The position numbers and the translations under genes were made by a program. Source: Candidatus Saccharimonadota bacterium (lineage in GTDB: Bacteria; Patescibacteriota; Saccharimonadia; Saccharimonadales; UBA4665). Taken from it: DNA of 32,000 nt. Each line of letters starts with the position of its first letter. Within the stretch, counting starts at the first letter, position 1. Location of the stretch: positions 871,374-903,373 of the forward strand of contig CP023991.1 in assembly GCA_003516025.1 (NCBI GenBank). The letters are read 5' to 3'. This document shows, one piece after another, positions 1-32,000 of the stretch. The notes beneath the pieces were generated by a model, which ran no database searches, was not told the origin of the DNA, and saw nothing but the letters and a program-made list of their open reading frames with translations.

Positions 1-1
1 A

Positions 2-1321
2 TGGTTGCGGATACTCAAGAGTACCGAACCATTAATCGTGCTTGGGCCGCGCTCCGCCTTGTTCGCGCCAATCCGCACTCCTATCGGTCTGATTGTGGTC
101 GACGAGTCTCATGAACCGGCCTACAAGCAGGAACAGGCGCCGCACTACCACGCGGTCAGGGTCGCTTCGCAGCTGGCGCATTTGTATAAGGCGACTCTCA
201 TTCTCGGCTCGGCTACACCCTCAATTAATGATTATTATGTAGCCGAGCGGCTCAAAAAACCGATTCTGCGCATGACCCATCCTGCTCGTGCCCGTCAGGA
301 TTCAACCGTTACAACCGAGCTGGTGGATCTCAAAGACCGTGGCCAGTTCAGCCGCTCGTCGTATATTTCCGATGCGCTGATCGCCGCGGTTAAAAATAGT
401 ATGTCCCGCGGCGAACAGAGCCTGCTGTATCTGAACCGGCGCGGAACGGCGCGGGTAATTCTGTGCAATAACTGCGGCTGGCAAGCAGTTTGCCCGCACT
501 GTGACCTGCCACTGACTTACCACCATGACCTGCATGTATTACAGTGCCACACCTGCGGTTACCATGAGGCAGTCCGCACGTCGTGCCCGGAATGCGCTAA
601 CACAGAGATCGTTTTCAAAGTCGTCGGCACCAAAGCGGTCGAAGAAGAAGTGAAGCGTTTGTTTCCGCAGGCCCGTGTAATGCGCTTTGACACCGACAAT
701 AAAAAAGCCGAGCGCTTCGAGCAACACTACGAAGCGGTTCGGGCCGGTGAAATTGATATCCTCGTCGGCACGCAGTTACTGGCCAAGGGGCTCGACCTGC
801 CGAAACTTACCACGCTGGGAGTGGTGATAGCCGACACATCGTTAACATTCCCCGACTATTCCGCGGAAGAACGGACCTACCAGTTACTCAACCAGGTGAT
901 CGGCCGGGTGGGCCGCGGCCACTCCGACCAGGAAAAAATTATTGTCCAGTCGTACGATCCAACACGCCCGGTTATCACAGCCGCCTTAAGCAGCGACTGG
1001 GATACGTTTTACAAAACCGAAATATCCGAACGCCAGCTATTCAACTTCCCGCCGTTTGTCTACGTGCTCAAATTAACCTGCCGGCGAGCCTCCAGCAAGG
1101 CCGCCGAGAAGGCGTCTGAACAATTTTTGTATTCAATTAAAGACTTGCGTTTACCCCTGTTAACCGAAGGCCCTACACCAAGTTTTCATACAAAAATCGC
1201 CGGGAAGTACGAATGGCAGATCCTCGTTAAGACCAAACAGCGCCAAGCCCTTCTGGAAGTCGTCAAGGCACTGCCAAAATCGGGCTGGAGTTACGATATA
1301 GACCCGATCAATCTGTTATAA
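2..1321 (+). CDS. priA: Primosomal protein N' / replication-restart helicase PriA, C-terminal ~440 aa (N-terminus upstream of window)
   Basis: The frame is open to the window edge. It shows the LIVVDESHE DExH motif, the PriA Zn-binding cysteine cluster CNNCGWQAVCPHC...CHTCGY...CPEC, and helicase C-domain motifs (QLLAKGLD, GRVGRG). It is followed by def-fmt. Confidence 0.9.
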   Translation, partial: WLRILKSTEPLIVLGPRSALFAPIRTPIGLIVVDESHEPAYKQEQAPHYHAVRVASQLAHLYKATLILGSATPSINDYYVAERLKKPILRMTHPARARQDSTVTTELVDLKDRGQFSRSSYISDALIAAVKNSMSRGEQSLLYLNRRGTARVILCNNCGWQAVCPHCDLPLTYHHDLHVLQCHTCGYHEAVRTSCPECANTEIVFKVVGTKAVEEEVKRLFPQARVMRFDTDNKKAERFEQHYEAVRAGEIDILVGTQLLAKGLDLPKLTTLGVVIADTSLTFPDYSAEERTYQLLNQVIGRVGRGHSDQEKIIVQSYDPTRPVITAALSSDWDTFYKTEISERQLFNFPPFVYVLKLTCRRASSKAAEKASEQFLYSIKDLRLPLLTEGPTPSFHTKIAGKYEWQILVKTKQRQALLEVVKALPKSGWSYDIDPINLL

Positions 1322-1331
1322 TAGTCACGAT

Positions 1332-1919
1332 ATGACAAAAGACGACATCATTACCCTGCCCAAACCGCGCTTGCGCGCGCGGTCACAAAAAGTAACCTTC
1401 GTAACACCGGAGATCGAAAAAGTTATCGCCGACATGGAAGCGGCCACCATCGACTGGGAAGCCAGTCGCAAGCATGAGGTGGGCGTCGCCCTGGCGGCAG
1501 TCCAGATCGATCAGTTGAAGCGCGTCGTGGTTATCCGTGACGACTTCAACGACAAGGATAATCATAATTTCACCGTTTTCATTAACCCGGAAATTACTAA
1601 GTACGAAGGCACAGTCGAAAAAGACTACGAAGGATGTCTCAGCGTGAAAAATGTCTACGGGCTGGTTCCCCGCCATACCAAGGTCCGTGTAAAGGCTATG
1701 GGGCTGGACGGTAAAGAATTCCGCGTTACCGCCGAGGGTTTTTTAGCCCGTATCTTCCAACACGAAATAGACCATACCAACGGCATCGTGTTCATTGACC
1801 ATATCCGCGACCAGGAAGACGCCTTTTTTACACTTACTGATAGCGGTGAGCTGGCTGCCAGCAATTACGCTGCCGAAATTAAAGATAACCCCGAACTATG
1901 GGAAAGTAGCGAAGACTAA
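1332..1919 (+). CDS. def: Peptide deformylase
   Basis: All three PDF motifs are present: GVALAAVQI, EGCLSV and QHEIDH. The gene starts 10 nt after the priA stop. Confidence 0.93.
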   Translation: MTKDDIITLPKPRLRARSQKVTFVTPEIEKVIADMEAATIDWEASRKHEVGVALAAVQIDQLKRVVVIRDDFNDKDNHNFTVFINPEITKYEGTVEKDYEGCLSVKNVYGLVPRHTKVRVKAMGLDGKEFRVTAEGFLARIFQHEIDHTNGIVFIDHIRDQEDAFFTLTDSGELAASNYAAEIKDNPELWESSED

Positions 1920-2849
1920 ATGGACAGAAGCGACCGTCCGCGTATTGTCTTTTTTGGCAGCGGCCCGGTTGCCGCCCGTTCGCTGGAGCTTCTAAGCACG
2001 CACTGCGACATCGAAGCTGTAGTTACCAAGCCGCAACCAGCGCACCACAAAGAACCCTTCCCCGTACTGGTCGTCGCTGAACGGCTCGGGCTAACGACTT
2101 TTACGCCCTACGGTAAAAAAGAGTTGTCCGAATTGTTTGCCACCAAACCCGTCAGCAGCCCGCTGGGCATTGTTATTGACTACGGCTTTATTATTAATCA
2201 GGACGTGATAGATTACTTTCCTCTCGGCATAGTCAACAGTCACTTCTCACTGCTTCCGGAGTGGCGCGGCGCCGACCCTATCACATTCGCCATTTTAAGC
2301 GGCCAGAAAGAAACCGGCATCAGCCTGATGCTGATTACTGCCGGCATGGATGAAGGCCCTATTCTGGCCCATGCGCCGTTCGTTATACCCGACGGCATGA
2401 CGACGCCGGAACTGACGGAAGAACTCATTACGCTGAGCGATTGGACGTTACAAGATATACTGCCCGGTTACACGAGCGGCCAGGTTATGGCAGCGCCGCA
2501 GGAAGCCGCCGCGCTGCCCGATCATACGGCCATAACGTATTCCCGCAAACTTACCAAGCAGGACGGCGTACTCGACTTCACCAAACCAGCCGGGCAGCTG
2601 GAACGTGAAATCCGCGCCTTCTCAGAGTGGCCAAAGAGCCGGACCGTTCTGGCCGGCAAAGATGCCATTATTACCCAAGCTCAGGTTATGGGGACCGACT
2701 TCGGTAAGCCGGGTGACATAGCCGCTAGAGAGGGACAGATTATTATACAGTGCAACCCCGGCTGCTTACGGGTTGATAAACTCAAACCGGCTGGTAAGGC
2801 AGAAATGCCAGCAGCTGCTTTTCTAGCCGGATACGGCCACTTATTATAA
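1920..2849 (+). CDS. fmt: Methionyl-tRNA formyltransferase
   Basis: The ATG abuts the def stop (TAAATG). HFSLLPEWRGADPI is the formyltransferase SLLPxxRG core, the N-terminus is a Rossmann-like IVFFGSG, and the C-terminal domain is of the usual length. Confidence 0.92.
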   Translation: MDRSDRPRIVFFGSGPVAARSLELLSTHCDIEAVVTKPQPAHHKEPFPVLVVAERLGLTTFTPYGKKELSELFATKPVSSPLGIVIDYGFIINQDVIDYFPLGIVNSHFSLLPEWRGADPITFAILSGQKETGISLMLITAGMDEGPILAHAPFVIPDGMTTPELTEELITLSDWTLQDILPGYTSGQVMAAPQEAAALPDHTAITYSRKLTKQDGVLDFTKPAGQLEREIRAFSEWPKSRTVLAGKDAIITQAQVMGTDFGKPGDIAAREGQIIIQCNPGCLRVDKLKPAGKAEMPAAAFLAGYGHLL

Positions 2850-2866
2850 ATAACCATATAATGCTA

Positions 2867-2914
2867 GTACTAAACGGCTAGTTATAGTCGTTTAGTACCT
2901 AAACTAGCCGTTTA
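2867..2914. terminator. Interleaved, mutually exclusive hairpins between convergent fmt and the 172-aa gene
   Basis: GTACTAAACG (2867-2876) pairs with CGTTTAGTAC (2889-2898). Alternatively TAAACGGCTAGTT (2871-2883) pairs with AACTAGCCGTTTA (2902-2914). The last arm overlaps the stop of the minus-strand gene. Confidence 0.5.
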
Positions 2915-3430
2915 TTGCGCGGGACCAGCTGGCGGTTGCTGTGATGGATACTGAGGATACTGTGGTGGCGTTTGATAGCCTTGCGGCGCCTGCTGATACT
3001 GGCCAGGCTGTTGTTGCGGCTGTACCGGCCCTGCAGGACCATAGGGATAAGGCTGCTGTCCAGGCGCGGACTGGCCATATTGTGGCTGTGGCTGCGGGGC
3101 CGAAGCTTGGCTATTCTGAGCCGCTACAGCCAGCATTTGAGGCGCGTACTGCCTGATTTCAGCCTTGAGCTTCTCGAATTCGTCGTTAACCACGTCCTTA
3201 TAGTTTGGAAAGTTTGTTTCCAGCCAGCTAAAGGCGCCCTTGTCATCGCTGGCGTCAACGAATTTTTCGAATTCATCGAGCTGTTCGTTACTCATCTGAT
3301 CCGCCAGGCGAACACCGACGTTCATTTCCAACTTTTCATAGATTTGGCGCAGCAATAGCTGCTTTTCCTGCTCTGGAAGCGCGTCCAGGCCGAGTTCTTT
3401 AATGAGGTCGTTATCGAGTTTTAATGCCAT
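2912..3430 (-). CDS. Small helical protein with ~70-aa Gln/Pro-rich C-terminal tail (function unknown; resembles small CPR-conserved proteins, family not named with certainty)
   Basis: A 172-aa ORF with SD GAAGGA 6 nt upstream of the ATG. The N-terminal ~100 aa look helical and acidic (LPEQEKQLLLRQIYEKLEMNVG...). The C-terminus is low complexity (QPQPQYGQSAPGQQPYPYGP...). Confidence 0.7.
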   Translation of the reverse strand: MALKLDNDLIKELGLDALPEQEKQLLLRQIYEKLEMNVGVRLADQMSNEQLDEFEKFVDASDDKGAFSWLETNFPNYKDVVNDEFEKLKAEIRQYAPQMLAVAAQNSQASAPQPQPQYGQSAPGQQPYPYGPAGPVQPQQQPGQYQQAPQGYQTPPQYPQYPSQQPPAGPAQ

Positions 3431-3462
3431 ATGTTTTCCTTCTACCTACAGTATACAGCCTG

Positions 3463-5244
3463 CTACAGGCTACGGGCTACGGTTTGGCGGGTGAACAGTT
3501 CAATGTGGTCGCCTTCTTGCAGCTCGACGCGGTTGGCAGTCTTAATGCTCATACCGCACATTTCGCTTTCAAAGATTTCTTTGGCATCGTTAGGACCGCG
3601 CTTGAGGCCGGTAACCTCGACATCGGCGATCTTCTCATTGCCGCGCATAACTTTGGCCAGGGCCGGCGTGACTAACTTACCCTTAGTAACTTCGCCACCG
3701 CAAATAACTTCCGTCTTAGTCGTTTTGAATATACCTTTTACGACAAGCCGCCCAAGATCAGTTTCAACGATTTCAGGAGCTAAGCGCTTGGTGAGTTCTT
3801 CACGTACATCATCAATTAACTCATATATGACTTTATACAAGCGAATTGAGACTTTATCACGTGACGCGTGCTGCTTGATGCCACTCGGCAGCGCCACGCC
3901 GAAACCGTAGATAACGGCGTCGGAAGTATGGGCCATGTGGACATCATTTTCGGTAATAGTACCCACACCGGAACCAACCACGCGTACAGCGACTTCGTCG
4001 GTATCAAGCGCCTTCAAACTGTCCATGACACTGGTCAGCGAGCCTTGTACGTCAGCTTTAATAATAATGTTGAACTCTTCAACTTTGTTGTTACGGTTAA
4101 TCATACGGATCAGTTCCGAGCTGTTCATGTCCAGGCGGCCGCCGGCATTCTTTTTGCCGGTAGCCGTCGCGGCCGATTCGGCGCGGGCAGCTTTTTCATC
4201 TTTAACAACCGTAAATTCGTCACCGAATTCCGGGAGTGTCTTGAATCCAGTAATTACAACCGGCGTAGATGGCGTAGCAGCTTTAGTCGGCTTACCATCG
4301 GTGGTTTCCAAGTTGCGGATTTTAGCATAGCTGGAACCGGCGACCACGAAGTCGCCCGGTTTAACCGTACCGCTTTCCACCAGGGCGTGAGCTACCGGGC
4401 CACGTCCCTGTTCTACGTGGGCTTCAATAATCAGTCCACGGCCGGGGATGGCCACGTCTGCCTTCAGTTCTTCGACATCAGACACGAGCAACAGCATGTC
4501 CAGCAGTGCCGGAACGCCCTCGCCTGTCTTAGCCGATACCGGCATAAGCACGATATCACCGCCCCAGTCTTCAATCAGGAGATCCTGCTCGGAAAGCTCC
4601 TGCTTGACGCGGTCAGGGTTAGCGCCCTCTTTGTCCATCTTGTTCATAGCTACGACGATACGGACACCCGCTTTGCGGGCGAAGCGTATAGCCTCAATAG
4701 TCTGCGGCTTTACGCCGTCGTCGGCAGCTACGACGATAATAACGATGTCAGTTAGCAACGCGCCGTGCTCACGGATAGCCGCGAACGCTTCGTGGCCTGG
4801 CGTATCCAGGAAGGTGATTTTACGAGTCTCTCCGTTATAAGTGTGCTCGATCTGATAGGCCGAAATATGTTGCGTGATACCGCCAGCCTCACCCTTAACA
4901 ACGTTAGCGCCGCGAATGCGGTCCAGCAAGCTGGTCTTGCCGTGGTCGACATGCCCCATAACGGCAATAACCGGCGGACGGCCGACAGCAGTATCACTGT
5001 GAGAGGTCTTTTCGCGGGTAGCGACCACCGGCGCGGCTGCTTCCTTTTTCTTGAGCTCGACGTCCAGACCGAGCTCTCCAACAATAATAGTAGCGGTATC
5101 GAAGTCGATACGCTCGTTCACGGTGGCCATGACACCGTTCTTCATAAGTTCGCCGATAACCCGGCCCACTGGCAGCATGAGCTGCTCAGCCAGAGTGCCA
5201 ACCGTTATCATGTCTTCAATCTCAATTATTGTTGCATTTGCCAC
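3463..5244 (-). CDS. infB: Translation initiation factor IF-2 (short form)
   Basis: G-domain motifs GHVDHGKT, DTPGH and NKMD are present. The ORF opens at GTG 5253, but that codon overlaps the SD AAGGAG (5258-5253). The GTG at 5244 sits 8 nt after the SD and is the likelier start. Confidence 0.93.
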   Translation of the reverse strand: MANATIIEIEDMITVGTLAEQLMLPVGRVIGELMKNGVMATVNERIDFDTATIIVGELGLDVELKKKEAAAPVVATREKTSHSDTAVGRPPVIAVMGHVDHGKTSLLDRIRGANVVKGEAGGITQHISAYQIEHTYNGETRKITFLDTPGHEAFAAIREHGALLTDIVIIVVAADDGVKPQTIEAIRFARKAGVRIVVAMNKMDKEGANPDRVKQELSEQDLLIEDWGGDIVLMPVSAKTGEGVPALLDMLLLVSDVEELKADVAIPGRGLIIEAHVEQGRGPVAHALVESGTVKPGDFVVAGSSYAKIRNLETTDGKPTKAATPSTPVVITGFKTLPEFGDEFTVVKDEKAARAESAATATGKKNAGGRLDMNSSELIRMINRNNKVEEFNIIIKADVQGSLTSVMDSLKALDTDEVAVRVVGSGVGTITENDVHMAHTSDAVIYGFGVALPSGIKQHASRDKVSIRLYKVIYELIDDVREELTKRLAPEIVETDLGRLVVKGIFKTTKTEVICGGEVTKGKLVTPALAKVMRGNEKIADVEVTGLKRGPNDAKEIFESEMCGMSIKTANRVELQEGDHIELFTRQTVARSL

Positions 5245-5343
5245 AGTTGACACTCCTTTCCAGCTCTCGTTTTCGTCCGGCTGTGTTAATTATAAATTCT
5301 ATCCATACTGTCTGCGAATAATTTTCCAAAGTGATGCGATTTG

Positions 5344-5386
5344 GGGTGGAAGCCAAGCGATGAATCGGAGTCGCTGGCTTCCGCCC
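5344..5386 (-). other. Strong GC-rich hairpin in the rpsA-infB spacer (processing site or U-tract-less terminator)
   Basis: GGGTGGAAGCCAAGCGA (5344-5360) pairs with TCGCTGGCTTCCGCCC (5371-5386), about 16 bp with one bulge. On the minus strand a TATAAT lies downstream of it, ahead of infB. Confidence 0.4.
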
Positions 5387-5413
5387 AAAATGCGCGCTTC
5401 AGAAAATTCTCTG

Positions 5414-6481
5414 TTAAGCGTCTTTGAGGCTTAACGCGATTTTGCGGTGCTCGGTGTCGATGTCGAGAACCTTAAATTGCTTCTTTTCGTTCAACTGGAA
5501 GATCTTTTCAGGATCCGCGCCGTCTTCGTTGCCCATTTCACTGACGTGAACCAGGGCTTCGACTGACGGGCTGATCTGCACGAAAGCGCCAAATGGCGTA
5601 ATGCGGGTGATCTTACCCTCTACACTGTCGCCCTTGTTGAACTTCTTAACATCCTGCAGCCATGGGTCTTCACTGGTCTGCTTCAGGCTGAGGCTCAAAC
5701 GGTCTTTGTCGATCGAGATGATCTTGGCCTTAACAGTATCGCCGACCTTCACGTAGTTGCGTGGATCGTCAACGCGCTCCCATGAGATTTCGCTGATGTG
5801 GATCAGACCCTCGATGCCGTCAACGTTAACGAACGCACCGAAGTCGATCACGCCGGTAACCACGCCTTCGACGTCATCACCCGGCTTGAGGTTTTCGAGG
5901 CGGGCCTGCATATCACCCTTTACGGCTTCCTTCTCGGAGAAGATAAGCTTGTTGTCCTTGCGGGAAACATCGAGAATCTTAACGCGCAGGACCTGATTGG
6001 TCAGAGCGTTGAGCTTCTGGAGGATTTCATCTTTGTCGGCACCACTGACGCGTGGGTAATGGCCGGCCGCAAGCTGAGAAACTGGCAGGAATCCGCGGAT
6101 ACCTTCGAGCTCAACCAACAAACCACCACGGTTAGCGTCATAAGGGGTGATTTCGATGACTTCACCGGCTTCGAAAGCGCGTTGCAGTTCATCCCAACCA
6201 CGATCCTTGGCGGCCCGCTTCATGGAAAGCAGCGCGTAGCCCTCGTCCATTTCCGGATCGATGACGCTCACGGTAATGGTCGAGCCAGCTTCCAGTGGCT
6301 GGCCATGGCCGATTTCGCGGCGCATAACGACTCCGACACCCCGGGCGCCGAGGTCAACCCACAACTCATGTTTCTTGAGTGTGGTGATAGTTCCTTCGAC
6401 AACGTCTCCAGCCTCAAGCTGTTTGACGTCGGACTGAGCAAGCAGCTCGTCCATAGTTAATGTATTTGTAGTGTCTGGCAT
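5414..6481 (-). CDS. rpsA: 30S ribosomal protein S1 (short, ~4 S1 domains)
   Basis: Repeated S1/OB modules are visible (GDVVEGTI..., GEVIEITP...GGLLVELEGIRGFLPVSQ, GDDVEGVVTGVIDFGAFV, GDSVEGKITRITPFGAFVQ). SD AAGGAGG lies upstream of the ATG. Confidence 0.9.
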   Translation of the reverse strand: MPDTTNTLTMDELLAQSDVKQLEAGDVVEGTITTLKKHELWVDLGARGVGVVMRREIGHGQPLEAGSTITVSVIDPEMDEGYALLSMKRAAKDRGWDELQRAFEAGEVIEITPYDANRGGLLVELEGIRGFLPVSQLAAGHYPRVSGADKDEILQKLNALTNQVLRVKILDVSRKDNKLIFSEKEAVKGDMQARLENLKPGDDVEGVVTGVIDFGAFVNVDGIEGLIHISEISWERVDDPRNYVKVGDTVKAKIISIDKDRLSLSLKQTSEDPWLQDVKKFNKGDSVEGKITRITPFGAFVQISPSVEALVHVSEMGNEDGADPEKIFQLNEKKQFKVLDIDTEHRKIALSLKDA

Positions 6482-6699
6482 TTCTTAGGTGCCTCCTTCG
6501 TAGTGTATTTCCGTGAAGCACGCCAATAGAAAGGCTGCTCCAAAGATTACTCTAATTATACCGCTATTTAAGGTGTTCCACAAGTGAGGCCGTCCCAGGC
6601 GGCCGCCCACACAGTTATACACACGTTTAACTCCGCCAGACTTATAAAACCGTACACAAGCGATGTTCAACCGGCGAGCGGTTTGTTACACTATAGTCA

Positions 6700-7551
6700 A
6701 TGTACGCAGCAGTAGACGTCGGGGGAACAAAAACTTTACTGGCGGCCCTAGATGATAACGGGGTTATTCTACAAAAGATTCGTTTTGAAACGCCAAAAGA
6801 CTACGATCTATTTATCCTGAGCCTCAAACGGGCGGCTACAGAACTGAGCGAACAGGGTTACCATGATTTTCAAGCCGGTGGCATTGGTGCTCCTGGCCGC
6901 ATCGACCGCGTGAATGGTTTGGGCGTTAGCTTCGGTAACCTGCCCTGGAAAAACGTTCCGTTGCAATCCGATCTCGAGCAGATTCTGCGTTGCCCGATGA
7001 TTTTGGAAAATGATGCTAAAATGGCCGCCCTGTCCGAAGCCATGATGGTTAAAGACGAGTTCCGAAAAGTGCTGTACGTTACCGTCAGCACCGGCATTGG
7101 ATATGGGTTAGTCGTTGATAAGAAAATTGACGATAATTTCAGTGACAGCGGTGGTAAAACCATCCTTATCGAGCACGAAGGTAAGCTTGCCCCCTGGGAA
7201 AGTTTCGCCTCCGGCCATGCCATTGTCGAACGCTTCGGTAAACGGGCCGAGGATATCCACGACAACGAAACCTGGCAGACCATTGTCCGCGACCTGGTTC
7301 CCGGCTTCCTGGAACTCATAGCCATTTGCGAACCGGAATTAATTGTCATCGGTGGTGGCGTGGGCACCTATTTCGCGCGCTACGGCGACATCTTGCGGGA
7401 TGAGCTGCGCAAATTCGAAACCCCGCTGGTTCCCCTGCCGGAACTGCGTGGTGCCGCCCGGCCCGAAGAGGCCGTCCTGTTCGGCTGCTACGACCTGGCA
7501 AAAGCCACATTTATACATTCTTATGAGGCACCTGATGCGCTCGCTCGCTAA
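6700..7551 (+). CDS. ROK-family sugar kinase (glucokinase-like)
   Basis: It has the N-terminal AVDVGGTK phosphate-binding motif, ENDAKMAALSE and IVIGGGVG. I do not see the ROK CxCGxxGC zinc motif. There is no SD; TATAGT lies 2 nt before the ATG. Confidence 0.75.
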   Translation: MYAAVDVGGTKTLLAALDDNGVILQKIRFETPKDYDLFILSLKRAATELSEQGYHDFQAGGIGAPGRIDRVNGLGVSFGNLPWKNVPLQSDLEQILRCPMILENDAKMAALSEAMMVKDEFRKVLYVTVSTGIGYGLVVDKKIDDNFSDSGGKTILIEHEGKLAPWESFASGHAIVERFGKRAEDIHDNETWQTIVRDLVPGFLELIAICEPELIVIGGGVGTYFARYGDILRDELRKFETPLVPLPELRGAARPEEAVLFGCYDLAKATFIHSYEAPDALAR

Positions 7552-8035
7552 AACCCTGTCCAGTACCTATCCGCACCTCAATTTCGTGCCAGGCACCTCT
7601 TTTTACTGGAGCCCGGAAACAAAAGAAGTTTTTTACGATGACACGAAGCACACCGAGCCTTCCAGTATCTGGTCACTACTGCACGAGACCAGCCATGGCC
7701 TGCTGCAGCACACCACGTACTCAGCCGATCTAGAACTACTACACTTGGAAGTCGCCGCCTGGGATCACGCGCTGATTTTAGCTAAAACGTTCAACATCCA
7801 GATAAGCGATGATTACGTTCAGGACTGCCTCGATACCTATCGTGACTGGCTCTACCGACGCTCGCTCTGCCCCGGTTGCGGTGCCCAGTGCCTGCAGAAT
7901 TCCGGCAGCAACTTTTACCGCTGCTTCAACTGCCACACCCGCTGGCACGTCAGCCCGTCGCGTTTTTGCCGTTCCTACCGGGCCCAGGCTAAAAGGCCGG
8001 CCGCCGTATTCGCCGACAAAAAACCGGGCTTTTAA
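7523..8035 (+). CDS. Putative zinc metallopeptidase-like protein (HExxH) with C-terminal 4-Cys zinc ribbon
   Basis: The track ORF 7343..8035 overlaps the ROK gene out of frame. The first plausible start is ATG 7523, which leaves a 29-nt overlap with the ROK 3' end. The product carries LLHETSHGLLQH (HExxH) and CPGCGAQC...CFNCHTRW. Confidence 0.6.
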   Translation: MRHLMRSLAKTLSSTYPHLNFVPGTSFYWSPETKEVFYDDTKHTEPSSIWSLLHETSHGLLQHTTYSADLELLHLEVAAWDHALILAKTFNIQISDDYVQDCLDTYRDWLYRRSLCPGCGAQCLQNSGSNFYRCFNCHTRWHVSPSRFCRSYRAQAKRPAAVFADKKPGF

Positions 8036-8716
8036 CTAGGATTTTTGCCGCTTACGATATATGCCTTTGCGATCCCTTTTAACTGGGCCATAAGTAAGAT
8101 TTTCAGGAAAAATGCCAGCTTGCTCGTCGAGCACCTTCTTAACGACACGCAGCGCCGCAGTCACCCGGGCCGGGTCACCACTGACCCGTGCTATAGGCAG
8201 CCGGACAGATAACTCGTTCTCCTGCCATGACGTACCCAAAGCTTCGTCAGATTCCGGCAAGTCATAATAACGATGCACCAGGCACTGAGCCGTACGACGC
8301 TCTTCTAGAGGTTGCGCGCCAGCGCCAAGCGCCATAAATGCCAGGGTACGGCCGGCAGCATCACGGGAGTGGTGTACGGACATCGGGAGTGCCGGTACTT
8401 CCACGGCGTCATTCATAGCCTCCGGCACGTTTTTCTTCAAATAATCCTTAAGCAGTCCGGCACTGCCCCGATCAAGCGGTAGTTCGTGCTGCTCATGAAA
8501 ACTCAGCATTTCGCCAGCCGAAATAAGGCTTACACGAGGATCGAGACTGCCAGGATACTGTACGCCTGAAACAGCCATTTTAAGCGGTGATCCGGCCGTA
8601 AACTCATCTACCGCGCTTTTAAAGCGGTCGATGTCAGAGCCGTCCATATTAATCACTGGACGATACAATTCAATGCTTGGCACCTGATAATCAGGTCCTG
8701 GTCCTTGTGAAGGCAT
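8036..8716 (-). CDS. Hypothetical protein, 226 aa, basic C-terminus
   Basis: An intact ORF with SD AAAGGA 7 nt upstream of the ATG. I recognise no motif in it. Confidence 0.6.
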   Translation of the reverse strand: MPSQGPGPDYQVPSIELYRPVINMDGSDIDRFKSAVDEFTAGSPLKMAVSGVQYPGSLDPRVSLISAGEMLSFHEQHELPLDRGSAGLLKDYLKKNVPEAMNDAVEVPALPMSVHHSRDAAGRTLAFMALGAGAQPLEERRTAQCLVHRYYDLPESDEALGTSWQENELSVRLPIARVSGDPARVTAALRVVKKVLDEQAGIFPENLTYGPVKRDRKGIYRKRQKS

Positions 8717-8773
8717 GCGCTATTCCTTTGCTGTCACTAGATAGTAACGTTGGTATCGTAAGACTTACTTGAA

Positions 8774-8812
8774 CAGTATAAAGGACCGTCCGTAGACAGG
8801 TCCTTTATACTG
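8774..8812 (-). terminator. Long perfect hairpin downstream of the first KGG gene (no clear U-tract)
   Basis: CAGTATAAAGGACC (8774-8787) pairs with GGTCCTTTATACTG (8799-8812). Inner GTC/GAC pairs extend the stem. Confidence 0.5.
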
Positions 8813-8823
8813 CATAGTAAGAC

Positions 8824-9024
8824 CTATTCTTCGGTCTTCTTGGAGCGGCGAGAGATGCGGCCACCGACAGCACCGGCTTTGCGGGCCAGTTCGCGGTTAG
8901 CAGCGAATCCGCCAGTGTGACCTAAGCGGCCACCCTTGGCACCGATCTTCGCGTAAAAGTCAGCACCATATTTTTTCTTATTAGTCGCGGCAGCAGCTTG
9001 GCCGCCAGCTTTAGTTCCAGCCAT
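8824..9024 (-). CDS. KGG-repeat / YciG-GsiB-like general stress protein, 66 aa
   Basis: A small Gly/Lys/Ala-rich protein with repeated G-x-K/V-GG units (IGAKGGRLGHTGGF, AGAVGGRISRR). A strong SD GGGAGG is present, and the gene is a paralog of 9203..9421. Confidence 0.65.
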   Translation of the reverse strand: MAGTKAGGQAAAATNKKKYGADFYAKIGAKGGRLGHTGGFAANRELARKAGAVGGRISRRSKKTEE

Positions 9025-9063
9025 GTAGTTAGAACCTCCCTTAAATGATAAAGATTTCAGTCA

Positions 9064-9107
9064 AAACAAAAAGGTTCCCGTACAATCATAGCGACCGTAT
9101 GGGAACC
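9064..9107 (-). terminator. Rho-independent terminator of the second KGG gene
   Basis: On the minus strand GGTTCCCATACGG...CTGTACGGGAACC forms a stem of ~11 bp (one G-U pair). It is followed by TTTTTGTTTT. Confidence 0.7.
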
Positions 9108-9202
9108 CTCTGTTTCAATGAAACTAAATATATACTATCACGCTATTGTTTAAATGTCAAACAATAATCGTAATAGGTAAGAACAAGTTAATTAAGGGAA
9201 AA

Positions 9203-9421
9203 TTAACTGTCTATACTGTCGTCTGCCTTACCGCGGCGGCTTAAACGACCACCAATCGCACCGAACTTACGGGCGCGCTCGCGGCCTTCCTTGCCGGCCG
9301 CAAATCCACCGGTATGACCCTTCTGTCCGCCCATCCGACCGATGCGCGCATAAAAATCAGGTCCATACTTCTTCTTATTGGTCTTTGCAGCTTCCGTACC
9401 GCCATCTTTGGTTCCAGCCAT
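9203..9421 (-). CDS. KGG-repeat / YciG-GsiB-like general stress protein, 72 aa (tandem paralog)
   Basis: MAGTKDGG...IGRMGGQKGHTGGFAAG...FGAIGGRLSRR is roughly 60% identical by eye to the 66-aa neighbour. SD GAGGAG sits 8-9 nt before ATG 9421 but only 2-3 nt before ATG 9427, so 9421 is preferred. Confidence 0.65.
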   Translation of the reverse strand: MAGTKDGGTEAAKTNKKKYGPDFYARIGRMGGQKGHTGGFAAGKEGRERARKFGAIGGRLSRRGKADDSIDS

Positions 9422-9741
9422 AATCATTTCTCCTCGTTGCTTACATAGTAGGTGTTGTCCGAAGTAAAAGTAAGTACTAGCGAACTACCACCATAGTACG
9501 GGAAAAAGCTTATGTAAGGCTGTAAGATATTCCACTTACGCTAAAATATATCAGCAGCGCTCATATACGTACGTGGCTCTTATATATATGTTGGCTTACC
9601 CGCACCACAGAGGCAGTGCGCACGACATATATAGCCTTGGCTAGGCGTAAATTATAAAACTGGTGTTCATTTTGGTGGAGACATGAGACTGGTGTTTCCA
9701 TTTAGTGTTTTTGATTTTTGTTTTGAGTATTTTTTGTATGT

Positions 9742-9776
9742 TAAGTCATACTGCGAAGTATAAGCAGTATGACTTA
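9742..9776 (-). terminator. 13-bp hairpin immediately after the 228-aa gene stop
   Basis: TAAGTCATACTGC (9742-9754) pairs with GCAGTATGACTTA (9764-9776). The flanks are A/T-rich but there is no clean U-tract on the minus strand. Confidence 0.45.
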
Positions 9777-9781
9777 TGCCG

Positions 9782-10468
9782 TCAAGCGCTTTGTTGTTCA
9801 GCTTGAGCGGTTTTAAATTCTTCCATAAAGGTGAACGCTTCAGCGCGGATTCTGGGTCCGGCATACTGAGCACCAATATTATAGCCGTATAGCTGGTTAA
9901 GCTCTTCCGCTGACTTCGTCAGGATCTCCGGAATCGTCAGCTGTCCGCGCATAAGCCAAAAGCCATGCAAGGCAAAGTCTTTTACCTGGTTTATATCCGG
10001 ACAAAACTGTGCGATATCACGAGCGGTCGGCGCCACCAATAACGGCACCGGGTACGGCGCGTCTTCCATAACGGCAAATATCCTGGACCGTGTCAGCTCG
10101 CCAATTTTCGAGATGTCTTCCAGCCCTTCCTTGCCCCGAACATAGACGTCACGCAGTGTATGGACCCCATATTGCCGCATTCTGTTCCCCGCCAGGTTAG
10201 TTGTTGGACCTTGCGGATGTTTAAACGGCTCAAACGCTTCTACGACTGGAGTTTCCAGCCAGGATTGTATATGCGGATCGTACAGCTCAAATTTTGGGCG
10301 CAATGGGTCACCCGTGCGCTGCGCCCGTTCTAATTGCGGATTGCTGAGGCCAATCGCGCCGAGAGTAGTAATATAGGCGCCCTCGTTCAGTAACTGGGCG
10401 TCGTGTATTAGGCGTTCGGCGGTCAGCATCCGCTGTTCAGGAGTAAGTTCAGGTTGTTTTTCGCTCAT
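9782..10468 (-). CDS. Hypothetical protein, 228 aa
   Basis: The start is set at ATG 10468 (MSEKQPELTPEQR...). The longer track ORF would run into the rRNA terminator. An extended -10 (TGGTATAAT) lies 10 nt upstream and there is no SD, so the mRNA looks leaderless or near-leaderless. I recognise no family. Confidence 0.6.
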   Translation of the reverse strand: MSEKQPELTPEQRMLTAERLIHDAQLLNEGAYITTLGAIGLSNPQLERAQRTGDPLRPKFELYDPHIQSWLETPVVEAFEPFKHPQGPTTNLAGNRMRQYGVHTLRDVYVRGKEGLEDISKIGELTRSRIFAVMEDAPYPVPLLVAPTARDIAQFCPDINQVKDFALHGFWLMRGQLTIPEILTKSAEELNQLYGYNIGAQYAGPRIRAEAFTFMEEFKTAQAEQQSA

Positions 10469-10520
10469 ACTAAGATACATTATACCATACTTGTCAATAG
10501 TGCTTATGGTAACACTCACT

Positions 10521-10553
10521 GAAAAGAAAAAGACCATCCTATTCGGATGGTCT
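10521..10553 (-). terminator. Rho-independent terminator of the 23S-5S unit
   Basis: AGACCATCC (10531-10539) pairs with GGATGGTCT (10545-10553). On the minus strand it is followed by TTTTCTTTTC, and it lies ~10 nt after the 5S 3' end. Confidence 0.8.
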
Positions 10554-10561
10554 TTTTATAA

Positions 10562-10678
10562 TTCGGCACCGTGCTATTTTCCCAGGCTTCGAAAGCCAAG
10601 TATTGTAACCGCTAGGAGGCTTAACTGCTGTGTTCGGAATGGGAACAGGTGTTTCCCTCTTGCTATGGGCACCGAACA
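10562..10678 (-). rRNA. rrf: 5S rRNA
   Basis: The reverse complement reads ...GTTCGGTGCCCATAGCAAGAGGGAAACACCTGTTCCCATTCCGAACACAGCAGTTAAGCC...CTGGGAAAATAGCACGGTGCCGAA. This contains the conserved CCGAACACAG..GTTAAG core, and the ends pair as helix I. End coordinates are +/- a few nt. Confidence 0.9.
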
Positions 10679-10797
10679 GGTCTTCCTTTTCGTAAAAAGG
10701 AAACCTATCGATGTCCATATCGGTAATGGAATAAATAGTACGGATATGAGAGAAAGAAGTTTAGAGCATACAAACTATTACTAATACTTATGCTAAG

Positions 10798-10814
10798 CAC
10801 CAATAACTAGTCAA
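10798..10814 (-). other. 3' arm of the 23S processing stem (pairs with 14145-14161)
   Basis: CACCAATAACTAGTCAA is the exact reverse complement of TTGACTAGTTATTGGTG at 14145-14161. The flanks extend the pairing imperfectly to ~28 bp. This is the classic RNase III-type stem bracketing the 23S. Confidence 0.8.
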
Positions 10815-11143
10815 TGCACTCCTCTGAATTAATCGTCAACAAGGACGACCAATTCAGAGAACGTAAAAAGTCAATGCCTCTATTAGTACGCTTCGGCTAC
10901 ACATGTTGCCATGCTTCCACCTTGCGCCTATCAACCTGATCGTCTTTCAGGGAGGTCATAGGGAAATCTAATCTTGAGACTAGTTTCGCGCTTAATATGC
11001 TTTCAGCGCTTATCTATTCCGCACGATAGCTACTCAGCAATGCCCTTGGTAGAACAACTGATACACCAGCGGTGCGTCCGCCCCGGTCCTCTCGTACTAG
11101 GGGTAGACTCTCTCAAATTTCCTGACGTCCACAGCGGATATAA

Positions 11144-11177
<34 letters not shown>

Positions 11178-11205
11178 ACGTACCTCTTTAACCGGCGAAC
11201 AGCCG

Positions 11206-11236
<31 letters not shown>

Positions 11237-11295
11237 AGATGAGCCGACATCGAGGTGCCAAACAGCGCCGTCTATGTGAACTATTGGGCGCTATA

Positions 11296-11326
<31 letters not shown>

Positions 11327-11685
11327 AAAGCGCTGTCGATACCACACTCTTGTACAAATGTACTGACAGCGGAAAACTTACTCCGACTTTCGTCCCTGCT
11401 CGGCTTGTAGGCCTCACAGTCAAGCTGGCTTATGCGTATGCACTATCGATACGATTTCCATCCGTACCTAGCCAACCTTTGAACGCCTCCGATACTCTTT
11501 AGGAGGCAACCGCCCCAGTTAAACTACCCACCAGACACGGTCCCCGAACCGGATAACGGTCCGAGTAAGAACAAGAAGTATACAAGGGTGGTATTTCACT
11601 GGTGACTCCACCTCAGCTAGCGCCGAGGCTTCAAAGTCTCCCACCTATGCTACACATGTATACCCCCAATTCAATGTCAAGCTGT

Positions 11686-11717
<32 letters not shown>

Positions 11718-12017
11718 GCGGACAGACGGCATCTTTACCGTCAATGCACTTTCACCGAGCTCTTCGTTGAGACAGTACCCATATCATTACGCCATTCGTG
11801 CAGGTCAGAACTTACCTGACAAGGAATTTCGCTACCTTAGGACGGTTATAGTTACCGCCGCCGTTCACCGGGGCTTCAGTTCAAAGCGTAAACCTCTCCC
11901 CTTAACCTTCCGGCACCGGGCAGGCGTCAGCCCGTATACATCCACTTTCGTGTTAGCACAGACCTATGTTTTTGGTAAACAGTTGCATGGGCTCCTTAGC
12001 TGCGGCCCCCTCATCGT

Positions 12018-12219
12018 AACCACCACAAGGGCGAATACAATGGTTGGACTATAGCTTTCTTTCAAAGCCAGCTAACCTATTGCTAGATTAGCCCGATATG
12101 TCTCAATTATTTCTCGATAAGTTTTTTACGTAAAAGTTATTACTCTTCAAAACCTATGTTTTCTTGAAAGAAAACTAAGCAAATCTCATGTATCCACTGA
12201 TGAACTATCATTGATGGAC
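12018..12219 (-). other. 23S insertion 1: ~200-nt element closed by a 12-bp stem, AT-rich interior, no ORF
   Basis: CCCCCTCATCGT (12006-12017) pairs with ACGATGAGGGGG (12220-12231). An inner 10-bp stem joins TTTCTTTCAA and TTGAAAGAAA. The element lies between the conserved GCCGTAACTTCGG and CAACTGTTTACCAAAAACA blocks, where E. coli has ~45 nt (helix 63 region, from memory). Confidence 0.75.
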
Positions 12220-13431
12220 ACGATGAGGGGGCAGGCCTTATTCCGAAGTTACGGCCGCTTGTTTGCCGAGTTCCTTAACGAAGAATCACTCGTACACCTT
12301 GGTCTACTCGACCTGAGCACCTGTGTCGGTTTGCGGTACGGATTGCATGAGCCACGCGTTAGATTGCTTTTCTAGTCAGTACTTTCATCAGAATTCCGCC
12401 AAAAAGGCAGTTTCATTCGTACCCATTTCTGATACTTAGACGGATATAACCATGAACCCGCTCTAACTAATATACCGCGCACATCTAACAAACTCATGCA
12501 AGTACGGGAATATTAACCCGTTGTCCATCGCCTACGCTACGCGCCTCGGCTTAGGACCGACTAACCCTGGGACGATTATCGTGGCCCAGGAAACCTTGCT
12601 CTTTCGGTGGGCAGGATTCTCACCTGCCTTATGGTTACTCATTCCAGCATTCTCACTTGATAACGCTCCACCAGACCTCACAGTCCGACTTCAATGCAAT
12701 ATCAACGCTCCTCTACCACGCAGAACAATAAATTGTTCCACATCCATATCTTCGGTGCTATGCTTGAGCCCCGTTACATTTTCCGCGCAAGATCTCTTGA
12801 CTAGTGAGCTGTTACGCACTCTTTAAATGAATGGCTGCTTCTAAGCCAACATCCTAGTTGTTTAAGAAATCTCACCTCGTTTCCCACTTAGCATAGACTT
12901 AGGGACCTTAGATGATGGTCTGGGCTGTTTCCCTTTTGAGCGACGAGCTTAGCCCCGCCGTTCTAACTGCTGTAGTTCCGCATGTAGTATTCGTAGTTTA
13001 TCAAGGGTGGGTAATCTTGCGACCCCCAGTCCAAAACAGAGCTCTACCCCTACATGTTACCGTACAACGCTAGCCCTAAAGCTATTTCGAGGAGAACCAG
13101 CTATCTCCAGGTTCGATTGGCATTTCACCGCTAACCACAGGTCATCCGGGTGTGTTGCAACGCACTACGGTTCGGTCCTCCACGTCGTTTTACCGACGCT
13201 TCAACCTGCCCATGGTTAGGTCACCTGGTTTCGGGTCTATTCATAGTAACTAATTCGGCCTATTCAGCCTCGCTTTCACTGCGCCTCCGTCAAATGACTT
13301 AAGCATGCTACTACAAATAACTCGCTGGATCGTTCTACAAAAAGCACCCCGTCACAAGATAAATCTTGCTCCGAGTCCTTGTACGCACACAATTTCAGGT
13401 TCTATTTCACTCCCCTTCCGGGGTTCTTTTA

Positions 13432-13462
<31 letters not shown>

Positions 13463-13613
13463 ATCGTTAGATATATTTAGCCTTAGGAGGTGGACCTCCC
13501 AAATTCAGTCAGGGTTTCACGTGTCCCGACCTACTCAACAAACAAATGATAAAGTTTGCAACACTTGGCATACCAGGCTTTCACTGTCTATGGCGGAACT
13601 TTCCAGATCCTTC

Positions 13614-13828
13614 TGCTCGCATCGCAAATTTTTTACTTTATACAAACGGTGGTAGCGTTTGTCTGCCAATATTGAAACCCGAGTAAACTCGAGACTCAAT
13701 ACTGGTGATTTGTATGTTACAACCCCTTAATAATATTCGTCTACCAACTTATTTGCCGCGCCCCTATCCTTTCACTTAGACGAATCTAAGGTTCGGGATA
13801 AGTTTACAAACAAAAATCATTAAAGTTT
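13614..13828 (-). other. 23S insertion 2: ~215 nt where E. coli has ~35 nt (domain I), no ORF
   Basis: It lies between the conserved GTGGCGAGCGAAACCGG... and ...GGATCTGGAAAGTTCCGCC blocks. Internal stems include ATTCGTCTA/TAGACGAAT and ACAAACG/CGTTTGT. Confidence 0.7.
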
Positions 13829-14243
13829 GGGCTCTACCGGTTTCGCTCGCCACTACTTCCGGCATCGTTGTTTACTTTCTTTTCCTCGGGGTACTAAGAT
13901 GTTTCAGTTCCCCCGGTTACCGCTCTCCAACCCTATATATTCAGGCCGGCGCCATATGACATTACTCATATGAGGTTTCCCCATTCGGAAATCTCCGGTT
14001 CATAGCTTAGTTAGCAGCTCCCCGGAGCTTATCGCAGCTCCTTACGTCCTTCATCGGTATCTAACGTCAAGGCATCCTTTGTGTGCGCTTGAGTAACTTT
14101 TTACGTAACATATATGTTCCGAAGAACACATATGCTTTGTGCAATTGACTAGTTATTGGTGATTATCATATGACCCGAAAAAAATCATAGATAGTATATC
14201 CCCAATAGCCGTATGTCTATTGTCTTTCTTATCTCTCATTGTC

Positions 14244-14259
14244 GAATTGTTAAATTGCA
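14244..14259 (-). promoter_or_regulatory. boxA-like element in the 23S leader
   Basis: The minus strand reads TGCAATTTAACAATTC, against E. coli rrn boxA TGCTCTTTAACAATTT. It sits between the predicted 23S promoter and the processing stem. Confidence 0.5.
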
Positions 14260-14361
14260 AAACTCAAAACATCGCACACGAATGTTTTAATGTTTGAGTT
14301 TACATTGGAAGCCTTCTGGACTATACCTTTGCCTCGTATCTAAACTCAAACCGACCAAACT

Positions 14362-14390
14362 ATTGTAGCAATTCTTACAGGGGCGGTCAA
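14362..14390 (-). promoter_or_regulatory. Predicted sigma-70-type promoter for the 23S-5S unit
   Basis: The minus strand reads TTGACC-N17-TACAAT (-35 at 14390-14385, -10 at 14367-14362), ~255 nt upstream of the mature 23S 5' end. Confidence 0.6.
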
Positions 14391-14602
14391 TACGCTGTTG
14401 CAGCTTTATTTGCTACATTTTATCCCTTCAAACAAGAGGTTACTACCAAGTTGCTAATAACATTGTCTTTCTCAGAGGGCTGAAGCTGAGTTAGAAACTT
14501 TCGCCTGAGCCATAAGTACTGATACCTATCATAGTCCTTTTTACAGAGACGGTCAAGCATATAATGATGTTAAACCGTCTACAGTTTGACTCCTCCAAAA
14601 GC

Positions 14603-15016
14603 TCACTTTTTCCAGACAAAGTATGGCTTATCCAAGTACAATGCTACCCTGGCTGGCTTTACGTCTGTTTTTATCAGGTGCGTATGCTGGTGGGCAGCTA
14701 CTGAGCGGGTAACATTATCGACTGAGCGCATGTAGACGTTATACTCATGCTCATACTGAGCAATAAACTGCATAATGTCAGCCAACTCTTCTTTTGAAAG
14801 CTCCCTGAGGCCGCTGACGTGACGCTTTGGCACCACCATTAAGTGATCCACCACATCCCGATACTCCCATATATCGTATGGGTACTTGTTAAACAGCACC
14901 ACTACGTGAGGAGTTTCGGCGATTATCCGGCGTTCTGCTTCCAGGTTACAAAATGGACAATCACGATCTTTCGGCTCTGACAAAAATTGCTTGATTGACG
15001 AACGATATCTAAACAT
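14603..15016 (-). CDS. HIT (histidine triad) family nucleotide hydrolase/transferase, 137 aa
   Basis: It has the histidine-triad motif HQHTHLI near the C-terminus and an N-terminal CPFC motif typical of HIT proteins. TATAAT lies 6 nt before the ATG. The gene looks more AT-rich than neighbouring core genes. Confidence 0.75.
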   Translation of the reverse strand: MFRYRSSIKQFLSEPKDRDCPFCNLEAERRIIAETPHVVVLFNKYPYDIWEYRDVVDHLMVVPKRHVSGLRELSKEELADIMQFIAQYEHEYNVYMRSVDNVTRSVAAHQHTHLIKTDVKPARVALYLDKPYFVWKK

Positions 15017-15035
15017 TCACCCATTATAAATGAAT

Positions 15036-15069
15036 TAAACAAAAACACATCCTGTTACGGATGTGTTTT
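15036..15069 (-). terminator. Rho-independent terminator directly after tRNA-Ala
   Basis: On the minus strand AAAACACATCC-GTAACA-GGATGTGTTTT is followed by TGTTT. It starts ~12 nt after the tRNA-Ala CCA end. Confidence 0.7.
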
Positions 15070-15080
15070 AGATTCGACTT

Positions 15081-15157
15081 TGGTGGAGACACAGGGACTC
15101 GAACCCTGGACCCCCTGCTTGCAAAGCAGGTGCTCTAGCCAACTGAGCTATGTCCCC
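15081..15157 (-). tRNA. tRNA-Ala (anticodon UGC), CCA encoded
   Basis: The reverse complement is GGGGACATAGCTCAGTTGGCTAGAGCACCTGCTTTGCAAGCAGGGGGTCCAGGGTTCGAGTCCCTGTGTCTCCACCA. It folds as a cloverleaf and has the G3:U70 identity pair. Confidence 0.97.
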
Positions 15158-15163
15158 TTAATT

Positions 15164-15240
15164 TGGTGGGCGATGAGGGACTCGAACCTCCGACCTCGTC
15201 ATTATCAGTGACGCGCTCTAACCAGCTGAGCTAATCGCCC
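15164..15240 (-). tRNA. tRNA-Ile (anticodon GAU), CCA encoded
   Basis: The reverse complement is GGGCGATTAGCTCAGCTGGTTAGAGCGCGTCACTGATAATGACGAGGTCGGAGGTTCGAGTCCCTCATCGCCCACCA. It folds as a cloverleaf with anticodon loop CTGATAA. Confidence 0.97.
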
Positions 15241-15275
15241 TTACGATGTGCTAGCCTGCACATAAGTACCGATGT

Positions 15276-15304
15276 ATTCTACCGAAAAACTACCGGTAAA
15301 ACAA
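15276..15304 (-). promoter_or_regulatory. Possible promoter for the tRNA-Ile/tRNA-Ala pair
   Basis: The minus strand reads TTGTTT-N17-TAGAAT, ~35 nt upstream of tRNA-Ile and just downstream of the post-16S terminator. The -35 is weak. Confidence 0.35.
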
Positions 15305-15323
15305 GTCCTTAACAGGCTTATAT

Positions 15324-15348
15324 AACAAAAAACGCCTCTTTCGAGGCG
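15324..15348 (-). terminator. Rho-independent terminator after the 16S 3' processing arm
   Basis: On the minus strand CGCCTC-GAAA-GAGGCG is followed by TTTTTTGTT. The stem is GC-rich with a GNRA loop and a U-tract. Confidence 0.65.
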
Positions 15349-15373
15349 CTTTTGTAAGTTCTTTGTAAAAAAC

Positions 15374-15390
15374 TGAATAGTGCAAATCAA
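15374..15390 (-). other. 3' arm of the 16S processing stem (pairs with 17258-17274)
   Basis: TGAATAGTGCAAATCAA is the exact reverse complement of TTGATTTGCACTATTCA at 17258-17274. Flanking bases extend the stem to ~27 bp with bulges. Confidence 0.8.
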
Positions 15391-15557
15391 ACGTCAAGTT
15401 CGTTAGGTTCAGATACTATTGTCTCGTCTCGCTTTCAGATAAACCGAAGTAAATCTGCAGCGAGCAAAATAAATGATCAGTACTGATGCATCATCTATCG
15501 AGATCGACCTAGCTCACGTATTACCCGAAGGCGTATACGCTGCTAGTGTTCTCCCTA

Positions 15558-17124
<1,567 letters not shown>

Positions 17125-17286
17125 AAAAAGTAGAATTTGTCTTAACTTCAGTCGAAACTGACTTAATTTTTGATTTACCGTCTCTTGCGAAACAAGCAAA
17201 CCGAAATTACATTTAAAACAATTCTATACATCCTTGCGGATATATATAGAACTGACGTTGATTTGCACTATTCAATTTTTAATGAA

Positions 17287-17298
17287 CTTTAAAGAACA
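17287..17298 (-). promoter_or_regulatory. Degenerate boxA-like element in the 16S leader
   Basis: The minus strand reads TGTTCTTTAAAG, just upstream of the 5' processing arm. It is weaker than the 23S-leader copy. Confidence 0.35.
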
Positions 17299-17371
17299 TT
17301 TCCACCTACTCTACTTCAGCTGACACATCAATGGACATCGAAACTAGAAGCTAAAAATGATCTTAGTTCCT

Positions 17372-17400
17372 ATCTTACGCAAAAAATTTCACTTGGTCAA
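17372..17400 (-). promoter_or_regulatory. Predicted promoter for 16S
   Basis: The minus strand reads TTGACC-N17-TAAGAT (-35 at 17400-17395, -10 at 17377-17372), ~245 nt upstream of the mature 16S 5' end. AT-rich UP-like DNA lies upstream. Confidence 0.6.
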
Positions 17401-17751
17401 GAGTAAATTGCACAATTATGATGTAATTCTCACCTCATACTATCCATGGTGATCATACTTGATTTATACACATTAATAGTATATCACTATAACGCCCACC
17501 TCCTTCCCGGATAAAGGTTGGTTCGATGATGCTCCTTTTCCGTATCTCCCTAGTGTCAAACGCGTCCGCGCTGATCATCAACACGGTCTCAACACTCAAG
17601 CACCTGCCTGCCTGGCTGTCGCTCAGAGGCATAGCGCTCGGAATGGCCGGCACCTGCATGTTGGCCTACGCCAAGCGTCAAAGGTCACCGGTAACCTCTA
17701 CAGTGGAACGTTCCTGTTCTACGCAGGTACAGATGTATGGCGGTATTTTTA

Positions 17752-17780
17752 TTGCATTTATACAATTCTTATGTTATAAT
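17752..17780 (+). promoter_or_regulatory. Near-consensus sigma-70-type promoter for the 222-aa gene
   Basis: It reads TTGCAT-N17-TATAAT, followed by SD AAGGA (17797-17801) and GTG 17808. Confidence 0.65.
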
Positions 17781-17807
17781 TATATTATTAGTACACAAGG
17801 ATTAGCA

Positions 17808-18476
17808 GTGCTTTATATTCATTCCGAAAACCATAATCAACAGAGCGGCATCGCACCTGAAACTATAGATTTGCAGCATGGCCTAGCGGTTGTGCAGAGG
17901 ATTCTTGAACTCACTATTGCTAATGGCGAAAACTTTACCGAAAGAGTTGATCAATATAGCTATGAGCGTCATCTCGATAATGCCCGTGCAACCTTTTTAG
18001 AACGTCGTCCCGATACAGAGACCCAGATGGAGCAGCTGGTGCCAAACACGACAATCCTAGGGCGCTACCTGAAGTTACAGACTTCGCCGGTTGAAAGCAC
18101 GGCAATAGCCCTTGGAGAAATGGGCCTGCTTCCAGCTACAGACTCTTCTCCATTAGCAAAGAAACTCGGCAATGGTGCCATTCAGCTTGGGGAAGTTAGT
18201 TTTGACGCTCTTGAAACTAATCAGCAAGTTGAAGAAACCTCGGCAGTTACACACTTCAATCTTCATTCTAACGGCTTAATCACAGTAAGCGGCGAGGTTA
18301 CCACTGCCGTAGATATCGATATTCCAGAACTCGCCCATTGGAACAGCCTTGGCATGAATGAAATGGTGGATCTGCGCCCATCGGACACGGTAACTTTTGA
18401 TTCTGAACCAGTTAGCCCTTATCAGGCAGAACAGCTGGCAAATTATGTTGCCAGCCGCACGCACCAAGAATATTAA
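17808..18476 (+). CDS. Hypothetical acidic protein, 222 aa (GTG start)
   Basis: The track ORF 17526..18476 would read through an AT-rich promoter. GTG 17808 has an SD 6 nt upstream and a promoter ~28 nt upstream. The stop overlaps the gyrA stop (shared TTAA). I recognise no motif. Confidence 0.6.
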   Translation: MLYIHSENHNQQSGIAPETIDLQHGLAVVQRILELTIANGENFTERVDQYSYERHLDNARATFLERRPDTETQMEQLVPNTTILGRYLKLQTSPVESTAIALGEMGLLPATDSSPLAKKLGNGAIQLGEVSFDALETNQQVEETSAVTHFNLHSNGLITVSGEVTTAVDIDIPELAHWNSLGMNEMVDLRPSDTVTFDSEPVSPYQAEQLANYVASRTHQEY

Positions 18477-21094
18477 TCTTGGGCGATCGGTTCCCCGCCC
18501 GGTTCAAGCACTACCTCGTCCTCGTCTTCAGGCTCTTCGGCCTTATCGACCAGTGCTAATGACACAACCTCATCGCCGTCGCGGAGGCGCATAATGCGCA
18601 CACCTTGGGTTGAACGGCCCAGAGCTGGAATATCTTTAATGCCCAAGCGAATGGTCTGGCCCTGCTGGGAAATGATGATCACTTCCTGACCGTCGTCGCT
18701 ACTGGATTCAACCAGTGTCTTTACGCCTACCAGGTCGCCGGTCTTCGTATTAACCACGGCGCTGCGGATACCGACACCACCACGGGTGTGCGGTGTAAAC
18801 TGGGCAACTTTGGTGCGCTTGCCGTAGCCGTACTTGGAAATTACGAAAATGCTGGAGTTAGCCTCAACAATGTCCATGCCGATAACCTTATCATCCTTAC
18901 GGAGGCGAATACCACGGACGCCGCGTGAAACACGGCCCATTGGCCGGGCGTCTTTCTCATGGAAGCGGATGGCCTGGCCTTCGGCGGTTGAAATAACTAC
19001 TTCGTTATCACCGTTGGTTGGGCGGATCCACTTTAATTCGTCGCCCTCATCGAGGTTGATGGCAATCAAACCGCTGGTCCGAACATTCTTGTACTGCTCA
19101 AACGGCGTCTTTTTTACGACACCCTTCACTGTACACATAATCAGGTTTTGGCAATCGACACCCTTAGAGACATTAATTACCGAGCTGACGGTTTCTTCCG
19201 GCTGCAGCTGCAGTAAGTTAACGATAGCTACTCCCTTGGCATTCAGGCCAACCGCTGGAACTTCATAGGTTTTAAGACGGAATACACGGCCCTTGTTCGT
19301 AAAGAACAGGAGGAAATCATGGGTTGAAGCGTTCACGACATGTTCGATGACGTCTTCTTCACGGGTAGCCATACCACGGCGGCCCTTGCCGCCACGTCCC
19401 TGGCGCTTATATTCAGCGATCTGACTCCGTTTAATGTAATTTGCTGATGTAAGAGTTACAACAACTTGTTCTTCGGCAATTAGATCTTCATCGTTCATGC
19501 GGTCCAGTTCGCTGTCGATAATGCGGGTACGGCGCTCATCGCCGTACTGCTTCTTCAGCTCTTTCATCTCATCTTTGATGATACCCAGGATGCGTTTTTC
19601 ATCAGCCAGGATAGCTTCCAGTTCCTGGATAATCTTCATCAGCTCGGCCAGGCGGTCTTCGATCTTCTGGCGTTCCAGGCCGGTAAGCGTGCGCAGCTGC
19701 ATCGCCAGGATGGCGTTAGTCTGCAAAATACTCAAGCCAAAGCGTTCAATCAGGTTGCGGCGGGCGGCATCAGTTGATTCACTGCCCCGGATAACGGCGA
19801 TCACTTCATCGATGTGGTCAAGCGCGATCTTTAAGCCCTCTAAGATGTGGGCCTCGTCTTTGGCCTTGCGCAGTTCGTACTCGGTACGGCGGCGGACAAC
19901 AATGCGGCGATGCTTAATGTGCTCATTAATAATGTCCTGCAGGCCCAGTACGCGTGGCTGGATACCGTCGATCAGGGCCATCATGTTAAAGTGGAACGAT
20001 GTCTGTAACGGCGTCAGCTTATACAGCTGATTGAGTAATTTCTTAGGGAAAGCGTCTTTTTTGAGATCGATAACAATGCGCACATTCCCACGGGCTGATT
20101 CGTCACGGATATCAGAAATGCCGGTAACTTTTTTATCGCGCACCAGGTCGGCAATTTTGACTACCAGGCTTTCTTTATTCAAGGCATAAGGAATTTCCGT
20201 AATAATGATCTGATGACGGCCCCGGTTTGATTTGGCGCCTTCGACGATTTCAGCGATACCCCGGGTGACTACGCCACCACGGCCGGTCGCGTAGGCGGTG
20301 CGTAAGCTGTCCTTGCCGTAAACGATACCGCCGGTTGGGAAGTCCGGACCTTTAACGTACTCTAAAAGGTCGTCCAGCGTGGCGTCCGGGTGGTCAATCT
20401 GGTGTATGGTCGCGTCGACCAGCTCGGTTAAGTTGTGCGGCGGAATATTGGTCGCCATACCAACAGCAATACCAAGTTGTCCGTTGAGGAGTAAGCTTGG
20501 AATTTTAGCCGGCAATACTGATGGTTCCTGAGTGGTTCCATCGTAGTTGTCACGGAAGTCAACAGTTTCCTTGTCGATATCTGCCAACAGCTCGTCGGCC
20601 AGGCGCTGCATCTTAGCTTCAGTGTAACGCATAGCGGCGGGTGGATCGCCATCCATACTACCGAAGTTACCCTGTCCGTTAATAAGCATATAGCGCATAC
20701 TCCACGGCTGAGCCATACGGACCATCGAGTCATAAATGGCGGCGTCACCGTGCGGGTGGTACTTACCCATCACTTCACCGACGACGTTAGCTGACTTACG
20801 GTGGCGAGAAGTGCTGCGCAGGCCGTTTTGGTTCATAGAGTATAAAATGCGGCGATGCACTGGTTTCATACCATCTCTGACGTCAGGAAGAGCACGTTCG
20901 ACAATAACCGACATTGAGTAGCGTAAATAGCTGTCTTCCATGACGTCTTCGACCGTACGGCCTTCAACCTGGCGGGAGTGAGTGATATCAGTAATGATTT
21001 CAACCGCGCTCGAGGAGGGCTGGTTCTCTAAGCGGGGCGTCTCGATGTTTTCATCGGGATTCGGGGTTATTGGTGTATCGAGATTATCATCCAT
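18473..21094 (-). CDS. gyrA: DNA gyrase subunit A
   Basis: It has the QRDR-type [17 protein letters not shown] motif, the active-site context [11 protein letters not shown]-terminal beta-pinwheel repeats and an acidic tail. SD AAGGA overlaps the gyrB stop. Confidence 0.97.
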
Positions 21095-21105
21095 AATTGC
21101 TATCC

Positions 21106-23094
<1,989 letters not shown>

Positions 23095-23379
23095 TTACCC
23101 TCTTTTAGTCCATTGAATCATACAATAAATCGTTAGTAAGCTGGTGCGCCCATCCCGTTAGAACCTATTATACAGGAAGTTTGCAGCGTGCGCCAGCTGG
23201 TCAAATCGTGCGGTTTGCCTGAACAACGCTAAATATGATTCTATTATGATTATGTTGCCTTTTGCAAATTCCCTTCAGTAGCCACCGCACTATTGTATGC
23301 AAAATATTGTTGTATTTATTATAAAACTGTAGGCAAATAACAGATGATGGGCCGTACTGAGTAGCCATAGTACTCAATA

Positions 23380-26300
23380 TTAGGATTGTGGGGCTGATGC
23401 CGCGTTGGGATCGGTCCGAGACTTAAGGTTACCCTCTTTGTCGATATAAATCGTGTCCTCTGGCGTTGAATCTTTGACGTTAGCCCGCGGCTGTGGCAGG
23501 ACGATGCCATCCTCCATGATAAGATTCTGGTCTATGACAAGCTCTTCGGACACCGTCGGAGCCGGTACGACCGGTATGTTTTCAGTCACCTGCGGAGTCA
23601 CTGCTAATGGCATGGGCGCTGCCGAGGCGGCTGCCGGAACTGGCGATGGAGATTGTGCGACGTGGCCTATAGGCGGGTGGACCGATGTCGCGGGCACGGT
23701 TACGGTTACCGGTGGTGTGGGCCGGTGGATTGGTTCAGGCGTGGCCGGATGCCACACCGGCTGCTGATAAGCGTGCGGTGACTGAGATTGCAGCGCCGTT
23801 TGCGGCGCGGTTGCCGGGCGGGCGGACGGAGCTGTCGGCATCTGCTGCCGTTTAGCAAGCCAGTCGTCCAGGAATGAACCACCCGCCGCAGGCGCCCCGC
23901 CTGCCGGGCGCTGAGCGGCGGCAGGCTGACCGAACTGTCCTGCCGGGCGGCCAAAGCCACCGGCAGCACCAGGTGCCACCGGTGAAGTTGCCGTGCCGTT
24001 ACCAAAAGCTGGAGTCGCTGGCCGGGATTCTTCTTTCGTAGCCAGGCGCGCGAATACCTCTTTTTCAACGGCGGCCCGCGGCTTGCCGTACTTAGCGGCC
24101 GAAAGCTGCTTCAAGGCATTGAATAACTGGGAGTTAGGGTTGCCGAGCGGCGGTAGGGTTGCCATAGAGAACGGATTGGTCGGCACTCCGCCCACAAGCG
24201 TACGGACAATGGCATTATGGTTTGGTATGCGCAGCAGGTCATCGGAGTCGAATGTTGGCTGGAAATACTTGGTAATAGCCTCGACGTCGTTCTGGCCGAT
24301 ACGGAAGGACACTATGGTACCCATGTTACCGAACACGGCGTCACGGATTTCTTCGGTCAGCTGGGTAGTAAACTGGTTAGCCACAATCAGATTCAGGTGA
24401 TACTTACGAGCTTCGGACATGATGGTCGCGAACGAATCGGTGGAAAAGTTCTGGAACTCATCGACGTACAAGGCAAAATCCTTACGCTCGCTCTCGGGGA
24501 TGCTGGCACGGCTCATAGCAGCCGCCTGGAACTTCATAACGAAGATCATGCCCAGTAGTTTGCTGTTAAGATCCCCTACCCGGCCCTTGGAAAGGTTTAC
24601 CAGCAGAATCTTCTTATTGTCCATCACATCGCGCAGGTCAAACGAGCTTTTGGTCTGGCCGATAATATTACGCATCATCTCATTGCTCAGGAAAGCGCCG
24701 AACTTTGATACGAACCAACTGACTACCTCACCGAAGTCGTTACTGCGCTGGGACTGCGGCATTTCCTTCGTCCAGAACTCTATAACATTCTGGTCGGTCA
24801 CATACTGCAGTTTCTGCTTAACGTACTGCGGATCGCGGAACAGCTTAGGGATATCTATGAATGTTCCACCCGCCGGATCAGCCATGACCGTAAGCGCAGC
24901 CATGCGGAATAAATGCTCATAACGCGGCCCCATGATGCCTTGATGCTGCGGATCGTACAGCTTATAGAGCATGTTGAGGGTTTCCTGAATCAGGAAGTCT
25001 TTCTGATCGGGATTATTAAACTCGAACAGGTTGAGGCCCATTGGATATTCCAGGTCGGCAGGACTGAAATAAATGACGTCCTCGGTGCGCTCTTTTGGTA
25101 CCATAGAGAGGATTTTTTCGGCCGTATCACCGTGCGGGTCAATAAAGGCGAAGCCATCGCCGTTCAGCATATCCTGCAACGCCAAGTTTTCGAGAAATGT
25201 TGATTTACCGGTACCGGTCTGACCGACGGCATACATATGCCGTTGCCGGTCGCCGAGAGCTAGACGCACCGGCTTTTTGACATTACGGAAGACGTTATAA
25301 CCCAGCAGCAGCCCTTCGTCCGGCATGTTGCGCGGACCGTCCACCTGCTTGGACATTTGGCGGGTCAGCTGTGAAGTCGGCGCGTTCTGGCCATCAGGAA
25401 AGTGGAACAACGTAGCCAGCTCAACGGCATTCAAAATATTCTTATTCTTCTTTTGCGGGAAGAAACGCATGATGTAGCCGGTGACGAAACTTTCCATGTC
25501 TTTGGCCGGCGTGTACTTGAAGCCATTTTTGCCGGGCGCGTCATACAGGGAGAATGTGGCGACAACGTTATTAAGGATCGCCTGGGCGCGCTGTGACACA
25601 TTGGAAGAAGCCACGACCCGTATCATCACCTCATAACCGGGATGCCTGGTCTTATCGTCAATAGAATCGAGCACCTGCTGTTCCAGGGCTGACAATTCCT
25701 TGGGCTTCTCTTCGCCCTTCCCACTATTATCGTCAGGAGGCTTAACAAAAGCAGTCATGAACTGCTTGAAGCCGTTACTGACCGCTTCAGCACCCTTGCT
25801 TCCCTCTTTACCCTTACGCTTTTTACTGGCAAGACCAGTGGCAGTTTTGCGCCAGCCCGGGTCGGCCGGACGCATAAGTATCTGAATACCGGCGCCGTCT
25901 TCCTTTTCAAGCGTCGACAAAGCATTTAACAACGAAACCATGGCGTCACGCTTCAGGTCCTGATACGTCGCGATGGGATAGGCGAAAGAGCTCTTTAAAT
26001 TAAGCTCGCCGCCGACCGTGCTGATAACCTTGCCGACCGGACTAAAAATATTGTGTTCAGCTACTTCTTCGAGCCGGGCCGCCGGATAGGCGCTGGTGAC
26101 CGCCTGCTTAACAACATCGACTAAAGCCACCGGAACCGCGGCATAGTAATATACAAAACCGTGAGTGCCGATAATCTCAAAGGCAAAATGGCGCTGGCCG
26201 TAGAACTTAGCCTTAAAACCCTTCTGCAGCGTGCTGGCAATAATGTTGTAAATAATTTGTGCTTTGCTGATTGTTTCATCTGTTAAATCGCGTTGGTCGC

Positions 26301-26481
26301 GGCCACCGCCCTGCAAGTCCTCACTTGGAGGCGGCAGGTTAATAAGCAGCGGTACCATCTTCAGGCCGCGTTCATAATTCTTCTGTTCACGCATGCTGCG
26401 GCGGGAACGCAAGAAGACTACCGGCGCTGCCACGCTGCCGATAACGATAATTATAATAAGTATAGTGAATAAGGCGGTCAT
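23380..26481 (-). CDS. Membrane-anchored P-loop NTPase of the TraD/VirD4 (type IV coupling protein) / HerA / FtsK superfamily, 1033 aa, with a ~250-aa Pro/Ala/Gln-rich C-terminal tail
   Basis: It begins with an N-terminal TM helix (FTILIIIIVIGSVAAPVVFL). The core carries Walker A VGQTGTGKSTF, IDPHGD, Walker B FALYVDEFQNF and ANQFTTQL. The tail is low complexity (PAGQFGQPAAAQRPAGGAPAAGG...PTPPVTVTVPATS...). The exact family is unresolved without an HMM search. Confidence 0.7.
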   Translation of the reverse strand: MTALFTILIIIIVIGSVAAPVVFLRSRRSMREQKNYERGLKMVPLLINLPPPSEDLQGGGRDQRDLTDETISKAQIIYNIIASTLQKGFKAKFYGQRHFAFEIIGTHGFVYYYAAVPVALVDVVKQAVTSAYPAARLEEVAEHNIFSPVGKVISTVGGELNLKSSFAYPIATYQDLKRDAMVSLLNALSTLEKEDGAGIQILMRPADPGWRKTATGLASKKRKGKEGSKGAEAVSNGFKQFMTAFVKPPDDNSGKGEEKPKELSALEQQVLDSIDDKTRHPGYEVMIRVVASSNVSQRAQAILNNVVATFSLYDAPGKNGFKYTPAKDMESFVTGYIMRFFPQKKNKNILNAVELATLFHFPDGQNAPTSQLTRQMSKQVDGPRNMPDEGLLLGYNVFRNVKKPVRLALGDRQRHMYAVGQTGTGKSTFLENLALQDMLNGDGFAFIDPHGDTAEKILSMVPKERTEDVIYFSPADLEYPMGLNLFEFNNPDQKDFLIQETLNMLYKLYDPQHQGIMGPRYEHLFRMAALTVMADPAGGTFIDIPKLFRDPQYVKQKLQYVTDQNVIEFWTKEMPQSQRSNDFGEVVSWFVSKFGAFLSNEMMRNIIGQTKSSFDLRDVMDNKKILLVNLSKGRVGDLNSKLLGMIFVMKFQAAAMSRASIPESERKDFALYVDEFQNFSTDSFATIMSEARKYHLNLIVANQFTTQLTEEIRDAVFGNMGTIVSFRIGQNDVEAITKYFQPTFDSDDLLRIPNHNAIVRTLVGGVPTNPFSMATLPPLGNPNSQLFNALKQLSAAKYGKPRAAVEKEVFARLATKEESRPATPAFGNGTATSPVAPGAAGGFGRPAGQFGQPAAAQRPAGGAPAAGGSFLDDWLAKRQQMPTAPSARPATAPQTALQSQSPHAYQQPVWHPATPEPIHRPTPPVTVTVPATSVHPPIGHVAQSPSPVPAAASAAPMPLAVTPQVTENIPVVPAPTVSEELVIDQNLIMEDGIVLPQPRANVKDSTPEDTIYIDKEGNLKSRTDPNAASAPQS

Positions 26482-26487
26482 AGTCGT

Positions 26488-26880
26488 TTACTCGTCCACC
26501 GACCCGATAATTTTGTTGTAGCGCTTTTTCATATAATCAGCCTTAAGGGCATGGAGCGCCTTGGTCTGTTCGTGCGGGTCGTTCCGGGTCTGCTCCACTA
26601 TATGCTTGGCTTTCATAACCCATTCTTTTTCGATCAGGTCACCGTCATCGGCGGCGGCCGGTGCCGGAGGTACCGGCGCCTGTTTCACTACGCCGGGTTG
26701 GGGGCCAGCCGCTGGTTGCAGCGGTAACGTAACCGACAACACGGACGGAGAACCACCAGGTATCACTGGAGGCGCGATGGCTGGCGCCGGCGCGGTTTCA
26801 GGGGATGACACCGGTAATTCACCTAACTCAGGAGCCACCGGGCCATGTACGGTATTGTTATGATTTTGATCCATTTCCAT
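26488..26880 (-). CDS. Hypothetical protein, 130 aa: Pro/Ala-rich N-half, charged helical C-half
   Basis: Its stop lies 6 nt before the ATPase start, which suggests translational coupling. The C-half reads DLIEKEWVMKAKHIVEQTRNDPHEQTKALHALKADYMKKRYN. Confidence 0.6.
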   Translation of the reverse strand: MEMDQNHNNTVHGPVAPELGELPVSSPETAPAPAIAPPVIPGGSPSVLSVTLPLQPAAGPQPGVVKQAPVPPAPAAADDGDLIEKEWVMKAKHIVEQTRNDPHEQTKALHALKADYMKKRYNKIIGSVDE

Positions 26881-26933
26881 CTACGCTTTTCTATCTATAG
26901 ATTATACAACTATAATCAAATTATCCGCAGCGT

Positions 26934-27317
26934 TTACATTTTTCCGCCATCATTCCCCCCGAGGTACAGACGCGTAACGTAAAAGTACCCTGCCAGGAAT
27001 AATATTATGAGCGTGATGACATCGCGCGGCGTCAGCTGGCCGATAGACTGTAACGCCAATAACATAACCGGTAGCAGCGACAGCGAAACCACCAGGCCGT
27101 TGTATGGCACCGGCCTGAGCCTCCGGTCTAGTTTCAGCACCCGGGCCGTAAGCCGGACCCCGCAGTAAGAGATAACCAATAGAAGGATGAAGGCCGCTAC
27201 GAGCACTATTGGTGCCGAGTTGCGCGGATTCATAGCCGAAAAAAACAGCGTGGCTGCTACTACGGCCGTGACGAGCACGGCTAATTCCGGATACCGTTTC
27301 ATGTAGCGTTTTATCAT
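26934..27317 (-). CDS. Small integral membrane protein, 127 aa, ~4 predicted TM helices
   Basis: Four hydrophobic segments are visible (LAVLVTAVVAATLFF, IVLVAAFILLLVISY, LVVSLSLLPVMLLAL, VITLIILFLAGYFYV). It is the first gene of the three-gene minus-strand module. Confidence 0.65.
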   Translation of the reverse strand: MIKRYMKRYPELAVLVTAVVAATLFFSAMNPRNSAPIVLVAAFILLLVISYCGVRLTARVLKLDRRLRPVPYNGLVVSLSLLPVMLLALQSIGQLTPRDVITLIILFLAGYFYVTRLYLGGNDGGKM

Positions 27318-27358
27318 ACTGTACTAAGTATAAGCTTTTATAGGTCTATAACGGTACT

Positions 27359-27388
27359 AAAAAGCCGCGAATTGCTTCGCGGCTTTTT
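27359..27388 (-). terminator. Intrinsic terminator/attenuator 40 nt upstream of the membrane-module start codon
   Basis: GCCGCGAA-TTGC-TTCGCGGC is flanked by A5 and T5 runs, so it is bidirectional in form. On the minus strand it is followed by TTTTT and then by the 127-aa gene. Confidence 0.7.
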
Positions 27389-27725
27389 ACGGTTAATTAT
27401 TTGTAAGACAACGCCCCTGTATCAGGGCAAAAATTCAAAGGGCGACCAAGGCGATAAATCCGCTCATACAAATATAAACTATTGTAGCGCTTATCGCCTA
27501 TGGTCTGACTGACCGCTCCGTGTGCCGGTAAGGCATTTGGAGCGTTAGCGGCATCTTGGCTATGTACTATAAGGAGCCTAGGGATTCCTTATGAACCGGA
27601 AAAACGTGTAAGCAGTATTCTTCTCTGGTTTACATAGTCTAAATTTGAAAAGATTTCATTTTTAGCGATGCCGGTGATGTGTTCTGTAAGTTGTTAAAGA
27701 ATTCTTTTTTGTTTTTGTAACTTAC
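27389..27725 (-). ncRNA. Candidate ~340-nt structured leader RNA or independent ncRNA (promoter to terminator)
   Basis: It is bounded by the predicted promoter (27732-27760) and the terminator (27359-27388). Internal stems are CGCTCC..TGCC-loop-GGCA..GGAGCG (27514-27546), GGCGATAA/TTATCGCC (27460-27498), ATAAGGA/TCCTTAT (27569-27592) and CCCTG/CAGGG (27414-27426). There is no credible ORF, and I recognise no known riboswitch, SRP, tmRNA or 6S signature. Confidence 0.4.
27691..27700 (-). promoter_or_regulatory. boxA-like core in the minus-strand leader
   Basis: The minus strand reads TCTTTAACAA, an exact match to the 3' ten nt of E. coli boxA TGCTCTTTAACAA. It lies ~25-35 nt downstream of the predicted TSS. 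Confidence 0.4.
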
Positions 27726-27731
27726 TCTTTC

Positions 27732-27760
27732 ATCCTACTACGAATTAGGCGAAATGTCAA
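27732..27760 (-). promoter_or_regulatory. Predicted promoter driving the leader and membrane module
   Basis: The minus strand reads TTGACA-N17-TAGGAT (-35 at 27760-27755, -10 at 27737-27732). Confidence 0.55.
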
Positions 27761-27928
27761 TAGGCTTATGCTTGAAAAGTAGTCTATAGCTGAATACTTA
27801 AGTGAGTGAGAATTCTTATAGTTTGCAGTTTGCTATACGCGTATTGTCGGTATGTGGATATCCAACAAAACCAATACCCGGCAGACAAAAGTTAGCCTGT
27901 TTTATGCGTCAGCACGCGCGCAGTCGTG

Positions 27929-27941
27929 TGCTCTTTAACAA
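27929..27941 (+). promoter_or_regulatory. Perfect boxA consensus (TGCTCTTTAACAA) outside any rRNA leader
   Basis: The 13-nt identity to E. coli rrn boxA is exact, and TGCTCTTTAACAATTAAT matches 16 of 18 nt of my recollection of the E. coli rrn leader. An 8-bp hairpin (27911-27932) precedes and overlaps it. Confidence 0.5.
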
Positions 27942-28001
27942 TTAATTTTCTAGTTATACACAGGATTCTGGCAAATTGAGACAAAATGCTTAAGTTTCCT
28001 G

Positions 28002-28030
28002 TTGACACTATAAACAGTAATTTATAAGAT
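28002..28030 (+). promoter_or_regulatory. Predicted promoter of the sRNA candidate / comM leader
   Basis: It reads TTGACA-N17-TAAGAT, the same -10 hexamer and spacing as the predicted 16S promoter. Confidence 0.55.
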
Positions 28031-28036
28031 AGGCGT

Positions 28037-28195
28037 AGCACTGAATAAAAAAAGTGCTCAAAAATAAAAAACGAAAACTACAAAAGGGACAACAGCTACT
28101 CGCAGGTTGTTGTCCCACCAACAAACAGTTTTCAAACAAAATAGACAAAACCAAAACTACAAGACCCGCTCCGAGACTGGCGGGTCTTTTTCTTT
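28037..28195 (+). ncRNA. Candidate ~160-nt A/C-rich small RNA (or terminator-containing 5' leader of comM)
   Basis: The predicted TSS is ~28037. It contains the hairpin AGCAC..GTGCT and a 9-bp hairpin GGGACAACA-N13-TGTTGTCCC. A single-stranded CA-rich tract follows (CCAACAAACAG..CAAACAAAATAGACAAAACCAAAACTACAAG). It ends in the terminator AGACCCGC-N10-GCGGGTCT + TTTTTCTTT (28162-28195). Confidence 0.45.
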
Positions 28196-28270
28196 GCCTC
28201 AGTAACCGAAAAATTACTTATTTATGAACACAATCGCCTCATGCTTGCATGGCTGGCTCAGCCGCCTACA

Positions 28271-29824
28271 ATGAGCCTCATGAGCAGCCGGGTACAAAGT
28301 TTGATTAGTAATGGCAGCGGCGGCATAGTCGTCGATATTGAATGTAGTTTGTCCAACAACTTACCCAACATCGTCATAGTCGGCTATGGCAACCGCGCCA
28401 TTGAAGAAGCCAAAGAACGTGTGCGTGGCGCTTTTGCCAGTAGCGGCCTTCGTTTGCCACGTAAACGTATCACCATTAATCTCGCCCCCGCCGACGTACC
28501 GAAAGACAGCAGCAGCTTTGATGTCGGCGTAGCGGCCGCCATCATACTGGCGGGCGGACCCTCAGCACGTGGACTCGCTTCTCATGAAGCGGTTATGGGA
28601 GAACTGGGTCTTGATGGCTCAGTCAGGCCGGTCAGGGGTATCATCGGAAAGATACAGGCAGGCCGCGCCCACGGTATCACTACTTTTTATATCCCGGCGG
28701 CTAACGTCAGCCAGGCTCAGCTCGTACCGGGCGTAGCTCTCGTACCCCTTAACAGCCTCGTCGAACTGGCCGCCCATTTAAGCGGCGGCGGCAATCTGCC
28801 TTCTGTGATTACCGACCCCTCGGCGGTTACCACTCGAAAGCGGACAGACTTAGACGGTTGCCTCAATGAAATTACCGGACAAGCCCTGGCGAAGCGGGCA
28901 CTAGAAATAGCCGCCGCTGGCGGCCATAACATATTACTCAACGGCCCGCCGGGAACCGGTAAGAGCATGCTGGCCCGCGCCCTCCCCTCCCTGTTACCAC
29001 CGTTGACGTCCGAAGAAATGCTTGAAGTTACGCAGTTACACAGTCTGGCCGGGCAGTCGTATCAGCAAGTTGTAACCGCTCCGCCATTCCGCGCGCCGCA
29101 TCACAGCGCCAGCACTGCTGCCATAATCGGGGGCGGTACGAGTCTACGACCTGGCGAAATCAGTTTAGCGCATCGGGGCGTGCTGTTTTTCGATGAATTT
29201 CCCGAGTTCAACAGGCCAACGCTCGAAGCACTGCGTCAACCCTTGGAGGATCAGGCCATTTCCTTGTCGCGGGCCCGGGACAGCGTCCGATTTCCGGCCA
29301 GTTTTATATTACTCGCGACAGCTAACCCCTGCCCCTGTGGCTACTACGGTACAGGAAAGCCGTGCGACTGCCCGCCGCACGCTATTCGGCGTTACAGAGC
29401 TAAACTTTCCGGACCGATTATCGACCGCATAGACCTCTTCTGTGACGTCCATGAAGTCGATCACGGCTCACTACTCGAAAACGCTTATGATAAAGCCTCA
29501 GACGGGCCCGTACGGGCCCGTGTTGTCGCCGCCAGGGATCTACAGGCCCAGCGCTACGGCAGTGCGGGCGCTCAAACGCTACTCAATGCCACGGTAAGCA
29601 ACCGTGATATCCGGATGTACGCCCAGGTAGACGAGGCCGCCAAGCAGTTGCTTAATAGCGCTGCCGGCAGTTTGAATATTTCAGCGCGGGCCTACATGCG
29701 CACCGTCAAAGTTGCCCGCACCATAGCCGATCTGGCCGGTAGTAGGGCCATTGAACCCCGCCATGTTAGCGAAGCGCTGCAATACCGGTCACGTTCCTCC
29801 CCGGCCACGGGGCAGCTGACTTGA
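28271..29824 (+). CDS. comM: ComM/YifB-family Mg-chelatase-like AAA+ ATPase (competence-associated helicase family)
   Basis: It has the N-terminal Lon-like domain (ITINLAPADVPKDSSSFDVGVAAAII), Walker A GPPGTGKSM, Walker B VLFFDEFPEF, the CPCGYYGTGKPCDCPP cluster and a C-terminal SARAYMRTVKVARTIADL. The start is set at MSLMSSR by alignment to my recollection of E. coli YifB (MSLSIVHTRA); 28241 and 28280 are alternatives, and no SD is evident. Confidence 0.85.
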   Translation: MSLMSSRVQSLISNGSGGIVVDIECSLSNNLPNIVIVGYGNRAIEEAKERVRGAFASSGLRLPRKRITINLAPADVPKDSSSFDVGVAAAIILAGGPSARGLASHEAVMGELGLDGSVRPVRGIIGKIQAGRAHGITTFYIPAANVSQAQLVPGVALVPLNSLVELAAHLSGGGNLPSVITDPSAVTTRKRTDLDGCLNEITGQALAKRALEIAAAGGHNILLNGPPGTGKSMLARALPSLLPPLTSEEMLEVTQLHSLAGQSYQQVVTAPPFRAPHHSASTAAIIGGGTSLRPGEISLAHRGVLFFDEFPEFNRPTLEALRQPLEDQAISLSRARDSVRFPASFILLATANPCPCGYYGTGKPCDCPPHAIRRYRAKLSGPIIDRIDLFCDVHEVDHGSLLENAYDKASDGPVRARVVAARDLQAQRYGSAGAQTLLNATVSNRDIRMYAQVDEAAKQLLNSAAGSLNISARAYMRTVKVARTIADLAGSRAIEPRHVSEALQYRSRSSPATGQLT

Positions 29825-29893
29825 CCGTTGACCCCTGTAGCCATATCTGTTACAATAAATTGCATTCATTAACACCTTAAAGGAGATGATTTT

Positions 29894-30469
29894 ATCAGCA
29901 AAACAACCCGCCTGAACGGTGAGATTCGGGCACCTCGTATGCGTGTGATAGACGAAGACGGCTCACAGCTTGGCATCCTATCGAAAAGCGAAGCCCTACG
30001 AATGGCAGAAGACCAGGGACTGGATTTAGTGGAGATATCCCCTGACGCAGATCCACCGGTCGCTAAAATCGTGGATTGGGGCAAGTTCAACTACCAGCGT
30101 ACCAAGCAGGCTCAGAAGAACAAGAAAAGCGCCAAGACCCTCGAAATGAAGCAAATGCGTTTCGGTCTCAAAATCAGCGACCACGACCTCGGAGTTAAGA
30201 TGGGTAAAGTGCGCGGCTTTCTCGAAGCCGGTCACAAGGTAAAGATTACCGCCTTCTTCCGCGGACGCGAGCTCGCCCACAAGGATTTAGGGTTCAAAAT
30301 TGCTGAAAAAGTCATTGCTAACTTCGGTGACATGGTCGTTGTCGACCAGGCACCACAGTTAGCCGGCAAGCAGCTGAGTTTCGTAGTCAGGATCAATCCT
30401 TCCTACAAGCCGGCAGCTAAAGAGACCTCGAAGGCGGACGAATCGGCCAATATCGCTCATAGCGTATAG
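29894..30469 (+). CDS. infC: Translation initiation factor IF-3, non-AUG (AUC) start
   Basis: The conserved N-terminus RLNGEIRAPRMRVIDEDGSQLGI begins upstream of the first ATG (29939). An in-frame stop lies at 29870. ATC 29894 sits 8 nt after SD AAAGGAG (29879-29885), and no in-frame ATG/GTG/TTG is available. Confidence 0.85.
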   Translation: MSKTTRLNGEIRAPRMRVIDEDGSQLGILSKSEALRMAEDQGLDLVEISPDADPPVAKIVDWGKFNYQRTKQAQKNKKSAKTLEMKQMRFGLKISDHDLGVKMGKVRGFLEAGHKVKITAFFRGRELAHKDLGFKIAEKVIANFGDMVVVDQAPQLAGKQLSFVVRINPSYKPAAKETSKADESANIAHSV

Positions 30470-30537
30470 GCCAGCATTATTAACCAGAACGGAAGGTACG
30501 GCACTTAACCCACCGTTTCTACAAAGGAGAATTAATC

Positions 30538-30735
30538 ATGCCAAAGTTGAAGACCCACAGCGGCACCAAGGATCGGGTTAAAATCTCGAAAAACGGCAAA
30601 GTCCGTGTTGGTAGCCCTAACCGCAACCACTTTATGTCAAAGAAGAGTGGCGCTCGTAAGCGTAAACTCGCCGGTTTACACACCCTTCTCGGGGCTAACC
30701 GTAAAATTCTTAAGCAGAAGTTGGGAGCTAAATAA
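30538..30735 (+). CDS. rpmI: 50S ribosomal protein L35
   Basis: [22 protein letters not shown]... is a typical L35 sequence. SD AAGGAG lies upstream. Confidence 0.95.
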
Positions 30736-31079
30736 TGCGCGTCAAACGAGGTGTTGCTAGCCACGCTAAGCACAATAAAATCCGCCAGGCTACTAAGGGT
30801 TTCACCCATTCTAACCGCGTATCAGTTAAGCGCGGCAAGCAGGCTGTCACTAAAAGCCTGCAGTTCGCCTACCGCGACCGCCGTAACAAGAAGCGTACTT
30901 TCCGCGCACTGTGGAATGCCCGCATCAACGCGGCTGCCCGCTTGAACGGCACAACCTACAGCGTTCTGATAAATAACTTGAAGACCGCTGGCATCACTTT
31001 GGACCGTAAAGTGTTGGCTGAGATGGCCGTAAACGAGCCTGAAGCCTTCGCAAACGTTGTCAAAGCTGCTACTAAATAG
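30735..31079 (+). CDS. rplT: 50S ribosomal protein L20
   Basis: [16 protein letters not shown]...[22 protein letters not shown] is a typical L20 sequence. The start overlaps the rpmI stop (TAATG). Confidence 0.95.
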
Positions 31080-31109
31080 GTATTTCCTCCCTGTTATATA
31101 CAGGTTGAA

Positions 31110-31150
31110 CAAAAAAATAACCTCCAACGAATGTTGGAGGTTATTTTTTA
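31110..31150. terminator. Bidirectional rho-independent terminator between rplT and the convergent 153-aa gene
   Basis: A7-ATAACCTCCAAC-GAAT-GTTGGAGGTTAT-T6 forms a 12-bp stem. Confidence 0.85.
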
Positions 31151-31165
31151 TAAAACCATGCCCTT

Positions 31166-31627
31166 TTAATCGTTTAAGTGCATACCCAGCATGGCTTGGT
31201 TACCCATTTGCTCCCTAATATAAGCCATCTGTGTTCCAGAAAACCCGTCATAAGCTTCAATAATTCCACCCTGTACGTCATACGATCCTACCAATGCGCT
31301 CGTGGTGCGATACATAGCTCCGCTAAGCGGATTAATCTTACTGAGAGCCAGTTCATAATGTAACGAGTGGCTGCTTTCAGGCTGCCCCAATAAAACGACA
31401 GCTAACGGCAAAGGGCGGTCTAATTCAGCAAGAAATTCTTGGCGTTCCTGTTTGTCTTCAAAATCTTCAGGGAACAGCTCCATAAGACTTATATTTTTCG
31501 CTCTCCAGCTATCAATAATGCCTAATTGCTCTTGTGATCGGTGGGCCTCTAAAAAGAATCGTATCGTCTTATCCGAACCCCAAAGAACAGGCGTAACTTC
31601 AGGATGATAGTAACGAGGATTTTCCAT
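31166..31627 (-). CDS. Hypothetical protein, 153 aa
   Basis: An intact ORF that looks more AT-rich than the core genes. An extended -10 (TGATATAAA) lies 11 nt upstream of the ATG and there is no SD. I recognise no motif. Confidence 0.55.
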   Translation of the reverse strand: MENPRYYHPEVTPVLWGSDKTIRFFLEAHRSQEQLGIIDSWRAKNISLMELFPEDFEDKQERQEFLAELDRPLPLAVVLLGQPESSHSLHYELALSKINPLSGAMYRTTSALVGSYDVQGGIIEAYDGFSGTQMAYIREQMGNQAMLGMHLND

Positions 31628-31665
31628 ATATGTAGGTATTTATATCATTTTTCATTACTAAAAGC

Positions 31666-31692
31666 AAAAACCTTTGCATTGCAAAGGTTTTG
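31666..31692 (-). terminator. Terminator after RNase P RNA
   Basis: On the minus strand AAAACCTTTGC-A-GCAAAGGTTTT forms a palindromic hairpin followed by TGCTTTT. Confidence 0.65.
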
Positions 31693-31696
31693 ACTG

Positions 31697-32000
31697 GCCA
31701 GATTATCTATAAGCCGGGTTTTGTCGCCTGCCCGATATCATGCGCTCAGCCAGCAAGCTGACATGGACGAACGATCATTTGCAGGCGTCTGATCATCTCT
31801 CTAGGCCTGTGGTTGCCCGCAGGCTCAAGCGGTTCTTGTGATGAACACTTGCCGGGAAGCTTCAAGCTTTAGACTTGTAAGCGTCCATCTCCTTGCAGCA
31901 GGCAGGGTTTACCATCTTCCGTAGTCACCTACGGCCAATGCGGGCTCTTACCCCGCTCGTTTCACCTTTGCCGCGCCAGCAGCCGAAGCAAATAACGCGG
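31697..32000 (-). ncRNA. rnpB: RNase P RNA (bacterial type A), 3' ~300 nt; the 5' part lies beyond the window end
   Basis: The reverse complement contains AAGGTGAAACGAGCGGGGTAAGAGCCCGC (compare GGGUGAAA..GCGGUAAGAGCGC) and GCTTGAGCC...GGCCTAGAGAGATGA. It also contains the P4 3' strand GACAAAACCCGGCTTAT (compare ACAGAACCCGGCUUA). The 5' GAGGAAAGUCC block is not in the window. Confidence 0.85.

Follow-up and report, generated by a model that had tools for sequence, protein, structure and literature searches.

The window analysed here is a stretch of 32,000 nucleotides of Saccharibacterial DNA. It contains three co-directional genes, A, B and C, transcribed in that order from the minus strand with gaps of 53 nt (A-B) and 6 nt (B-C):

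26934..27317, minus strand: gene A, an ORF for a 127-aa membrane protein with four TM segments
26488..26880, minus strand: gene B, an ORF for a 130-aa soluble protein with a Pro/Ala-rich disordered N-terminal half
23380..26481, minus strand: gene C, an ORF for a 1033-aa membrane-anchored ATPase

A sequence-only reading of the window had described this layout, and its coordinates and gaps are reproduced from the ORFs. The same reading placed the trio in a core-genome context, and rightly: comM/yifB lies on one flank and gyrB on the other. Further window genes include those for PriA, Def, Fmt, DUF5663, IF-2, S1, ROK, GyrA, GyrB, YifB/ComM, IF-3 and L20, and an rRNA operon. Family searches of the window found no relaxase, VirB4/VirB6, pilin or integrase, as had been claimed, and the window shows no compositional anomaly.

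The window, Southlakia epibionticum and about 30 genome loci share one gene order, comM - A - B - C - (0-3 kb) - gyrB - gyrA, and A and B keep their positions at 33-34 loci in genomes and at 73 in metagenomes. The abundance of C homologs and the conserved positions of A and B establish the trio as real genes rather than chance ORFs. The trio is a conserved, chromosomally fixed Saccharibacterial operon.

The long regulated leader suspected earlier resolves into four elements upstream of gene A:

27732..27760, minus strand: sigma-70-like operon promoter, TTGACA-17-TAGGAT (promoter scan, 10/12)
27680..27722, minus strand: conserved 5'-proximal leader hairpin, GUAAGU...CAAAAACAAAAA...CUUAC
27438..27546, minus strand: structured leader RNA, with the P1 hairpin (CGCUC/GAGCG) joined by a GUCAGUCA linker to P2, a long hairpin with bulges
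27355..27389, minus strand: intrinsic terminator-like hairpin, AGCCGCGAAGCAATTCGCGGCU and then a U-run, visible in the sequence and in a hairpin scan

The promoter is nearly identical to that of locus L086, and a TTGACN-N17-TAnnnT site precedes 123 of 127 leader-RNA instances, its spacing from the GAGCGG core being tightly conserved (median 108 nt). The 5'-proximal hairpin directly follows the promoter in the window and at loci L004, L006, L012, L015, L085 and L086. Covariance model R1 scores the window copy of the leader RNA at 91 bits (E 3e-19). Each Saccharibacterial locus carries one copy, always on the same strand and upstream of gene A. An A-family ORF follows in 73/73 evaluable metagenome instances, and B and then C follow wherever the contig is long enough. 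Pairing is 97.4%, with compensatory changes in 9/18 pairs versus at most 3 in slid controls; the P2 pairs have 17-36 compensatory sequences each in a 91-sequence alignment. None of the 4,227 Rfam families matches this RNA, and no copy was detected outside Saccharibacteria or at other operons. The terminator-like hairpin ends about 40 nt upstream of the gene A start codon, and an equivalent hairpin and T-run separate the RNA element from gene A at L004, L005, L007, L009, L010 and L012, and probably at L015.

The leader is a dedicated, covarying structured RNA, previously undescribed and often followed by a terminator. As in riboswitch and attenuator-type leaders, a conserved, covarying fold opens the transcript of a single operon at its 5' end, and in many genomes an intrinsic terminator follows just before the first gene; unlike them, it falls outside all Rfam families and was detected at one Saccharibacterial operon only. 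It may set trio expression through transcription attenuation in response to some signal.

The proteins A and B match the descriptions given earlier. A Kyte-Doolittle scan places four TM segments in A (residues 9-27, 31-49, 70-88 and 99-117), with both termini and the basic TM2-TM3 loop predicted to be cytoplasmic. Its family, found at 33 Saccharibacterial genome loci, conserves TxP, SxGxL and FYxxKR features; no relatives were found in Pfam, NCBIfam or the PDB. B contains no TM segment in the same type of scan. Its Pro/Ala-rich disordered N-terminal half precedes a conserved helical C-terminal region of about 50 aa with the pattern DLIEKEWVxKAKxIVxxTxxDPYxQ...ADYLKKRY; among 34 loci, M3, P102 and Y116 are invariant, and W87 and R120 nearly so. 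B likewise matches no known family. The accessory partners are uncharacterised, as had been supposed.

Gene C encodes the subelements of an ATPase:

26410..26475, minus strand: residues 3-24, a single TM helix (hydropathy 2.66) with RSRRSMREQK directly after
25297..26361, minus strand: residues 41-395, DUF8128 (PF26449), from precomputed PF26449 matches
24082..25296, minus strand: residues 396-800, the P-loop motor, with Walker A at 420-428 and the Walker B DE at 674-675
23383..24081, minus strand: residues 801-1033, a low-complexity Ala/Pro-rich linker tail (Ala 39, Pro 38, Gln 15)
23425-23460, minus strand: residues 1008-1019, the tail motif EDTIYIDKEGNL, conserved near the C-terminus

The motifs quoted earlier (GQTGTGKST, 420-428; IDPHGD, 447-452; LYVDEFQNF, 671-679; ANQFTTQL, 701-708), the N-terminal TM helix and the Pro/Ala-rich tail are all present in the translation. 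The TM helix is retained in nearly all C homologs and is predicted by the positive-inside rule to run N-out/C-in. Residues K426, D674 and E675 are invariant among homologs. An all-alpha insertion occupies residues ~492-607 of the motor, its helices visible in the AF2 model of C (pLDDT 86.6). The tail is a long disordered segment that ends in a docking-like peptide: (E/D)DTIxIDxxGN(L/F) lies near the C-terminus in most of 45 Saccharibacterial homologs inspected, with variable linkers.

The domain between anchor and motor, ~350 aa, had been thought unplaceable, and a match to a well-characterised family was to count against the idea of a novel module. It is Pfam DUF8128, and its model (pLDDT 88.8, pTM 0.86) has significant PDB matches to 14 TrwK/VirB4 chains only (E 2e-6 to 8e-4, TMq 0.40-0.44), the first match beyond them being at E 0.025. 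The predicted fold thus resembles the VirB4 N-terminal domain, at a TM of only about 0.43. This placement ties C closer to the T4SS machinery and does not refute the idea. The reliance of the match on a predicted model, with TM ~0.43, counts against a T4SS role.

The motor matches TrwB (E 2e-6 with a single sequence, 5e-9 with a profile) and DotL (3e-6), and Foldseek aligns the whole length of TrwB to it (TMt ~0.6). Foldseek matches of C comprise TrwK/VirB4, TrwB, HerA, Cag-beta (8dol) and DotL; the best matches of the full-length model are to full-length VirB4. These matches uphold the earlier assignment of the core to the TraD/VirD4-like part of the FtsK-HerA superfamily. Together with the VirB4-like DUF8128 fold, the TrwB and DotL matches define C as a VirB4-type N-domain joined to a VirD4-type motor. 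NCBIfam matches (TraD, CD1115-VirD4, TrbC and CedD) are sub-threshold. C falls below the curated cut-off of every T4CP model, a point against a T4SS role. C crosses the membrane once, faces the cytoplasm and belongs to the lineage of type IV secretion ATPases.

Comparison with known families sharpens this picture. The best sequence matches of C come from the type IV coupling proteins (VirD4/TrwB/TraD, DotL, Cag-beta), which share with it an N-terminal membrane anchor, a cytoplasmic FtsK-HerA P-loop motor, and an all-alpha insertion that separates the Walker A and Walker B motifs. TraD and DotL also have a C-terminal extension, and Cag-beta has the small regulator CagZ, much as C has a small partner encoded adjacently. 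However, coupling proteins usually have two TM helices rather than one and lack the 355-aa VirB4-like domain; moreover, C was never beside relaxase or T4SS genes at the loci checked, and growth requires its apparent ortholog. VirB4/TrwK proteins share the N-domain and RecA-like motor over ~800 aa, and VirB4 too has a small membrane protein just upstream (VirB3; A in the trio). In contrast, the C motor is closer to VirD4; the CagE_TrbE_VirB Pfam model does not match C, and a profile-versus-PDB sequence search returned no VirB4 chains. A, with its four TM segments, has no detectable similarity to VirB3/PrgI.

More than 6,000 C homologs within Saccharimonadales share 65-85% identity, which indicates strong purifying selection. 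The wider family extends across CPR: 5,413 representative clusters score at E<1e-30 (a count that also covers DUF8128-less paralogs). Homologs of full length are present across Patescibacteria as well as in large Bacillus phages. Outside Saccharibacteria, most homologs measure only ~780-860 aa and have no tail. A, B, the C tail with its DTIxIDxxGN motif, and the gyrB/comM synteny were found in Saccharibacteria only; no A-family protein was found beside the ATPase in non-Saccharibacterial CPR loci. The anticipated synteny of the trio therefore holds across Saccharibacteria, in core context, but not in other CPR lineages, where only the ATPase is conserved.

The idea would have suffered had homologs resided in conjugative T4SS or ICE loci. 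None of ~160 related loci has such a context, at the depth checked: Pfam searches of neighbours at 20 non-Saccharibacterial loci, and the trio and comM/gyrB/gyrA at the others. Neighbours at those 20 loci are housekeeping genes (RNR, Xer-type recombinase, DNA pol III subunits, DivIC, Cob_adeno_trans), and the 25 most frequent neighbour families listed include none of T4SS type. This context, with Saccharibacterial flanks of comM and gyrB/gyrA, also counts against a T4SS role. The trio as a decayed ICE edge or defence island, with C an orphan TraD or HerA-type defence ATPase, is very improbable. Weak TraG-D_C and TraD matches, a PADLOC mad8 match (E 3.5e-17) and weak PADLOC HerA matches to the motor domain point that way; opposing them are the identical core-genome position throughout the class, the high identity among Saccharimonadales, the lack of integrase, relaxase and compositional anomaly in the window, the CPR-wide family, and the essentiality of the syntenic Southlakia gene.

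The Southlakia genes syntenic with A, B and C are SEML1_0140, SEML1_0141 and SEML1_0142, the first and last both marked as core and Patescibacteria-enriched families. The orthology of C and SEML1_0142 rests on synteny, length and annotation rather than on a sequence alignment, which weighs against the T4SS role. Southlakia is the one relative examined by Tn-seq, and the published data (Table S1) score all three genes, though these are never discussed there. SEML1_0140 is NE/GD/GD, a growth defect with insertions tolerated; SEML1_0141 is GD/ES/ES (0 insertions versus 9 in the input); and SEML1_0142 is ES/ES/ES, class I (11 versus 114). The Tn-seq look-up that had been proposed thus finds the syntenic ATPase and the B-like gene essential.

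The stand-alone status that had been supposed is not supported: in relatives, another chromosomal site encodes an essential T4SS that lacks a recognised coupling protein. The Southlakia T4SS spans SEML1_0006-0019, where neither a coupling protein nor a relaxase is recognisable (PMC10633639). It lies ~115 kb from SEML1_0140-0142, and T4SS genes are depleted comparably. This cluster already includes a VirB4 of its own (SEML1_0008) alongside a TrsD-like N-domain protein, a further difference between C and VirB4. The leading interpretation, offered tentatively, is that C is the missing coupling or energising ATPase of this separately encoded, essential Patescibacterial T4SS.

In favour of this, a published survey counts 5,713 T4CP homologs in 2,918/3,035 Patescibacterial genomes, only 148 of them near virB4 (PMC12102498). 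T4CP-like genes occur in 96% of genomes and VirB4 in 80% (PMC12102498), an excess that counts against a T4SS role. A second T4CP-like family (SEML1_0293 type, TrwB_AAD_bind) has motors 43-48% identical to that of C, a membrane-associated N-region and a location far from virB4. Unlike C, it lacks DUF8128 and passes T4CP Pfam models, and the paralogous SEML1_0293 is non-essential in Tn-seq. Where the literature remarks that the "t4cp homologue of ML1 is not essential", the description suits this paralog rather than the DUF8128 protein.

The tight, stable gyrB/gyrA linkage in Saccharibacteria brings up another reading, on balance unlikely: a T4SS-independent nucleic-acid translocase for chromosome handling or the cell cycle. 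In this view C, anchored in the membrane as a second FtsK/HerA-class motor, would move or clear DNA in budding division or replication, and its gyrase-adjacent position would mirror that role. Consistent with this, neighbours in other CPR include Xer-type recombinases (6/20 loci), DNA pol III subunits and DivIC; SEML1_0142 is class I essential like gyrB, most T4SS genes being class II; DPAM places the SEML1_0142 motor in the FtsK motor ECOD domain e2iutB2; and phage homologs function without a T4SS. Like FtsK/SpoIIIE, C is a membrane-anchored ATPase of the same superfamily, probably ring-forming, and DNA-metabolism genes are among its gene neighbours. However, C lacks the 4-TM N-domain, alpha domain and gamma-like DNA-recognition domain, the FtsK_SpoIIIE Pfam model reaches only E 0.25, and by sequence TrwB and DotL lie nearer the motor than FtsK or HerA do. 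Southlakia already has a canonical, essential FtsK (SEML1_0096, with 4TM, alpha, motor and gamma domains). The housekeeping neighbours also vary by lineage, so the gyrase linkage may be mere conserved gene order.

The phage homologs (SPO1 gp27.4, phage G gp156 and the "MsbA-like" protein of phage JL) belong to phrog_5156, of unknown function. They are homologous to C over the DUF8128-like domain and motor (phrog_5156 E 5e-89; Foldseek E 2e-48 and 6e-41, TMq up to 0.68). They differ in having ~21-23% identity, no TM helix of their own, no Pro/Ala tail, and a location among phage early and middle genes. Being uncharacterised, they permit no functional transfer to C. Such full-length homologs in T4SS-free phages speak against the T4SS role. 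Tiny TM proteins are encoded just upstream (SPO1 gp27.5, gp27.6 and gp27.7; a 2-TM protein in vB_BceS-M2).

That arrangement, like the small TM partner encoded upstream in Saccharibacteria, recalls Ced, the DNA importer of archaea, where a VirB4/HerA-like ATPase acts together with small membrane proteins. The trio might by analogy be a self-contained minimal translocon that imports or exports DNA, protein or another macromolecule, the C helix and the four of A (five per protomer) forming its own channel. A weak NCBIfam match to the CedD DNA-translocating ATPase (E 4e-5) agrees with this reading, but it is improbable: the A family is absent beside the ATPase in the non-Saccharibacterial CPR loci examined, and the Southlakia A-like gene tolerates insertions with only a growth defect, unlike the essential B and C. 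Viability does not require ComEC-dependent competence (PMC12857230), so DNA import alone would not account for trio essentiality. The lack of any extracellular domain in A, B and C argues against a translocon, and bears equally on the host-interaction device proposed earlier: with no appreciable extracellular part, the module itself cannot be the host-contact device.

As the ATPase of a T4SS encoded elsewhere, C would assemble as a membrane-associated ring, as in its relatives, and the VirB4-like N-domain would dock it to the VirB3/VirB4/VirB8-type inner-membrane platform. The disordered tail with its terminal motif, and B encoded directly upstream, resemble known T4CP receptor arrangements; by this analogy, the tail and B may form a substrate-receptor or adaptor module.

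The operon comprises three co-directional genes in a Saccharibacterial core region:

26934..27317, minus strand: gene A, an ORF of 127 aa (4-TM protein)
26488..26880, minus strand: gene B, an ORF of 130 aa (Pro/Ala-rich protein)
23380..26481, minus strand: gene C, an ORF of 1033 aa (ATPase)

The gaps between these window ORFs are 53 nt (A–B) and 6 nt (B–C). The sequence-only reading described a three-gene module here, and its ORFs, spacings, motifs, TM segments, Ala/Pro tail, and core-gene context are confirmed; all motifs quoted for C were found (GQTGTGKST, residues 420–428; IDPHGD, 447–452; LYVDEFQNF, 671–679; ANQFTTQL, 701–708). The window encodes PriA, Def, Fmt, a DUF5663 protein, IF-2, S1, a ROK protein, an rRNA operon, GyrA, GyrB, and the module, which is followed by a 920-nt spacer and then the divergent YifB/ComM, IF-3, and L20. 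No type IV secretion system (T4SS), relaxase/Dtr, Mpf, or mobile-element genes were found in the window, family-less ORFs included, and GC content reveals no genomic island there.

Other features of the window stand apart from the module. The rRNA operon is ordered 5S-23S-tRNA-tRNA-16S, and a 137-aa HIT-domain ORF (14603–15016, minus strand; Pfam HIT, E 8e-5, above cut-off) occupies the gap of about 980 nt from the 23S rRNA gene to tRNA-Ala, an unusual site for a protein-coding gene. The 23S rRNA match (10862–14103, minus strand) spans model positions 1–2925 in 3,242 nt; the additional stretch of about 300 nt could represent an insertion or an intervening sequence of the kind reported for CPR (Patescibacterial) rRNAs. 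Two small paralogous Lys/Gly-rich ORFs of 66 and 74 aa (8824–9024 and 9203–9427, both minus strand) show weak similarity to KGG stress repeats, and the surrounding 8.7–10.5 kb is ORF-poor and lower in GC.

Protein C is predicted to be an ATPase that is tethered to the membrane and faces the cytoplasm; its catalytic residues are intact (K426, D674, and E675 are invariant among homologs). Hydropathy analysis identifies one strong TM helix (residues 3–24) followed by a basic stretch, so the protein probably is oriented N-out/C-in with its remainder in the cytoplasm; elsewhere in the module, A has four TM segments and B has none. Searches against PDB sequences place the T4SS coupling protein (T4CP) TrwB first (E 2e-6 for the sequence by itself, 5e-9 for a profile of 63 sequences), with DotL at 3e-6 and HerA only marginal; the T4CP similarity is strongest around Walker A and Walker B. 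In structure comparisons with Foldseek, the AF2 model of residues 1–800 (pLDDT 86.6) aligns with TrwB (about 420 aa) over some 415–460 columns (TMt 0.58–0.66, E ~1e-12), and it also matches Cag-beta, DotL, and HerA. An all-helical insertion predicted between Walker A and Walker B (residues 492–607) lies where the T4CP all-alpha domain sits. The top matches of the model are full-length TrwK/VirB4, and by entry titles these are R388 structures.

The amino-terminal region includes a domain of about 350 aa that the sequence-only reading could not place. A Pfam family does exist for it: the recently created PF26449 (DUF8128), precomputed on a protein identical to C and on all 120 listed homologs. 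No mention of DUF8128 was found in the literature searched. Its predicted fold, moreover, matches the TrwK/VirB4 amino-terminal domain. Residues 41–395 modelled alone (pLDDT 88.8, pTM 0.86) retrieved 14 significant PDB chains, all TrwK/VirB4 (E 2e-6 to 8e-4, TMq 0.40–0.44), with the next match at E 0.025. DUF8128 in this model resembles the VirB4-type amino-terminal domain at the fold level only. C thus combines a VirB4-type amino-terminal domain with a VirD4-type motor, an architecture for which no published description was found in the literature searched.

Like T4CPs, C shows significant sequence similarity in the P-loop domain (TrwB, DotL) and, in the model, an all-alpha insertion in the NBD and the overall TrwB fold. 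It also has an amino-terminal TM region, but of one helix, whereas canonical T4CPs usually have two. Nevertheless, C falls below the cut-offs of curated T4CP models (TraG-D_C, 20.6 bits versus 22; TrwB_AAD_bind, 11 versus 20.5; SXT_TraD, 38 versus 366), has no match to the T4SS-DNA_transf model, and shows no linkage in the window to a relaxase/Dtr or Mpf cluster. Across local Pfam and NCBIfam its scores are sub-threshold only: AAA_22, TraG-D_C, DUF87, SXT-TraD, CD1115-VirD4, TrbC, and CedD. With VirB4 it shares the modelled amino-terminal fold but not the sequence models: there is no Pfam VirB4 match at E<=1, VirB4_plasma gives 12 bits against a cut-off of 590, and no VirB4 chain appears at E<=1 in the profile search of PDB sequences. 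VirB4 is encoded beside VirB3 in a T4SS cluster, whereas C is not, and protein A has no similarity to VirB3 or PrgI detectable in Pfam, NCBIfam, or PDB sequences. With a published VirB4 HMM, about one VirB4 is found per Patescibacterial genome (Quinonero-Coronel et al. 2025, PMC12102498); the family of C therefore escapes this model. Matches to FtsK/SpoIIIE (FtsK_SpoIIIE model, E 0.25, 11 bits versus a cut-off of 24) and HerA (DUF87, 17.8 bits versus 23.2) are below threshold too: FtsK has a 4-TM amino-terminal domain plus alpha and gamma domains, features not found in C with its one TM helix, and HerA structures match only the motor (E ~1e-12), the amino-terminal domain of C matching VirB4 and not the HAS barrel. 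C would work like a T4CP or VirB4-class motor, yet it satisfies neither the curated thresholds nor the genomic linkage of either family.

Transposon sequencing has covered the syntenic locus of Southlakia epibionticum ML1 (Wang et al. 2023, PMC10633639, Table S1). The gene order there begins with L20, L35, IF-3, and YifB (SEML1_0138, non-essential). After a spacer of 2.85 kb come SEML1_0140 (354 nt), SEML1_0141 (420 nt), and SEML1_0142 (3060 nt; annotated 'TraM recognition domain-containing protein'), at intervals of 53 nt and 12 nt; two opposite-strand genes then separate this trio from gyrB, gyrA, and the 16S rRNA gene. The fitness calls are as follows:

Tn-seq calls for the Southlakia genes syntenic with A, B, and C (PMC10633639)
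SEML1_0140 (A-like): T0/T1/T2, NE/GD/GD; insertions at T0 versus input, 8 versus 8; core family, Patescibacteria-enriched
SEML1_0141 (B-like): T0/T1/T2, GD/ES/ES; insertions at T0 versus input, 0 versus 9
SEML1_0142 (C-like): T0/T1/T2, ES/ES/ES; insertions at T0 versus input, 11 versus 114; core family, Patescibacteria-enriched

By these calls the B-like and C-like genes are essential, whereas losing the A-like gene causes a growth defect; SEML1_0142 is thereby one of a mere 61 class I essential genes. None of the three genes is mentioned in the main text of that paper (PMC10633639). We infer that SEML1_0142 is orthologous to C from synteny, gap pattern, size, and annotation, not from alignment. 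Also counted toward this assignment is the locus from oral taxon 488, whose ATPase, at 1019 aa like that of SEML1_0142, is 59% identical to C and has the same layout. In the window, the 53-nt A–B spacer (26881–26933, minus strand) contains TTGTATAAT, which resembles an extended −10 element and might serve B and C as an internal promoter; this would fit the tolerance of the Southlakia A-like gene for insertions alongside the essentiality of B and C. A defence system or an ICE remnant is effectively excluded by the fixed place in the core genome, the conserved sequence, and essentiality.

Southlakia also encodes a T4SS (SEML1_0006–0019) that is essential and has no recognisable coupling and relaxase proteins; its genes show comparable depletion, mostly as class II (PMC10633639). 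Another T4CP-like gene, SEML1_0293, passes TrwB_AAD_bind and is non-essential (PMC10633639). The remark that the ML1 t4cp homolog is not essential (PMC12102498) fits SEML1_0293, not SEML1_0142. The sole paper mentioning a T4CP homolog appears to conflate the Southlakia counterpart of C with a non-essential paralog.

The best-supported model, to which we give a little under an even chance, is that C is the coupling or energising ATPase of the separately encoded essential T4SS. In the R388 system, the VirB4 amino-terminal domain is the part seated in the VirB3/VirB4/VirB8 inner-membrane complex. A T4CP-type motor bearing a VirB4-like amino-terminal domain could dock in the same way as VirB4.

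Alternatively, C could be a DNA translocase that operates independently of any T4SS, which we consider unlikely, or A and C could form a self-contained translocon, which seems very unlikely. Both alternatives draw on distribution: 5,713 T4CP homologs occur in 2,918 of 3,035 Patescibacterial genomes, with just 148 near virB4, and VirB4 is found in 2,417 genomes (PMC12102498), so the ATPase is more widespread than VirB4. The DNA-translocase alternative is weakened, however, by the presence in Southlakia of a canonical FtsK that is itself essential; for the same reason, FtsK replacement was rejected as the main idea.

Genomic neighbourhoods bear on both alternatives as well. Among 80 genome loci fetched for synteny, the Saccharibacterial loci keep the arrangement (A family in 33 loci, B family in 34), with comM divergent, 1.2–3 kb upstream of the ATPase start, and gyrB and gyrA 0–3.2 kb downstream. 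A Pfam scan of 150 neighbours from 20 non-Saccharibacterial loci returned housekeeping families, among them ribonucleotide reductase, Cob_adeno_trans, Xer-type recombinases, DNA pol III subunits, DivIC, and CorA; the 25 most frequent families included none from T4SSs. In the other related loci the check covered the trio and comM/gyrB/gyrA only. A location among DNA-metabolism genes, with a T4SS gene beside the ATPase in no related locus examined, counts against a T4SS motor and supports a T4SS-independent translocase or an A–C translocon. (Proteins of about 815 aa near the ATPase in Microgenomates resemble VirB4 in size but probably are ribonucleotide reductase, of which the Pfam scan returned 6 members that agree with them in number and size.)

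Relatives of C extend well beyond Saccharibacteria. A word-indexed search yielded 6,345 homologs; its top 120 are 65–85% identical and from Saccharimonadales. In an exhaustive search, representative clusters numbered 21,165 at E<1e-3 and 5,413 at E<1e-30. Full-length, DUF8128-bearing relatives (37–42% identity) are present in MAGs labelled Berkelbacteria, Woesebacteria, Daviesbacteria, Levybacteria, Curtissbacteria, Staskawiczbacteria, Uhrbacteria, Magasanikbacteria, and Falkowbacteria. A second CPR family is 43–48% identical to C in the motor only and has no DUF8128. Bacillus phages also carry full-length homologs (phrog_5156, E 5e-89), including phage G gp156, SPO1 gp27.4, CP-51, JL, and others by tblastn, and a Foldseek comparison with BFVD reached E 2e-48 and 6e-41 (TMq up to 0.68). 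The phage proteins have no TM helix of their own, tiny TM proteins are encoded before them, and none has an annotated function. Homologs in phages that have no T4SS again speak for the two alternatives to a T4SS motor.

Some non-Saccharibacterial CPR loci carry two ATPases of the C superfamily, a few kb apart or adjacent, as do neighbouring genes gp155 and gp156 of Bacillus phage G; there are thus hints of pairing in both settings. The CPR examples are:

L043: 7923–10490 and 13624–16551
L052: 7956–10328 and 12187–15408
L042: two adjacent copies

A and B are Saccharibacteria-specific partners of C. No relatives of either were found in Pfam, NCBIfam, PADLOC, PHROGs, or PDB sequences, where the A profile returned TM-composition noise only and a YoeB match for B (E 0.012) is spurious. 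No A-like gene occurs outside Saccharibacteria in the fetched loci. In one divergent Saccharibacterial clade (L033, L038, L040), a 476–489-aa protein with 1–2 TM helices occupies the position of A, which lies about 5.7 kb further upstream. In non-Saccharibacterial loci, a protein of 120–190 aa usually is immediately upstream of the ATPase, with a disordered amino-terminal half and a short conserved helical carboxyl-terminal end; these proteins belong to at least three unrelated sequence families. Homology of B to them was rejected, since alignment of three lineage families gave hhalign probabilities below 2%; the claim for B therefore is limited to positional and compositional analogy.

The carboxyl-terminal tail of C (residues 801–1033) is Ala/Pro-rich, a long tail also being found in Saccharibacterial homologs, and in most of the 45 homologs inspected it ends in (E/D)DTIxIDxxGN(L/F), a sequence pattern like that of a tethered docking peptide. 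For a T4SS motor, the tail and B could by analogy serve as receptor and adaptor, for which TraD–TraM, DotL–adaptor, and Cag-beta–CagZ provide precedents.

The 920-nt spacer contains conserved blocks that are non-coding (tblastx found no coding potential in them). The sequence-only reading inferred a long regulated leader, and evidence beyond that sequence supports it:

27760–27732, minus strand: operon promoter, TTGACA-17-TAGGAT (promoter scan)
27546–27438, minus strand: conserved structured element, in which an invariant GUCAGUCA linker joins hairpin P1 (CGCUC/GAGCG) to the long bulged hairpin P2
about 27389–27355, minus strand: strong terminator-like hairpin and U-run, about 40 nt before the A start codon

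Next after the promoter is a conserved hairpin with a CAAAAACAAAAA loop, separated from the structured element by about 150 nt of genome-specific sequence. A covariance model finds exactly one copy of the element per Saccharibacterial locus, always on the operon strand and 50–200 nt upstream of A, and no further copy in related loci totalling 1.1 Mb. Scanning metagenome contigs for the pattern gave more than 120 instances; an A-family ORF follows in 73/73 of those with enough downstream DNA, and B and C come next where the contig extends far enough. Base pairing is well supported: 97.4% of cells are paired; compensatory changes occur in 9/18 pairs, against three or fewer in slid controls; 0/500 shuffles reach the observed score; and in a 91-sequence alignment the P2 pairs each have 17–36 compensatory sequences. 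A promoter-like site lies at a conserved distance before 123/127 instances. Terminator-like hairpins with a T-run, ending about 10–60 nt before A, are present in at least 6/17 other loci examined; elsewhere the element ends 13–40 nt before the A start codon. An independent sRNA is disfavoured: in several genomes the element ends 13–40 nt from the A start and has no terminator, and terminators, where present, also end close to it, so that a separate promoter for A would have hardly any space, if any. To judge from its sequence, the element has the anatomy of an attenuator or riboswitch-type leader.

Rfam matches on the spacer were absent at gathering threshold or E<=1, ARAGORN found no tmRNA, and no description of the element was found in the literature on Saccharibacterial riboswitches and structured RNAs. 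Apparently it represents an undescribed structured RNA class.

The divergent comM side has features of its own. The region at 28002–28140 (plus strand), upstream of comM/yifB (28241), holds a conserved TTGACA-17-TAAGAT promoter and then two hairpins that are conserved as well, GCAC...GUGC plus a stem with covariation, ACAACGGCU-UCUCGCA-AGCCGUUGU, common to at least nine Saccharibacterial loci; it probably is the comM promoter and 5' leader. In locus L004 these hairpins run directly into comM; the window alone has an additional terminator-like hairpin and U-run (28161–28198, plus strand) before the comM start codon. The A-rich CAAAAACAAAAA appears in both divergent leaders, just past the first 5' hairpin (ATPase operon, about 27700–27712, minus strand; comM, about 28062–28074, plus strand), and may be a shared regulatory or ribosome-recruiting signal.

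A bolder proposal, which we regard as unlikely, is that the DUF8128 ATPase represents a third class of T4SS ATPase: a hybrid of VirB4 amino terminus and VirD4 motor, possibly an evolutionary intermediate, that would serve as the essential substrate-coupling engine of the Patescibacterial T4SS and, in Saccharibacteria, would be switched by a new riboswitch-like RNA sensing a host-derived or growth-state signal. If this is true, episymbiont feeding would be linked to a single regulated motor.

Certain aspects of the locus were already on record: the family is in databases as DUF8128, had been included in a tally of 'T4CP homologs', and receives an essential score in one supplementary table. The hybrid architecture, the distinction from the non-essential paralog, the partners and tail motif, the phage relatives, and the leader RNA are undescribed in the literature searched.

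Together, these results make C, a universal CPR ATPase, a concrete, testable candidate for the missing T4SS motor. Patescibacteria account for a large part of bacterial diversity, and they rely on host cells; theirs is the first T4SS reported to be essential for survival of its own carrier bacterium. Two papers note that no coupling protein can be recognised in it, and neither settles its substrate or how it acts. The VirB4-like docking domain, the tethered carboxyl-terminal peptide, and the small essential partner suggest specific interaction experiments, and the leader RNA could report the signal that controls the module. Two questions thereby come within direct reach of tests: the identity of the factor that couples to, or energises, this essential T4SS, and the purpose of the universal CPR ATPase. 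Should the T4SS link not hold, a translocase that is essential, phylum-wide, and shared with Bacillus phages would still be new biology.

Follow-up and report, generated by a model that had tools for sequence, protein, structure and literature searches.

Several described classes of bacterial RNA come close to the element that we report here. Orphan motifs from comparative genomics (CMfinder-type motifs such as raiA) are intergenic, phylum-restricted and bounded by a promoter and a terminator, and they combine several covarying helices with invariant unpaired nucleotides while their function stays unassigned. Attenuators such as the L20 leader upstream of infC in Firmicutes and the PyrR leaders run from a promoter through a structured RNA to a terminator, with an open reading frame (ORF) following within tens of nucleotides, and attenuation riboswitches and leaders place a conserved domain ahead of a variable platform. 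6S RNA (ssrS) is a stable, strongly transcribed, protein-binding RNA that shows synteny and partial co-transcription with the downstream ygfA. CrcZ, with its AAnAAnAA motif for Hfq/Crc, and CsrB/RsmZ display unpaired A-rich motifs, and antitermination signals (rrn and lambda boxA with NusB/E, HK022 put, EAR) set two hairpins near a promoter, before a terminator and a long operon. Here, we identify in Saccharibacteria a conserved, structured RNA gene, RNA-A, which resembles each of these in part, is absent from Rfam and was previously uncatalogued.

RNA-A is a unit on the minus strand of the 32,000-nt stretch of DNA that we analysed (the window), in which a near-consensus promoter (27760-27732) leads into ~370 nt of strongly folding RNA and on to a terminator (27388-27359); in most relatives the RNA measures ~150-220 nt. 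Its parts, and a candidate start signal of the operon behind it, are as follows.

27732..27760, minus strand: RNA-A promoter, with -35 box TTGACA (27760-27755), a 17-nt spacer and -10 box TAGGAT (27737-27732)
27686..27725, minus strand: 5' hairpin H1, in which GUAAGUU (27725-27719) pairs with AACUUAC (27692-27686)
27549..27673, minus strand: variable middle domain P0, from the MFE fold and a subclade alignment
27514..27544, minus strand: core hairpin P1, from alignment and covariation
27506..27513, minus strand: single-stranded linker J, invariant, GUCAGUCA
27444..27505, minus strand: core hairpin P2, in four parts, from alignment and covariation
27412..27429, minus strand: small 3'-tail hairpin GCCCUGAUACAGGGGC, from a pattern scan and the MFE fold
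27359..27388, minus strand: RNA-A intrinsic terminator, A5, GCCGCGAA-GCAA-UUCGCGGC, U5 (as DNA, AAAAAGCCGCGAA-GCAA-UUCGCGGCUUUUU)
27327..27332, minus strand: candidate -10 box TATACT, 9 nt 5' of ATG 27317 of the first operon gene

The centre of RNA-A is a 115-nt core (27544-27444) consisting of hairpin P1, an invariant linker and the long hairpin P2. The base of P1, CGCUC(C)/(G)GAGCG, is almost invariant, while its inner stem is variable and covaries (UGCC-loop-GGCA in the window). The linker, which can be given as the 9-nt GGUCAGUCA, falls with J in an invariant 12-mer, GAGCGGUCAGUC (27518-27507), that is found exactly in nearly all Saccharibacteria loci. P2 is built from an outer stem GACC/GGUC, a middle stem AGGCGAUAA/UUAUCGCCU, a conserved internal loop and an inner stem CGCU/AGCG whose 3' strand repeats GAGCGG, and it ends in an AU-rich tip. 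Helix 1 of the core varies solely by one compensatory CG, helix 2 shows double changes in all five of its pairs, and in helices 3-5 pairing stands at 95-99.8%, double changes again being numerous; an A-U pair beside the P2 loop is backed by a C-G substitution in one locus (L014). Across the core as a whole 96.8% of cells are paired, and double-change cells number 360, where shuffles yield 109±12 and slid controls no more than 77. The same pairing reaches 93.6% on the opposite strand, with 89 G.U cells setting the two apart, and the strand favoured in this way agrees with the orientation of promoter and terminator.

The core recurs once per locus in ~150 Saccharibacteria loci, including 48 of 49 loci that were fetched through comM and had enough flank, and in 112 true metagenome matches. 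A covariance model scores the window at 87 bits (E = 2e-21) and finds exactly one match per locus in 1.2 Mb, the match in L029 being split by an insertion; it has no matches in non-Saccharibacteria comM loci or in viral contigs. We rejected a phage or mobile origin, as the 11 pattern matches in viral contigs were all at chance and none had a covariance-model match. Every true match sits just upstream of one operon, with no other context seen, and RNA-A stays with this operon even where comM, on its other side, is lost. An earlier note on this DNA, made from the sequence alone, had proposed looking for covariation in other Saccharibacteria and had held that a lack of conservation in relatives would speak against its reading. 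Both the sequence and the structure of the core are kept in ~150 loci, and the excess of double changes over shuffled alignments gives strong covariation support to two of the stems that it had drawn, 27514-27546 (which is P1) and 27460-27498 (the inner part of P2).

The 381-nt RNA-A transcript has an MFE of -113.4 kcal/mol (z = -7.3 against shuffles; z = -5.9 for the opposite strand). The earlier note had seen no ORF longer than 18 codons with a Shine-Dalgarno sequence in the region; the only ORFs of at least 20 aa both start with TTG, one of 24 aa (minus strand) and one of 46 aa (plus strand). The invariant 12-mers and the paired covariation rule out a coding explanation, and a six-codon leader peptide in the middle domain (AUG-AAA-UCU-UUU-CAA-AUU-UAG) was discarded as it is missing from close relatives.

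RNA-A belongs to no described family that we could find. Rfam 15 returned nothing in the RNA-A region at the gathering threshold; at E<=10 with lax filters the only matches were weak, none above 25.7 bits where the thresholds are at least 41, and lay on terminator hairpins, and in 14 other RNA-A loci it found nothing relevant at E<=1. The earlier note had failed to match the element to any riboswitch class, and the scan bears this out, with no match to T-box or to any known riboswitch model in the RNA-A loci searched. A T-box leader was likewise set aside on the nature of the downstream genes (a 4-TM protein, a Pro-rich protein and a VirD4-like ATPase). ARAGORN reports only tRNA-Ala and tRNA-Ile in the window, which excludes a tmRNA, and a 6S RNA was rejected as the 5' end forms the local hairpin H1 and the core forms two independent hairpins rather than a rod. 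We also dismissed mimicry of rRNA of the kind seen in ribosomal-protein leaders, since the longest word shared with 23S rRNA is 10 nt (GATAAGCGCT), about what chance gives, and none of the conserved RNA-A motifs occurs in 16S or 23S rRNA. A search for a trans target of the linker found TGACTGACC in 149 loci only as the antisense of RNA-A itself, with few other occurrences, at chance level. Our literature search found no description of RNA-A. RNA-A differs from orphan motifs such as raiA in being absent from Rfam 15 and in having one fixed context and apparently one copy.

The earlier note had placed a TTGACA-N17-TAGGAT promoter at 27760-27732. It is present there, and transcription is inferred to start near 27725. 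Taken alone the window promoter does not exceed chance, with 5 promoter-like sites in the region against 3.1±1.9 in shuffles; across the family, 151 of 160 members have a sequence match to TTGACA (at most one mismatch)-N16-18-TAnnnT 5' of the core, with the -10 box 5-8 nt ahead of the 5' hairpin. The H1 stem, GUAAGU..ACUUAC, is conserved, several lineages having a different complementary stem in its place, and its loop displays an A/C-rich motif, CAAAAACAAAAA, at 27717-27706. The same loop contains a boxA-like string, TCTTTAACAA (27700-27691; also written GAAUUCUUUAAC or UUCUUUAACAA), that the earlier note had singled out. The string is indeed there, identical in five aligned sequences (the window and four close relatives) and recognizable in L192 too; it is absent from L190, L191 and L193 and from the wider RNA-A family, whose H1 loops hold just CAAAAACAAAAA, so that it is a feature of the window's subclade and not of the family. 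The 16S leader of the same genome carries a different rrn boxA-like box, GTTCTTTAAAG. We therefore rejected a boxA-dependent processive antitermination site: although UUCUUUAACAA resembles boxA, it is confined to a subclade and unlike the genome's own rrn box. In addition, RNA-A has no Rfam match to EAR, and a terminator directly after the element would be purposeless if it were always overridden.

Between H1 and the core, the window carries the large domain P0, closed by CGGCAUC (27673-27667) pairing with GAUGCCG (27555-27549) and enclosing two hairpins. One of these is the stem at 27569-27592 that had been proposed from the sequence. In an alignment of eight close sequences, compensatory changes support the closing stem and both inner hairpins. 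P0 is lineage-specific, most family members having a short hairpin or nothing in its place, and the distance from promoter to core is ~209 nt in the window against a family median of 77 nt. RNA-A tolerates insertions at the H1 loop, at P0 and between J and P2.

At its 3' end, the window's RNA-A terminates in a 14-bp hairpin of the MFE fold, at the place (27388-27359) where the earlier note had read an intrinsic terminator in the sequence. Our pattern scanner did not list it, presumably as the A5 and U5 runs extend the stem into the U-tract; this terminator would also function on the plus strand. Of 148 non-redundant members, 132 have a terminator-like feature after the core, as a separate hairpin with a U-run in 85 (median -14 kcal/mol) and as P2 directly followed by a U-run in 47, and its position is kept though the sequences are unrelated even among close relatives. 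The remaining 16 members have no clear terminator under strict rules. In L126, L143 and L130 the operon's ORF begins 12-38 nt after P2 with no terminator between, so here RNA-A must belong to the mRNA. The small 3'-tail hairpin corresponds to a stem that the earlier note had given as 27414-27426; it is present in the window, but close relatives have no counterpart and it is not conserved.

Three independent tests for a terminator/antiterminator switch all gave chance-level results, and we rejected such a switch. The best complementarity between the 5' strand of P2 and the tail scores 3.87, against 3.90 when shuffled; pairing with a locus's own rather than a permuted partner prevails in 40 of 135 cases (37.9±3.7 for permuted partners); and the duplex energy of the terminator 5' strand with upstream RNA falls below z = -1.64 in 5% of loci. 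By eye, the P2 stem has a look-alike in the terminator stem (UACCGU/ACGGUA) of one subclade (L009, L013, L017, L019, L027, L046), a likeness that is not general. RNA-A thereby departs from the L20 and PyrR type of attenuator, as no mutually exclusive antiterminator is detectable and the following ORF often has a -10 box at leaderless distance.

The operon behind RNA-A encodes a small 4-TM membrane protein, a Pro-rich protein and an orphan VirD4-like ATPase. The gene for this saccharibacterial type IV coupling protein (T4CP) lies apart from virB4; the protein is dispensable in Southlakia and may have been exapted (bioRxiv 10.1101/2025.01.22.634366). In the window, 41 nt separate the end of the U-tract (27359) from the first ATG (27317), close to the ~40 nt of the earlier note, and no Shine-Dalgarno sequence precedes this ATG. 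The family median for this distance is 20 nt, too short for a complete -35/-10 promoter to fit outside the terminator. A TATAGT, TATAAT or TATACT box stands 6-9 nt before the ATG in five of nine subclade sequences (the window, L186, L187, L188 and L192), and family-wide TAnnnT peaks at a 6-nt gap to the ATG (20 loci, against ~5 at each other offset). Of all loci, 36% have a -10-like hexamer 5-9 nt from the ATG, and 17% have a Shine-Dalgarno-like sequence. These -10 boxes at leaderless distance suggest that a promoter of the operon's own lies downstream of 27359, a situation that the earlier note had named as counting against its view that the operon is driven through the RNA-A leader.

RNA-A is adjoined by a second conserved RNA, RNA-B, which is transcribed divergently and has the same layout in front of comM or infC. 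The two share the 12-14-nt A/C-rich motif, given also as UCAAAAACAAAAAC: CAAAAACAAAAA is matched 127 times in RNA-A 5' parts and 128 times in RNA-B, and 70 times, mostly imperfectly, in the remaining 1.7 Mb. Given this specificity for RNA-A and RNA-B across 1.7 Mb, and its rarity in the window, we discarded the idea that the motif is a general 5'-UTR feature. RNA-B carries further A/C-rich stretches. This pairing of RNA-A with a second conserved RNA through a common motif has no parallel in the orphan motifs. CAAAAACAAAAA fits the AAnAAnAA pattern of CrcZ, yet RNA-A and RNA-B differ from CrcZ and CsrB/RsmZ in having only one or two motif copies each, and P1-J-P2, the most conserved part of RNA-A, has no counterpart in those RNAs. 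Between RNA-A and RNA-B lies a perfectly conserved DnaA-box-like site; such sites have a density of 1.6 per kb in this interval and 0.013 per kb elsewhere, with about one perfect DnaA box per locus. Genes run outwards from this intergenic region, which has gyrB/gyrA next to it. A replication origin was nevertheless rejected, with no sign switch of GC skew at ~27.9 kb, only ~1 perfect DnaA box per locus and no dnaA or dnaN in the window.

Half of what the earlier note had proposed is thus borne out: the stretch is a structured non-coding RNA running from promoter to terminator, conserved with covariation and without an Rfam family. The mechanisms that it had read from this layout, riboswitch, T-box or boxA antitermination, are not supported, since there is no antiterminator and no model match and the boxA-like string is subclade-restricted. 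RNA-A bears a closer resemblance to a stand-alone small RNA than to a metabolite-sensing riboswitch, and we tentatively favour a model in which it is a stand-alone, probably protein-binding small RNA. We propose that the RNA-A terminator would end the RNA constitutively, that the operon would start from its own, often leaderless, promoter directly 3' of this terminator, and that RNA-A would act by binding a protein rather than a metabolite. Protein binding is suggested by the nature of the invariant parts, two near-identical helices CGCU(C)/GAGCGG and an unpaired linker, by the A/C-rich motif common to RNA-A and the divergent RNA-B, and by the combination of a fixed core with variable expansions, which by analogy would recall housekeeping RNP RNAs; 6S/ygfA offers an analogy for a stand-alone RNA that remains linked to an operon. 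Against this model stand the exclusive operon linkage, kept after comM loss as it would be for a cis-acting leader, the finding of leaderless-distance -10 boxes in only about a third of loci, the median of only 20 nt from U-tract to ATG and the 16 of 148 members without a clear terminator. The main rival, which we judge possible if less probable, is that RNA-A serves the membrane-protein/T4CP-like ATPase operon as a factor-dependent, cis-acting 5' leader. The strong RNA-A promoter would then be the operon promoter, the terminator or P2 with its U-run would be the attenuator, and the choice between stopping and reading through would fall to a trans factor, for instance a protein that binds the core or the A/C-rich loop and may itself be encoded in the operon; where a lineage lacks the terminator, translation would be controlled instead. 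A leader of this kind would fit the linkage, which is tight in all true matches, the short distance to the ORF, a region 3' of the core that varies like an expression platform (terminator, P2 with a U-run, or none), the three loci whose ORF closely follows P2 and the same layout in RNA-B. It fits poorly with the strength of the terminators, with the lack of an alternative pairing to switch them, and with leaderless-spaced -10 boxes and rare Shine-Dalgarno sequences, which point to a separate promoter; no candidate antiterminator protein was identified.

The other explanations find less room in these data. That P1-J-P2 is the aptamer of a new metabolite or second-messenger riboswitch, controlling the DNA-translocase-like operon through the downstream terminator or the start-codon region, seems improbable to us. 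The covarying core with its invariant unpaired nucleotides and conserved internal loop, placed directly 5' of the operon and ahead of a variable platform, has the appearance of such a switch, and a nucleotide-sensing one would, we infer, suit Saccharibacteria, which rely on imported nucleotides (PMC11665869). We detected, however, no antiterminator complementarity, no enclosing stem or multi-helix junction that could form a pocket and no similarity to any Rfam riboswitch, and J and P2 can be separated by large insertions. A riboswitch class mostly serves several genes, whereas RNA-A has a single gene context and apparently one copy. It is very improbable that RNA-A is a strongly diverged 6S, SRP, RNase P or tmRNA that Rfam models miss, even though its class-wide conservation, its consensus-strength promoter, its fixed core with variable expansions and the ssrS-ygfA precedent for synteny or possible co-transcription with a downstream operon would all suit a housekeeping RNA. 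Lax Rfam searches at E<=10 and ARAGORN gave no such match; unlike 6S RNA, RNA-A has a self-folded 5' end and lacks a long rod, a central bubble and a stem closing the 5' and 3' ends; P2 ends in a variable, AU-rich tip, where SRP domain IV has a conserved GNRA tetraloop and a symmetric loop; and neither the window sequence nor the core alignment contains P4/CR-I-like sequences of RNase P. Least probable of all is that the conserved hairpins act as DNA, in an origin or a DnaA-controlled divergent promoter region, and that the RNA is functionless. The conserved DnaA-box-like site with its local enrichment, the divergent genes next to gyrB/gyrA and the shared 12-14-nt motif, which in DNA forms a distant inverted repeat, are what one might expect of such a region, but the G.U pairs are specific to one strand, promoter and terminator bracket the element in nearly all members, and GC skew, box number and the lack of dnaA/dnaN in the window argue against an origin.

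Saccharibacteria (Patescibacteria/CPR) have genomes of ~1 Mb and very few known regulators. To our knowledge essentially no non-coding RNAs beyond the universal ones have been described in them, and our literature search found none. With few regulators or non-coding RNAs to start from, an RNA with an invariant core and a fixed place in ~150 independent genomes is one of the few handles on gene regulation in these bacteria. RNA-A fronts an orphan type-IV-coupling-protein-like ATPase and is adjoined by a second conserved RNA and a DnaA-box-like site. One reading of this arrangement, which we regard as unlikely, is that RNA-A and RNA-B form a Saccharibacteria-specific regulatory module coupling DnaA or the cell-cycle state to the VirD4-like translocase and comM/infC operons in these host-dependent, nucleotide-auxotrophic bacteria; the two RNAs may bind a common factor, or RNA-A may be a new riboswitch or RNP-type sensor. 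The RNA-A alignment can serve directly as the seed of a new RNA family. Since some Saccharibacteria can now be cultivated and take up DNA by natural transformation (PMC11665869), RNA-A is open to direct deletion, tagging and pull-down.

RNA-A, the minus-strand RNA that runs from a promoter at 27760-27732 to a terminator at 27388-27359, belongs to the orphan conserved RNA motifs of bacteria. Our data establish it as a new structured RNA family that is absent from Rfam 15, in which no family matches it; a literature search found no published description. Its site lies within the 923-nt gap that separates a 127-aa ORF from comM, in this part of a Saccharibacteria (TM7, Patescibacteria) chromosome:

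10561-10676, minus: 5S rRNA of the rRNA operon
10862-14103, minus: 23S rRNA
15559-17128, minus: 16S rRNA
18473-21094, minus: gyrA
21106-23088, minus: gyrB
23380-26481, minus: 1033-aa ATPase
26488-26880, minus: 130-aa ORF
26934-27317, minus: 127-aa ORF
28241-29824, plus: comM, with infC and rplT also on the plus strand

The operon behind RNA-A (23380-27317, minus) encodes an orphan VirD4/TrwB-like ATPase and is syntenic with gyrB-gyrA throughout Saccharibacteria; in many lineages, ~2.5 kb of additional DNA lies between the ATPase gene and gyrB. The 1033-aa ATPase is similar to type IV coupling proteins (TrwB, DotL, TraD, VirD4) and carries DUF8128 in precomputed annotation. The 130-aa protein is rich in Pro and Ala and has a basic C-terminus that is conserved, and by-eye reading of hydrophobic stretches suggests that the 127-aa protein looks like a membrane protein of about four helices. 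A preprint on T4SS (10.1101/2025.01.22.634366) reports that Patescibacterial VirD4-like coupling proteins are mostly encoded far from virB4, and that the one in Southlakia is not essential and has possibly been exapted. Elsewhere in the window, the 23S match spans 3242 nt against a 2925-position model, indicating ~300 nt of inserted sequence, and the ~1-kb spacer between 23S and tRNA-Ala (14104-15080) holds a 137-aa ORF (14603-15016) that weakly matches the HIT domain.

Among 65 loci fetched around comM homologues, ~55 are from Saccharibacteria, with ComM identity of only 49-62%. An nhmmer search with the intergenic region recovered a ~115-nt block (window 27556-27436) in almost all of the Saccharibacteria loci, always on the strand opposite comM, and an invariant 12-mer within the family, GAGCGGTCAGTC, is present in 48 of the 49 with enough flank and absent from the non-Saccharibacteria loci of this set. 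Scanning metagenome contigs for the pattern yielded 120 stretches, comprising 112 true members and 8 chance matches in unrelated high-GC DNA. With a covariance model, R1, the window scores 87 bits (E = 2e-21), and across 1.2 Mb R1 detects a single copy at each locus (that of L029 being split by an insertion), with no match in viral contigs or non-Saccharibacteria comM loci.

The conserved core consists of two hairpins and a linker:

P1, minus: hairpin with a near-invariant base, CGCUC/GAGCG, and a variable, covarying inner stem
J, minus: invariant unpaired linker, GGUCAGUCA
P2, minus: long hairpin whose outer and middle stems carry many compensatory changes
P2 interior, minus: conserved internal loop, invariant inner stem CGCU/AGCG and AU-rich tip

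The sequence GAGCGG forms the 3' strand of both P1 and the inner P2 stem. Across 101 sequences, standard pairs make up 96.8% of cells, and two-sided changes occupy 360 cells; shuffling the columns gives 109±12, and sliding the partners gives no more than 77. On the opposite strand pairing falls to 93.6%, a difference due to 89 G.U cells, and the strand thus indicated is the one given by the orientation of promoter and terminator. An extra 35-50-nt hairpin between J and P2 in four loci (L029, L189, L190 and L192) lowers their R1 scores to 31-47 bits, with all conserved elements intact.

What is conserved is the whole transcription unit, beyond the core alone. The earlier note had proposed a TTGACA-N17-TAGGAT promoter at 27760-27732, and it is indeed there; by itself such a match is within chance (5 sites by pattern scan, versus 3.1±1.9 in shuffles), and it gains significance because it is conserved in the family, where 151 of 160 members have a TTGACA-like -35 and a TAnnnT -10 ahead of the core. 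Nearly all members start, 5-8 nt past the -10 box, with a hairpin (H1; 27725-27686 in the window) of the form GUAAGU...ACUUAC with loop CAAAAACAAAAA, whose stem has differing yet complementary sequences in several lineages. From this 5' start to the core the median distance is 77 nt; the window's ~209 nt reflects an inserted middle domain (27673-27549), common to its eight closest relatives (fetched via the ATPase) with compensatory changes. The stem previously noted at 27569-27592 belongs to this domain and is real, but lineage-specific. Other lineages carry inserted sequence within the H1 loop, or between J and P2. Likewise, the boxA-like TCTTTAACAA does occur in the H1 loop, but is kept only in part of the window's subclade, and a boxA-like box of another sequence, GTTCTTTAAAG, lies in the 16S leader of the same genome.

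At its 3' end, the window's unit closes with a 14-bp hairpin and U5 tail at 27388-27359, a terminator that our pattern scanner missed, presumably since A5/U5 flanks lengthen the stem. The 381-nt stretch folds at -113.4 kcal/mol (z = -7.3), and just two ORFs reach 20 aa, both with a TTG start, at 24 and 46 aa. Among 148 non-redundant members, 85 have a separate hairpin with a U-run (median -14 kcal/mol, ~54 nt past P2), 47 have a U-run directly 3' of P2, and 16 lack a clear terminator when strict rules are applied. The ORF of L126, L143 and L130 begins 12-38 nt past P2. Terminators keep their position, and their sequences are unrelated even among close relatives.

Classical attenuation depends on another structure competing with the terminator. 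The earlier note read the layout as attenuator-like, and three tests revealed no such competitor. The P2 5' strand is no more complementary to the tail downstream than shuffled sequence is (3.87 versus 3.90); a locus's own P2 strand fits its own tail no better than do strands from other loci (40/135 versus 37.9±3.7); and pairing of the terminator 5' strand with upstream RNA is not above shuffled levels, with 5% of loci below z = -1.64. In one subclade (L009, L013, L017, L019, L027 and L046) the terminator stem, AUACCGU.../...ACGGUAU, copies the P2 middle stem, which could be either a locally duplicated stretch or an alternative pairing specific to this lineage; family-wide, resemblance of the terminator stem to P2 is not significant. 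Overall, the data argue against classical riboswitch, T-box and boxA-site readings.

The divergent side of the gap contains a second conserved RNA, RNA-B, a promoter-to-terminator unit (28002-28195, plus) immediately upstream of comM:

27952-27964, plus: AGTTATACACAGG, with perfect DnaA-box consensus TTATNCACA, conserved in nearly every locus
28002-30, plus: RNA-B promoter, TTGACA-N17-TAAGAT
28037-28058, plus: first hairpin, AGCAC...GUGCU, covarying
After the first hairpin, plus: UCAAAAA(C/U)AAAAAC
28086-28116, plus: second hairpin, highly conserved and covarying, loop UCUCGCA in most loci and ACUCGCA in the window
28161-28193, plus: terminator, preceded by A/C-rich sequence

Essentially every Saccharibacteria locus contains RNA-B, whose plus strand shows covariation and G.U pairs. 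It matches no Rfam family, and loci lacking comM retain it ahead of infC. RNA-B could be a comM/infC-rpmI-rplT operon leader or an sRNA. Both RNAs carry a common motif, CAAAAACAAAAA / UCAAAAACAAAAAC, near their 5' ends (27706-27717, minus, in RNA-A; 28058-28072, plus, in RNA-B). Allowing up to one mismatch, we counted 127 occurrences of CAAAAACAAAAA in the 5' parts of RNA-A and 128 in RNA-B, compared with 70, most of them imperfect, in the remaining 1.7 Mb of flanking DNA. Read as DNA, the pair makes up a widely spaced inverted repeat that encloses the divergent promoters. Between these promoters, AGTTATRCACAGG contains the DnaA-box consensus, ~40 nt ahead of the -35 box of RNA-B; 127 spacers hold 127 perfect DnaA boxes, versus 19 in the remaining 1.4 Mb, and imperfect boxes are ~5-fold enriched in the spacer. 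GC skew has no sign switch here, so a replication origin is not indicated. Two further intergenic regions between divergent genes in the window, at 6615 and 17464, also carry the consensus 9-mer. A third unit with an A/C-rich leader (9690-9770, minus) combines TTGACG-N17-TATACT with an overlapping perfect 12-bp hairpin, AAGUCAUACUGC...GCAGUAUGACUU, followed by CAUACAAAAAAUACUCAAAACAAAAAUCAAAAACAC and an ATG.

How RNA-A relates to the operon behind it admits two readings. In every true match with enough flank, homologues of the 127-aa, 130-aa and 1033-aa proteins lie downstream, usually followed by gyrB and gyrA, and RNA-A is still present in ~12 metagenome loci that lack comM and have infC next instead; RNA-A's linkage is thus with the ATPase operon rather than with comM. 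This very close and exclusive association with a single operon, the short distance from terminator to ATG (from U-run to first ORF, median 20 nt; 53 of 106 non-redundant loci with a terminator under a stricter rule), and the few lineages without a terminator would fit a factor-dependent cis leader, a reading that we consider somewhat less likely. We lean, tentatively, towards RNA-A being a stand-alone, probably protein-binding, small RNA, because its strong terminators come without any switch, its architecture is modular and its motif is common to a second RNA. Putative start signals of the operon itself argue in the same direction, with -10 boxes at leaderless spacing and few Shine-Dalgarno sequences. 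A 6-nt spacing from -10 hexamer to ATG is canonical for leaderless mRNAs, and TAnnnT peaks 6 nt from the ATG (20 loci, versus ~5 at other offsets); only 17% of the 106 loci have a Shine-Dalgarno-like sequence. In the window's subclade, 5 of 9 sequences have TATAGT, TATAAT or TATACT 6-9 nt ahead of the ATG, the window's candidate hexamer being TATACT at 27332-27327 (minus), 9 nt before the ATG. Protein binding by RNA-A is suggested by the duplication of the GAGCGG helix and by the invariance of the linker.

RNA-A is of interest since essentially no regulatory RNAs are known from this phylum, whose members depend on hosts and have reduced genomes, and the more so as Saccharibacteria are now genetically tractable (PMC11665869).
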